Origin: Candidatus Enterousia sp.
Lineage (GTDB): Bacteria; Pseudomonadota; Alphaproteobacteria; Rs-D84
Direction: 5' to 3'
DNA: 55,505 nt
NCBI GenBank assembly: GCA_045613315.1
Contig: JAZLAV010000019.1
Location: 1 to 55,505, forward strand
In this document: piece by piece, positions 1 to 55,505 of the stretch
Layout: every line of letters begins with the position of its first letter
Numbering within the stretch: position 1 is the stretch's first letter
Position numbers and translations under genes: made by a program
Notes under the pieces: model-generated
The model's input: the letters and a program-made list of their open reading frames with translations, nothing else
Told to the model about the DNA's origin: nothing
Database searches by the model: none

Positions 1-67
1 ACCCAAGGGTTGCTAAATGACATACGCCATTAAGCCAACCCTTTCCCGCCCCACACCGGGGGCAGGT

Positions 68-88
68 AAAAACGCGTTCCGCGTTTTT
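68..88 (+). terminator. Rho-independent-type hairpin (aaaaacgcg ttc cgcgttttt) followed by a T-run
   Basis: Perfect GC-containing stem flanked by an A-run and a T-run, read directly. It would terminate a gene lying upstream of the window, or act bidirectionally. Confidence 0.45.
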
Positions 89-182
89 ATTTCCCACATT
101 TACCCCCATATGTTCATCCAATCGTCATCCCCGCGTCGTGATTCCAGCCGGCGAAAACCGCCCCGATGGGCAACCCGACATT

Positions 183-207
183 AAAAAACCGCCCGAACGG
201 GCGGTTT
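183..207 (-). terminator. Terminator of the autotransporter gene
   Basis: Stem aaaccgccc / gggcggttt with loop gaac. On the minus strand it is followed by a T-run. It lies 4 nt downstream of the stop at 211. Confidence 0.7.
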
Positions 208-210
208 AAT

Positions 211-3200
211 TCAGAATCGGTATGAACCAGACAACTTGAATTTATGGAAATGCATATCGTTATTATACTGATAACGATAATCCAAACCCAATTGGAAACC
301 ACGCGACGATAACAATTCTAGACCGCCACCAATGTTTGCCCACAACGGATCAATATCCAATTCATACCGGGTATAGGATTTCGCAGGCCCGAATTTAAAC
401 TGGGCATAATCGGGCACCCCCAACACATCGTATTCCACCCCCGCCGATGCATATGGACGAACCTGGAACCACGATGTCGGATATATACGTTTCTGGACAG
501 TTAACGAATAGCCCGGCGTAAGTATCATGTACCCATCCGATTTCAAACGCATATATTCAGAACCCGCCGATTTTTCCGTCGCAGAAAAACCAAAGTTGTA
601 TCCAACGCGCGCATACGCATTGCCAACGATGTACTGATTCAACCAATCGTGCAACAACCCCCATTCAGAAATCAAACTGAACGCGGAACCAGAACCACTT
701 ATACTGGACACAAAGTTTTGTTCGCGCGATATGTCAAGCAAATGCAAATCAAAGAACCCGTTCCCATATACGCGCATTTTTGTCCCCAAAATTTTCATCA
801 TATACGCCCCCAGACCGATGTCTGTATCGGTGACATCAAAACTGGTGCGACCGGTAATTGTTTGACCCGAAATATAACTTAAATCTATGACATCGGCATC
901 ATCGGACGATGTGTGCGACACGCGCCCAGTTAATCCAAATATCAACGTCGACGAATGTTGCCGATCATAACCGGCCGTAATGCTGAACCGGTCACCACTG
1001 GCGTGTTTGCCATCGCTTATATTCTGGTAAAACAGACCGTAGTCGGCATCAACCCACAATTTATTCAAACTGCGATGACGATTCCAAATAAATTCATCCA
1101 CCATACGATCTTCGAAATCACGGAATGTTATGTGTTCGTTCATCGCAATATTGCCCGCCAATACTTCGATTTCACTGGGTTGGACCAACCGACTTATCCG
1201 GGCCAACGCGGTTCCGTCGGGACTTATCACATATTGTTCCATACGATCATACACTTCGTTTGCCAACGTTTCCAAATTCGTGCCCGCGAACACAACCGGT
1301 ATAGATTCGATTGGTGTGCGATTATTGAAACCCTTGTCCTGTAATTGCCCCGCAATCATTTCGTCCAGCGCACCGGCGGCGGCGTGTTCGCCCGCGGTGT
1401 GGTCGGGAACGCGATCAACAATCGGCTGAATCTTGAATACTTCGACCGGGCCACCAAACCGCGAATCAAACACGATATAGATACTGTCGGTGACGCCATC
1501 GTTATCAACATCACGCACACTTAAATATGCCGGCAAATTGGTTTGCGTTTCGTCGGCACTTGTGCCACTTTCGGCAATCGATGGTTCAAAATATTTGAAA
1601 CACAAACTGCCATCGTTATTACAGAAATTCACATTAAGGTTGCGAATCTTGTTCGCCAATTCGGCCAAACCTTCGGAACTGTCGGCGCGTAACAACCAAA
1701 TGGCCGTGCCATTATCAACCATATCAAATATGTCAATTCCAATTTGTGGCGCAACCAATTCCGTGCCGGACAATTCCGAACCAGAATTTGTTGCCGCGTT
1801 TATAAAACGACCACCAACCGAAATCAACGGCGCTGCATTACCATCAGTGGCGTTGGTGATTTGCCCCAATGTATTATCGTCAGCCAATGATACAGTCGAC
1901 CAATAATTATACGTCGTTGAATCAATCGTGACGCCCGGATTCGGCAAAATTACCGCGTGTATCATACTGTTATCGTCAAACGTGTAATCGTGACCAATAT
2001 TCATATGTTCCAGACCAACAAATTGAACACCGCCGGACACACTGCCGCCAACATCAACGTCCAACCAATCATTCGACGGGTTTGCCTGGATGCGCAAATT
2101 CGTTGCGTTTATGCCCCTGTTGCCAACCGTGACATCACTGGATTTAATCAGCATCGTTCCAGACGTTTGGGTAATTCCATCCGTAATTAAATTGCCCGCG
2201 GTCAACGTGTGGTTGTTCGATACAATATTGACATCACCCACCCCCAATGCACCGGTATAGTTTTGACGCAAAATACCGCCCGCATTTAATGTGTCATCAA
2301 ATGTCATTTCGTCCGCAGTAAAGGTTGCCAGACCGACATTGTTCGTCAATGACGTCGCCATTATTGAACCGGATGTTGTTTTGGCCGACAATGCGCCAGT
2401 GTTTGTAATAATCCCCAACGATAAATCATCGGTAATATTCAATGCCAACGTGCCCGCATTTGTAATACCACCGTTAACGGCCGTTATCGCAAACGATTTT
2501 GCATTTATTGTTGATGCCCCCGACGTGACATTTATACCATTTGCAAATGTCACATTATTCGTGATGTTATATTCAACATTATTCCCATCAACCAACAATG
2601 CACCATTTGATACGGTCAAATCCTGCGTTTGCACGGTTCCACCATTTTGCAATATCAATGTGCCAATTGTACCGCCCTGGCTTATATTACCACCACTAAC
2701 CACGATTTCATCGTCTATGCTAATTGTCGAACTGGCCAATTTTGTTGTTCCACCACCCAGATTCATTGTATCACCACCGATGGATGCACCATTCAATGTC
2801 ACATCGCCACCGGAAACATCAACAGTCGCAATCTGTAATTCATCTGTGGCCGTGGCAGTTGTTGTTCCACCGGTCGATTGTAATGTGGCCATCGTTATAT
2901 CCGTGGCACGAACATCCAATGTTCCGGCGTTTTTGACAATTCCGGTCGTATTAACCGAAACAGTATCGTTTGCACCCAATGACACCGTGCCGTTTGTGCC
3001 GTTGGTAATCGCCGTGGTTTGAACGATTTCACCCATTGCGGTGACTGTACCACCATTTGTGGTCGTTATTTCGTTATTGAACAAAACATCATTTTCCGCA
3101 ACGACATTTAACACACCGTTTGTCGTATCGGCAACAACCAACCCAGACAATGTCGCGTCGTCCCCAGAAATAATATTCAACGTCCCATTTTTAATTGACG

Positions 3201-5415
3201 CGCCACCGTTAACAACAACATTACCAGTATTTGTTTTTAATGTTATTTCATCTGTGTCACTTATAATCACACCACGGGTTAACCCCGTTACACCGTCAAA
3301 ATATATGCCGTTGGCAACATTAATATCACCGTTCGTGGCGGTCACGCTGTCCCCATGCAACAAGAACAAACCGTTACCAGACAACGAATTTAATTGTGTT
3401 GCGCCGGAATACATTTCGACCGTTCCGCCGATATTTGCCACAACATCACCTGTGACATCCAACGTTGTTTGTGTTGTTGATGTCGATGCGTTTCCAAATG
3501 CAATATTTCCCATACCCCCAGTGGTCACATCGCCACCAATTTCAATTACGTTAGCCGCCAATGTTGCACTGCGCGCGATGGATGAATCGGTTGCGACAAC
3601 ATCACCACCAATATTTATCTGGCCGGCGGATGTTATGGTAAATCTGTTAACACCACTGTTGGCAACATTAACATCGCCCCCCGTTGTCGCATCAGTACCA
3701 CTGAACGTTAAATTACCACCGATTTGTGTACCGCCACCAACATTTAAATTATATGTGTTTTGCCCAACATTAAACGCACCATTTGAAACCAGCAAATTAC
3801 CGGTTATTGTTGCGCCACCAATCAACGCATCCAGGTTGGTTACACCGCCGTTCGTATTTATTCCGCCGACAACAACACCGCCCCCGGTTGAATCAGACCC
3901 ATAAATTATTGTTGTTCCACCAGTTGTTGAAACAACGTCGTCAACCGCAATTTCACGCGCATTTATTTTCGTTGTGCCACCCGAATTACTTACACCGCCG
4001 GACATATGCACCCGCCCCGTTGGATCGGTTTGCGCCACGATTGTTAATTGCCCATTACCGGTATTAGACGTATTTGTCATTTCTATGATATTACCGTCCA
4101 GCAACATTGTGCCAGCATTGGAAACCGCGCCAGTTGCAGACAATGTTCCATCGGCAAAAATGTTTGTTGTGGAACCAGACGCGCCATAAACACTAGTACC
4201 GCCAACATTTGAAATTGTGATATTTCCGGCCGTATCTTCCAATGTGCTGACCGTCAATGTTTGGCCACGGTTTTGTATTGTTGATGCGGTTATACCATTC
4301 GCACCCGCGGTAAGTGTCATATTTGTCGCACTGTTGGTATTCGTTCCGTTGGTAATATTATTTGCAGAAATGACACCATCACGTACCACCAATTCAAAAT
4401 TTGCTAAATGATTGTTTTCGAACACCTGGGACAAACTGTCCGCGCCCCCACCCAGATCTAACGTACCCGTTTTCAGAACGAAGGTATTGGCGGCGTTCAT
4501 TCCACTTAAATCAAAACCAAAGGCCAGTTTTGTTTCACCCGCCACATCAAGCGACAAATTCCCCTTATTAACAAAAGATGCCGCCGATAACGAACCACCA
4601 TCAACTTCCAACGAATCCAACACCAAATTCATCGTACCACCATTGGCATCGTTCTTCATTGTACCGGCCACACCCATATCAGCGCCCGTTATACGCATCA
4701 GTGTGCCACTGTTTTCAACACTGCCGGTGCTGGTAATGTCACCACCTGATTCAATAATCATTGACCCCGAAATGTTTTGGATGTTTCGCGCGAACAATGT
4801 TCCCGCAGACACATTTGTTTCCGCATTACCATTTGCAATAAAATCATTTGTTATCGATAATGCGTTCACAACATCCAACGTTGTATTTCCACCGGTCGAA
4901 TGAATTGTGCCCGTAACGTTCATCGCATTTGCACTTATCCCCAAATTGGCGTTACTGGATATATTACCGGTACCAAGTGTCCCGATATTTTGCATCGTCA
5001 GCCAGCCATTTGCATTTATGGCACCAATATTGACCAAAGAAATTGTTGTTCCCTGGGATTTAGCACCAATTCCCAACGCATAGCCATTCAGAACCTCTAA
5101 TAAACTTGTAATAGAAATGTTGCCATCACTTACAATTGAATACGGGTTGGACGCGGTTGTTTCAACAAACAACTCGCCCGTTGGGGTTTCGGGATTTGTA
5201 CTGTCTTTTCCGACATACAACGCCCCCGCGGACAACCCGCCCGCACCCAACGATAAACCCGCGCCCGACACAACACGCGCATAATTATCAGACGCCACCG
5301 TCAACCCATCCATAACATTTGAATTTGGTGTTGTATTTGGGTCAATAACAATAGGATCCGCAACGGCCGCACCAAACGGAACAACACACGATATAAGTGC
5401 TAAAAATTTTTTCAT
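211..5415 (-). CDS. Very large autotransporter-type outer-membrane protein (1734 aa)
   Basis: The N-terminus [19 protein letters not shown] is a signal peptide. The Asn/Thr/Gly/Ile/Val-rich quasi-repetitive passenger covers most of the length. The C-terminal ~280 aa have alternating aromatic/hydrophobic beta-strand character and end ...FKLSGSYRF with a terminal Phe, as in autotransporter barrels. Confidence 0.8.
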
Positions 5416-5525
5416 TGTATTTTTCGTTTACTATGGTTAATTTTATTGTTACATTTTATCATAATTTAGCAAATATAACAAGACAGAAAAACATTTCTAT
5501 ATTGTTTCAACCAAGGAGGAAAAGT

Positions 5526-6788
5526 ATGTTTCAAATCACAAACGTTCACGCACGTCAAATTATGGACAGCCGTGGCAACCCAACCGTCGAATGCGACATT
5601 ACATTATCCGGTGGCGCATTTGGGCGCGCATCTGTTCCGTCCGGCGCATCAACCGGCGCAGCCGAAGCACTTGAATTACGTGATGGCGGTGCAACATATA
5701 TGGGACGCGCGGTTTTAACGGCGGTAAAAAATATAAACGAAATTATTGCACCGCAAATAATCGGGATGGACGCAACAAAACAATCCGAAATTGATGAAAA
5801 AATGATTGCCATTGACGGAACCGAAAACAAATCAAAACTGGGGGCGAACGCTATATTGGCGGTGTCGTTGGCATTGGCACACGCATCGGCCAACGCAAAA
5901 CAGATTCCGTTATATAAATACATTGCCGAAATTTTCGGTGAAAAAAATCCATACGTACTGCCGCGACCAATGATGAACATTATTAATGGTGGCGCACACG
6001 CGGACAATGGCCTGGATGCCCAGGAATTTATGATTATTCCCGTTGGTGCAAAATCTGAAACAGACGCTGTCCGTATGGGAACGGAAGTTTTTCATCACCT
6101 TAAATCTATTCTGAAACGCGGTGGCAATTCCACAAATGTCGGCGACGAAGGCGGTTTTGCACCAAACTTTAATTCAACACGCACCGCATTGGACACAATT
6201 ATGTCTGCGATATCAGATGCTGGATACACGCCTGGCACCGATATTGCAATTGGTATGGATGTTGCGTCATCTGAATTTTACAAAAATGGCAAATATAATT
6301 TCGAAGGCCACGAATTGTCCGCCGACGAAATGATTGCATTTTATGAAAAACTTATTTCCGATTATCCGATAATTTCCATCGAAGACGCATTGGCCGAAGA
6401 AGAATGGGAAAATTGGAAAATATTGACCGAACGAATTGGGAACAAATGCCAATTGGTTGGCGACGATTTGTTTGTGACAAACCCGACCCGACTGGCACGC
6501 GGAATCGAAACGGGTGCCGCCAACGCCATCTTAATCAAAGTGAACCAAATCGGCACACTGACCGAAACATTGCGTGCAATCAAAATGGCCCAGGACGCAA
6601 AATATGGTGTAATTGTATCCCATCGCAGCGGCGAAACCGAAGACACCACAATTGCCGATTTGGCCGTTGCAACAAATGCCGGCCAAATAAAGACGGGTTC
6701 GATGTCGCGCACCGATCGTATGGCAAAATATAACCAGTTGATACGCATAGAAGAAGAACTGGACAAATCGGCAAAGTATGGTATATAA
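5526..6788 (+). CDS. eno: Enolase (phosphopyruvate hydratase)
   Basis: The translation [25 protein letters not shown]...[18 protein letters not shown] is textbook enolase. The start is moved to the ATG at 5526, preceded by the RBS aaggagga (5513-5520). The longer ORF-track start at 5397 overlaps the divergent autotransporter start. Confidence 0.97.
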
Positions 6789-6800
6789 TACCACCCAAGG

Positions 6801-6835
6801 AAACGGGGAATAATTGTATTCCCCGTTTATTTTTG
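6801..6835 (+). terminator. eno terminator
   Basis: Stem aaacggggaat / attccccgttt with loop aattgt, followed by atttttgg. Confidence 0.65.
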
Positions 6836-6842
6836 GACAAAG

Positions 6843-7040
6843 ATGACACACGTGATAATTTTGATTAAATACATTATTGCAATCATTTTGGTGATTGCTG
6901 TTTTTTGTGCGCCGGCATATTTAGCGCGCCAAACGGGCTGTGACAAAACAGATATGGCGCGCATTCGAATCGGATCGTGGCTATTGGGATGGTCCATTGT
7001 TGCATGGATATGGTCATTATTCAAAGCAACAAAAAAATAA
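6843..7040 (+). CDS. Small two-TM membrane protein, superinfection-immunity (Imm)-like family
   Basis: The 65-aa protein has two hydrophobic segments. The C-terminal motif SWLLGWSIVAWIWSLF resembles the LLGW..GW..ALxW signature of the Imm_superinfect family, recalled from memory and not searched. Confidence 0.5.
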   Translation: MTHVIILIKYIIAIILVIAVFCAPAYLARQTGCDKTDMARIRIGSWLLGWSIVAWIWSLFKATKK

Positions 7041-7073
7041 AACAACGGAACGAATGCCCCGTTGTTTTTTTCA
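7041..7073. terminator. Bidirectional terminator between convergent small genes
   Basis: Stem aacaacgg ... ccgttgtt, with an A-run before it and a long T-run after it. Confidence 0.55.
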
Positions 7074-7098
7074 TTTTTTTCAGATGCTTGAACAAATA

Positions 7099-7230
7099 TT
7101 ATCTTTCGATTTCTTCGGGCAGTTTCCCCAGGCGTGCCGACAATTCTGCACGGATATCAACCTTTGCAACCGCCTTTTTAAAGCCCACTTTACGCCCTGC
7201 CTGCTCAAACTTTTTTACATTATCAGTCAT
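7099..7230 (-). CDS. Hypothetical 43-aa basic protein (below the ORF-track cutoff)
   Basis: Hand translation gives MTDNVKKFEQAGRKVGFKKAVAKVDIRAELSARLGKLPEEIER with a TAA stop. There is an AAGG RBS-like element about 8 nt upstream. It fills the otherwise empty gap and ends at the shared terminator. Confidence 0.3.
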   Translation of the reverse strand: MTDNVKKFEQAGRKVGFKKAVAKVDIRAELSARLGKLPEEIER

Positions 7231-7318
7231 GTTTTTACCTTTATTCAAAACATCTCTCTGACAAACCAACTATATACACACCATGGTTTTTGTCAAGTGT
7301 TTTATTTCACCATCCGCA

Positions 7319-8938
7319 CTAATCACCACAACCATATTCACCACATGTCGCGTCGGAATATTCGCCGACCTCTATGGCGACCGGATTACCCGCCGGTTCA
7401 TTTGTCGTATAATGCGTTTCCTTGACTACGCGAACACGGCGATTGGCCGCATTTGGTGTATTATCCGGTGTCGGCACAGCTAAATCTTCTTCGCCACTGG
7501 ACACGGCGACGATTTGACTGGCCGGGATACCATATTGAATCAGCATTTTCTGCACCGCTTCGGCACGGCGCCCACCCAATGCATAGTTATAACTTTTACT
7601 GCCCGCGGTATCGGTATGACCAACAACAGAAACCTTGATATTCTTGTTTTCCTGGGTTGCCGTCGCCAACTTTTCAATCAAATCACGATATTCCGGTTTA
7701 ATAACGGCCTTGTTGAAATCAAAGCGTACCTCGAACACTTCTTCCATAACATGCTGTTTTGGCTCCAACGGAATTTGCTGTACTTTAATCATCGTTTTTT
7801 CGCCGGCTGCCGCCTGGATTTTGTCCAAACGCGCATTTATCGCCGCCAACTCTTCACGCATAGCAATCATCATATCTATGAATTCGGCACGCGTCACCAA
7901 ATCATCATTAACAACCGGAACGATAACGGGTTCTGAGTCTGGACAATCACATTGGATTGGTTCTTCGACCAATGGGCACGGTTGTGATTCACATTTTTGT
8001 GCTGCACACGGACACCCCCCAGATACCGCGTTCACAACACCCAAACTGCGCGCATCAACTTCGTTACCACTGTTGGCCATATTAAACCGGCGCACATCCA
8101 AAGAATTGCCGTTGTTTGACATATTTTTACTAACCGTCTTGTCGCCACCATAAATATTCTGATTAAACACCATTGGTTGCACCGGCACAGGGTTAATCAA
8201 ATGTTCCGGGACATTCACATTATTAACAATAATCACCCCTTCGCGTGTACGAGACGAATTCGCCATCGCACGCATATTACGTGTTTCCGGATAGTATTCA
8301 CCGGCACTGCGCGGAACACTATTCACCGCAACTTCTGTTTTTACGGTTTCCGCCCCCACAGAAGGTGTCTGGGTCTTGGCAATTACCCTGCCCCCCTTGC
8401 AATCACGCAATGCAATTAACGCCTTTTGGAAACGTTCACGACATTGACGCGCGGTAGCATCCTGGCCACTGGCGGTGGCAGACAACCAACAATCATATTT
8501 GGCCTGGACTTCGGCTGCTAATTCGGGTTGTGTATCAGACGCATCGTTTTTCAATTGTTCCATTAAATCATTATACGCCGTGTATAATTCAAACGAAGTC
8601 TGTTCGTCATCAACCGGCCAATTTTCCATTGTTTCCGGGAACGGCAATTCACCAGAAAACGCCGCCACGGCCTTTTGTGCGAACAATTCGCCCATTTCCG
8701 GATACCCGGACGTCCGTGCATTATAAATTGCATACGAACGATAATTCATCGCCAACTGATTCAAGAAAGAATCTTTGTGTGGGGCCGAATACACATCCAA
8801 ACGTTCGACATAATCAACGGTTGGTGTTGATGCGACATAACCCACATCTCCCGAATTATCGCGCGCACACGCCGCAACGGCAAACACCATCACGCCCAAC
8901 AACAAATGAAGTTTGTATTTTGAACTTTGCGTTTTCAT
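7319..8938 (-). CDS. OmpA-family (peptidoglycan-associated) lipoprotein, 539 aa
   Basis: The signal peptide carries the lipobox LLGVMVFAVAAC. The C-terminal OmpA_C domain reads VRFDFNKAVIKPEY...VSVVGHTDTAGSKSYNYALGGRRAEAV...NRRVRVV. Confidence 0.85.
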   Translation of the reverse strand: MKTQSSKYKLHLLLGVMVFAVAACARDNSGDVGYVASTPTVDYVERLDVYSAPHKDSFLNQLAMNYRSYAIYNARTSGYPEMGELFAQKAVAAFSGELPFPETMENWPVDDEQTSFELYTAYNDLMEQLKNDASDTQPELAAEVQAKYDCWLSATASGQDATARQCRERFQKALIALRDCKGGRVIAKTQTPSVGAETVKTEVAVNSVPRSAGEYYPETRNMRAMANSSRTREGVIIVNNVNVPEHLINPVPVQPMVFNQNIYGGDKTVSKNMSNNGNSLDVRRFNMANSGNEVDARSLGVVNAVSGGCPCAAQKCESQPCPLVEEPIQCDCPDSEPVIVPVVNDDLVTRAEFIDMMIAMREELAAINARLDKIQAAAGEKTMIKVQQIPLEPKQHVMEEVFEVRFDFNKAVIKPEYRDLIEKLATATQENKNIKVSVVGHTDTAGSKSYNYALGGRRAEAVQKMLIQYGIPASQIVAVSSGEEDLAVPTPDNTPNAANRRVRVVKETHYTTNEPAGNPVAIEVGEYSDATCGEYGCGD

Positions 8939-9029
8939 AAATCGTCCCCTTTCCTGATTCTCTGTATTATACGATTTTTAGCGAAATTAGTAAAGCATAA
9001 AAACACCGCGATGAAAAAATATTGATTGT

Positions 9030-9836
9030 TTATTTATCCAAAAATTGCGACGCGATCGACCCCAACGATGACAAGCCCCCAAACCCAGAACCACTTTGGG
9101 AAATATTGCCGACCGTTTGCATAATTTGCGATGTGTTGGTACTTTGTCCAACACTACCAATTGTATCCACCAAGAAACTGCCCCACATTTCTTTTTTCTT
9201 TTTGCTTAACCGTGTATTCGAACATTCTTCGGCGCGCGACAACAATTTGGCGGCCATGGTTGCTTCTTGCCGGCTGTAATCAGAAACGCCGAAATCAACC
9301 AAGTCAAATATTTCATAAATATTGGAAACAGTTTTTTGTTCTTTTGGGCAATTTCTGGAACCATCGGGACAATATGTTGCCTTGCTAGCGCGTGGGAATT
9401 TATACCAAACCATAACACTATCCGCGGCCGTATCGAATGTATCATAACAGAGTATCGTTGAATCCGTCCCCGCATACAACGCAACCTGGTTGGCATAGGA
9501 ATTGTTATCTGTGCACGGCACCTGGTTCAACTTTGTTGAAACCTGTTCCCAAGTGGCGGTGCCTGTTTTTGCCCATTCTTTGATAACATTATTTACAAAT
9601 TCTATTTCCGCATTTGACGGTATGCACTGTGCGTCCAATTCGCGCTGCTGGGCGCTAAGTGATTGCACCCCTGACACCAATCCCATCACCGACGGCACCA
9701 AACTGGATACAGTGCTTGTGGCACTGGCTTCCTGGGTTGCGACGGGCGCCGCCTTTTTAATAGTGACCGCACCCACGGCCACATTTGTGGTCGCACACCA
9801 AGCCATCACGACAAACAACGCCAGATTTTTTTTCAT
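9030..9836 (-). CDS. Secreted hypothetical protein, 268 aa
   Basis: Signal peptide MKKNLALFVVMAWCATTNVAVGA. Scattered Cys residues and a Gly/Ser-rich C-terminus. No domain was recognised. Confidence 0.6.
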   Translation of the reverse strand: MKKNLALFVVMAWCATTNVAVGAVTIKKAAPVATQEASATSTVSSLVPSVMGLVSGVQSLSAQQRELDAQCIPSNAEIEFVNNVIKEWAKTGTATWEQVSTKLNQVPCTDNNSYANQVALYAGTDSTILCYDTFDTAADSVMVWYKFPRASKATYCPDGSRNCPKEQKTVSNIYEIFDLVDFGVSDYSRQEATMAAKLLSRAEECSNTRLSKKKKEMWGSFLVDTIGSVGQSTNTSQIMQTVGNISQSGSGFGGLSSLGSIASQFLDK

Positions 9837-9916
9837 CTCTCTTGCCGAACATTATACCACAAAAAACACGTCACTCAAATATAAAAATTGCTTTTTGTTG
9901 TCGGGCGCGCTAAAGT

Positions 9917-10402
9917 ATGATTGATATGGCTGACAATCGTACATTTATAATCTTTTCCAAACACCGCCGTCTGCAACGCCTGTGGCAATTCTTTTTCACG
10001 GGCTGGGGGCTGGTAATGGTCGCCGCATTGGTGGCCGGCACGCTGTTCACGCACCAGTTATTATGGACCCCAATTGCCGCCATTAACATGCACGACATTG
10101 CGACGAACCAATTTAAAATGACGGACGCGTCTTTTTCTGGAATTGACCGCGACGGCAATCCGTTTCACATAACGGCCCAATCCGCCCGCCAGGAATATGA
10201 CCAACCGGACATTGTTTTTTTGGACACAATCCGCGGTCGCATTACACGAAAAATGGATGGCAAATTGGAAACGAACAACATTTCCGCCGACCGTGGCCAA
10301 TACAACATAAAACAAAAACGCGTCACACTAAGTGGTAATGTGCATATGAATTCAACGACCGGTGACCAGGTATTAACAGACGAAATGGTGATAAAATTAT
10401 GA
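9917..10402 (+). CDS. lptC: LptC-like LPS export protein (membrane-anchored OstA-fold)
   Basis: The 161-aa protein has a single N-terminal TM (LWQFFFTGWGLVMVAALVAGTLF) followed by a beta-rich periplasmic domain. Its stop overlaps the lptB start (ATGA), which suggests translational coupling. Confidence 0.55.
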   Translation: MIDMADNRTFIIFSKHRRLQRLWQFFFTGWGLVMVAALVAGTLFTHQLLWTPIAAINMHDIATNQFKMTDASFSGIDRDGNPFHITAQSARQEYDQPDIVFLDTIRGRITRKMDGKLETNNISADRGQYNIKQKRVTLSGNVHMNSTTGDQVLTDEMVIKL

Positions 10403-11127
10403 AACAATCTGTATTACGTGTTGAGCATTTATCAAAATCATATGGCAAACGTATGGTTATTCGCGACATATCGTTAATCGCGCGCCAGGGCGAATCGGTC
10501 GGTCTGCTGGGGCCGAACGGCGCGGGGAAAACAACTGCGTTCTATTGTATCACGGGCCAATTAAATGCCACAGGGGGTCAAATTTTTCTTAATTCCCAGG
10601 ACATAACCCACCTGCCGTTTTATCAGCGGGCGCGTTTGCACATCGGCTATTTACCCCAGGAAAACAGTGTATTCCGCGGATTAACCGTTGAACAAAACAT
10701 TATGGCAATATTGGAAGTTGTCGAACCCAATCGTAAAAAACGTCAACAAAAATTGGATGCGTTATTGGATGAATTTGCGATTTCATCCCTGCGGCGCAGT
10801 CCGGCAACCGCCCTGTCGGGTGGTGAACGACGCCGTGTTGAAATTGCGCGCGCGTTGGCAAACGATCCAAAATTTATTTTGCTGGACGAACCGTTTGCGG
10901 GCATTGACCCAATTGCGGTAAATGAAATTCGTTCATTGGTGTCGCAATTAAAGAACCGTGGTTTGGGTGTTATTATCACCGACCACAACGTGCGTGAAAC
11001 ATTGGGCATTACCGACCGCAGTTATGTTTTACACGACGGAAAAATATTGAAACACGGAACCACCGATGAAATTATCGCCGACGAAATGGTCAAAAAAGTG
11101 TACCTGGGCGAAGATTTTGTGATGTAG
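10399..11127 (+). CDS. lptB: LPS export ABC transporter ATP-binding protein LptB
   Basis: Walker A GPNGAGKTT, signature LSGGERRRVEIARAL and Walker B ILLDEPFAGIDP. The length of 242 aa is typical of LptB. Confidence 0.9.
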   Translation: MKQSVLRVEHLSKSYGKRMVIRDISLIARQGESVGLLGPNGAGKTTAFYCITGQLNATGGQIFLNSQDITHLPFYQRARLHIGYLPQENSVFRGLTVEQNIMAILEVVEPNRKKRQQKLDALLDEFAISSLRRSPATALSGGERRRVEIARALANDPKFILLDEPFAGIDPIAVNEIRSLVSQLKNRGLGVIITDHNVRETLGITDRSYVLHDGKILKHGTTDEIIADEMVKKVYLGEDFVM

Positions 11128-11154
11128 TTATTAACACTGACCACTAATAAAAAA

Positions 11155-11205
11155 CCGCCCCATTTTCACGCGACAAGGATTAACGTGAAAACTTTTTCGG
11201 GGCGG
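11155..11205. terminator. Compound nested hairpin between convergent genes
   Basis: The outer stem is ccgcccc (11155-11161) / ggggcgg (11199-11205). It encloses the inner stem ttttcacg (11163-11170) / cgtgaaaa (11184-11191). An A-run lies upstream. Confidence 0.5.
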
Positions 11206-11241
11206 GCACTTTAGGGACACACCTAAAGAAACTTCTTTCGT

Positions 11242-13290
11242 TTATTCACATGCACCATACGATTGTGCGACGGTGGCATTTTCGATACACACACTGCCCG
11301 ACACCGCACACGCCGAACGAATTAATGTAATTGTTCCATCCACGGACGATTTGTAATTCAATGCCGCGGCCCGACACTGATTCAAATCTGTGAATTGTGC
11401 GCATGACAATTTCCACGATTTGCAATCAACCGCGGTTGCCGTTGGCGAAACGGTATCCGGCAAACGCAGATTCCATTTCACATAGAAATCTTTCAATGTG
11501 TCAATTGAATGCGATTTACCAAACCCAACCGTATTCAATCCATCGCCCACGCGACAGTTAATATTGTTGCGTTCAACAAACGCGGTAATTGCGGTCGCAA
11601 CACCACCCGTGCCCGCGCCAATTGCTGCACCGGTTGCAATACTTTTGCCCATATTGGATTTTTCGCCGTTCAAAACATCCAACCCGGCAAACACGCCATC
11701 CAATTCGGCGACTTCGACCTGGGTTTCTTCTGGGGCCGCACATCGCCCGATGGAACCGGCTTCGCATTTTAACCCACTTGCCAAATTATTCACATCACGC
11801 AATGATCTGAATTTACACCCAACTGTATCGACCTTTTCACAGCTAGATCTTGCTTTGTCCAACTTTCCTTTTCCTACCCCCATATGTGTTTCCAGATAAT
11901 CTATACACGAAAAGGTATCCATTTTTTGGGCACGACTGCACGCATCCGTCCAGCCTTCAACATCTATCTCAAGGGATATATCTGCGGTCGAAAAAGTGCA
12001 ATCAAGCACATCTTCGCCAAAGCAACGACCCATGTCCGCCTTGACCGTTTGGTAATTTGCATACAAATCGACAATTGCGAGACATTGACGCGGTGTCAAA
12101 TCGGCCGTTGTGATTTTGTCGCCTTCGGATAAATATCTGTTCAACGAATACATATTAACATTTTTCCGCAATTGTTCACTTAACGTTTTTACCGCAGACC
12201 CGTTTTCGCAATCGAACGCGCGTTTACCATGTCCCGCAATCGCGCCAATTCCGGCACCGGCCAATGTTCCCCCACCAATTCCGACAACGGCGGCGGTGCT
12301 GGTATTATTCAGCAACGAAAATCCGAACAAATCTTTGTTGCAACTGAACGTATCACCGGCGGCACGCCAAACCTCGGCCGGTTGGTCGTCACCCAATGCG
12401 CCAAAAAGCCAACTGTTTTTAATATGCGTGTCTTTGTTATACGCCGCCACCCGCAGATAGCACGTTGCCGTTGTTGCATCCCAACGTGCATAATGACCAC
12501 GCGCGCCATCAACACCCGAATTGCCATAGTTTAAATTTGCACCCATCGGATTTGTTTTGATTAACACACCACCATTTTGATTATTATATGCACCGACACG
12601 ATTGTTATATTCCGCCGTTGTGGCCCCGCCGTTGGCAACGGCATTAAACGACGATCCATATGTATTTACATCCAATAACAAACATGTATTTTCCGCCTGA
12701 TTTGGTGTCAATCCTGTTTTACGCAAAACAAAGTTATAATATTCCGGTTGAATTTTACGAGAATTGAAATCAACCCAAACATCCGCGATTGCACGATAAA
12801 TCGGTTTGCAATTACGGCGCACTTCGGTCATACATTTTTCCACCTGGATTGAACAAAGTCCCATTCCGTTCATAATCGCGTTACGCATATCTTCGTTAAA
12901 CAAATCGTTCAATCCACCCGGCAATGCACCGTTGTTCACACATAACAAAACATCGTTCATACAGTTTTGGACCGTATATTCAGAATTACGCACACCACCG
13001 TCCGGACATTCCGGGGTCGGTTGTGGTTGCGGTTCCGGCTGAGACTGGGGATCCGGCTGGGGTTGTGGTTCCGGTTGGGTCGGTTGCGCAACATCCGCCG
13101 TCATATTGGCGGGATTTATCGTCATTACCGGCATAGACGGCATACGCACCGATTGTGTTTCCATACGATTTCCAGCACGAACATTTGCCGCCGCACGCGA
13201 TGTCGCATCGGCCGCAAACGCGGTGCACGCAAACGCCATTACACCAAAACCCGCAAAGATTGCACCAAACAAACCCGATGATTTTTTCAT
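11242..13290 (-). CDS. Secreted cysteine-rich protein with Pro/Gln-rich linker, about 682 aa
   Basis: The start is set at MKKSSGLFGAIFAGFGVMAFACTAFA (ATG 13290, with gggggatttt upstream). It contains a PEPQPQPDPQSQPEPQPQP tract and many Cys in C-x6-8-C spacing. No domain was recognised. Confidence 0.7.
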   Translation of the reverse strand: MKKSSGLFGAIFAGFGVMAFACTAFAADATSRAAANVRAGNRMETQSVRMPSMPVMTINPANMTADVAQPTQPEPQPQPDPQSQPEPQPQPTPECPDGGVRNSEYTVQNCMNDVLLCVNNGALPGGLNDLFNEDMRNAIMNGMGLCSIQVEKCMTEVRRNCKPIYRAIADVWVDFNSRKIQPEYYNFVLRKTGLTPNQAENTCLLLDVNTYGSSFNAVANGGATTAEYNNRVGAYNNQNGGVLIKTNPMGANLNYGNSGVDGARGHYARWDATTATCYLRVAAYNKDTHIKNSWLFGALGDDQPAEVWRAAGDTFSCNKDLFGFSLLNNTSTAAVVGIGGGTLAGAGIGAIAGHGKRAFDCENGSAVKTLSEQLRKNVNMYSLNRYLSEGDKITTADLTPRQCLAIVDLYANYQTVKADMGRCFGEDVLDCTFSTADISLEIDVEGWTDACSRAQKMDTFSCIDYLETHMGVGKGKLDKARSSCEKVDTVGCKFRSLRDVNNLASGLKCEAGSIGRCAAPEETQVEVAELDGVFAGLDVLNGEKSNMGKSIATGAAIGAGTGGVATAITAFVERNNINCRVGDGLNTVGFGKSHSIDTLKDFYVKWNLRLPDTVSPTATAVDCKSWKLSCAQFTDLNQCRAAALNYKSSVDGTITLIRSACAVSGSVCIENATVAQSYGACE

Positions 13291-13393
13291 AAAATCCCCC
13301 CATACAGTTTTTAACAATTATACCATAAAAATACCCCAACAAAAAGTTTTTTTACTGCCCCTGTCCCACTTTTTATGTAAAAAACTTAAAATA

Positions 13394-13421
13394 TTGACAA
13401 AAACAATAACTTGTCTATAAT
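13394..13421 (+). promoter_or_regulatory. Consensus sigma70-type promoter (TTGACA-16 nt-TATAAT) abutting the start codon
   Basis: TTGACA at 13394-13399 and TATAAT at 13416-13421, read directly. ATG codons lie at 13426 and 13429. Confidence 0.55.
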
Positions 13422-13425
13422 ACAA

Positions 13426-14487
13426 ATGATGTGGAATAAAATAAAAGATTTTTACAATTCGAACAGATACGCAATTATTTGGACGGCGTGCTATGTATTT
13501 GCGACGTGGGCCATTATGCGATATATGTTTAATTTCAACATTTTTTCGGCGCACCGTTGGCACCAGTTATTTCATGCACACCTTTATGGATTCGCGGGGT
13601 TCGTATTTGGCATTTTAATTTTGGCAATGGTGCCGCTTTACATTGCAACGACCATTGTTATTACCCGAACCAAAGCACCACTTTTTAATTTCAAAATAAC
13701 GATTCCATCATTTATAAAAACATATATTAAAAACGCATTTACACAAACACCAATGCCCGATACGGAACCGGCGACCACCACAGGCACCAACACGCCCCCC
13801 ACTCCGGATTCCGCCCCAACCACCGATGCGGATTCCACACAAACAACCGACACGCCCGCAATCGCGCCAATTCCCGACGAAGTGCCGGCCGAAATGCGTG
13901 TTGCCTATGCCCGCGCACGCGACAATATTTCACACCCACAAAAAACCGCATTTGATTTGGCACACATGACACAACATTCCGCCCAGACCGCGCAAACCGA
14001 ATCGTTGGCCGACGATACAGATATACCAATTCCGATGGATTTTGACATATCAGATACAGAAAACATTATCGGCGACGCACCGGTTTTCACAGACATTGAT
14101 TTCGATTCGAACGACGAAACCGACAATGACACTGAACCCACAACATCCGATGTCCGTTCCGTAACCGATGACAACGATATTGTGATAAAATACCTGACCG
14201 CGAAATCGGTGCCATATACGATTGACGGCGACGTGGTAATCACAGACAAATTTGCAATTGCATCACACACCGATTCGGATTTTTGGGTTGCTGAAAATGA
14301 ATCATGGTTTGCCACTGGCAAAATACGCCTATCGCCAATTGAATCTGTTTCGGCCGTCGCGACCGTGAACAATGTCCAACCGGTTTTATACCTGGGGGCG
14401 AACAACATTATGGACATTGACGAATTACGTGCCAAATGGGAATCCAACGGCGTTCGCGTAATTGACAAATTGGATGATTTGACATAA
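13426..14487 (+). CDS. Membrane protein with acidic Thr/Asp-rich central region, about 353 aa
   Basis: The ORF-track start at 13411 is TTG. The first ATG is at 13426, in frame. Two or three N-terminal hydrophobic helices are followed by a Pro/Thr/Asp-rich low-complexity region and a globular C-terminus. No domain was recognised. Confidence 0.65.
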   Translation: MMWNKIKDFYNSNRYAIIWTACYVFATWAIMRYMFNFNIFSAHRWHQLFHAHLYGFAGFVFGILILAMVPLYIATTIVITRTKAPLFNFKITIPSFIKTYIKNAFTQTPMPDTEPATTTGTNTPPTPDSAPTTDADSTQTTDTPAIAPIPDEVPAEMRVAYARARDNISHPQKTAFDLAHMTQHSAQTAQTESLADDTDIPIPMDFDISDTENIIGDAPVFTDIDFDSNDETDNDTEPTTSDVRSVTDDNDIVIKYLTAKSVPYTIDGDVVITDKFAIASHTDSDFWVAENESWFATGKIRLSPIESVSAVATVNNVQPVLYLGANNIMDIDELRAKWESNGVRVIDKLDDLT

Positions 14488-14492
14488 TAAAA

Positions 14493-14516
14493 AACCGCCC
14501 CATAACGGGGGCGGTT
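14493..14516. terminator. Bidirectional terminator between convergent genes
   Basis: aaccgcccc ataac gggggcggtt, flanked by A/T runs. Confidence 0.65.
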
Positions 14517-14521
14517 AAATT

Positions 14522-17284
14522 TTACATTTCAACGGTATTCGTTGTGACAACCGGTTCACCAAATTCTTTACACATTGCACCATGATATTCTTGGATTTTG
14601 GTAGCCGAATCTCCGCCGATTTTAAGCCCCATAAATCTATATCCGCCGGATGAATTTTTGGTACTTGTTGTGATTACGGCCTCGGCTTCTTTGCATATCA
14701 CAGATTCTGTTGTCAGTGTGCATATGTTCGACGATGGAGAAAATACCGCACTCATCGAAATGCGCCCCAGCATATTGCCATATGTATCCGTTTGCACATA
14801 TTCGGAATGACCACTTTGTTGTGCCTGGGTCAACCTTGCCATATTTGCACCGGAAATCACATATTTGGTTTCATAACCATTGCCCGACATGCCACTGTCT
14901 TCGGCGGCCGTGAATACGTTGCTGAACGTGTTTTCATATTTCACACAAACCGGTACCGAATCATTTTCGTCCAACGTCCCATATTCCACACAAACGGGTT
15001 TATTGCTGGATGCCATCGCCGCACAAAGGACGGACTTGATTTCGCTATTTTGTGCTTTCAATGCTTCACTGACCAATTGGTTATATTTTTTTGTATAATT
15101 TTGATTTGCCCGTTCCAGACCACCATTAATTATCGCCAAAATAGATGAATCCAATAAATGCGGATAACGTGCCACGGATTGTGTTCTGGGACCAGCACCA
15201 CGAATTTGCGACATATCGCGTCCATTGACACACATGTTGATGATAGTGTCCTGGGACAATATCGCAATCTTTTGATTGATTTTATTTGCCGCCGATTGCA
15301 ACGCCGAAACGACACGTTGGACCGTCACATTATCGTCATCCAAATGGTTTTTGTAATCTGAAATATTAAGTTCGTATTCACCAAACCGTACATCTTCGGG
15401 GTCTTGAACATCGTCGACCTTGCTTATTTTTACATTACCGAACGAAACCAAACCATCGATAACATAATTTCCTTCACCATCTTTGTACGACAACAACGAT
15501 TCAGTCCCCATGGCGTTGTCTGTATCAAACGCAGCACACGTTGCGGTATCGCCACAAATTTCTATCATTTTTTCCGTCACCGCATTTTGGCATTGGTTCA
15601 GCATTGCATCATCAAGATTCAAGAATATCCCCATCACCAAATCAGATATTTCTGACAATGATTTTTTCGTACCATTTTCCTGGCAACCGACCAATTTATC
15701 GGTTGGGCACAGTGCAATCACTGAATCCATATCCAAACCAATACATTGTGTGTAATCCTTGCCACAACGGTCATCCGATTGCAGACACGATTTTACCGCA
15801 TTTGTGCACGAATCAACACGCATAGATGCCAACCGAGCCACCACAAAATCCCAAATCTGTGATTTTTGGGCCTTGGACGCACTTGATGTGTCGATGCCAC
15901 ACGCATTAAGTGGAACCCTGCACAAATTCAACATTGTTTCCGGACGTGTCAAACACATATCATATGAACCATCGGGATCGTTCGGATCAATATTATCTTT
16001 ACATGCCTTTTGGAAACACGACGATATATTACCAATACAACTTTGACGTGCGTTATCTTCGGCAATCAGTTCGGCCGATTTTATTTGCGGGGCAACATCG
16101 CGCAAAAATGTATCCCAAACCTGGTCTGCGACACGGGCACACTGTTTTGTCACAGTATCGCAAATCGGTTTTTTGGCCAACAATGTGTCGTATGTCGATG
16201 CTGCAATTTCAATTGTTGTCACGGAACCCTGGATTGCATAATTTTTAACTTTTTTAGATGTGCTTTGACGAACATTGGTACTGTCAAATGCTGAAACCGA
16301 CGCGCACGATGCAAAATCGTCACCACATTCGGCCTTGGTCTGCATACATTTTTTAAATTCCAATGTGCATTGGCCCAAATCATACTTGTTCGCCGACTGG
16401 AATTGTTCCAATGCGGCATCGCGCAACGCGCGTTCCGCGGTCGACAATTTTGTTTGGCTGGCACTTTTTTGTTGCTTCAAACTGTTTTCGTACGCGTTGC
16501 AATCCGATTTAATTTTCTGCGCATACAACAATTTCAATACCGACGATTCCGCCGAACATTCCGGTATTTGCGCAAAACACAAATCAGACGCTGCCTGGTG
16601 CAAAGAATCGCCTGTTTTTCCATCAATCGGCGAATCCGACCCAAACACATCCAAATCATCATCAAACACCAACGTGTTGTCCCAAGCCGACAAATCCAAT
16701 GTTCTTCTGCGATTTGATGCAGAATCAGGAACATTGCCACTTGCCGCGGCGGCGGCTGCATTGGCGGCGGCAATAACAGCATCGGCGTCGGACCCCATTT
16801 CGATTTTTTCAACCCCGTAAGTCGCCATTTGATACGATTGTTGGTCCAACTTTTCTATTTCTGCCAATACAGTATCCAATTCCGCATTTCTGTTACTGCA
16901 AAGGCAACGCCCCCCACTGGTATTATCCAACATACAGAATGCGTCCATACACCCATAGTATTTATTTTGACATTCTTCGTTAACGGCCGTATTCGCAACC
17001 GCCCCGGACACCTTGGTCCCAGAATTAATAACTTTTTGCGTACCAGTTGCCGCACGCGCAGAAACGGTTTTGGTCGGGGTTGTGGCACTGCGGGCGGCCG
17101 TTCCCCGTGCGGGCGTGGCCGAACGCGCCGCGGTTGTTCGTACCGCACTGCGCGCGGTTGCGTCCGCCGTTTGCGCCGTGGGTGTCGATGCCGTCGAACC
17201 ACGACCACGCGCCACCGGTGTCGCCGCATTTGCGTTTATAACCGCACCAATAATTAACAGGATTGATATCACAAACCTTCTCAT
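14522..17284 (-). CDS. Secreted cysteine-rich protein, 920 aa
   Basis: Signal peptide MRRFVISILLIIGAVINANA. An Arg/Ala/Thr-rich repeat tract (TAARSATPARGTAARSAT) follows. There are repeated C-x6-C-x6-C-x6-C modules, for example CTLEFKKCMQTKAECGDDFASC and CTNAVKSCLQSDDRCGKDYTQC. Confidence 0.75.
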   Translation of the reverse strand: MRRFVISILLIIGAVINANAATPVARGRGSTASTPTAQTADATARSAVRTTAARSATPARGTAARSATTPTKTVSARAATGTQKVINSGTKVSGAVANTAVNEECQNKYYGCMDAFCMLDNTSGGRCLCSNRNAELDTVLAEIEKLDQQSYQMATYGVEKIEMGSDADAVIAAANAAAAAASGNVPDSASNRRRTLDLSAWDNTLVFDDDLDVFGSDSPIDGKTGDSLHQAASDLCFAQIPECSAESSVLKLLYAQKIKSDCNAYENSLKQQKSASQTKLSTAERALRDAALEQFQSANKYDLGQCTLEFKKCMQTKAECGDDFASCASVSAFDSTNVRQSTSKKVKNYAIQGSVTTIEIAASTYDTLLAKKPICDTVTKQCARVADQVWDTFLRDVAPQIKSAELIAEDNARQSCIGNISSCFQKACKDNIDPNDPDGSYDMCLTRPETMLNLCRVPLNACGIDTSSASKAQKSQIWDFVVARLASMRVDSCTNAVKSCLQSDDRCGKDYTQCIGLDMDSVIALCPTDKLVGCQENGTKKSLSEISDLVMGIFLNLDDAMLNQCQNAVTEKMIEICGDTATCAAFDTDNAMGTESLLSYKDGEGNYVIDGLVSFGNVKISKVDDVQDPEDVRFGEYELNISDYKNHLDDDNVTVQRVVSALQSAANKINQKIAILSQDTIINMCVNGRDMSQIRGAGPRTQSVARYPHLLDSSILAIINGGLERANQNYTKKYNQLVSEALKAQNSEIKSVLCAAMASSNKPVCVEYGTLDENDSVPVCVKYENTFSNVFTAAEDSGMSGNGYETKYVISGANMARLTQAQQSGHSEYVQTDTYGNMLGRISMSAVFSPSSNICTLTTESVICKEAEAVITTSTKNSSGGYRFMGLKIGGDSATKIQEYHGAMCKEFGEPVVTTNTVEM

Positions 17285-17386
17285 TCACGCCCCCATATTA
17301 TCTTTGATATTTTATCATAATATGGGCATTATTAAAAACACTTTTTTTGATTTACGATGGCGTGATTTCACAAATTATGTAAAAAT

Positions 17387-17411
17387 AAAAACGGGGCAAA
17401 TGCCCCGTTTT
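17387..17411. terminator. Terminator after rplQ (bidirectional hairpin)
   Basis: aaaacggggca aat tgccccgtttt. It lies immediately downstream of the rplQ stop at 17414. Confidence 0.7.
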
Positions 17412-17413
17412 TA

Positions 17414-17980
17414 TTATTTACCCGTCGCACGACGTTTAACGGCAACATCCTTTTGGGCACCTGACACCTTTGCTGCCTTGGGCGCAGACTTTTCAACCTT
17501 GGCTGCTGGGGCCTTGGCCGATGTCTTTTTTGCCACTGGTTTTTCTTCTGTAGCGGTTGCAACTTCTTCTTTGGATTCCACCGCAACTGTTTTTGGGGCA
17601 GATTTTTTTGCACCTTCGTCACGATCAACCAATTCAATAATCGCCATTGGTGCCGCATCGCCATAACGGAAACCCGCCTTTAATACGCGTGTATAACCGC
17701 CATTACGTTTGGCATAACGTGGCCCCAAAACCGTGAACAATTTTTTGACCGTTGCATCCGACCCATTACCCAATTCAGACGCAATCAAACGACGATTTGC
17801 CACCGTATCAACCTTGGCGCGAGTAATCATTTTTTCGACCACACTGCGCAGGTCTTTTGCCTTAGGCAAAGTTGTTTTAATTTGTTCACGTTCAATCAAG
17901 TTTTTCGCCAAGCCAACAAACAGTGCTTTGCGTGCATTTGTGTCGCGATTAAATGTGCGACCCGCTTTCATATGTCTCAT
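17414..17980 (-). CDS. rplQ: 50S ribosomal protein L17 with Lys/Ala/Glu-rich C-terminal extension
   Basis: The N-terminus [21 protein letters not shown]... is the canonical L17 start. The gene follows rpoA. Confidence 0.93.
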
Positions 17981-18082
17981 CGATTACTCCTTTATTTTTG
18001 TTTCAGCCCCAGACCATCCGGGGATTTTTGAGACACCCGCAACCAAAGCTGCCCCCTGAATTGCGGTTTTTGTTATTATTCC

Positions 18083-19111
18083 CTATTTATAAGGGTCTTC
18101 ATATTTCTTCGCAAGTTCTGCGATGTTTTCCGGTGGCCAACCCGGAACTTCCATACCCAATCCCAATCCCATAGCTTCCAACTGAGCCTTGATTTCGTTC
18201 AAGGATTTGCGGCCAAAGTTTGGCGTTTTCAACATATCGGCTTCGGTCTTTTGGACCAATTCGCCCAGCCAATTGATTTTGTCGTTCTTTAAACAGTTGT
18301 TTGCACGAACAGACAATTCCAATTCATCAACATGCTTTAACAATTTTGGATCAAACGGCAACGCATCTTTCGCCTTGTCTTCTTCGCTTGGCGCGTTGAT
18401 TTGTGCCGGATCTTCAAAGTTAATAAAGACAACCAATTGATCGGTCAAAATACGCGCAGCAAATGCGATTGCATCTTCGGGTGCAACACTGCCGTTTGTT
18501 TTAACCGTCAATTCCAATTTGTCGTAATCTGTGGACTGACCAACACGGGTTTGTGTAACGGTGCTGGCCACGTTCAAAATCGGCGAATAAATTGAATCAA
18601 CCGGAATAACACCCAAAGGCAAATCGGTAGCATTTTGCGACGCCGGCACATAACCACGGCCCGTTCCCAATGTGATTTCCATGTCCAAATTTGCACCCTT
18701 GTCCAACGTACAGATTTCGACATCTTTGTTCATAACTTCGACACCACCGGCGGCTTCAATCATACCTGCGGTCACAACGGCCGGTCCTTTGACCTTTAAA
18801 TACACCTTGTGCTGACCTTCTGTTAATGCCTTGAAATAAACACCCTTTAAATTCAAGATAATATCGGTCACATCCTCGCGGCAACCCGGCACACTGCTAA
18901 ACTCGTGCTGGACACCATCAATTTTAATATAAATCGGCGCACATCCTTGAAGCGAAGACAACAAAACACGACGCAATGCCGTCCCCAGTGTCAAACCGAA
19001 CCCTTTTTCCAACGGTTCAGCAATCAGTGTCGCAACATTCGGATTATTTTCATCAACCACTACATTAAGTTTCTTTGGCTTAATAAGGGTCATCCAGTTT
19101 TTTTCAATCAT
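18083..19111 (-). CDS. rpoA: DNA-directed RNA polymerase alpha subunit
   Basis: 342 aa. It contains ...[20 protein letters not shown]... and the C-terminal domain [15 protein letters not shown]. Confidence 0.97.
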
Positions 19112-19180
19112 ATGTTTTTCCTTATGGCTTAGTTTATCATTTTCACCAATTTGCGCCCAAACCCCTTGTGCACGTGCGTT

Positions 19181-19209
19181 ATTTTATACCGACAAATGCC
19201 AATTGTCAA
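19181..19209 (-). promoter_or_regulatory. Candidate rpoA-rplQ promoter (TTGACA-17-TAAAAT on the minus strand)
   Basis: The reverse complement reads gggTTGACAattggcatttgtcggtaTAAAAT. It lies about 65 nt upstream of the rpoA ATG. Confidence 0.5.
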
Positions 19210-19311
19210 CCCAAAAGTGCTTGTAATCCGTCGATTAAACCGCCACTTGCCCCCCCGCACACCGGTCACCAACATACGCAAATTTGACAAAATTTATTTT
19301 TATCAAAAAAC

Positions 19312-19340
19312 TTGACAACCGGGGTTTTGTGTCCTAGTAT
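19312..19340 (+). promoter_or_regulatory. Candidate promoter (TTGACA-17-TAGTAT) for the 115-aa gene
   Basis: TTGACA at 19312-19317 and TAGTAT at 19335-19340. The RBS aaggaaaa precedes the ATG at 19370. Confidence 0.55.
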
Positions 19341-19369
19341 CACATCAATCCAAACCAAAAGGAAAAAAT

Positions 19370-19717
19370 ATGAAGAAAACTCTTTTATCTGGTGTGATTG
19401 CATGTGTTATCTGCGCGCCGGTCTATGCGTCCGATGGCGGTGTTTATAGTGATTACAACACTGAAATGAAAACCACGGCCGAAGATTTTGTTCGCACACA
19501 ACGCGTTGCAAAACCAGTTGCTAAACCAACATGCACCCAATGCGATAAATGCTCTGGCCGTGTTTGCGGCGAACCATTTGAACGTATTGTTAACCGTGAA
19601 TATTTCGTTCGTGAAACTGTTCAACAGTATCGTCCGGTCGTATCCTATGTTCCGGCGGGGTCATACACAACTGTTCGTGCGGTCGCGACACCAAAATGCA
19701 ACAAATGTGGTTTTTAA
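19370..19717 (+). CDS. Small secreted Cys-containing hypothetical protein, 115 aa
   Basis: Signal peptide MKKTLLSGVIACVICAPVYA. CxxC-type pairs (CTQCDKCSGRVC, CNKC). It has its own promoter and terminator. Confidence 0.6.
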   Translation: MKKTLLSGVIACVICAPVYASDGGVYSDYNTEMKTTAEDFVRTQRVAKPVAKPTCTQCDKCSGRVCGEPFERIVNREYFVRETVQQYRPVVSYVPAGSYTTVRAVATPKCNKCGF

Positions 19718-19743
19718 TCACGATACAGAGTTTGCGCTAATAA

Positions 19744-19770
19744 AAAATCACCCAAACGGGTGATTTTTTA
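19744..19770. terminator. Bidirectional terminator between convergent genes
   Basis: aaaatcaccc aaac gggtgatttt, with flanking A/T runs. Confidence 0.65.
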
Positions 19771-20718
19771 TTTTTGTTTTCTTTTTGCACGCGTATATTG
19801 CGTTTTTATCAACCGTAATATCGCAGCACAATCATCGTGCTGGTTTATAAACGAATGTTTACTTTTTGGGAATTCAACGAAACGCATTGTCTGCATCGGC
19901 GAATATGCGTTTACCTGGTTATAAATTCCGCGAATATATTCGATTGGTGCCTTTTTATCGCGCCCACCCGCAACCAATGTTATTGGAATATTATATTGCG
20001 CCATTAAATCCGGCCGCGGACCAAACTCGTCCAGCGAATCATAAAAATCCGCCGGCAACGACACATATCGACTGGCGTTTACCAATGCGATGTCATGTGG
20101 GCTCATCATCCCCATCGGCAATTTGCTGGATTCTTCGATGGACAAATTTGGATACTGGTGGGTCAGCATAAATTCTTTGGAAAACTTGCACCATTCTTTT
20201 GTCACATACGGTGCAAAAAATATTCCCCCGGAAAATCCGATTGGCTGTTTATTTAAAACACGACGATTAAACACCGCCAGTGACCCCGTTCCCCCCAACG
20301 AATGTCCCACCACACACGTCCATTTGTCAATGGACATTTTTGCAATGATATCCAATCCGACATCCATTAAATCCACGAATTCGGCAAAAGTATTCTTTTT
20401 CGCCAAATCTTCGGAAATTTCCGGTTTAAAATCGCCCAAGAAAGTATCAACTGCATAAATATTATATTTGTGTTTAAACGCCCAGTAACTTAACGCGCAC
20501 ATCAACGGTTCGATTTCTGTATTACTGGCCAACCCCGGCACCAATACAAAATTACCGTATGCCACATCGTCCCCCACCGAATAATATGTTATTTTACCCA
20601 TGGTCCCCAAATCGGTTTTTGACGTAAAATTCACCTGCCAGGAAAAATATTTTTCCTTTAACCGTGGCAATTCATCCGCATAATCATTTGGTACAAAAAC
20701 GTTTTTTTGTGCTTTCAT
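19768..20718 (-). CDS. Alpha/beta-fold hydrolase, about 316 aa
   Basis: Nucleophile elbow VVGHSLGG. The start is set at MKAQKNVF (ATG 20718), rather than the upstream ORF-track start. Confidence 0.75.
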   Translation of the reverse strand: MKAQKNVFVPNDYADELPRLKEKYFSWQVNFTSKTDLGTMGKITYYSVGDDVAYGNFVLVPGLASNTEIEPLMCALSYWAFKHKYNIYAVDTFLGDFKPEISEDLAKKNTFAEFVDLMDVGLDIIAKMSIDKWTCVVGHSLGGTGSLAVFNRRVLNKQPIGFSGGIFFAPYVTKEWCKFSKEFMLTHQYPNLSIEESSKLPMGMMSPHDIALVNASRYVSLPADFYDSLDEFGPRPDLMAQYNIPITLVAGGRDKKAPIEYIRGIYNQVNAYSPMQTMRFVEFPKSKHSFINQHDDCAAILRLIKTQYTRAKRKQK

Positions 20719-20784
20719 ACCACGAACATTAACACAAAAAATTAAAATGTCAACATTATAAATAAGCCCCCCTCGCAACAAAAC

Positions 20785-20811
20785 AAAAAACCGCCAAACG
20801 GCGGTTTTTTT
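20785..20811 (-). terminator. Terminator directly after rpsK
   Basis: aaaaaaccgcc aaac ggcggtttttt. On the minus strand the stem is followed by a T-run. It lies 19 nt downstream of the rpsK stop. Confidence 0.7.
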
Positions 20812-20829
20812 GTTATTAACAGTCCATCA

Positions 20830-21213
20830 TTATACACGACGCACTTTCTTTGGACGGCAACCATTGTGCGGAATGCGTGTTGTATCTGTAATCGATTGTA
20901 CGATTAAACCCGCGTTTGCCAAACCACGAACTGCGGATTCACGCCCCTGGCCAATACCACGCATCAAAACATCAACTGTTTTCATACCCATTTCAGCGAC
21001 CTTTTTGCCAACCGCGTCTGCAACAACCGTGGCCGCATATGGCGTAGATTTTTTGGCACCCTTGAAATTATTGGCACCCGCCGTTGCCCACGTTAAAACC
21101 GCACCGGCCGGATCCGTAATTGTGATACGTGTATTGTTATTTGTCGCGACGACATGCGCGATGCCATGCGATACTTTTTTGATTACTTTCTTTTTAGCTT
21201 TTGTAACTGCCAT
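20830..21213 (-). CDS. rpsK: 30S ribosomal protein S11
   Basis: The translation ...GIAHVVATNNNTRITITDPAGAVLTWATAG...RIPHNGCRPKKVRRV is canonical S11. Confidence 0.97.
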   Translation of the reverse strand: MAVTKAKKKVIKKVSHGIAHVVATNNNTRITITDPAGAVLTWATAGANNFKGAKKSTPYAATVVADAVGKKVAEMGMKTVDVLMRGIGQGRESAVRGLANAGLIVQSITDTTRIPHNGCRPKKVRRV

Positions 21214-21275
21214 TATTTTTACCTTTTATTTAGATGTCTTCAATTAACTAACGTGTTAATCTCTACCCAAAATTA

Positions 21276-21653
21276 TTATTTACCCTTGACCGCGGAACCT
21301 GCGACCACAACACGTTTACCCTTTCTTGTACGGGCATTTGTTTGTGTGCGTTGACCACGAACCGGCAAACGGTTACGGTGGCGAATACCGCGATATGTTT
21401 TAAGGTCCTGCAAACGTTTAATGTTCATTGCGACTTCGCGACGAACATCGCCTTCGACCTTGAAGTTCTGTTCGATATAATTCGAAATTTTGATAACATC
21501 AGCATCGGTCAAATCTTTCGCGCGCAAACCGTCTTTTAATTTCAACGCTTCACAAATTTTGGCGGCGCGGGCCGGTCCAATACCGTGAATATAGCGCAAC
21601 GCGATTTCAATGCGTTTTTCCGATGGAATGTTAACACCTGCTATACGTGCCAT
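21276..21653 (-). CDS. rpsM: 30S ribosomal protein S13
   Basis: [26 protein letters not shown]... is canonical S13. Confidence 0.97.
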
Positions 21654-21756
21654 TTTTCATTTTCCTTTTTATTACTTTGACGCGAATGTCGCGCCGGTTC
21701 TACCCATCCGAAAACCCGCCGTCCGGATTAACGAATGTATTTTATTTTGCTGGATT

Positions 21757-21784
21757 ATTCTATATCAAATCCAACAAAAGTCAA
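21757..21784 (-). promoter_or_regulatory. Candidate rpsM-rpsK promoter (TTGACT-16-TAGAAT)
   Basis: The reverse complement of 21757-21784 reads TTGACTtttgttggatttgataTAGAAT. It lies in the 139-nt secY-rpsM spacer. Confidence 0.4.
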
Positions 21785-21792
21785 ATCTTGTT

Positions 21793-23112
21793 TTAATTGC
21801 GAAACCGCCCATGGTGTTGCGTATGACCAACAACGCCCGTATACTGTTTTGCAACCAAATAAGATTGAATCTGATTCCAGGTATCCAAAATAACCCCGGC
21901 AACAATCAACACACTGGTTCCGCCAACGGTTAACGGCATTCCCGCGTGTGTATTAAGAATTATCGGAATCACACAAACAACAATAAGATACAAAACACCA
22001 ATTGCCGTTGTGCGCGATACAACACCGTCCAAATATTTCATTGTCTGTTCGCCCGGACGAACCCCCGGAATATACCCGCCCATATTTTTAAGGTTATTGC
22101 TGGTTTCTTCGGAATTGAACACAACCGCGGTCTGGAAATACGCAAAAAACGCGATTAACACAGTGTACAAAATAATGTATGACCATGCGCCATATGTAAA
22201 GAATCCCAAAACCTGTTGAACAATCAAGTTTTCACTTTGCACAAAACGTTGCACAAATGCCGGCAACATCATAATAGATGCCGCAAACACCGGTCCCATA
22301 ACACCCGACATATTAACCTTGATCGGCAAATATGACGCGTTTGTATTCATTACACCGTTGGACATAACTTGACGTGGGTAAAGAATTTGGATACGACGTT
22401 GCGCCTGTTCGAAAAACGCAATCAAGGCAACAATACCAACCACAAATGCAACGGTTAAACCAATCATCGCCGGTGACATTTGACCCACAGAACCCAAACT
22501 GAACAACTTCGCAACACCACTGGGGACCTGGGCAACGATACCCGCGAAAATAAGCAACGATGCCCCCTGGCCTACGCCACGTGCAGTAATCTGTTCAGCC
22601 AACCACATCACGAACACGGTTCCGCCAACCAGCGCAATTATCGCCGATAATTCAAATGCAAATCCCGGATTCACAACGGCGGCAACACCATTAACCGGTG
22701 CCATCGATTCCAAACCGCGAACAACCGCCCAACCCTGGACAACCGCCAAAAACACCGCCAAATAACGCGTATATTGGTTAATTTTAATGCGTCCCGATTC
22801 ACCTTCTTTACGCAAATCATTTAAATTCTTGCTGGTGGCGGTCAACAACTGCAAAACGATGGATGCAGAAATGTACGGGAAAATATTCAATGCCAACACC
22901 GACATACGCGACAACGAACCGCCACTGAACATATCAAACATTCCCATCATGCCACTGCCTTCACCACTGAACAGGTGCAAAATCGCAGAAGCATTAACCC
23001 CCGGTAATGGAATAAATGACCCAATTCGATAAACAATCAACGCGCCCAATGTGAACAAAATGCGTTTCTGTAAATCGGTCAAATTTCCAAAGTATTTTTT
23101 CAAGAATTTCAT
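21793..23112 (-). CDS. secY: Preprotein translocase subunit SecY
   Basis: 439-aa polytopic membrane protein. It occupies the canonical position after rplO and has conserved SecY segments (GSFIPLPGV, LALNIFPYISASI). Confidence 0.97.
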   Translation of the reverse strand: MKFLKKYFGNLTDLQKRILFTLGALIVYRIGSFIPLPGVNASAILHLFSGEGSGMMGMFDMFSGGSLSRMSVLALNIFPYISASIVLQLLTATSKNLNDLRKEGESGRIKINQYTRYLAVFLAVVQGWAVVRGLESMAPVNGVAAVVNPGFAFELSAIIALVGGTVFVMWLAEQITARGVGQGASLLIFAGIVAQVPSGVAKLFSLGSVGQMSPAMIGLTVAFVVGIVALIAFFEQAQRRIQILYPRQVMSNGVMNTNASYLPIKVNMSGVMGPVFAASIMMLPAFVQRFVQSENLIVQQVLGFFTYGAWSYIILYTVLIAFFAYFQTAVVFNSEETSNNLKNMGGYIPGVRPGEQTMKYLDGVVSRTTAIGVLYLIVVCVIPIILNTHAGMPLTVGGTSVLIVAGVILDTWNQIQSYLVAKQYTGVVGHTQHHGRFRN

Positions 23113-23169
23113 TGCGCTAAAAATTTTAACCAGTTATGCGCACCCAGTTTCCGGGGTGCGCAGGTTATA

Positions 23170-23628
23170 TTATTTGTTTTTAATGGAACCACCGGCTTTG
23201 ACAATCGCTATCTCGGCACTTTTGGACCATTTGTCCGCAATAACATTAATTGCAGATTTGATTTCGCCTTTGGCCAAAACCTTTAAACCGTCCATTTCAC
23301 GATTTATAATTTTTGCGGCCATCAACGTTTCAATCGTGATTACTTTGCCGGCATCAATTTTACCCGATGCGATAAACTTTTCAATATCCCCCAGGTTAAT
23401 TGTTGCATATTCTTTGTGGAACGGATTGTTAAATCCAAACTTTGGGAAACGACGCAAAATCGGCATTTGACCACCTTGGAACGTTGCCTGTTTGCGCGAA
23501 CCCGCACGTGCCTTTTGTCCCTTGGTTCCACGACCAGCCGTTTTACCATATCCCGATGCCAAACCACGACCAACACGTTTTGTGTTACTGCGCGCACCAA
23601 AATTATCCATCAATGCATTTAATTTCAT
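23170..23628 (-). CDS. rplO: 50S ribosomal protein L15
   Basis: MKLNALMDNFGARSNTKRVGRGLASGYGKTAGRGTKGQKARAG. Confidence 0.95.
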   Translation of the reverse strand: MKLNALMDNFGARSNTKRVGRGLASGYGKTAGRGTKGQKARAGSRKQATFQGGQMPILRRFPKFGFNNPFHKEYATINLGDIEKFIASGKIDAGKVITIETLMAAKIINREMDGLKVLAKGEIKSAINVIADKWSKSAEIAIVKAGGSIKNK

Positions 23629-23707
23629 TTTTTTTCCTTTTTGTCCTGCGAACTATATGTAGTTCTTTGTCGCACATAAACAAGTTTATGTACTCGGTTT
23701 TTATTAT

Positions 23708-23887
23708 TTATTTTTCAACGATTTCGACCAAGTGCGCAACACGTGCAACCATGCCACGTACAGCCGGTGTATCATTCACTTCACGCATTTTGCCGATACG
23801 CCCCAAACCCAACGCCAAAACAATTTTGCGTTGTGATTCCGGACGATGAATTAAACCGCGTGTTTGTTTTACGATAATTTTTGCCAT
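23708..23887 (-). CDS. rpmD: 50S ribosomal protein L30 (59 aa, below the ORF-track cutoff)
   Basis: Hand translation gives MAKIIVKQTRGLIHRPESQRKIVLALGLGRIGKMREVNDTPAVRGMVARVAHLVEIVEK. It sits in the expected slot between rpsE and rplO. Confidence 0.85.
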   Translation of the reverse strand: MAKIIVKQTRGLIHRPESQRKIVLALGLGRIGKMREVNDTPAVRGMVARVAHLVEIVEK

Positions 23888-23908
23888 TGTGATTACCCCC
23901 GCGTCTTA

Positions 23909-24466
23909 TTATTCTGCTGATTCTGCGTTTTCTTCGAACTTTTTACCGTCACGACCGGCGATAATTTCAGACACAGATTTACCACGACGTGCCGCAACCG
24001 TCTTTGGAGAATTCATTTTAGAAAACGCCAAGAACGCCGCACGAACCATATTGTTTGGATTGTTGGAACCCTGGGACTTAACAACAACGTCCTGGACCCC
24101 TAAACATTCAAACACTGCACGCAACGCACCACCAGCAATGATACCAGTACCGGGAACAGCACTGCGAACAACCAATTTAGATGCGCCGTATCTGGATTCG
24201 ATATCGTGGTGCAATGTGCGTCCTTCTTTTAACGGAACGCGAATCATTTTCGCTTTGGCTGCCTTGGTTGCTTTCTGCACAGCAGATTGTACTTCCAACG
24301 CTTTACCTTTGCCGAAACCAACACGACCGGCCTTGTCCCCGACAACAACCAGCGCCGAGAACGACATATTCTTACCACCCTTAACAGTTTTAGATACACG
24401 ATTGATAGAAACCAATTTATCTACCAAGTTATCCGTCTGTAATCTTTTATCATCAAAACGTGCCAT
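23909..24466 (-). CDS. rpsE: 30S ribosomal protein S5
   Basis: ...[36 protein letters not shown]... Confidence 0.97.
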
Positions 24467-24489
24467 TTATATACTCCGTTTAATTTGAA

Positions 24490-24846
24490 TTATATTCTTA
24501 CGCCACCGGCGCGGATTGCTTCGCATAATGCTTTTACGCGACCATGATAGCGGTAACCGCCACGATCGAAATAGCAATTATCAGTCAATTTGGCTGCAAC
24601 CAAACGTTCTGCAAATGCCTTGCCGACCAATTCTGCGCCCGCAACATTCCATCCCTTACCTGCGAAGCCCTTTTCCTTGCTTGATGCCGCGCACAGTGTA
24701 TGACCACGCACATCATCAATCGCCTGGATTTCAATATGACGTCCAGAACGGAAAACCGACAAACGAATCTTGCCAGGATTTTTTCTTTTCAACGCACCGC
24801 GATTTGCGATTGTGCGTCTTTCCTCTGTAGATAAATGTTTTAACAT
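24490..24846 (-). CDS. rplR: 50S ribosomal protein L18
   Basis: 118 aa. It contains ...RLSVFRSGRHIEIQAIDD... and ...FDRGGYRYHGRVKALCEAIRAGG. Confidence 0.95.
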   Translation of the reverse strand: MLKHLSTEERRTIANRGALKRKNPGKIRLSVFRSGRHIEIQAIDDVRGHTLCAASSKEKGFAGKGWNVAGAELVGKAFAERLVAAKLTDNCYFDRGGYRYHGRVKALCEAIRAGGVRI

Positions 24847-24896
24847 TTCGTTTCCTTTTTTAATGGCCCCCGTAACAGCGGGAACGACCCTAGTTA

Positions 24897-25448
24897 TTAT
24901 TTCTTTTTACCTTCTTTGTGACGGATTACTTCGCCCTTATAGAAGATACCTTTACCCTTGTACGGATCTGCTTTGCGAACCTTGTGAACCTTGTCTGCAA
25001 ACAAACCAACCGCACATTTGTCGATACCACGAATTGTAAATTCTGTTGGTGCACCGCCCATTTCAACGGTTAAACCCGCTGGGATTTCAATGACAACATC
25101 ATGTGAATAACCCGCGACCAACACCAATTTGTTGCCCGACACAGACGCCTTGTAACCAACGCCCTTCATATACATTTCTTTGGCAAATCCGGTTGTGACG
25201 CCCATCACCGCATTACGAACATTACGGGTCATTGTTCCCCACATTGCGCGCGATGTTTTGTCGGTGTCATCCTTTGGTGTGACAACAACCTGGCCTGCTT
25301 CAACCTTGACATCAACCAAATTTGCGTGTTTTGTATCAACAGGAACCTTTAATTCACCCTTTGGTCCCTTGATAACAATTGCGTTATCGACAATCGCCGC
25401 TGTAACGCCATCTTTTAAACTTACTGGATATTTTCCTGCACGAGACAT
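24897..25448 (-). CDS. rplF: 50S ribosomal protein L6
   Basis: MSRAGKYPVSLKDGVT...GVGYKA...; spc-operon position. Confidence 0.95.
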   Translation of the reverse strand: MSRAGKYPVSLKDGVTAAIVDNAIVIKGPKGELKVPVDTKHANLVDVKVEAGQVVVTPKDDTDKTSRAMWGTMTRNVRNAVMGVTTGFAKEMYMKGVGYKASVSGNKLVLVAGYSHDVVIEIPAGLTVEMGGAPTEFTIRGIDKCAVGLFADKVHKVRKADPYKGKGIFYKGEVIRHKEGKKK

Positions 25449-25470
25449 AACTTAATCCTTCTGCTGTTGA

Positions 25471-25869
25471 TTATATAACCTTGCACAATACTTCGCCGCC
25501 AACGTTCATCAAACGCGCTTTGTGATCAGTCATGACCCCATTTGGCGTTGAAACAATCGCAATACCCAGGCCATTTAAAACCTTTGGCATTTTGGCACTG
25601 CCTGAATACACACGGCGCCCTGGTTTTGACACGACAGAAATTTCTTGTATTGCACCGTCGCCATTTACATATTTCAATTCAATAATCAAATTTGAACGGT
25701 GTTCATCGATTTTTTCTTGACGGAAATCGGTAATAAAACCTTCTTCCTTCAATACATTAAGAACCGCTGCACGCAGTTTGCTGTTTGGAACGGCGACCGT
25801 TTCTTTACCCGCAATTTGTCCGTTACGGATACGGGTTAACATGTCTCCGATTGGGTGTGATAATGACAT
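25471..25869 (-). CDS. rpsH: 30S ribosomal protein S8
   Basis: MSLSHPIGDMLTRIRNGQ... Confidence 0.96.
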   Translation of the reverse strand: MSLSHPIGDMLTRIRNGQIAGKETVAVPNSKLRAAVLNVLKEEGFITDFRQEKIDEHRSNLIIELKYVNGDGAIQEISVVSKPGRRVYSGSAKMPKVLNGLGIAIVSTPNGVMTDHKARLMNVGGEVLCKVI

Positions 25870-25955
25870 CTTTTGTTACTCCTTCTCTGTGGTTTTATCC
25901 ACATTTTCGACCCAGCCGCATTGTCCACAACTGGGGGTTAATTAAACAGTTGTTT

Positions 25956-26258
25956 TTACCAACTGGATTTACGAACGCCCGGCAATTTACCCTCGGATGC
26001 CTGGGTACGAACCTGTTGACGGCACAAACCGAACATACGGGAATACCCACGCGAACGTCCCGTAACCGAACAACGATTACGCAAACGTGTCGGATTTGCA
26101 TTACGTGGCAATTTTGCCAGTTTTTTCATTGCATCCATACGTTCGTCTGGTGTTGCATTGACGGACATCTTTTCCTTGATCGCGGCACGCTTTTTTGCAT
26201 ATTTTGCGACCAATTCTTCACGTCTTTTTTGTTTATTAATTAACGATAATTTCGCCAT
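25956..26258 (-). CDS. rpsN: 30S ribosomal protein S14 (long form)
   Basis: MAKLSLINKQKRREELVAKY...RNRCSVTGRSRGYSRMFGLCR...W. Confidence 0.95.
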   Translation of the reverse strand: MAKLSLINKQKRREELVAKYAKKRAAIKEKMSVNATPDERMDAMKKLAKLPRNANPTRLRNRCSVTGRSRGYSRMFGLCRQQVRTQASEGKLPGVRKSSW

Positions 26259-26273
26259 TTTTATACCTTTTTA

Positions 26274-26819
26274 TTATTTTAAAACCAAAGGCAAGCCGAT
26301 TTTGGTCAGCAATGCACGTGCTTCTTCATCTGTTTTTGCAGTTGTCGCGATAACGATATCCATTCCGCGGATTGCATCAATCTTGTCCACAGAAATTTCT
26401 GGGAAAATCAGATGTTCACGGATACCGAACGCATAGTTTCCACGACCGTCAAACTTTGATTTTGACAAACCACGAAAGTCTTTGACACGCGGTAACGCAA
26501 CCGTGATTAATTTATCCAAGAAATCGTACATTCTTTTACCACGCAATGTGACCTTGGTACCGATGGCCTGGCCTTCGCGCAAACGGTATGTCGCGATAGA
26601 TTTTTTGGCGTGTGTAATAACCGATTTTTGTGCCGCAATGGCCGTCAAATCGGCCGCTGCCGCATCCAATTTCTTTTTATCAGAAACCGCTTCACCGACA
26701 CCCATGTTCAAAACAATCTTGGTTAATTTCGGCACGGCCAGCGCATTTGTGTACCCGAATTCTTTGACCAATTCAGGAACAATCTGTTTTTCATATATTT
26801 CACGCAATCTGCTTTGCAT
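26274..26819 (-). CDS. rplE: 50S ribosomal protein L5
   Basis: ...[16 protein letters not shown]...RGMDIVI. Confidence 0.96.
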
Positions 26820-26866
26820 TTTTTATTCCTTAACGTTTTGTTTCCGTAACAGCGGAAACCGATTTA

Positions 26867-27169
26867 TTATAATTCTGTCCCAGATTTTTTTGCGACACGA
26901 ACCTTTTTATCGCCAGATACCTTGTACCCAACACGTGTTGCCTTTTTGGTTTTTGGATCAACCAATGCAACATTAGATACATGGACCGGTGCTTCGCGGT
27001 CAACAATGTGACCCGGTGTGTCCTGGGTTGGTTTCACATGCCATTTGTGACGGTTTACACCTTCGACAACAACACGCGATTCAGACGGACGTGCTTCCAG
27101 TACTTTACCTTTGACGCCCTTGTATTTTCCCGAAATAACTACGACTTCGTCGCCTTTCTTAATTTTCAT
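26867..27169 (-). CDS. rplX: 50S ribosomal protein L24
   Basis: [24 protein letters not shown] (KOW motif). Confidence 0.95.
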
Positions 27170-27196
27170 CTTGTAACCCTTTTGTTTATGACGCCA

Positions 27197-27571
27197 TTAC
27201 AAAACTTCTGGTGCCAAAGACACGATTTTCTGGACATCGTATTTACGACGAACCTCACGTGCGATTGGGCCAAAGATACGTGTTCCAATCGGCTCAAAGT
27301 TGTTTTTGTTTATCAAAACAACCGCGTTATCGTCGAAACGAATAATCGAACCGTCTGGACGTTTAATTGGGAATTTGGTACGCACGATAATTGCACGTTG
27401 AACCGTCCCCTTTTGAACCTTGCCACGTGGGATGGCTTCTTTGATGGCGACGACGACTTTGTCGCCGACCGTTGCATAACGACGATGAGAACCGCCCAAA
27501 ACCTTGATACACATTGCTTTACGCGCACCACTGTTGTCTGCAACTGTCATAACTGTTTCATTTTGAATCAT
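27197..27571 (-). CDS. rplN: 50S ribosomal protein L14
   Basis: The start is reset to [18 protein letters not shown] (ATG 27571, with the RBS aagggtga upstream). Confidence 0.95.
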
Positions 27572-27671
27572 TTTTTCACCCTTTTCCTGCAAATGGGGCA
27601 ATCCCCCACCGCTTTGTTTCTGGGCTCCGACTGGGTTTTACCCCCTCAAAGAACCCGACCTGTTTGTTTTT

Positions 27672-27941
27672 TTAGTCGACAACCTCGACTTCACCGTCTT
27701 TGGAAACACCAACGCGTCCCTTAACGACCCAAGTTTTTGTCTTGGAAATCGGACGATGTTCTTCAATCGCAACAATTTCACCAACCTTGTATTCGTTGTT
27801 TTCATCGTGCGCTTTGTATTTTTTATTCTGCTTCACGAACTTGCCATACAGCGGATGACGGAAACGACGTTCCACCTCTACAACAACTGTTTTGTCGTTT
27901 GCTGTACTTTTAACGGTTCCTTGCAGTATACGTTTTGGCAT
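27672..27941 (-). CDS. rpsQ: 30S ribosomal protein S17
   Basis: ...[31 protein letters not shown]... Confidence 0.95.
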
Positions 27942-28035
27942 AACTATTGTCCCTTAACTTGTTTCTTGTTTTGTTAACCGATTTTGGCATATGATATCTT
28001 ATTTTTTAGAAATCTCAACAAAAATCGGTGTTTTT

Positions 28036-28227
28036 TTATTTTGCTGCATTCAACTTGGTCTTGACGCGTGCAATTTCCCGACGTGTTTGACGCATAACGT
28101 GCGTTTTCGGTAATTGACCCGCTTCGTGCTGAAAGCGTTGATTCATTTGCTCTTTTTTCAAATCAACCAATTTGCTTTCCAACGCTTCCTTTGTCAATGC
28201 TTCTTTTTCTTGCTTTTTTGTTGCCAT
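28036..28227 (-). CDS. rpmC: 50S ribosomal protein L29
   Basis: 63 aa. Coiled Lys/Glu-rich sequence with ...[11 protein letters not shown].... It lies between rplP and rpsQ. Confidence 0.9.
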
Positions 28228-28257
28228 CTTTTTTACCTTTTTGCTTTGGATTTTAAA

Positions 28258-28671
28258 CTAGTTGATTTTACGTTCAACAACTTTGGTTTTAACCGGCAAT
28301 TTGGCGGCCGCCAACGCGAACGCTTCAAATGCGATTTCCGGTTTAACACCATCGATTTCAAACATAATACGACCCGGTTTTACACGGCAAATCCAGTATT
28401 CAACCGCACCTTTACCCTTACCCATACGGACCTGGGCCGGTTTAGTTGTGACTGGAACATCTGGGAAAATACGAATCCAAAGTTTTCCCTGACGTTTCAT
28501 ATGACGTGTGATTGCACGACGTGCGGCCTCTATCTGGCGCGCTGTAATGCGTTCCGGTGACATGGCTTTCAGTCCAAACGAACCGAACGCCAATTCGCTT
28601 CCGCCCTTGGCGGCACCGTGGATACGGCCTTTTTGCTGTTTGCGAAACTTTGTTTTATTTGGCATTAACAT
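28258..28671 (-). CDS. rplP: 50S ribosomal protein L16
   Basis: [19 protein letters not shown]... Confidence 0.96.
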
Positions 28672-28702
28672 GGTACAAATCCTCTATTCTGTTTGTTTAG
28701 AC

Positions 28703-29404
28703 TTATTTGCTTTTTCTTTCGCTACTGCCGGCATATTCAGCGGGTCTCGCCATTTCTGATGCCAACTTTTCTTTATTCACGACATCGCCAGTATAAATCC
28801 AAACCTTGACCCCAACAACACCGTATGTGGTTTTGGCCTGAATTGCGGCATAGTCAATGTCTGCACGCAATGTGTGCAATGGAATACGACCTTCGCGGAT
28901 CTGTTCGCTGCGGGCGATTTCCGCACCATTCAAACGACCGCTGCACATAACCTTGATACCCTGGGCACCGGCTTTCTGGGCGTTTTGAACTGCTTTCTTC
29001 ATTGCGCGTTTGAATGAAACACGACCTTCAATTTGCTGGGCTATACCCTGGGCAACCAATTGTGCGTTCAAATCAGGACGACGCACTTCATAGATGTTAA
29101 CGACGACCTGGTCATTTTTAACCAATTTTTTGATATCGTTACGCAATGTTTCGATGTCCGCACCGTTTTTCCCGATAATCATACCCGGGCGTGATGTGTG
29201 TACGGTCACGACAACCTTTTTGGCAAAGCGTTCTATAACGACCTTGGCCAAACCCGCTTTCTTTAATTTTTTTGTAATAAATGCGCGGATTTCATTATCT
29301 TCTGCCAACAATTTGGCATAGTCTTTCTTACCGGCAATCCAACGGGAATCTGTTACCTTGTTAATTCCCAGACGCTGTGAAATTGGCGATACTTTCTGTC
29401 CCAT
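28703..29404 (-). CDS. rpsC: 30S ribosomal protein S3
   Basis: MGQKVSPISQRLGINK... with a KH domain. Confidence 0.97.
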   Translation of the reverse strand: MGQKVSPISQRLGINKVTDSRWIAGKKDYAKLLAEDNEIRAFITKKLKKAGLAKVVIERFAKKVVVTVHTSRPGMIIGKNGADIETLRNDIKKLVKNDQVVVNIYEVRRPDLNAQLVAQGIAQQIEGRVSFKRAMKKAVQNAQKAGAQGIKVMCSGRLNGAEIARSEQIREGRIPLHTLRADIDYAAIQAKTTYGVVGVKVWIYTGDVVNKEKLASEMARPAEYAGSSERKSK

Positions 29405-29487
29405 TTCTTTATTCCTTGGTTTGTGATGCGCGTTCTTGAAGCATTTGCTTTATTCAGGGTTTCCCCATACCACGCGTCACGGTTCTT

Positions 29488-29904
29488 TTATTTTGTTGTT
29501 TTCTTTTTGGTTTCCGTTTTCTTGGCTTTCTTTGATGGCGCCGCCCCCGATTCCAACACGATGGTCAGATTCGAAAATGGTTTCAAAATCGGACGCGCAC
29601 TGCCACGTGGTCCGGCCATAATACGTTTCATGGTCAATGCCTTGCCACACCAAATTTCCTTGACGAACAAAGAATCTGCCGGCAAATTTTTATTGTGTTC
29701 TGCATTTGCAATCGCAGACAACAATGTCTTTAACACTTCGTCAGAAACGCGTTTCTTTGAAAACTTTAACACATCAATCGCACGATCAACGGGCAATCCA
29801 CGCACCATATCGCACACCAGGTTTAATTTCTGGTGGCTGACGCGAATCATTTTATTAAACGCGCGAACTTGATTATCTTTGATCCCATATCTTGCTGTTG
29901 TCAT
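29488..29904 (-). CDS. rplV: 50S ribosomal protein L22 (Lys-rich C-terminal tail)
   Basis: ...RVSHQKLNLVCDMVRGLPVDRAIDVLKFS... Confidence 0.94.
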   Translation of the reverse strand: MTTARYGIKDNQVRAFNKMIRVSHQKLNLVCDMVRGLPVDRAIDVLKFSKKRVSDEVLKTLLSAIANAEHNKNLPADSLFVKEIWCGKALTMKRIMAGPRGSARPILKPFSNLTIVLESGAAPSKKAKKTETKKKTTK

Positions 29905-29929
29905 AACTACACCTTATCTTTATATGAAA

Positions 29930-30220
29930 TTATTTTTTCGCTGCCGCTGCGGCTTTCTTGTTCGCTGCATGCCCCTTGAAGGTCCGTGTTGGTGCAAATT
30001 CTCCCAATTTATGACCAATCATATCTTCTACGATTGCCACAGGGATAAATTTGTTACCATTGTGAACTTCAAACGTCAACCCCACCATTGGCGGCACGAT
30101 TGTGCTGCCACGGGACCATGTTTTAATTGGTTTACGGTCATCTTTTGCATTTGCAGCCGCCGTCTTTTTCAAAACAGACGGATGAACATAAGGACCTTTC
30201 CATACTGAACGAGACATCAT
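29930..30220 (-). CDS. rpsS: 30S ribosomal protein S19
   Basis: M(M)[15 protein letters not shown]...HNGNKFIPV. The second ATG at 30217 is an equally possible start. Confidence 0.95.
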
Positions 30221-30242
30221 TTACTCCGTTTTTTATTTCTTA

Positions 30243-31076
30243 TTATTTTTTCTTTGCCAAATGTCTGCTGCGAATAATCATCTTTGCAGTACGTTTATTG
30301 CTACGGGTACGATATCCCTTGGCCGGAATACCTGTACGTGATACCGGTTCGTGGCCCTTAGAATGACCATTACCACCACCCATCGGGTGATCGTTCGGGT
30401 TCATCGCCATACCGCGGACAGATGGGCGAACACCCAACCAACGCGCGCGGCCGGCCTTGCCCAAGTTAACATTGCGTTGATCCGGATTGGAAACGCTGCC
30501 AACTGTGGCGAAACAATCGGAATGAACTTTACGCAACTCGCCGCTGTTCATTTTAATCTGGGCATAAACGCCGTCTTTACCCATCAATTGGGCATAGCAC
30601 CCTGCACTGCGTGCCAACTGGCCGCCGGCACCCGGTTTCAATTCGACGTTATGAACGATTGTACCGATTGGCATATTTTTCAATGGCATCGCATTACCTG
30701 GTTTAATATCTTCGCGATCACCAGAAATAACAACATCACCAACTTTCAAATCACGTGGTGCCAAAATGTATGAACGAATACCATCCTTGTATTCAATCAA
30801 CGCGATAAATGCTGTACGATTTGGGTCATATTCCAAACGCAACACAGTTGCCGGAACATCCATCTTTTTACGTTTGAAATCGATCAAACGATATGTGCGT
30901 TTGTGACCGCCACCCTGGTGCATAACGGTTACGTGACCAAAATTATTACGTCCACCCTTGGACTTGATTCCGACTGTCAACGCCTTTTCTGGAGCGCCGC
31001 GATGCAAACCACTACGATCGACCTGGGTCAAACCACGGGTTCCTGCGGTTGTCGGTTTATAATGCTTTAATGCCAT
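30243..31076 (-). CDS. rplB: 50S ribosomal protein L2
   Basis: [15 protein letters not shown]...GGGHKR...[11 protein letters not shown]. Confidence 0.97.
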
Positions 31077-31146
31077 TTTTTCTACCTTTGTTTACCATAA
31101 CAATAACGTCCAACGATATGGGTTCTCTGTTATGGCGGTTAATTTA

Positions 31147-31482
31147 TTATTGTACGTTTGCTGACAAATCCAATTTTGCATCTGCCGGTAATGTGACGTA
31201 CGCCTTTTTAACTGTGCGCTGCGTACCACTGTTACGCCCACGGAAAGATTTCACCTTGCCGTGCACGACAACGATGTTAACCTTTGTAGGTTTAACATTA
31301 TATATCGCTTCGACGGCACGTGCAACATCTTCTTTGGTCGCCTTTGCCGCAACTTCGAATGCAACGCCGTTCATTTCAGACAGTTTTGCTGCCTTTTCCG
31401 AGATTATCGGGCGACGCAGTACATCAAAAGCACCGGCGGTCGCAACGATTTTCTTTTCTGCTTTAACTTTCTTTTCTGCCAT
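31147..31482 (-). CDS. rplW: 50S ribosomal protein L23
   Basis: The start is reset to MAEKKVKAEKK... (ATG 31482). It lies downstream of the rplD stop at 31502. The longer ORF-track start would overlap rplD. Confidence 0.92.
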   Translation of the reverse strand: MAEKKVKAEKKIVATAGAFDVLRRPIISEKAAKLSEMNGVAFEVAAKATKEDVARAVEAIYNVKPTKVNIVVVHGKVKSFRGRNSGTQRTVKKAYVTLPADAKLDLSANVQ

Positions 31483-31501
31483 TTCAATAGCCTTATTGTT
31501 A

Positions 31502-32131
31502 TTATGCCAATCTTGCTTCCACTGCTTTGACTGCATCTGCTGTCAAAACCAATTTTTCATGTTTCAAGATATCCAAAACATTTAAACCAATTGTCGGCAA
31601 CACATCAATGTTTTCGATATTGGCTGCGGATTTCTTGAAGTTTTCATCCAAAACGTCGGTACCAACGAACAACGCAGACGCGATATTCAGTTTTTTCAAC
31701 TGTTTCGCAAATGCACCCGTCTTGGCTGCTTTCAATTTTTCGGAATCAATCACAATCAAAGAACCGTCTTTGACCTTGGATGACAAAGCCATTTTCAGGC
31801 CCAAAGAACGAATTTTCTTTGGTAAATCAATTGCATGATCGCGCACAACTGGGCCGTGCACAACACCACCGCCACGCATGTGAACATTGTATTTTTCACC
31901 CTGACGTGCGTTACCTGTCTTTTTCTGTTTGAACGCTTTTTTACCACTGCCCGCAACATCCGAAACCGTTTTCACCGCATGTGTGCCTGCGCGTGATTTT
32001 GCGCGTTGCCATGTGACAACACGATGCAAAATATCTGCACGTGGTTCCAAACCAAAAATGCTGTCTTGCAATTCTGCTTTGCCGACCGCTTTACCATCAA
32101 AATTAATAATGTCTATTTGCATTTTATTCAC
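31502..32131 (-). CDS. rplD: 50S ribosomal protein L4
   Basis: 209 aa. It contains ...WQRAKSRAGTHAVKTVSDVAGSGKKAFKQKKTGNARQG... Confidence 0.96.
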   Translation of the reverse strand: MNKMQIDIINFDGKAVGKAELQDSIFGLEPRADILHRVVTWQRAKSRAGTHAVKTVSDVAGSGKKAFKQKKTGNARQGEKYNVHMRGGGVVHGPVVRDHAIDLPKKIRSLGLKMALSSKVKDGSLIVIDSEKLKAAKTGAFAKQLKKLNIASALFVGTDVLDENFKKSAANIENIDVLPTIGLNVLDILKHEKLVLTADAVKAVEARLA

Positions 32132-32152
32132 CTTACCTTGCTGTCGCCGTTA

Positions 32153-32863
32153 TTATTCCGCAACAGTTTCTGTTGTGGTGTCCGCACCGGCATTGTTTAT
32201 TTTGGTTGGGACTGGTAAATCTTTCTGTTCTTTTTTGATTGCATCGGTTACCAATACAAATGTGCCATTTGCACCCGGAACAGCGCCTTCGACGAATATC
32301 AAGTTTTCTGCTTCGTCCATACCAAATACCTTCAGGTTCTGAACCGTTACGGTTTCATTACCCATTTGACCTGCCATCTTTTTACCCTTTAAAACACGGC
32401 CTGGCCATTCGCGCATACCCGTACCACCAAGTGAACGATGTGCTTTTAAAACACCATGGGACGCTTCCTTACCGCCAAAGTTATGACGTTTCATTGCCCC
32501 CTGGAAACCTTTACCCTTGCTTGTCGCCTGGACATCGATAAATTGTCCGACAATAAAATGAGACGCCGACATTATTGTCCCCACAGGGATAATGCAATCA
32601 TCGGATACGCGGAATTCCGCAACCTTACGAAATGGCTTAACGCCTACTTTTTCTGCTGCAACCGCTTGTGGTTTTGCCACATGCTTTGCCTTGGCTTCGC
32701 GCAAACCCAAAACATTTGCGACGTAACCATTTTTTTCCATTGTCCGATTACCGATAACCGTGCAATCACCAACCGATAATACTGTTACCGGATGTGCCAC
32801 ACCCGCATCGTCATACAGACGTGTCATACCTATTTTTGTTGTTATTAATCCGCTACGTTTCAT
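32153..32863 (-). CDS. rplC: 50S ribosomal protein L3
   Basis: MKRSGLITTKIGMTRLYDD...GKGFQGAMKRHNF. Confidence 0.96.
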   Translation of the reverse strand: MKRSGLITTKIGMTRLYDDAGVAHPVTVLSVGDCTVIGNRTMEKNGYVANVLGLREAKAKHVAKPQAVAAEKVGVKPFRKVAEFRVSDDCIIPVGTIMSASHFIVGQFIDVQATSKGKGFQGAMKRHNFGGKEASHGVLKAHRSLGGTGMREWPGRVLKGKKMAGQMGNETVTVQNLKVFGMDEAENLIFVEGAVPGANGTFVLVTDAIKKEQKDLPVPTKINNAGADTTTETVAE

Positions 32864-32932
32864 TTTTTTGCCTTTTTTTAGTCAGAGGTTGGCGCGTTTT
32901 ATCTTTTGCATCCCACACCAACGCTAACAGTT

Positions 32933-33244
32933 TTACAATTTAATTTTTACATCGACCCCGGATGTCAAATCCAACTTCATCAACGCATCAACTGTCTGAG
33001 GGGTTGGATTAACAATATCTACGACCGCCTTGTGATTGCGGATTTCGAATTGTTCACGTGATTTTTTATCAACGTGTGGCGAACGGTTCACTGTAAATTT
33101 TTGAACCAATGTCGGCAAGCGAACGGGTCCAACGACATCCGCGCCTGTGCGCTTGGCTGTCTTGACAATTTCATCAACAGATTCCATCAAATTACGATGA
33201 TCGAACGCTGTTAATTTAATACGAATTTTTGATGCTGGTACCAT
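32933..33244 (-). CDS. rpsJ: 30S ribosomal protein S10
   Basis: The start is reset to [19 protein letters not shown] (ATG 33244, with the RBS aaggaaaa upstream). Confidence 0.95.
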
Positions 33245-33322
33245 TTGTTCGTTTTCCTTATCGTTATTCGGGCCGGTAATCATTGGCGTTTTTCATCCAA
33301 TTACACCGACCCGTTTGTTACC

Positions 33323-34510
33323 TTATTTTACAATCTTGGACACAACACCTGCGCCAACTGTGCGTCCGCCTTCACGGATAGCAAAGCGACGGCCTTCGTC
33401 CATAGCAATAGGTGCAATCAATTGCACGCTGATGCGGACGTTATCACCCGGCAGAACCATTTCTTTGTCTGCTGGCAAAGTGATTGTTCCAGTTACGTCT
33501 GTTGTGCTGAAATAGAACTGTGGACGATAGTTGCTAAAGAACGCTGTGTGACGTCCGCCTTCTTCTTTGGTCAAGATATAAACTTCAGCTTCAAAGTCTG
33601 TGTGTGGTGTAATAGAACCTGGTTTGCAGATAATCTGGCCACGTTCCACTTCTTCCTTTTTGGTTCCACGCAACAACAAACCTACGTTATCGCCGGCTTC
33701 ACCTTGATCCAACATTTTGCGGAACATTTCGACGCCGGTAACAACTGTTTTCTGGGTTGGACGCAAACCAACGATTTCGCATTCGTCACCAACTTTGACA
33801 ACACCTGATTCAACACGGCCGGTCACAACGGTTCCACGACCTGTGATTGAAAACACGTCTTCGATTGGCATCAAGAACGGTTTGTCAACCGGACGTTCCG
33901 GCATTGGGATGTATTCATCGCATGCTTTCAACAATGCATCAATCGATTCTTTGCCCAAACCATCGGATTTACCTTCCAATGCGGAAACGGCAGAACCACG
34001 GATAATCGGAGCATTGTCACCGTCGAAATCGTTCGCAGACAACAATTCACGAATTTCCATTTCGACCAATTCCAACAATTCAGGATCGTTTGCCAAATCG
34101 CATTTGTTCAAATAAACGACGATTTTTGGAATACCAACCTGACGTGCCAACAAGATGTGTTCACGTGTCTGGGGCATAGGACCATCAGTTGCAGCCACAA
34201 CCAAGATTGCACCGTCCATCTGGGCAGCACCGGTAATCATGTTTTTAACATAGTCCGCGTGTCCCGGGCAGTCAACGTGTGCATAGTGACGTGACGCTGT
34301 TTCGTATTCAACGTGTGCGGTGTTAATTGTAATACCACGTGCGCGTTCTTCTGGTGCGTTATCGATTTGATCGACACCCTTTTGCGCATCGGTTCCAACA
34401 CCATAGTAGTGAACAATAGCGGCTGTCAAAGTCGTTTTACCGTGGTCAACGTGGCCAATGGTACCGATGTTAACATGCGGCTTGGTTCTTATATATTTTT
34501 CTTTTGCCAT
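33323..34510 (-). CDS. tuf: Elongation factor Tu
   Basis: [32 protein letters not shown]...DCPGHADY...NKCD. Confidence 0.98.
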
Positions 34511-34623
34511 AGTTTTTCTCCTTAGGGCTTCTTGTTTTTGTTAATCTGATTTTCGATTTCCGGGTTATGGATTTCTGAACCTAATCATAACCCAGAAATT
34601 TTAAATCACAATCTTTTTTTTGT

Positions 34624-36705
34624 TTATTTTGTCAGTTTCTTTATAACTTCGTCTGCAACATTCTGCGGCACTTCGGCATAGTGCGACAATTCCATATACG
34701 GATTTGCACGCCCCTGCGACAAAGAACGCAATGTCTTGACATATCCGAACAGGTTTGCCAACGGCACAAATGCAGAAATCAACTGATTCCCAAATTGCGT
34801 TTCAATCCCGTTGATTTGACCACGACGGCTGTTCAAGTCACCGATGATGTCCCCGACATATTCTTCCGGTGTGTTAACCGAAAGTTTCATAACCGGTTCC
34901 AACAACTTTGGCGCCGCTTTCTTCATCGCTTCGCGGAAGCACGCACGCGCCGCTATTTCAAAGCATAATACATTAGAGTCCACTTCGTGATACTTACCAT
35001 CTACCAATGTAGCCTTGAAATCCACTGTCGGATAGCCAATCAAGACACCCGTCTGTTGCGCTATCTTTAAACCCTTTTCAACACCTGGGATGTATTCTTT
35101 TGGAATCGCACCACCAACAATCTTGTTTTCAAATTCGTATCCAGAACCCGGTTCCAACGGTTCAAATTCGATTTTCACCTGGGCGTACTGACCCGAACCA
35201 CCAGATTGTTTCTTGTGTGTATATTCTTCAGTGACCGGTTTGCGGAATGTTTCACGATACGCGATACGCGGTTCGCCAACATTAACATCAACCTTGAATT
35301 CACGTGACAAACGATCAACCAAAATTTCCAGGTGCAATTCACCAACACCCGCCAAAATCGTTTGACCAGATTCTTCGTCAACCGACACACGGAAAGACGG
35401 ATCTTCTTTGGCCAATGCCTGCAATCCCAATGCCATTTTTTCAACGTCGGCCTTGGTCTTTGGTTCAACGGCGATGGAAATAACCGGTTCTGGAATATGG
35501 ATGTTTTCCAAAATAATCGGATTGGCTTCATCACACAATGTATCACCGGTAATCGTTTCCTTCATACCAACCAGGGTGATAATGTCACCGGCGGACGCTT
35601 CTTTAATTTCTTCACGATTGTTCGAATGCATCAACAACATACGACCAACGCGTTCACGTTTATCACGGTTGGAATTATAGATGTACGAACCCGAAACCAA
35701 TTTACCCGAATAAATACGGATGAACATAAGGTTTCCGACAAATGGATCATTTGCAACCTTGAACGCCAATGCACTGAAAGGTTCTTTGGCATCCGGATGA
35801 CGTTCGACAACCGTTTCTTTATCCAATTTGGTTCCCTTGATGGCAGGAATATCCAACGGACTTGGCAAATAGTCAACAATTGCATCCAACAATGGTTGAA
35901 CACCCTTGTTTTTAAATGCGGTTCCGCACAAAATCGGATTAAAGTTCTGAGCAATCGTCCCTTTGCGAATCAGTTTCTTGATTGTGGCGACATCTGGAAT
36001 CTTGCCTTCCATATAGGCTTCCATAATTTCATCATCCAGGGTCACAACTTCTTCGATCAATTTGTTGTGTAATTCTTCGGCTTTGGCTTTCAAATCATCT
36101 GGAATTTCAATTGTGACCGGGTGGGAACCTGTTTCATCTTCCCAAATCAAACCCTTCATTTCCACAACGTCAACAACACCCTTGAATTCGGATTCTGCAC
36201 CGATTGGGAAATTAACAACCAACGGATTTGCGCCCAAACGTTCACGAATCATATCAACACAGCGGAAGAAATTTCCACCAATACGATCCATCTTGTTTAT
36301 AAAACAAATACGTGGAACATTGTAACGATCGGCCTGACGCCAAACGGTTTCTGTTTGTGGCTGAACACCCGACACAGATTCAAAAACCGCGACCGCACCG
36401 TCCAAAACACGCAGTGAACGTTCCACTTCCATGGTAAAGTCCACGTGTCCCGGGGTGTCAATAAGGTTAATACGATGATCGCGCCAAAAACATGTAGTTG
36501 CCGCTGATGTAATTGTAATACCACGTTCCTGTTCCTGTTCCATCCAGTCCATTGTCGCGGCACCATCGTGCACTTCACCAATTTTATATGTTTTACCGGT
36601 ATAGAACAAAATACGTTCAGAAGTTGTTGTTTTCCCCGCGTCAATGTGCGCCATAATACCGATATTGCGGTACATATGTAATGGGGCAGTTTTTCCAACA
36701 GACAT
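34624..36705 (-). CDS. fusA: Elongation factor G
   Basis: ...[26 protein letters not shown]...DTPGHVDF...; 693 aa. Confidence 0.98.
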
Positions 36706-36737
36706 TGTATTCTTTCCTTTTGTTTTCTCTCATTAAA

Positions 36738-37211
36738 TTACCAACGGAAATGCGCACACGCCTTGTTCGCCTCTGCCATCTTGTGGGTATCAATCTTTTT
36801 CTTGAATGCGCCACCATTGCCCGCCAATGCATCGCGCAATTCTGCAAACAATCTTTCTTCCATGCTGCGTTCACCACGTTTACGTGCGAACATCACCAAC
36901 CAACGCAATGCCAATGTCTGCTGACGCGCAGGACGCACTTCGACTGGAACCTGATATGTTGCACCGCCAACACGACGACCCTTGACTTCTACACTTGGCT
37001 TAAGGGCATCAACCGCTTCCAAAAATGCGGCCAATTCATTACCGTCTTTTGCAACTTTCTTCAGTTTTTCCAACGCACCATAAACGATGTTTTCGGCAAC
37101 TTCTTTCTTGCCGTCCCACATAACAACATTAATACATTTTGCAACAACCAAATTGTTGTATTTAGAATCTGGTAAAATTTCACGTTTTGCTGCTGCTTTA
37201 CGTCTTGACAT
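36738..37211 (-). CDS. rpsG: 30S ribosomal protein S7
   Basis: [19 protein letters not shown]... Confidence 0.97.
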
Positions 37212-37286
37212 TTTGTTTTCCTTTTATTTCTTCATTCGTTTCCGAATTACTCATGCGGCGTCACCGCATGTATTGTTATTCTTTAA

Positions 37287-37658
37287 TTATTTTGCAACCT
37301 TGGCACCATACAATGAACGACCCTGTTTTCTGGATTCGACACCCTTGGTATCCAAGACACCACGAATAATGTGATATTTCACACCCGGCAAGTCCTTTAC
37401 ACGACCGCCACGAATCATAACAACACTGTGTTCCTGTAAATTGTGACCTTCGCCCGGAATGTATGCGGTCACTTCGCGACCGTTGGCCAATTTAACACGG
37501 GCCACTTTACGTTGGGCAGAGTTAGGTTTCTTTGGCGTGGTTGTGTACACACGCGTGCAAACACCACGTTTTTGCGGATTTTCCATCATATCAGGCGCCG
37601 TGGATTTCACAACAACCTTTTTACGTGGTTTCCGAATCAGTTGGTTTACTGTTGGCAT
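37287..37658 (-). CDS. rpsL: 30S ribosomal protein S12
   Basis: [14 protein letters not shown]...[14 protein letters not shown]... Confidence 0.98.
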
Positions 37659-37807
37659 TCAAAATCTCTTTGTTATTTGTCCATTTTTTTCGTACACAAA
37701 ACCGACCCCATACTTATTTCCATGGCACGCCATGGGTTATAAATATGTCAAAACGCCCGGTTTTCTGTATGTTTTATGCCTTCCCTATTTACGTGGAAAG
37801 CGATTGT

Positions 37808-37835
37808 ATTATAACCGTAACCGCCCGATTGTCAA
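37808..37835 (-). promoter_or_regulatory. Consensus promoter of the str operon (TTGACA-16-TATAAT on the minus strand)
   Basis: The reverse complement reads cTTGACAatcgggcggttacggtTATAATac. It lies about 150 nt upstream of the rpsL ATG. The leader contains the palindrome ccatggcacgccatgg (37720-37735). Confidence 0.6.
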
Positions 37836-37848
37836 GAAAAAAGACCAT

Positions 37849-37874
37849 AAAAACGCGCCCAACGGCGCGTTTTT
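37849..37874. terminator. Terminator after the 254-aa OMP gene (bidirectional)
   Basis: aaaaacgcgcc caac ggcgcgttttt. Confidence 0.7.
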
Positions 37875-37895
37875 ATTGCGTTTATATCCCAATCA

Positions 37896-38660
37896 CTAGA
37901 ATTGGATACCAAATTTTGCACCGAATGTCATCGGGGCTACATTAAAGCCCTTGGCAACATTCTTTTCTGCATAAACGCCAACATAGGAATTTTTGCAGAA
38001 GTTATAGTTGACACCCAATTTAACATCAACCGGTTTCTGGTGATGATATTTCAGGTTCAATTCCGCAGGAACATACGCGTCATGCAATTTGAAACCATAT
38101 GTCGCACCACCGACCAAGTTCAGGTGTTTACCCAAATATACCTGGCCTTCGAATCCGGCATCCATACCCCATGCGTGATGATCCAACGAAACGTTGTGTG
38201 CTTCTGCAACCGCGTTTAACGAGAACCCGTCAACAACAAAGCCATAACGTGTTCCGATTGTCCAAGAATAGAATTCGACATTCATATCGTCACGTGCATC
38301 ATAGTTTTGTGCAACTGTGCCATAGATGTCGCCCTTCCATTCATTGCCGTAATCGAACCAACGATAGTTCAGGCCCAATTCAACATAGTCCCAATTCCAT
38401 TTTGTGTTATAACGTGGCGCATCAGACGAATCGTATGAACCAGCGGTTGCCAACGAAACGGTCCACCAATCATAGAAACCATAACCAAATTCCGTACCCA
38501 ATGCATAGTGTTCGAATTCCGTATCCATTGCGAATGTTGTTTCATTATAGAACGCACCCTTGTCTGGACGATACATCGGATTACCAATGTTAAAGTTTGC
38601 CGCGTTCGCGCCGGAAACCGCCGCAAAAGCCAACAACGACGTCAAAGCCAATTTTTTCAT
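37896..38660 (-). CDS. Outer-membrane beta-barrel protein, 254 aa
   Basis: Signal peptide MKKLALTSLLAFAAVSGANA. Alternating Tyr/Gly/aromatic strands. The C-terminus is ...FGAKFGIQF with a terminal Phe. Confidence 0.75.
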   Translation of the reverse strand: MKKLALTSLLAFAAVSGANAANFNIGNPMYRPDKGAFYNETTFAMDTEFEHYALGTEFGYGFYDWWTVSLATAGSYDSSDAPRYNTKWNWDYVELGLNYRWFDYGNEWKGDIYGTVAQNYDARDDMNVEFYSWTIGTRYGFVVDGFSLNAVAEAHNVSLDHHAWGMDAGFEGQVYLGKHLNLVGGATYGFKLHDAYVPAELNLKYHHQKPVDVKLGVNYNFCKNSYVGVYAEKNVAKGFNVAPMTFGAKFGIQF

Positions 38661-38747
38661 ATTAAATCCCCTTTTTTTGGTTTTTACACCAGAATTATTT
38701 TATTCTAGCTTCGCCTATTTTACTATCAGAACCCGCCTTTTTCAAGG

Positions 38748-38778
38748 AAAAAAACCCGCCCACACGGGACGGGTTTTT
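38748..38778 (-). terminator. Terminator after the 190-aa OMP gene
   Basis: aaaaaaacccgccc acac gggacgggttttt. A T-run follows on the minus strand. Confidence 0.6.
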
Positions 38779-38796
38779 ATACTCTTTTTAATACAT

Positions 38797-39369
38797 TTAG
38801 AAGTTATAAGTGAACCCGATTTGGAAATCGCTGGTATTCGCAACATCATTAGCATCTGCGTATGCACCAACACCCCAACCTTTCTCTATACCCATCTTAT
38901 CATTTGCCCACGTATAACCCGCACGTACGCCCAAGAAGTTCAAATTAGCGTACAACGTAAATGATTCGGAAACATCATACGTAATCATAGGTATGACGCT
39001 GGCACCAATTTCGGACGCCGTTTCACCGTTAAAGTGCAAAAAGCCCGCTTCCACAGTGCCCTTTAATAACAAGTTCACACCGCCAAACTGCGCGACATTA
39101 TAACGCGCAAATGCACCAATTCCGTATGTTTCTGCGTCATCTTCGATGCCATTCTTTTGATATTTACGATCATAACCAAATTCACCCATGACACCAACGT
39201 CCCATTTGGAATCAACTTTCCATCCAAATTCTGGAGCCACATCTAAAATTGTTGCATGTTCATCACCAAATGAAAATGCTGCACTGCCACCGACAAAATA
39301 ATTGGTTGCTGCACTTGCAGAAGAAACCACAAATAATGCCATCAAAGACGTTAAAGCTAATTTTTTCAT
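38797..39369 (-). CDS. Outer-membrane beta-barrel protein, 190 aa (paralogue of the neighbouring OMP)
   Basis: The signal peptide MKKLALTSLMALFVVSSASA is nearly identical to that of the neighbour. The protein ends ...IGFTYNF. Confidence 0.75.
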   Translation of the reverse strand: MKKLALTSLMALFVVSSASAATNYFVGGSAAFSFGDEHATILDVAPEFGWKVDSKWDVGVMGEFGYDRKYQKNGIEDDAETYGIGAFARYNVAQFGGVNLLLKGTVEAGFLHFNGETASEIGASVIPMITYDVSESFTLYANLNFLGVRAGYTWANDKMGIEKGWGVGAYADANDVANTSDFQIGFTYNF

Positions 39370-39423
39370 AACTTTTCCTTTCGTTTTGGTTGTGACCAGA
39401 ATTCGTTCCTGATCTTAATACTA

Positions 39424-39452
39424 ATTTTATCTGGGATTTAAATCCCCTGCAA
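39424..39452 (-). promoter_or_regulatory. Candidate OMP promoter (TTGCAG-17-TAAAAT) with a 14-bp perfect palindrome in the spacer
   Basis: The reverse complement reads TTGCAGgggatttaaatcccagaTAAAAT. The palindrome GGGATTTAAATCCC spans 39433-39446. Confidence 0.45.
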
Positions 39453-39526
39453 GATTAAAGATTTTTGCTTTATTCTGAAAAAAATGATATAATATGCGCA
39501 TTATGCAATTTTGGAATACCGAATCG

Positions 39527-39560
39527 AATAAAAACACCGCAATTCTGCGGTGTTTTTTGT
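39527..39560. terminator. Bidirectional terminator (mltG 3' end)
   Basis: The stem caccgca / tgcggtg with loop attc is flanked by aaaaa and tttttt. Confidence 0.65.
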
Positions 39561-39620
39561 TTATTCTTTGATATTATTAGAACAATAAATAATTATGCAT
39601 TTTAACAAACCGACGGTTTT

Positions 39621-40649
39621 TCAATTTTTATTTCGCAATTTTTTTATCTCGCGCCAGTCAGCGTGATGTTTTTGGTGTTCTTCGTATGATTTGGAAAAAA
39701 TATGCCCACCACGGCCATCTGCAACAAAATACAGGTAATTTGTGTCCGCCGGCCGCAACACCGCACGGATTGCCGCCGCCCCCACATTCGCAATCGGCGC
39801 CGGTGGCAAACCATTGTGGGTATATGTGTTAAACGGGCTGTCTATTTTAAGGTGTCCCGTCAACAATGGTTTTCCCTGCATATCGCCATATCCATTGGTT
39901 AACGCATACACAACTGTCGGGTCGGCCTGTAATCGCATATTTTTACGCAACCGATTTATATACACACTGGCCACCACCGGCATTTCCGATTCGCGCGGTG
40001 TTTCGCGTTGCACAATCGACGCCAGTGTTATAACATCGTGCCAATTCTTTAATGGCCGCGGAATAATATACCCCGCACGCATCAACGAATCACGGGTCGA
40101 TCCCATTTTTTTTCGTGCCAAATCCAACACCGCTAAACGCGCTGTTCCCTTGGCCACGCGGTATGTATCGGGAAAAACATCACCATCATGCAAATCACAA
40201 ACCGGCGCGGTATTTCCACGCACACATTCCACATCACCGGACAATCGTTGTGTGTTTGACAAAAGAACCTTGATTTGTTTAATGGTATAACCTTCGGGGA
40301 TAACAATATCTGTGGTGGCAACCCGCCCGCGTGCAAACATCCGCGCAACGCGCCAAATACTGGCCCCCCGGGGGATATCATAGTCCCCACGTTGTACACG
40401 CCCACCCATACGCCGGACCGCCAATTTAAACAGCGATTCGGAATACACAATATGATTTGCACGCAAATTTGTTGCAACCGATGACACACTGTCACCATTA
40501 TTTATAACAAACGAAACATCACGACGCACCGGCGACCAAACGCCCATTATATAAATAACCAAACCCAAAATTATCGCGACCAGCGCAATAAATTGATTAC
40601 GTGATTTCTTATTTGGGAATATTTTTCTGCGCCGCATCATGAACAACAT
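39621..40649 (-). CDS. mltG: Endolytic murein transglycosylase MltG (YceG family)
   Basis: N-terminal TM, then ...VIPEGYTIKQI... and ...LASIVQRETPRESEMPVVASVYINRLRKNMRLQADPTVVYAL... Confidence 0.88.
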   Translation of the reverse strand: MLFMMRRRKIFPNKKSRNQFIALVAIILGLVIYIMGVWSPVRRDVSFVINNGDSVSSVATNLRANHIVYSESLFKLAVRRMGGRVQRGDYDIPRGASIWRVARMFARGRVATTDIVIPEGYTIKQIKVLLSNTQRLSGDVECVRGNTAPVCDLHDGDVFPDTYRVAKGTARLAVLDLARKKMGSTRDSLMRAGYIIPRPLKNWHDVITLASIVQRETPRESEMPVVASVYINRLRKNMRLQADPTVVYALTNGYGDMQGKPLLTGHLKIDSPFNTYTHNGLPPAPIANVGAAAIRAVLRPADTNYLYFVADGRGGHIFSKSYEEHQKHHADWREIKKLRNKN

Positions 40650-40683
40650 TATTACAGATAAAAAACCAAATGCAAATATCGCC

Positions 40684-41130
40684 TTAGTATTTTTTTCTGG
40701 TCTTTAATTTGTGCCACTTTGCCATAATGTCAACCGCCGCGGGATTGTCAATATGCTTTATACGCACACGACATTTGTTGTCAAACATCCGCTTGTCGCG
40801 AAATCCGATTTTATCCGCATCGTTTCGATTGGCGGCATAATACACATGTGATACGTTCGCCCATGTTATCGCCGCCAAACACATTGGGCACGGTTCACAA
40901 GACGTATATAAATCACAACCCGACAAATCGTATGTTCCAATTTTTTTACATGCCGCACGAATCGCATTTACTTCGGCATGCGCGGTTGGGTCATGTTTGG
41001 CAACGACGGTATTATGCGCCCGTGCAACAACAACCCCGTCTCGCACGACCACGGCGCCAAATGGTGAAGAACCACTTTTTACACTTCTGTCACTTTCCGC
41101 AATCGCCATATCTATAAATTTTTTATTCAT
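40684..41130 (-). CDS. CDA-family nucleoside/nucleotide deaminase (guanine-deaminase/TadA-like), about 148 aa
   Basis: Zinc motifs HAEVNAIRAA and CEPCPMC. The start is reset to MNKKFIDMAIAE (ATG 41130). The longer ORF-track start would run through a terminator hairpin. Confidence 0.8.
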   Translation of the reverse strand: MNKKFIDMAIAESDRSVKSGSSPFGAVVVRDGVVVARAHNTVVAKHDPTAHAEVNAIRAACKKIGTYDLSGCDLYTSCEPCPMCLAAITWANVSHVYYAANRNDADKIGFRDKRMFDNKCRVRIKHIDNPAAVDIMAKWHKLKTRKKY

Positions 41131-41202
41131 ATGCCCCACCCCATCCATCAACTGTATTACTGTTATGATACCAGAAAACATTCCCAAACCGTATAAATAA
41201 AT

Positions 41203-41225
41203 CAAAACCGCCACTTGGGCGGTTT
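41203..41225 (-). terminator. GC-rich hairpin terminator with no gene of its own (putative displaced tRNA-Pro terminator)
   Basis: On the minus strand it reads aaaccgcc caagt ggcggtttt gatttattt. It lies 8 nt beyond a 13-nt copy of the tRNA-Pro 3' end. Confidence 0.5.
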
Positions 41226-41232
41226 GAACTTA

Positions 41233-41245
41233 TGGTCGGGTTGAC
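41233..41245. repeat. att-like direct repeat (tggtcgggttgac), 11/13 identical to the tRNA-Pro 3' end at 46291-46303
   Basis: Read directly. A second copy, tggtggggttgac, lies at 41344-41356. Confidence 0.5.
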
Positions 41246-41328
41246 CCACCAAAATCGAGAAAAAGATACCGTTTTTTTGACTCACAAAAAATTATTCTTT
41301 TACAATTACTTATGACCAAGAGGGCGGA

Positions 41329-41401
41329 GTTTCTAATCCGATATGGTGGGGTTGACATTAAGTTGCGAACTTCAAATATAACATATTGATTTTTAATAAA
41401 A
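41329..41401. repeat. Left arm of the imperfect inverted repeat bracketing the R-M cassette
   Basis: The core ggggttgacattaagttgcgaacttcaaatataacatattgatttttaataaaa matches the reverse complement of 45969-46021. The match has one indel and a handful of mismatches. Confidence 0.7.
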
Positions 41402-41484
41402 AGATACTTGTAACTTGCTTTTTGAGTTGATTTTTATGTTTTTTTGAGCGTTATAGTAATCTGAATTATAAAAATGGAGGCAAA

Positions 41485-41667
41485 ATGTCGGAGCAAACAG
41501 AAAAAATTGTTAACATCATCCTACCAGATTTGCTAAATTATTTAGAGATGGTGGAAAGTGGGGAGATTATTGAAAAACGCCTTGAGAAAAATCTTCTCTG
41601 TAAGCCAAAAGAAAAAACAAAGTTATATGTTTTAGAAGAAGATGAAAAACATGAAGGGAAAAAATAA
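41485..41667 (+). CDS. Hypothetical 60-aa acidic protein, first gene of the cassette
   Basis: A strong RBS, ggaggcaaa, precedes the ATG. The protein is Glu/Lys-rich with no recognisable HTH. Confidence 0.45.
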   Translation: MSEQTEKIVNIILPDLLNYLEMVESGEIIEKRLEKNLLCKPKEKTKLYVLEEDEKHEGKK

Positions 41668-41742
41668 TTTTTGTATATTTGCAAAAAAAACATGCATTTT
41701 TAGAAAAAATATTTTATACTATGCGCCGCGAGAGGTTATTTA

Positions 41743-44109
41743 ATGAAACAAACAAATAAATCAACATTGGGAACTTTTTCCCCAAATAAGATAGAACCAA
41801 TTCATCGTTGGTACAGTTACTTAGAAGGGTATTCTTCTATTTTAGTTGATTCTATTATACAAGAAATAGGTCCAGATAAACTCTCATCAGTATATGATCC
41901 TTTTTGTGGAACTGGAACAACTTCTCTAGTTGCCGCTAAGTACGGTGTAGATTCTTATTATAGCGAAACAAACCCTTTCATGAGACTTGTTATTGATTCG
42001 AAAATTAACAATGTCAAGAAATTAAGGGAAAATGGAATTGGCAGTGTAAATCTAAAAAAATTATTAAATAGTATAAGAAATTATAATTATTCAATGAGTT
42101 TTCAAAAGATCAATTATAATGGTTTTGAAAAGTTTTTTGATGAAGATGTATTAGAAAAACTGTTAAATATAAAAACTATAATATCAAATATTCCAGATAT
42201 TGAAACAAGACAAATTGCTTTAATTCTACTATGTTCAATCGTAGTACAATCTTCCAAAATGATACGTCAGGGAGATTTGAGGGTCGCTAAAAAGGATGAA
42301 AAAGCGGTTCATGATAAAGATGTATTTTCAAATTATATCACTAAGTTGCAACAAGCAATAGCTGATATAGATGATATAAAGACAGCACCCATTTACAATG
42401 AGACCCATTGTCTATCTGATGATGCAAAAGACAATCCCGCTAATAATCTGTTTGATTGTGTAATTACTTCACCGCCATATTTAAACGGAACTAATTACAT
42501 TAGAAACACAAAACTTGAACTCAAATTAGCAGATTTCATCATGAGTGAAACAGATCTTCCTCAATTTCATTCAAAAGGTATTATTGCAGGCATTAATAAT
42601 GTATCTAAGAGGAGAAGTTGCAGTACATCTAATCCATATGCGCAAGATATCATTAATAAGCTCGAAAAAGTAGCGTATGATAAAAGGATTCCGATTATGA
42701 TAGCCGGTTATTTTAATGATATGGAAAAAGTCATTGAACGTTTATCATATTCAATTAAAAATAACGGCTATTTTATAATGGATATAGGTGATTCACAATT
42801 TGCAGGTATACACGTTCCGACTCACGAAATTCTATCCCAAATATGTAAAAACTATGGATTTGAACTTTATGAGGAACAGGTCTTAAGAAACAGAAGATCC
42901 AAAAATAATATGGTTTTGTCTCAAAGATTGTTGAAATTTAAATTACATAAAGATGTTGATCATAGAAGCTTGTTTTATAATCAGGCTGTTAACTTTATTG
43001 AAAACATGCCATATCATAACGAGCCGTACAATAGTAGAAATTGGGGAGATTCACTGCACTCATTGTGTTCATATCATGGGAAATTAAAACCATCTATTGC
43101 TCACTTTTTAGTAAAAGAATTCACACAAAAAGGGGATTTAATTGTTGATCCATTATGTGGAGTTGGCACCATTCCTCTTGAAGCATGTTTATTGGGAAGA
43201 ATTGGAGTTGGAAACGACTTAAGTAAATTAGCCTATGTAGTAACCAAGGCCAAAATAGAAAAACCCTCATATGATGGGGCTATGACCGAATTATATAATC
43301 TTCAGCAATATATAGAGACAAATATCCATGTAAATAACGCTATTATTAAAGATGATATAAAAAAATGCGAAACCTTTGGATTTAATGGAAGTATTTCTTC
43401 ATATTATCATCCTGATACACTCAAAGAAATATTGTGGGCACGAAAATACTTTTTAGAAAAAAAAGAGCTTTCTGCTGCTGATTGCATGGTGTTTTCTTGT
43501 CTATTACATATTTTGCATGGAAATAGACCTTACGCATTATCAAGAATTTCTCATCCATTAACTCCATACAGACCAAAAGGAGATTTCTTATATAAGAATG
43601 TAATCGAGCATATTAAAGCAAAGATAGATATTTCTTATAAAAATACACAGAACGATAAGTTTACAAAAGGCTTCGCAATTCTTGGTGATTATAAGGATCT
43701 CACACATAGTAAAATACATGCAGATGCAATTATAACATCACCTCCTTTTGCCGGTTCAATAAGATTTTATATGCAAAATTGGCTAAGATTGTGGCTGTGT
43801 GGCTGGGATGAAGAAAATTATAAAGAAGCCGACACCTTATTTCTAGATCAAAAACAGAACCGTAACTTTGATGTATATTTAGATTTCTTTGAAACATGTG
43901 CAAAGTTATTAAAACCCAAAGGAAAAATGATTTTGCACTTAGGAAAAACTGCAAAAATTGATATGGCAACCGAATTAGCCCAAAGGGCACAAAAGTGGTT
44001 CGAAGAAGTGTATAGAGGTACCGAAAACGTAACTCAATTAGAAAAACATGGAGTTAAAGATAAAGGTGGAACTATAGAGCACCAATACTTATTTTTAATG
44101 AAAAAATAA
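41743..44109 (+). CDS. Two-module DNA methyltransferase (SPPY and SPPF catalytic motifs), 788 aa
   Basis: The AdoMet motif I DPFCGTGTT is at aa 52-60 and DPLCGVGT at aa 469-476. Motif IV SPPY is at aa 243-246 (nt 42469-42480) and SPPF at aa 666-669. The RBS gagagg is present. Confidence 0.85.
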   Translation: MKQTNKSTLGTFSPNKIEPIHRWYSYLEGYSSILVDSIIQEIGPDKLSSVYDPFCGTGTTSLVAAKYGVDSYYSETNPFMRLVIDSKINNVKKLRENGIGSVNLKKLLNSIRNYNYSMSFQKINYNGFEKFFDEDVLEKLLNIKTIISNIPDIETRQIALILLCSIVVQSSKMIRQGDLRVAKKDEKAVHDKDVFSNYITKLQQAIADIDDIKTAPIYNETHCLSDDAKDNPANNLFDCVITSPPYLNGTNYIRNTKLELKLADFIMSETDLPQFHSKGIIAGINNVSKRRSCSTSNPYAQDIINKLEKVAYDKRIPIMIAGYFNDMEKVIERLSYSIKNNGYFIMDIGDSQFAGIHVPTHEILSQICKNYGFELYEEQVLRNRRSKNNMVLSQRLLKFKLHKDVDHRSLFYNQAVNFIENMPYHNEPYNSRNWGDSLHSLCSYHGKLKPSIAHFLVKEFTQKGDLIVDPLCGVGTIPLEACLLGRIGVGNDLSKLAYVVTKAKIEKPSYDGAMTELYNLQQYIETNIHVNNAIIKDDIKKCETFGFNGSISSYYHPDTLKEILWARKYFLEKKELSAADCMVFSCLLHILHGNRPYALSRISHPLTPYRPKGDFLYKNVIEHIKAKIDISYKNTQNDKFTKGFAILGDYKDLTHSKIHADAIITSPPFAGSIRFYMQNWLRLWLCGWDEENYKEADTLFLDQKQNRNFDVYLDFFETCAKLLKPKGKMILHLGKTAKIDMATELAQRAQKWFEEVYRGTENVTQLEKHGVKDKGGTIEHQYLFLMKK

Positions 44110-44111
44110 TT

Positions 44112-45593
44112 TTATTTTATGGTGACAGATCTTGGATAATGGCCAGTTATAGATTTGTATCTTTCTACTAAATCAAATTCAGAACCAATAACCCGCTTCA
44201 ATGAATCGTTTATTTTATCTGCAGTCTTGATCCCATCTCTTTCTTTTTGATATTCCGGATCCATTAAAAATTCATCATAAAACCAGACAACATTTTCAAT
44301 CAACAATTTTAAAACATCCTTATTCACTGTTTTAGAATGTAGAGTTTTGTAATCTAATCCCGTAATCTCACTCAGCTTGAGTAATTCATTCTCGCTATAA
44401 AAATCTACAGGGAAATGGTCACTTTTTTGAGAATTATGACTACTACACAAACATGTAGCGGTTTCATCTAACCTATACAAATAAGCAAGAGGCATTGTAT
44501 GATCAAGTGCCATATCATCTAGAGAAATCTCTTTAGATGATGGCCCACATTTAAAACATTTTTTTCCAAATTTTTTCCAAATATATTCTGAGAATTCTTT
44601 TTTCGTTTTGCGTTCAAATTCAAAATGAACCAGATTCCTATCTAACAATTTGTTCACTAAAATCTCAAGAGCACGTCTCCTTAATCCATCTTCCTTAAAT
44701 TGTTGAGCATTGCGTTGAGGATTTAAAGGAGCGTTTACAAAAAATTTTTTACACGCTTTACATTCTAGTTGATGCCCGTAATAGGAAATTAATTTGTCTC
44801 CTTTTATAGGCAATCCAGCCAACTCCTTTTTTGTAAAATCTTTTAAGTTCTGGATAACATAAGAACAAAAAGTTGAATGTTTACATGGGGCTCTTTTTTT
44901 ACAATGTAAGGAGAAACTTAATGTTTTCATCTCATTTTCAACATTAATAGGTAAAAATCGCCCACAACGATTACAACTTTTACAAACAACTATGCTTCCT
45001 TTTTGGAATGTATGAGCTTTAACCAAATACTTTTCAAATGGTAGTGAGGGATCTAGGTAATACAAATATGGAACATGCATTTCTGTTTTTTGATAAAAAG
45101 TTTTTTCAAAATCTGAATTTTGAAATTCTTTTTTGGTTACAGCGTCCAAATCAAAACATGCAAATTCAATATCTGTGTTCGTTTCTCCATTAATTTCTAG
45201 CGTTACCTGAATATTCTGGGCCTGTTTATTTGTTTGTAGCAATATTTCATCGTGAATTCCAACATTTTTCCAAACATCGCACTCCAAAATACTTTCCTTA
45301 TTTTTTGAGTATTTTTTACCTGAATATTCATAAGATATTTGACTTTTTAGTGTTACTTTTTTTGAAGGACGAATATATCCCCCAAAAGCTATAATAGCTT
45401 TTTTAGATGAAAAAAGTTCTACAAGACCAATTTTATCCCTTTTAAAAGTAAACTTCTCAACTTTTTGCTTAGTAATGCATTTTATTGACTTTATCAAATA
45501 GCATTCTCCACCTGTGGTCTCATCACATGTATGGAATCCACTTTCTCGTGTTACGTTTCTTCTTCTGTATGTTCTAAAATTTTGTTCCGCCAT
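44112..45593 (-). CDS. Putative restriction endonuclease with Cys-cluster (Zn-ribbon-like) region and C-terminal HNH nuclease motif, about 493 aa
   Basis: The HNH/beta-beta-alpha-Me region reads CFKCGPSSKEISLDDMALDHTMPLAYLYRLDETATCLCSSHNSQKSDH (about nt 44415-44558). Upstream Cys clusters are CKSCNRC...C...C...C...CKAC. The first ATG is at 45593 (the ORF-track start at 45605 is TTG). The gene converges on the MTase with a 2-nt gap. Confidence 0.7.
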   Translation of the reverse strand: MAEQNFRTYRRRNVTRESGFHTCDETTGGECYLIKSIKCITKQKVEKFTFKRDKIGLVELFSSKKAIIAFGGYIRPSKKVTLKSQISYEYSGKKYSKNKESILECDVWKNVGIHDEILLQTNKQAQNIQVTLEINGETNTDIEFACFDLDAVTKKEFQNSDFEKTFYQKTEMHVPYLYYLDPSLPFEKYLVKAHTFQKGSIVVCKSCNRCGRFLPINVENEMKTLSFSLHCKKRAPCKHSTFCSYVIQNLKDFTKKELAGLPIKGDKLISYYGHQLECKACKKFFVNAPLNPQRNAQQFKEDGLRRRALEILVNKLLDRNLVHFEFERKTKKEFSEYIWKKFGKKCFKCGPSSKEISLDDMALDHTMPLAYLYRLDETATCLCSSHNSQKSDHFPVDFYSENELLKLSEITGLDYKTLHSKTVNKDVLKLLIENVVWFYDEFLMDPEYQKERDGIKTADKINDSLKRVIGSEFDLVERYKSITGHYPRSVTIK

Positions 45594-45968
45594 TTGATAA
45601 TCCAATTCTAAAATTCAAGAATATTTTGCCTCTATGCATCTTTGGATATTCTATCAAAAAAAATTTCAAAACACAAGACCTCAACCATATATTATTTTAT
45701 GATGAGCTAGCGACCGGTAAACAAATTTTGACCTACCAAAACAAACTCGAGCATGTTGACAACACAATTTGGCAGCATGGTCGATAAATCATTGTAATTC
45801 AATGTCTTACATGCATTATTATTCTTCTGAAGTTCAAATCCACTCTGGTGACCTTGAGCAGATTAGAAATGCTGGCAGCAAGGTAAAAAATGTAGCTATT
45901 TCAATATGCTATACAAAAATGATGCAGATTGTAATAACGCTTAGATATATCCAAAAGTCAAATAAATA

Positions 45969-46040
45969 TTTTATTCAGAATCAATATGTTACGCTTGAAG
46001 TTCGCAACCAATCTCAACCCCTCTTGAGTGGATTTGAACT
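45969..46040. repeat. Right arm of the inverted repeat bracketing the R-M cassette
   Basis: It is the reverse complement of 41329-41401. It also contains gagtggatttgaact (46026-46040), a perfect inverted copy of agttcaaatccactc at 45831-45845. Confidence 0.7.
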
Positions 46041-46245
46041 GGCGACATCAAGATAAAAAATATATCTATTTCAATGTGTTATACCAAGCTGTCACTCTTT
46101 CTTATTTTTTTAGGCATGGTATACTTTTGGGCCTAAGGTATACTTTTTTATGTGTAAAAATTGTCATACAATCGAATGTCGCCCTCTTGCTATCCAAAGA
46201 AAAATAATCATTAACTCATTGAAAAACATAATTAAATTATTTTAG

Positions 46246-46282
46246 ATAAAAAAATAACATAGAAGGTATACACTTTCTATGT
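46246..46282 (-). terminator. AT-rich hairpin terminator immediately 3' of tRNA-Pro (island-borne)
   Basis: On the minus strand it reads aacatagaa agtgtatacc ttctatgtt attttttt. Confidence 0.55.
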
Positions 46283-46290
46283 TACGTTTT

Positions 46291-46367
<77 letters not shown>

Positions 46368-46385
46368 CGAACTGAAACCACGCCG

Positions 46386-46414
46386 ATTATGAACCCTTTT
46401 CGGAAAAAATGCAA
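46386..46414 (-). promoter_or_regulatory. Candidate tRNA-Pro promoter (TTGCAT-17-CATAAT)
   Basis: The reverse complement reads TTGCATtttttccgaaaagggttCATAAT. It ends about 18 nt upstream of the tRNA 5' end. Confidence 0.45.
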
Positions 46415-46492
46415 CTTTTTTATTCAATCTTTATACTTGTAAATCGTCAATTATGTGCCATATTTATATGGTAACACCAAAAAGGGCTTAAT

Positions 46493-48160
46493 ATGTTCGC
46501 ATTGCAATTTTTGAAAAAACAAAAATTCGACAGTTATGATGATTATTTGGAAAATGCGATTCCTGATGTTCCCGAACACTTTAATTTCGCATATGATGTC
46601 ATTGATGTGTTGGCAACGCAAACACCCGATGTCGTCGCCGTGTTATGGGTAAATGACGCGGGCGAAAAAAAGAAAATTACTTTCCGTGATTTGTCGCAAA
46701 TGTCGGGGGCAACCGCAAATTTTCTGCGAACACGTGGCATAAATCGTGGTGATACGGTGTTGCTATTTATGCGTCGCCGTTGGGAATATTGGGTGCTTAT
46801 GATGGCGTTACATAAACTGGGGGCAATTCCAATTCCATCAACGAATCAGTTAAAGGCCGAAGATATTCGTTTCCGTATTGATGCCGCCGCGTGTAAAAAC
46901 ATTATATCATTTGACGACGGGCATATTGTTAACGAAATAAAATTGGCTGTTGGGGAACGCGACGATATCCAGACGATTGATTGTATGGAAATCGACGACG
47001 CAATCGAACAATACCCATCAACGATTGAACGCGTTCCAAACGAAAACACCGACACTATGGTTGTCTATTTTACATCGGGCACGACCGACATGCCGAAAAT
47101 GGTTGCACACGATTATGCATACCCATTGGGGCATATAAACACGGCAATATTTTGGCAACGCCTGCACGATGGCGACATCCACTTTACAATATCGGAATCG
47201 GGTTGGGCAAAATGTTCATGGGGAAAAATGTATGGTCAATGGTTGGCCGGCGCAACGGTGTTTGTTTATGATGTATCCGGTGTTATGACCGCACACGATT
47301 TATTAACCGTTATTTCGGAAAACCACGTCACATCGTTCTGTGCACCACCGACGGCATATAAAATGTTGCTGCACGCAGATTTTTCCAAATATGATTTATC
47401 ATCTTTGGTCAAGGCCGATGTTGCCGGCGAAGCATTGAATCCCGAGGTCTACGAACGTTTTATGGAATCGACCGGCATCAAAATGCGCGAAGGATTTGGT
47501 CAAACAGAAACATGTATTATGTTGTTTAACAACCCATGGATTGAACCCAAACCGGGTTCCATGGGAATGCCTGCGGCGGGATGGGATGTTGTATTGTTGG
47601 ACGAACGTGGTCGCCCCGTGCCGGATGGTACCGTTGGCGAAATATGTTTAAACCTTAAAAACGGAAAGCCCGTTGGGTTGTTTGGCGGATATTACAAAAA
47701 TGAAAAATTAACCAATGTTGTTTATCGCGATGGATACTATCACACAGGCGATGTTGCATACCGCGATTCGGACGGATATTTCTGGTTTGTTGGTCGCAAC
47801 GACGATTTAATAAAAACAACCGGATACCGCGTCAGCCCATTCGAAGTGGAAAGCGTTTTATTGGAACACCCGGCCGTTGCCGAAGTGGCGGTCACTGGGA
47901 TTCCCGATCCCGTTCGTGGTATGGCGATTAAGGCAACCATTGTTTTGAACAAATACTTTGTTGGTTCGGACGTCCTGATTCGACAATTACAGGATCATGT
48001 AAAATCACGCACTGCAATTTATAAATGCCCGCGTGTGATTGAATTTGTGGACAGTTTGCCAATGACAATATCCGGGAAAATCCGCCGCGCACTTATTCGC
48101 ACGATCGACAGTGCAAAAAGTGTTATCGGTCTGGACGACAAAGAAAATAAAAAGGTATAA
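46493..48160 (+). CDS. AMP-forming acyl-CoA synthetase (medium-chain/ACSM-like)
   Basis: AMP-binding signature VYFTSGTTDMPKMV. Also ...GYYHTGDVAYRDSDGYFWFVGRNDDLIKTTGYRVSPFEVE... and ...SGKIRR. Confidence 0.88.
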   Translation: MFALQFLKKQKFDSYDDYLENAIPDVPEHFNFAYDVIDVLATQTPDVVAVLWVNDAGEKKKITFRDLSQMSGATANFLRTRGINRGDTVLLFMRRRWEYWVLMMALHKLGAIPIPSTNQLKAEDIRFRIDAAACKNIISFDDGHIVNEIKLAVGERDDIQTIDCMEIDDAIEQYPSTIERVPNENTDTMVVYFTSGTTDMPKMVAHDYAYPLGHINTAIFWQRLHDGDIHFTISESGWAKCSWGKMYGQWLAGATVFVYDVSGVMTAHDLLTVISENHVTSFCAPPTAYKMLLHADFSKYDLSSLVKADVAGEALNPEVYERFMESTGIKMREGFGQTETCIMLFNNPWIEPKPGSMGMPAAGWDVVLLDERGRPVPDGTVGEICLNLKNGKPVGLFGGYYKNEKLTNVVYRDGYYHTGDVAYRDSDGYFWFVGRNDDLIKTTGYRVSPFEVESVLLEHPAVAEVAVTGIPDPVRGMAIKATIVLNKYFVGSDVLIRQLQDHVKSRTAIYKCPRVIEFVDSLPMTISGKIRRALIRTIDSAKSVIGLDDKENKKV

Positions 48161-48186
48161 AAAACGCGGGTTGAACCCGCGTTTCT
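48159..48186. terminator. Bidirectional terminator between convergent genes
   Basis: aaacgcggg ttgaa cccgcgttt. Confidence 0.65.
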
Positions 48187-48203
48187 ATTTGGACTTTACA
48201 TTT

Positions 48204-49454
48204 TTACTTTACACGTTTAATAACCAACGACGCGTTTGTCCCGCCAAATCCAAACGAATTACTTATGGCGACATTGACATTGCGTTTTTGCGCGACATTT
48301 GGCACCAGATTGAAATCCCCAACTTCTTCAATAGGGTCGTTAAGGTTTATTGTTGGTGGTACAACACCATCACGGATGGCCAATGTACAGAATATCGCCT
48401 CTACCGCCCCCGCGGCCCCCAACAGATGCCCCGTTGTTGATTTGGTTGATGACATACATGCATTTGTTCCATCGAACAATTCACGCACGGCTGTCAATTC
48501 ACCGACATCGCCTAAACCGGTTGATGTTCCGTGTGCGTTAATATAATCTACATCAGACGGATTTAATCCCGCATCGTTCAACGCAGCAATCATTGCGCGT
48601 TTGCCTCCCTCGCCCCCCGGGGCCGGCGCGGTAATATGGTGCGCATCACCCGACAAACCGTATCCAGCAATCTCGGCATAAATCTTGGCGCCACGCGCAA
48701 CGGCATGTTCGTATTCTTCTAAAACCAAAATGCCAGCACCTTCGGACATAACGAACCCATCGCGTCCCTGGTCCCATGGACGTGATGCTGCGGTTGGGTT
48801 ATCATTACGCGTTGACAATGCACGCATTGCACAAAATCCAGCAACACCTATTTTACAGACCGCGCCTTCGGCGCCGCCGGCAATCATAATATCGGCATCA
48901 CCGTGCTGAATTAAACGTGCCGCTTCGCCAATCGAATGCGCCGATGTCGCGCACGCGGTCACCACCGCCAGGTTCGGTCCCTGGTACCCATATTTAATCG
49001 AAACCAATCCCGCCGTCATATTGATAATAGATTTCGGAATAAAGAACGGGCTGACATAACGCGGACCGTGTTCATGCAAATCAACACAGGTATCATAAAT
49101 GGTCTGCATACCGCCAATACCGCTGCCGATTGAAACACCGATTCTTGTTTTATCTCCATCGTATTCAATTAACCCCGCGTCGCGCACCGCTTCGTCTGCG
49201 GCAACCATCCCATAAATCATCGATTTATCCATTTTGCGTTGTTCGCGCACATCCACAATGGCATCTGGATTATATTGACCTGGTTCCGTTCCATGAACCG
49301 GCAATCCAGCAATTTGGCATGTTAAATCAGACGCATCAAAATTATCAATTGGGCGAATTCCAGATACGCCCGCCACGACATTTTTCCATGCATATTCCAC
49401 ACCGGTTCCATTTGGTGCGACAATACCCATACCCGTTATAACGACTCTTTTCAT
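48204..49454 (-). CDS. fabF: 3-oxoacyl-ACP synthase II
   Basis: The sequence starts MKRVVITGMGIVAPNG (ATG 49454). It has the active-site region ...VVTACATSAHSIG... and ...INAHGTSTGLGD...SNSFGFGGTNASLV. Confidence 0.95.
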   Translation of the reverse strand: MKRVVITGMGIVAPNGTGVEYAWKNVVAGVSGIRPIDNFDASDLTCQIAGLPVHGTEPGQYNPDAIVDVREQRKMDKSMIYGMVAADEAVRDAGLIEYDGDKTRIGVSIGSGIGGMQTIYDTCVDLHEHGPRYVSPFFIPKSIINMTAGLVSIKYGYQGPNLAVVTACATSAHSIGEAARLIQHGDADIMIAGGAEGAVCKIGVAGFCAMRALSTRNDNPTAASRPWDQGRDGFVMSEGAGILVLEEYEHAVARGAKIYAEIAGYGLSGDAHHITAPAPGGEGGKRAMIAALNDAGLNPSDVDYINAHGTSTGLGDVGELTAVRELFDGTNACMSSTKSTTGHLLGAAGAVEAIFCTLAIRDGVVPPTINLNDPIEEVGDFNLVPNVAQKRNVNVAISNSFGFGGTNASLVIKRVK

Positions 49455-49517
49455 ATTACAATTCCTTTGTTCCATTTACGCCGTAATCATACCCTGTTTA
49501 TAGTCAAAATGCCAATA

Positions 49518-49551
49518 AAAAAATCCGCCGACAAAAAACGACACCGGCGGA
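49518..49551 (-). terminator. Hairpin between acpP and fabF (terminator/attenuator)
   Basis: On the minus strand it reads tccgccg gtgtcgttttttgt cggcgga ttttttt. Confidence 0.5.
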
Positions 49552-49576
49552 CAATTTACATTATCAAAATGAAATC

Positions 49577-49813
49577 TTATGCTTTCTTGTGTGCATCAAT
49601 ATATTTAACAGCATCACCAACTTTTTCCAATTTTGCGGCTTCTTCATCTGGAATTGTGATATCAAATTCCTTTTCAACTTCCATAACGAATTCAACAACA
49701 TCCAGCGAATCTGCGCCCAAATCATTAACAAAAGCCGCTTCTTCTGTGACCTTGGCTTCTGGAACGCCCAATTTTTCCGCTACGATTTTCTTTACTTTTT
49801 CAAAAGTTGTCAT
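49577..49813 (-). CDS. acpP: Acyl carrier protein
   Basis: 78 aa, with the phosphopantetheine site [17 protein letters not shown]. Confidence 0.96.
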
Positions 49814-49937
49814 TTCATATCCTTTGTTTAGGTTATTTTTTGGTTCTTTTACGAACGTCTTGTACTAAAACTATCATTTTATCGCCATAGTGTCAAGAAT
49901 TTATAACAAACAATAACGAACTTGACAAAAAACGGTT

Positions 49938-50942
49938 TTAATATTCACTTAACATTTCATCCAATAAATCGTTCATATTTTGGCGGATTTGTTCACGGTC
50001 GGATGCCCATTCCAATCGCCGTACAAGGAATTTATATACGTCGTCCATTGTCAGATTCGGAATCCCCGCCACACGCGCCACACGTTTCCACGCCGTTCGT
50101 GGATCCGCCAAATGCGACCCACCACGCCCTGGGAACAACCAAAAACTGTCCTGGGGTAAATCTTGTAATAACACAACCGCACGATCGGTCAACGGCCATT
50201 CCCGCCAAAGGTCGTGATTAAAATCCAATTCTTCCCATTGCATTGAAAATATTTTGGACCGTGGCGCGAACCCATATACCAACATTAAAAACGCTGCACG
50301 AATGACATCGTCTGGTTCTTGTTCGATGGCTGCGACCAAACGTTGCAACCCATTTTTATTCAATGGTCGCACACGACGTGTTTGTTCAATTTTTGGTAAA
50401 TCGGTGGCAACATTTTGTTTGATATACCCCTGCTCTATGGCGTATTTAAAAATACTTTGTAATAAATCCTGCATACGCGATGCAATTGCCGTGCCACCTA
50501 TGGTTGACACAACACCAACGACATCATCGCGCGTAATTTCCGATATATATTTATCAAACAACGACACCAAATGCAGATTTACCGACCGAACCAGTTTCAT
50601 TTGTGAATCTTCACTGCGACGAATCCGATGGGCCACATATAAATCAAACAGTTCTTTAAACGTGATTTGTTTCCTGCGAACAATTGGTTTTTTCATCGCA
50701 TTGTCTAAAACAGTTGTCACCGCCGCACGCGCCGTTTCAATATCAACATCTGGATAATTTCCAATAAGAATTCTTTTGTCAGTTCCATGGACACGTTTAC
50801 GAACAAAGAATGTTTTAACACCACGACTGGTTATATACATTCGCAGACGCGGTTCGGAAATATCTTGGACAACATCAAACCCTTTGACCGGCGCCGGCAG
50901 ATTATCCAATATATACGGATTAAAAAAGAATTGATGTGCCAT
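49938..50942 (-). CDS. Tyrosine-recombinase (phage integrase)-like protein with an apparently degenerate catalytic region
   Basis: The N-terminal arm-type domain has the pattern ...GFDVVQDISEPRLRMYITSRGVKTFFVRKRVHGTDKRILIGNYPDVDIETARAA.... Box I-like: YGFAPRSKIFSMQWEELDF. The expected HxLRxT box reads MDDVYKF. Confidence 0.65.
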   Translation of the reverse strand: MAHQFFFNPYILDNLPAPVKGFDVVQDISEPRLRMYITSRGVKTFFVRKRVHGTDKRILIGNYPDVDIETARAAVTTVLDNAMKKPIVRRKQITFKELFDLYVAHRIRRSEDSQMKLVRSVNLHLVSLFDKYISEITRDDVVGVVSTIGGTAIASRMQDLLQSIFKYAIEQGYIKQNVATDLPKIEQTRRVRPLNKNGLQRLVAAIEQEPDDVIRAAFLMLVYGFAPRSKIFSMQWEELDFNHDLWREWPLTDRAVVLLQDLPQDSFWLFPGRGGSHLADPRTAWKRVARVAGIPNLTMDDVYKFLVRRLEWASDREQIRQNMNDLLDEMLSEY

Positions 50943-50956
50943 GGTCCACCTCTTTT

Positions 50957-51343
50957 TTACTTTATACGTTCAAATATGCGTTTAAACGCCAACCGTTTGT
51001 CAGACTTAGTTCGACATAACAACGACAACGTGTCTGTATATTTTTTGTTTCGTTTATGACACATACAATCAAATTTTTTGCATTGTTTTGATTCAAAATG
51101 TGGACAATAACGAACACGCGAAAAGACATCATCCCTCGTATTTTGGTCCAGCACATTCTGTTCGCAATTACAATACACCTTGATACAGGCGTGCATCGTG
51201 TCAACATTCCCCGAAGCAACCAACCGCATTATATCCTTTTCCGCCGTAACCAAATCGCGTTCAATGTGCCAACAACGCACGACAAGATTCATAAATTCTT
51301 TGATTCTTGCTATTCTTACTTTCAGTTGTTCTGAAAACATCAT
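50957..51343 (-). CDS. Cys/His-rich hypothetical protein, 128 aa
   Basis: The ORF is tightly packed between lepA and the integrase-like gene. It has the motifs CWH, HAC, YCNC, YCPH, CKKFDCMCH. No domain was recognised. Confidence 0.5.
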   Translation of the reverse strand: MMFSEQLKVRIARIKEFMNLVVRCWHIERDLVTAEKDIMRLVASGNVDTMHACIKVYCNCEQNVLDQNTRDDVFSRVRYCPHFESKQCKKFDCMCHKRNKKYTDTLSLLCRTKSDKRLAFKRIFERIK

Positions 51344-51371
51344 TTTGATTACCCACCAATTTTATTTTGCA

Positions 51372-53162
51372 TCAAGATACCTTTAACGCATTTATAAACG
51401 CACTTTGCGGTATTTCAACATTACCAAATGTACGCATACGCTTTTTACCCTCTTTCTGCTTTTCCAACAATTTTCTTTTACGCGTAATATCCCCACCATA
51501 ACACTTTGCGGTCACATCCTTGCGATATGCAGCGATTGTTTCGCGTGCGATAATTTTTCCACCGATTGCAGCCTGGATTGGAATCTTGAACTGATGCCGC
51601 GGGATAAGGTCTTTTAATTTTTCCACGATTTGCCGACCACGTTTTTCCGCAAACGACCGATGACAAATAAACGACAGCGGTTCCACATTTTCATCATTGA
51701 CCAAAATTGAAACCTTGACCAAATCTGCCGACTGATAACCATATACCGCATAATCAAACGATGCATAACCCGATGATATAGATTTTACCCGGTCATAGAA
51801 ATCAAACACGATTTCCGACAACGGCAACTGGTATACCAACACCGCGCGATTTCCAACATAAGAAATATTTTCCTGGACCCCGCGCCGTTCTGTACACAGC
51901 GACATAATCCCACCCATATATTTGTCGGGCATCATAATTGTTGCGCGCACCCAGGGTTCCTCGATAGATTCGATTTTTGTTACATCGGGCATATCGGCGG
52001 GGTTTTCCAAATCCATTTCACCACCCCCGCGCAAATGCACCTTGTACAGCACACTGGGTACCGTGTTTATAAGGTTCAGATTAAATTCACGGGCCAATCG
52101 TTCACTGATAATTTCCATATGCAACAGCCCCAAAAAACCACAACGCAACCCGAACCCCAACGCAGACGACTTTTCTGTTGTGAACATAAATGAAGCATCG
52201 TTCAGTGCCAATTTTTCCGCACTTTCACGCAGTGCCGGATAATCGTCCGCCGCCACCGGAAAGAACGACGAAAACACCACCGGCACCGATGGTTTGAACC
52301 CCGGCAATGCGACGGTAATGTGTTTTGCGTCACAAATTGTGTCCCCAACCCGGCAATCATGAATTGTTTTCATACCCGTAATAATAAAACCAATTTCCCC
52401 GGTATTAAGCGAATCGGCGTATTCCATTTTTGGTGTAAAGAATCCGATTTTATCGATTACATATTCCGCGCCGGTTGCAACGAATCTTATTTTTTGTCCG
52501 CGTGATAATTTGCCGTCAACAACACGCACCAAAATCACAACACCTAAATAAGAATCGTACCACGAATCGACCAATAATGCGCGACTGGGTGCGTTTTCAT
52601 TGCCACGTGGCGCGGGCAATTTATGCACAATTTCTTCCAATAATTCGGGAACGCCCGCACCTGTCTTCCCAGATACCGCCAGCGCATCATTCGCATCCAG
52701 CCCAATAACATCCGCAATCTGTTCGCGCGTCCCCGCCACATCGGAAGACGGCAAATCTATCTTGTTCAACACAGGCAGCATTTCCAAATCATTGTCCAAC
52801 GCCAAATATGCATTTGCCAGTGTTTGTGCCTGGACCCCCTGGGTCGCATCAACCAGGACCAGCGCACCCTCACACGCGGCCAAACTGCGCGACACCTCGT
52901 ATGAAAAATCAACATGTCCCGGCGTATCCATCAAATTCAATTGGTACATTTCGCCATTTTTTGCACGATAATTCAATCGCACCGTCTGCGCCTTGATCGT
53001 GATTCCGCGTTCGCGTTCAATGTCCATAGAATCCAGAACCTGGGCCTTCATTTCACGGTGTTCCAGCCCCCCCGTAATTTCAATCAACCGGTCCGACAGC
53101 GTCGATTTTCCGTGATCGATATGTGCAACAATGGAAAAATTTCTTATGTGCTTTTGGCCCAT
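51372..53162 (-). CDS. lepA: Translation elongation factor 4 (LepA)
   Basis: ...[21 protein letters not shown]...[16 protein letters not shown]... The start is preferred at MGQKH (ATG 53162), with ggagtggtttt upstream. The ORF-track start at 53195 remains possible. Confidence 0.95.
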
Positions 53163-53189
53163 CAAAACCACTCCAGTCCTTATTCTTTT

Positions 53190-53232
53190 CGTCATACCGG
53201 CGGATGCCGGTATCCAGTCGCCAAAGGCGACT
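53190..53232. repeat. REP-like tandem hairpin element (cgtcataccggcggatgccggtatccag + agtcgccaaaggcgact)
   Basis: Two perfect stem-loops, read directly. It shares the cgtcatNccNgcg...tccag head with the elements at 123-147 and 53683-53740. Confidence 0.55.
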
Positions 53233-53305
53233 TGCTAGCCCCTTAACACTAACCTCTCCATGCGGCAATAATAAACCCGTATAAAGGAATTATCAAGGCA
53301 ATTTT

Positions 53306-53659
53306 TTAATCGTGTAAATTATTCAGCAATTCGTCAATACGTTGCGCGCGTTCCAGTGTATCATCATATTCAAACTTGATTTCCGGTACATACTTTTGAT
53401 TCATACGCGTGGCCAATTCGAACCGAATCGTTTTTGTCGCATCGTCCAGTCGTTTTTGCACCGTGGCGACATCATCGTTTCGCGAATAGTAAAACAAACG
53501 CACAAATTGCAAACCACCGTGCGACACCGCGCCAACCAAAGACACACCCGACAACAACGCGTCATCAGAAAAATTATCGCGCAAAATTTCCGCGACCAAC
53601 GTTTGTACCTTGGACGCGACACGATCCCCACGATTAGAATTTGTTTGTCTTTTTTGCAT
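53306..53659 (-). CDS. rbfA: Ribosome-binding factor A
   Basis: 117 aa. It contains ...RVASKVQTLVAEILRD... and ...PEIKFEYDDTLERAQRIDELL, matching the RbfA pattern. Confidence 0.7.
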   Translation of the reverse strand: MQKRQTNSNRGDRVASKVQTLVAEILRDNFSDDALLSGVSLVGAVSHGGLQFVRLFYYSRNDDVATVQKRLDDATKTIRFELATRMNQKYVPEIKFEYDDTLERAQRIDELLNNLHD

Positions 53660-53682
53660 TTATGTCTCCATTATCCGCCACC

Positions 53683-53740
53683 CGTCATCCCCGCGTCCAG
53701 GCCCCGCGCAACTTGTTGCGTGGGCGGTTCGCGACGGGGA
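53683..53740. repeat. REP-like imperfect palindromic element
   Basis: cgtcatccccgcgtccaggccccgcgcaacttgttgcgtgggcggttcgcgacgggga. The outer arms are tccccgcg / cgcgacgggga and the inner arms are cgcaac / gttgcg. Confidence 0.5.
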
Positions 53741-53855
53741 ACCATTGCGCCCCAGGCATTATATAAACAACTCCCTTGTAAAATATCAAATATTTATTTA
53801 CAATCAAGCAAAGAATGTAAAACACATATCCCGTGTGAAAAAGGAACCAATAACT

Positions 53856-54428
53856 ATGAAATGTTCAGAATGTATATTATGCCAGGCCGAAAAACCATAT
53901 TACACATGGATAGTCTTTTTAATGACCGTGTGTGAATCAATATTCCTTTTTGTCCCGCCCGAAGTATTTATGACCCCCGCCATAATTGCGAACCGTAAAC
54001 GCGCGATACCAATAACATTGGCGGCAATATTGGGCTCGATTGTTGGTGGTGCAATTTCATATATGATTGGGCTTTGGGTTTTTGATTCCGTGGGGATGTG
54101 GCTTATCAATAATTTTGCTTCGATGGACAAATTTTATTTGGCCCAGCAAATGTTTATCACGCATGGTATATTTTTAATAATACTTACGGCGTTTACGCCA
54201 ATTCCATACAAATTAATGTGTTTAACGGCCGGTTTTATTGGTTTTCCGTTTTGGGTGATGATTGGTGTATCGGCAATATTCCGCACGGGCCGTTTTATAT
54301 TGGTCGGATTTTTGCTCTGGCGTTTTCAGGCGGCTGCGAACAAAATTGTAAACAAATATTTTTGGCCGTTAACCGTTGGCGCGATTGTTGCAGCGGGTCT
54401 GGGCATCGGCCTAATGGGTCTTATATAG
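53856..54428 (+). CDS. YqaA/DedA-type inner-membrane protein, 190 aa
   Basis: The start is reset to MKCSEC (ATG 53856, RBS aaaggaa). There are multiple TM helices. The motif ...ESIFLFVPPEVFM... is typical of the YqaA/SNARE-associated family. Confidence 0.7.
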   Translation: MKCSECILCQAEKPYYTWIVFLMTVCESIFLFVPPEVFMTPAIIANRKRAIPITLAAILGSIVGGAISYMIGLWVFDSVGMWLINNFASMDKFYLAQQMFITHGIFLIILTAFTPIPYKLMCLTAGFIGFPFWVMIGVSAIFRTGRFILVGFLLWRFQAAANKIVNKYFWPLTVGAIVAAGLGIGLMGLI

Positions 54429-54463
54429 TGGTTGGTTGTTTTTAGTTGCGGTCTGGCAAAATG

Positions 54464-54489
54464 TCAGCCCAACAAAAAACCGGCGGTTT
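54464..54489. terminator. Bidirectional terminator between convergent genes
   Basis: aaaaccggcg gtttc gccggtttt. Confidence 0.7.
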
Positions 54490-54516
54490 CGCCGGTTTTA
54501 TAAACACACCATAACT

Positions 54517-55505
54517 TTATTCAACCCAAATAGATGCCAACGTGGTAGAATTTTCACTTCCCGACGGAATCTTGTTTTGGGCATTCGCCAATGCTGTATC
54601 CAGACCACTTATCTTTGATGTCGCGATTGCGGCGCTGCTGCTGATATCCGCGTTCGCTATTGTTCCGTCCTCTATCTTGGCACTCGTCACCGCGTTGGAG
54701 GCTAGCTTTGCACTGGTCACCGCACCATCCGTTATCATACCACTTGCAATTGTCCCGGTCGTAATATTACCACTGCTGTTTGTAATAACCGCCTTGTTCG
54801 CATTTCCAGAACCCTGGGCCGTCGTAACTTTCTTCGCCACTTCGGTGTTTGTGTATGCTTTTGCCGTACCCAAAGCCTCTGCGGCCGCACTGGAAGCCGA
54901 CGCACCCGCCGACGCATTTGCAATTTCATATACTATACCAACAGTTGCCAAATTGGTTGCGTTTTCGTCGCCATCCGATGAATCAGCTGCGATGTTTGCC
55001 AATTTTGCGTTGGTTATCGTTCCGTCTGCAATGTCCGCATTCACTATTGTTCCGTCTGTGATATCCGCTGATGCAACCGCGCTTTTGGTTGCCAACGACC
55101 CCAGGCCCGAAACTTTGCTGGATGCGATGGTGGACGAAACCTCTACGGTGCCACTGGTTGCGTTGGTTGTCAATATACCACCCTTGGTCGTTTGGGTTGA
55201 TGCCACCGCGCCAACGTCTGATGCAGTCAACGAAATGTCCGCACTTAATGCCTTGTTATTAACCTTGCGCGACGTTAGAACATAATTGCCGGACGCCTGT
55301 TTGCCGTCCAACGCTTTTTCCAATTTACCGATCGCAGTATTCAGTGAATCGCTTGTTGCAATCGCCGCAGCTGTCTCTGCCTTGGCATAGCCTGTCATCG
55401 CGTTAATTGTATTAGATGCCTGGTTGTGCGATGCCGCCGCTGCACCAACATCGGATGCAGTCAACGAAATGTCCGCGCTTAACGCCTTGTTATTAACCTT
55501 GCGCG
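54517..55505 (-). CDS. Repetitive tail-fibre-like / surface fibre protein, 5'-partial (continues beyond the window)
   Basis: The reading frame is open to the window edge. The ORF-track start M is a TTG inside the repeat LTASDVGA. The module ...RKVNNKALSADISLTASDVGA... recurs every 78 aa. The sequence is Ala/Thr/Ser/Asn-rich, with motifs such as DGTITNAKLA. Confidence 0.6.
   Translation of the reverse strand, partial: RKVNNKALSADISLTASDVGAAAASHNQASNTINAMTGYAKAETAAAIATSDSLNTAIGKLEKALDGKQASGNYVLTSRKVNNKALSADISLTASDVGAVASTQTTKGGILTTNATSGTVEVSSTIASSKVSGLGSLATKSAVASADITDGTIVNADIADGTITNAKLANIAADSSDGDENATNLATVGIVYEIANASAGASASSAAAEALGTAKAYTNTEVAKKVTTAQGSGNANKAVITNSSGNITTGTIASGMITDGAVTSAKLASNAVTSAKIEDGTIANADISSSAAIATSKISGLDTALANAQNKIPSGSENSTTLASIWVE
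55220..55271. repeat. 52-nt unit repeated at 55454-55505 (50/52 identical), period 234 nt
   Basis: Direct comparison: gatgcagtcaacgaaatgtccgcacttaatgccttgttattaaccttgcgcg versus ...gcgcttaacg... Confidence 0.85.

What the first reader, a model, noticed from the sequence alone, without database searches (positions are those of the whole stretch)
41226..46290. tRNA-Pro-linked AT-rich island of about 5 kb with defence cargo, att-like repeats, a displaced terminator and no recombinase
**Composition.** Between the deaminase gene and tRNA-Pro(CGG) the sequence becomes visibly A/T-rich. Codon choice switches as well: Arg is AGA and AAA/AAT/TTT/ATT are abundant, whereas flanking genes use CGT/CGC.

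**att-like repeats.** The tRNA 3' end tggtcggagtgac (46291-46303) recurs in direct orientation as tggtcgggttgac (41233-41245, 11/13). It recurs again as tggtggggttgac (41344-41356).

**Terminators.** Eight nt beyond the distal copy, on the tRNA strand, sits a host-style GC-rich terminator (41203-41225) that serves no gene. The tRNA itself is now followed by an AT-rich island-borne hairpin (46246-46282).

**Interpretation.** This is the footprint expected from site-specific integration into the tRNA 3' end. The double distal repeat suggests two successive events or a decayed older element. No integrase, excisionase or transposase ORF lies inside. The island is therefore either immobilised or mobilised in trans.

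**Cargo.** It carries a fused double methyltransferase, an HNH nuclease and a tiny acidic ORF. I read this as a restriction-modification-type defence module whose architecture I cannot match to a named system.
Basis: partly seen in the sequence, partly recalled or inferred. Interest (0 to 1): 0.75.

Follow-up and report, generated by a model that had tools for sequence, protein, structure and literature searches.

The report
Integrase-less tRNA-Pro island carrying restriction-modification genes
A 5-kb piece of foreign, A/T-rich DNA carrying a restriction-modification (anti-phage) gene pair sits at the very end of a proline tRNA gene in an uncultured gut alphaproteobacterium; it belongs to a small family of islands with the same ends but different cargo that have moved between species without encoding a recombinase of their own.

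Summary
GC falls from about 0.44 to about 0.30 between 41250 and 46250, and codon use switches.

The integration reading is strongly supported.
- In 51 of 77 related species a GC-rich terminator follows tRNA-Pro within 15 nt. The window keeps exactly that arrangement 5 kb away, joined to the pseudo-3' end TGGTCGG.
- Four metagenome contigs show the same junction: a host-specific terminator, then TGGTCGG, then a conserved island arm.
- The same island sits at tRNA-Pro in a contig whose tRNA variant belongs to a different species group. Island genes are 91-96% identical in nucleotides; host genes are 69-72%.
- A complete sister island has the same arms but different cargo.
- No copy encodes a recombinase, so mobilisation in trans is the best reading. 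No helper was found.

The cargo is an intact type II restriction-modification pair under purifying selection: a methyltransferase with two tandem modules and a nuclease of the HNH kind. This layout resembles type IIS systems such as HpyAV.

Two corrections:
- The second "att-like" repeat is a conserved motif inside the island arm, not a second integration event.
- The tiny ORF belongs to the island backbone, not to the restriction-modification module.

The parts
46291..46367 (-). tRNA-Pro(CGG), intact; its last 7 nt (CCGACCA, read as TGGTCGG on the + strand, 46291-46297) form the proximal copy of the recombination core (attR side)
   Evidence: ARAGORN; Rfam tRNA 64.9 bits; sequence identical to the tRNA of 27 related species; homology with L001-L004 starts exactly at 46287-46291
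41233..41245 (+). Distal core copy (attL side). TGGTCGG (41233-41239) is the displaced original tRNA 3' end; GTTGAC continues into the island's P' arm
   Evidence: The same TGGTCGG(R)TTGA(G/C)CC junction lies next to different host terminators in L083-L086
41205..41225 (-). Displaced host terminator of tRNA-Pro: GC-rich hairpin with T tail, 7 nt beyond the pseudo-3' end
   Evidence: In 51 of 77 relatives such a hairpin starts within 15 nt of the tRNA 3' end, most often at 7 nt
41240..41440 (+). Left (P') arm, non-coding. Positions 41246-41299 are shared by all six island copies, including invariant ACCAAAATCGAGAAAAAGATACC. The inner part is shared with L085 and L086. The window lacks about 26 nt that the other copies have
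   Evidence: Absent from all 80 species-representative loci and from the rest of the window
41322..41401 (+). Left copy of an imperfect inverted repeat of about 80 nt. It contains the second 'att-like' 13-mer (41344-41356) after an AGTTCnAATCC-like motif
   Evidence: (I1 and I5); conserved in L081, L084, L085 and L086
41485..41667 (+). 60-aa mildly acidic ORF. About the first 40 codons are conserved in the window, L081 and L084; the C-terminus varies. Backbone-associated, function unknown
   Evidence: no family match; weak similarity to the tail of the HTH_26 controller protein of a Firmicute homologue system (E = 0.13)
41743..44109 (+). 788-aa DNA methyltransferase made of two tandem amino-methyltransferase modules, with FxGxG/SPPY at residues 52/242 and FxGxG/SPPF at 469/665
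   Evidence: Pfam N6_N4_Mtase, UPF0020 and Eco57I; PADLOC MTase_II 3.4e-77 over residues 10-395; collinear halves; 60-64% identical full-length homologues in Firmicutes; dN/dS 0.08 against L081
44112..45593 (-). Restriction endonuclease candidate, 493 aa from the ATG (497 aa from an upstream TTG at 45605). N-terminal beta-sandwich, a Cys-rich middle region, and a C-terminal HNH-like motif C350xxC...D368H..P...C385xC..H390N..K394
   Evidence: Profile search reaches relatives with Pfam HNH/HNH_5/Endonuclease_7 hits; P0304 passes the HNH cut-off and aligns on the same motif. Convergent linkage with the methyltransferase holds in L081 and L082. dN/dS 0.08
45853..46022 (+). 170-nt segment absent from the sister copy L081. 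It is bounded by a 65-nt direct repeat (45853-45917 and 46023-46087, 78%) and holds most of the right inverted-repeat copy (45969-46047)
   Evidence: (D1, I1, I4)
46027..46290 (+). Right (P) arm, non-coding, 86% mean column identity across three islands with two different cargos. It contains two GTATACTTTT repeats (46119, 46138) and the island-borne terminator hairpin 46255-46284 that now follows the tRNA
   Evidence: one compensatory pair in the hairpin

Best explanation
The segment from about 41240 to 46290 is a 5.05-kb horizontally acquired island. It was inserted by site-specific recombination into the last 7 nt of tRNA-Pro(CGG), the core TGGTCGG (CCGACCA on the tRNA strand).

**Effect of the insertion.** It pushed the tRNA's own terminator and original 3' tip 5 kb away, to 41205-41239. 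The island supplies an identical 3' tip and its own terminator hairpin, so the tRNA stays intact.

**Element family.** The island is one member of a family with conserved non-coding ends: a left arm of about 60-200 nt and a right arm of about 265 nt. The cargo between the arms is interchangeable and no copy encodes a recombinase. The arms are most likely the attP arms, that is, the binding sites of a tyrosine-type integrase supplied in trans by another element. This is how cis-mobilizable elements (CIMEs) behave.

**Cargo.** The cargo is a working type II restriction-modification pair of Firmicute origin. A two-module methyltransferase presumably modifies the two strands of an asymmetric site. 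A convergently transcribed endonuclease has a variable N-terminal recognition part and a C-terminal HNH catalytic motif, and cuts unmodified incoming DNA.

**Shown:** the junction anatomy, the family, the spread between lineages, the intactness of the genes and purifying selection on them.

**Inferred:** the recombinase type, mobilisation in trans, type IIS behaviour and the defence role.
For: **Foreign composition and codon use.**

**Junctions.**
- Homology with the nearest species breaks exactly at the tRNA 3' end.
- 51 of 77 relatives have a GC hairpin terminator within 15 nt of the tRNA. The window has the same arrangement at 41205-41239.
- The 13-mer is the only match with at most 2 mismatches in the window.
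- A 23-mer from the left arm retrieved four metagenome contigs. Each reads host-specific terminator, spacer, TGGTCGG(R)TTGAGCC, ACCAAAATCGAG....
- The arms are absent from 80 species-representative loci and from the rest of the window.

**Empty sites.** 20 of 37 syntenic species have at most 440 nt between mltG and the tRNA.

**Spread between lineages.** L081 carries the same island at tRNA-Pro.
- The methyltransferase gene is 91.5% and the nuclease gene 95.7% identical in nucleotides, with dS of 0.39 and 0.18.
- L081's tRNA variant equals that of a species group whose AMP-ligase gene is only 69-72% identical to the window's, with third positions saturated.
- L081's left flank differs from the window's.

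**Same ends, other cargo.**
- L086 is a complete 2.76-kb island with the same arms and a single UGSC-family gene.
- L083 and L084 diverge from the window into other cargo after shared arm sequence.

**No recombinase.** None in any copy.

**Restriction-modification pair.**. The analogous architecture of HpyAV is described in PMC2816704. The definition of a CIME is in PMC5704250.
Against: - No helper integrase was found. The arms have no match in IMG/VR, and contexts of the L086 cargo homologues gave no helper.
- The only integrase-like gene in the window (49938-50942) is a conserved core gene that lacks the HxxR box and the catalytic tyrosine.
- L081's host is placed only by 56 nt of tRNA. Its left junction lacks TGGTCGG and a terminator.
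- No empty site from the same species was available. The nearest species (L001) has 750 nt of other DNA in the slot.
- Two other restriction-modification systems occupy the same slot in L012 and L014 without any tRNA-end repeat. The slot can therefore also be filled by other routes.
- The window copy has a 26-nt deletion in the left arm and a 170-nt extra segment on the right, so this particular copy may no longer be mobile.
- The nuclease has no direct HNH model match, and its HNH region is poorly modelled.
Confidence: 0.6

Rival explanations
1. This is an ordinary tRNA-integrating island that once carried its own integrase. Every copy seen is a decayed, now immobile remnant. The similarity between the window and L081 reflects transfer of a larger, integrase-bearing ancestor, followed by the same or parallel deletions.
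For: - Loss of the integrase is the recognised first step towards a CIME (PMC5704250).
- The window copy shows decay in its arms.
- L081's left flank is unknown DNA that could belong to a larger element.
- L086 ends in a tRNA-like stub followed by other DNA, as in tandem arrays.
Against: - The window, L081 and L086 are collinear from arm to arm, with cargo directly abutting the arms and no integrase pseudogene.
- The window's left end abuts the host terminator exactly where L083-L086 do, so nothing is missing at that end.
- Parallel clean deletions in several lineages are unlikely.
Confidence: 0.17
2. There was no site-specific recombination. The slot downstream of tRNA-Pro is a general hot spot. 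DNA taken up from outside is inserted there by homologous recombination through conserved flanks, or by illegitimate or microhomology-mediated insertion with a short target duplication, as proposed for some mobile restriction-modification units.
For: - The same slot holds unrelated low-GC restriction-modification systems in L012 and L014 without tRNA-end repeats. It holds other genes in 15 further species.
- L001 has a GIY-YIG ORF there, flanked by a 26-bp direct repeat.
- Conserved arms could act as homology handles for cargo exchange.
Against: - Host flanks of the different island copies are unrelated to one another and to the 80 loci, so homologous recombination has no left-hand substrate.
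- Five junctions fall at the same 7-nt core next to five different host sequences.
- The arm lengths are those of attP arms.
- Homologous exchange may still explain cargo swapping inside the family.
Confidence: 0.1
3. The mobile unit is the cassette bounded by the inverted repeat of about 80 nt (41322-41401 and 45969-46047). It would be a transposon-like or invertible element nested in an older tRNA-linked scar.
For: - The 40-nt inner arms are 88% complementary and unique in the window.
- L090 carries the L086 cargo with only the inner parts of both arms and no tRNA-Pro nearby. The shared block starts at the outer edge of the left repeat.
Against: - There is no transposase and no target-site duplication.
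- The right repeat copy lies in a 170-nt segment that the sister island L081 lacks. L081's left arm has a different inner sequence, so the long inverted repeat is specific to this lineage.
- L090 also keeps fragments of the outer right arm, as expected from decay rather than transposition.
Confidence: 0.08
4. The repeats are a chance resemblance, and the AT-rich segment is simply a divergent native region.
For: The 13-mer is short and imperfect (11/13). Shuffled windows give 0.69 such matches somewhere.
Against: All of the comparative evidence above.
Confidence: 0.01

Closest known systems
Cis-mobilizable elements (CIMEs) of the ICESt1/ICESt3 type; tandem accretion at tRNA or gene 3' ends (definition in PMC5704250)
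   Same: Flanked by attL and attR at the 3' end of a conserved gene. No integration, excision or transfer genes. Expected to move only when a related element supplies the recombinase. A possible tandem array is seen in L086.
   Different: No cognate integrative conjugative element or integrase is known here. The elements are very small (2.8-5 kb), carry one cargo module between conserved arms, and occur in uncultured gut Alphaproteobacteria with genomes of about 1 Mb. Mobilisation has not been shown.
Classical tRNA-integrated genomic islands and prophages with P4- or lambda-type tyrosine integrases
   Same: Target is the tRNA 3' end. There is a short direct repeat of the tRNA tip, the tRNA is rebuilt from element-borne sequence, the composition is foreign, and the non-coding arms are of attP size.
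   Different: The defining integrase gene next to the tRNA is absent (tested, not met).
HpyAV/Hin4II type IIS restriction-modification systems (PMC2816704)
   Same: One polypeptide carries two methyltransferase domains, next to an HNH-type endonuclease of about 420-500 aa.
   Different: M.HpyAV fuses a C5-cytosine and an N6-adenine module and lies in the same orientation as the nuclease gene. Here both modules are amino-methyltransferases with SPP(Y/F) motifs and the genes converge. No sequence relationship to HpyAV was tested or seen. Recognition and cleavage sites are unknown.
Mobile restriction-modification units bracketed by repeats (comparative work of Kobayashi and colleagues; cited from my own knowledge, not read here)
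   Same: Restriction-modification genes as a self-contained insert with flanking direct or inverted repeats, at a site that is empty in relatives.
   Different: Here the repeats are a tRNA-derived core plus conserved arms. The same arms also carry cargo that is not restriction-modification.
Integron gene cassettes
   Same: A fixed chromosomal site receives interchangeable cargo modules that lack a recombinase.
   Different: No IntI and no attI or attC sites. The neighbouring integrase-like core gene lacks catalytic residues. This is an analogy only.

Membership tests
tRNA-integrated genomic island (site-specific integration) | Insert abuts the 3' end of a tRNA gene, which remains intact | tested here: met
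tRNA-integrated genomic island (site-specific integration) | Direct repeat of the tRNA 3' end at the distal boundary, at the real junction | tested here: met
   The 7-nt core is perfect and the 13-mer matches 11/13. The same junction lies next to four other host sequences
tRNA-integrated genomic island (site-specific integration) | Empty site in relatives, with the tRNA directly followed by its terminator | tested here: met
   51 of 77 species have the terminator within 15 nt. 20 of 37 syntenic species have at most 440 nt in the slot. No strain of the same species was available
tRNA-integrated genomic island (site-specific integration) | Integrase gene encoded by the island | tested here: not met
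   No recombinase family in any island ORF, nor in L081, L083 or L086
Cis-mobilizable element (CIME) | Retains attL and attR but has no integration or transfer genes | tested here: met
   definition in PMC5704250
Cis-mobilizable element (CIME) | A cognate element whose integrase recognises the same att site and mobilises it | tested here: inconclusive
   No helper found in viral contigs or cargo contexts. The recent spread between lineages argues that one exists
Type II restriction-modification system, type IIS-like with fused methyltransferase | DNA methyltransferase with SAM-binding and catalytic motifs; two modules for an asymmetric site | tested here: met
   The base modified by each module could not be determined
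Type II restriction-modification system, type IIS-like with fused methyltransferase | Adjacent nuclease gene, with the linkage conserved in other genomes | tested here: met
   L081 and L082. At least eight nuclease/methyltransferase homologue pairs report the same longest-contig length
Type II restriction-modification system, type IIS-like with fused methyltransferase | Sequence-specific cleavage at a fixed offset from an asymmetric site, blocked by the cognate methylation | not testable with these tools
   Needs a methylome and enzyme assays
HNH (beta-beta-alpha-Me) nuclease superfamily | Match to an HNH family model | tested here: inconclusive
   No match for the window protein or its 80-aa motif region. 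Distant relative P0304 (profile E = 1.5e-51) passes the Pfam HNH cut-off, and four other distant relatives give weak HNH, HNH_5 or Endonuclease_7 hits
HNH (beta-beta-alpha-Me) nuclease superfamily | Conserved CxxC...DH..P...C.C..(C/H)N..K motif | tested here: met
   Invariant in 33 close homologues. It aligns with the Pfam-recognised HNH stretch of P0304
HNH (beta-beta-alpha-Me) nuclease superfamily | Beta-beta-alpha fold around a metal site | tested here: inconclusive
   The AlphaFold model has pLDDT 40-60 in residues 350-400. Foldseek matched only the N-terminal beta-sandwich
Transposon or miniature inverted-repeat element | Terminal inverted repeats plus target-site duplication, a transposase or multiple genomic copies | tested here: not met
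   The inverted repeat is present. There is no transposase, no duplication and no other copy in the window or in 80 loci. The long inverted repeat is missing from the sister copy

The most novel reading that the evidence does not exclude
The window holds one member of an undescribed family of miniature, recombinase-free 'cassette islands'. They are specific for the 3' tip of tRNA-Pro(CGG) in streamlined gut Alphaproteobacteria.

Conserved attP-like arms would act as a portable docking module. Single cargo units are exchanged between those arms: restriction-modification genes, a secreted UGSC-family protein, and kinase or methyltransferase genes. The whole element hops between species using a recombinase that it does not encode. 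That recombinase could come from a phage or a conjugative element not yet linked to this host group.
Probability: 0.3. Interest if true: 0.65.

Novelty: new variant of a known kind. Interest (0 to 1): 0.45.

Why it matters
- **Gene flow into a poorly known group.** Candidatus Enterousia-like bacteria are uncultured, have genomes of about 1 Mb and are common in animal and human guts. This locus shows a concrete route by which they acquire Firmicute defence genes.
- **A small, well-defined element.** It has a 7-nt core and arms of about 60-200 nt and 265 nt. Its attP and attB junctions can be searched for directly in read data. That makes mobilisation in trans testable in a group with no genetics.
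- **An unnamed nuclease family.** The restriction-modification pair is widespread in gut and vaginal Firmicutes, where the nuclease is annotated only as hypothetical. Naming it as an HNH restriction enzyme candidate with a modular N-terminus is useful for annotation and for enzyme discovery.
- **Limits.** None of this overturns current ideas. tRNA-linked islands, defence cargo and integrase-less derivatives are all known kinds.

Tried and rejected
- **Exact-protein look-ups.** The flanking deaminase and AMP-ligase found nothing, so no same-species strains could be compared.
- **Nuclease against solved structures.** Sequence and profile searches against the PDB gave only noise. The methyltransferase also had no PDB relative. 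Foldseek on the AlphaFold model returned only beta-sandwich carbohydrate-binding or capsid folds for the N-terminal domain.
- **Nuclease in plasmids.** tblastn found a single 34%-identical 'hypothetical protein' on a Psychrobacter plasmid.
- **RNA families.** Rfam found nothing in the island or arms except the tRNA. The consensus fold of the right arm has too few sequences to be meaningful beyond the terminator hairpin.
- **Viral contigs.** Arm patterns had no match in IMG/VR.
- **Host flanks of the metagenome copies.** The left flanks of L083-L086 match none of the 80 species loci, so their hosts could not be placed.
- **Search for a helper.** Contexts of homologues of the L086 cargo showed ordinary chromosomal neighbourhoods. 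The exception was L090, a decayed copy.
- **Integrase-like gene at 49938-50942 as the helper: rejected.** It is a core gene in 63 relatives and lacks the HxxR box and the catalytic tyrosine.
- **Tiny ORF as an R-M controller protein: not supported.** It has no HTH match, and E = 0.13 against the HTH_26 protein of the Anaerotignum system.
- **The inverted repeat as a genome-wide repeat family: rejected**.
- **tRNA-end repeats around the other R-M inserts in L012 and L014:** none found.

Full report
**Host and setting.** A search with the flanking AMP-dependent ligase returned 80 loci, one per species. All come from uncultured gut Alphaproteobacteria, many labelled Candidatus Enterousia. One is a closed chromosome of 958,618 bp. 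The local gene order in the window is:
- mltG (39621-40649, minus strand)
- a cytidine/dCMP-type deaminase (40684-41130, minus)
- the finding
- tRNA-Pro(CGG) (46291-46367, minus)
- the AMP-ligase, fabF and acpP

- GC is 0.28-0.34 in every 500-nt window from 41250 to 46249. It is 0.41-0.51 on both sides.
- GC3 is 0.23 in the island ORFs and 0.44 in flanking genes. Arg is AGA/AGG in 72% of island codons and 7% of flank codons.
- The three 13-mers, the minus-strand GC-rich terminator (41205-41225) and the AT-rich hairpin next to the tRNA (46255-46284) are all present.
- The distal 13-mer is the only match with at most 2 mismatches in the 55.5-kb window.

**The displaced terminator is the strongest single clue in the window.** I printed the 110 nt downstream of tRNA-Pro in all relatives. 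With a simple hairpin test, 51 of 77 have a GC-rich hairpin with a T tail starting within 15 nt of the tRNA 3' end, most often at 7 nt. The window shows exactly this arrangement 5 kb from the tRNA: AAAACCGCCACTTGGGCGGTTT-GAACTTA-TGGTCGG. It is almost superimposable on, for example, L071: AAAACCGCCACAGGGGCGGTTT-AAATTTT-TGGTCGG. So 41205-41239 is the original tail of the tRNA gene, cut off from it by the insert.

**Comparison with related species.**
- Nucleotide homology with the four closest species stops at 46287-46291 on the right and at the deaminase start codon (41132) on the left.
- In 37 species with the mltG...tRNA-Pro arrangement, 20 have at most 440 nt in the slot. The other 17 have 0.7-4 kb of varied content.
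- Two of those inserts are other low-GC restriction-modification systems. L012 has a 1210-aa Eco57I/Methylase_S enzyme. L014 has an EcoRI-like nuclease plus a D12 methyltransferase. Neither shows a tRNA-end repeat.
- The slot is therefore a general hot spot, but the att-type footprint is particular to the window's element.

**A family of islands with the same ends.**
- The nuclease's only close relative (97% aa) lies on a 5.1-kb Logan contig, L081. L081 is collinear with the window from the left arm to inside tRNA-Pro.
- An exact 23-mer from the left arm (ACCAAAATCGAGAAAAAGATACC) retrieved four metagenome contigs, L083-L086.
- All four read: a host-specific terminator, or other host sequence in L085; a short spacer; TGGTCGG(A/G)TTGAGCC; then the conserved arm.
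- With the window, that makes five junctions at the same 7-nt core next to five unrelated host sequences. This defines TGGTCGG as the crossover region and RTTGA(G/C)CCACCAAAATCGAG... as island DNA.
- L086 is a complete 2.76-kb island with the same left arm. Its right arm has 86% mean column identity with the window's over about 265 nt. Its cargo is a single 705-aa UGSC-family gene.
- L083 diverges after 67 shared nt into a methyltransferase-like gene and a phosphotransferase gene.
- L084 shares the left arm and about the first 43 codons of the small ORF with L081, and then continues into other DNA.
- The arms occur in none of the 80 species loci and nowhere else in the window.

**Movement between lineages.**
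- L081's 56 nt of tRNA-Pro differ at 5 positions from the window's tRNA. They are identical to the variant carried by ten species representatives (L013, L028, L030 and others).
- The AMP-ligase genes of nine of those ten species were compared. They are only 69-72% identical in nucleotides to the window's, and third positions are 44-50% identical, which is saturated.
- The island genes are far closer. The methyltransferase gene is 91.5% identical (dS 0.39) and the nuclease gene 95.7% (dS 0.18). dN/dS is 0.08 for both.
- For comparison, dS for the AMP-ligase against even the nearest species is 1.5.
- The island therefore entered the two lineages long after they split, already in its present recombinase-free form, and both genes are kept by selection.
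- Caveats: L081's host is placed by the tRNA fragment only. Its left junction lacks the TGGTCGG core and a terminator, which I cannot explain.

**No recombinase, and no helper found.**
- No island ORF in any copy matches an integrase, excisionase, resolvase or transposase.
- I scanned the integrase-sized ORFs of the whole window and found one integrase-like gene, 49938-50942, 3.6 kb beyond the tRNA. It has an arm-binding domain, a central domain and the first third of the catalytic domain.
- It is not a plausible helper. It is a full-length core gene next to acpP in 63 relatives. The conserved alignment has LTMDDVxKF where the HxxR box should be, and no conserved C-terminal tyrosine.
- Arm motifs have no match in IMG/VR.
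- The element thus fits the published definition of a cis-mobilizable element: att sites retained, integration and transfer genes absent (PMC5704250). Mobilisation in trans is inferred from its spread, not shown.

**Fine structure of the arms.**
- The 'second distal repeat' (41344-41356) is conserved as CTGGTGGGGTTGA(G/C) in L081, L084, L085 and L086. It is therefore part of the arm and not a trace of a second integration.
- It lies in the left copy of an imperfect inverted repeat of about 80 nt (41322-41401 against 45969-46047). The inner 40 nt are 88% complementary and unique in the window.
- Most of the right copy sits in a 170-nt segment (45853-46022) that L081 lacks. L081 and L084 have a different inner left-arm sequence. 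The long inverted repeat is therefore specific to this lineage.
- GTAT(N)CTTTT occurs four times in the island, only in the arms, twice per arm and in opposite orientations. Shuffled island sequence gives 0.27. These are candidate protein-binding sites, but I noticed them after the fact.
- The island-borne terminator hairpin is conserved in three islands with one compensatory pair.
- L090 carries the L086 cargo with only inner arm fragments and no tRNA. It looks like a decayed copy.

**Cargo: the methyltransferase.**
- The 788-aa protein has two collinear modules. Each has an FxGxG motif followed about 190 residues later by SPPY or SPPF (residues 52/242 and 469/665). The halves align with each other.
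- It matches Pfam N6_N4_Mtase, UPF0020 and Eco57I, and PADLOC type II methyltransferase models.

**Cargo: the nuclease.**
- The protein is 493 aa from the ATG. It has no direct family or PDB match.
- The AlphaFold model is confident only for an N-terminal beta-sandwich (residues 34-155).
- Thirty-three close homologues keep C350xxC, D368-H369, P372, C385xC387, H390-N391 and K394 invariant.
- A profile search of 1.84 billion cluster representatives found 401 relatives. Many share only the C-terminal half behind different N-termini.
- Of ten distant relatives scanned, one passes the Pfam HNH threshold and four others give weak HNH, HNH_5 or Endonuclease_7 hits. These hits align on the same motif.
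- I therefore accept 'HNH-type nuclease' through transitive homology. The modular N-terminus fits a swappable recognition domain.

**Cargo: the system as a whole.**
- The pair is 60-64% identical to pairs in Clostridiales, Anaerotignum, Finegoldia, Lactobacillus iners and Christensenellales.
- In Anaerotignum it is convergent and preceded by an HTH_26 controller-type gene.
- A fused two-domain methyltransferase next to an HNH endonuclease is the layout of the type IIS system HpyAV (PMC2816704). The domains there are of different classes, and no sequence relationship was tested.
- The low GC and the Firmicute relatives point to a Firmicute origin.

**The tiny ORF.** Its first 40 or so codons are conserved in the window, L081 and L084, while the C-termini differ through frameshifts and a cargo breakpoint. 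It has no family match and only a weak resemblance to the tail of the Anaerotignum controller protein. It travels with the island backbone. Its function is unknown.

**Verdict.** This is a genuine, well-delimited horizontally acquired island, integrated at the 3' tip of tRNA-Pro(CGG). It carries an intact type II (probably type IIS-like) restriction-modification system. It belongs to a small family of recombinase-free islands with conserved att arms and exchangeable cargo. This is a new variant of known kinds (tRNA islands, CIMEs, defence islets) in a little-studied host group. It is of moderate interest, mainly because it makes mobilisation in trans directly testable in read data.

Noticed in passing
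window 49938-50942 (minus strand): A 334-aa integrase-like ORF with an arm-DNA-binding domain, a phage-integrase central domain and only the first third of the catalytic domain. It is conserved full-length next to acpP in 63 related species (58-83% aa identity). It lacks the HxxR box and the catalytic tyrosine. It looks like a domesticated, probably non-catalytic integrase relic kept as a core gene, 3.6 kb from the tRNA-Pro hot spot.
   Followed up: partly
L012 6111-9743; L014 7836-9672: The same mltG...tRNA-Pro slot holds other low-GC (0.27) restriction-modification systems in two related species. L012 has a 1210-aa Eco57I/Methylase_S single-chain enzyme. L014 has an EcoRI-like nuclease with a D12-class methyltransferase. 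Neither has a tRNA-end repeat or a recombinase.
   Followed up: partly
L001 9425-9450 and 9765-9790: A perfect 26-bp direct repeat flanks an 82-aa GIY-YIG-type ORF immediately downstream of tRNA-Pro in the closest species with context. An 85-aa ORF lies next to it. This is a different small insertion at the same site.
   Followed up: no
L086 3910-4068: The complete sister island does not end at a full tRNA. It ends at a 25-nt tRNA-like stub (TGGTCGGATTGCCTGGACTCGAACC) followed by unrelated DNA, and ARAGORN finds no tRNA. This suggests a tandem array in which a second element, using a longer tRNA-derived att site, lies between it and the tRNA.
   Followed up: partly
L090 1930-4390: A 90%-identical copy of the L086 cargo gene is flanked only by the inner parts of both island arms and is not next to tRNA-Pro. 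It is either a decayed island or evidence that the unit bounded by the inverted repeat can relocate.
   Followed up: partly
window 40684-41130 (minus strand): Among the 37 syntenic species, the deaminase gene next to the island is found only in the window and in L001. It may itself be a lineage-specific addition to this variable slot. The longest ORF call (176 aa from a GTG at 41214) overruns the displaced terminator, and the ATG at 41130 is the likely start.
   Followed up: partly
window 37896-38660 and 38797-39369 (minus strand): Two adjacent paralogous ORFs share the signal-peptide-like start MKKLALTSL and look like outer-membrane beta-barrel proteins. They lie just upstream of mltG. L004 shows short repeated matches to their 5' ends.
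   Followed up: no
downstream of the tRNA-Pro terminator in L004, L006, L011, L052, L054, L065, L068, L072, L079 and also L083/L084 (listing): A recurring conserved segment (…TTGTCGAACC…CAATGTGTG.TATCG.CC…) lies just beyond the terminator in many relatives. Rfam gathering-threshold scans of six of these loci found no family there. It could be a gene end or an undescribed RNA.
   Followed up: partly
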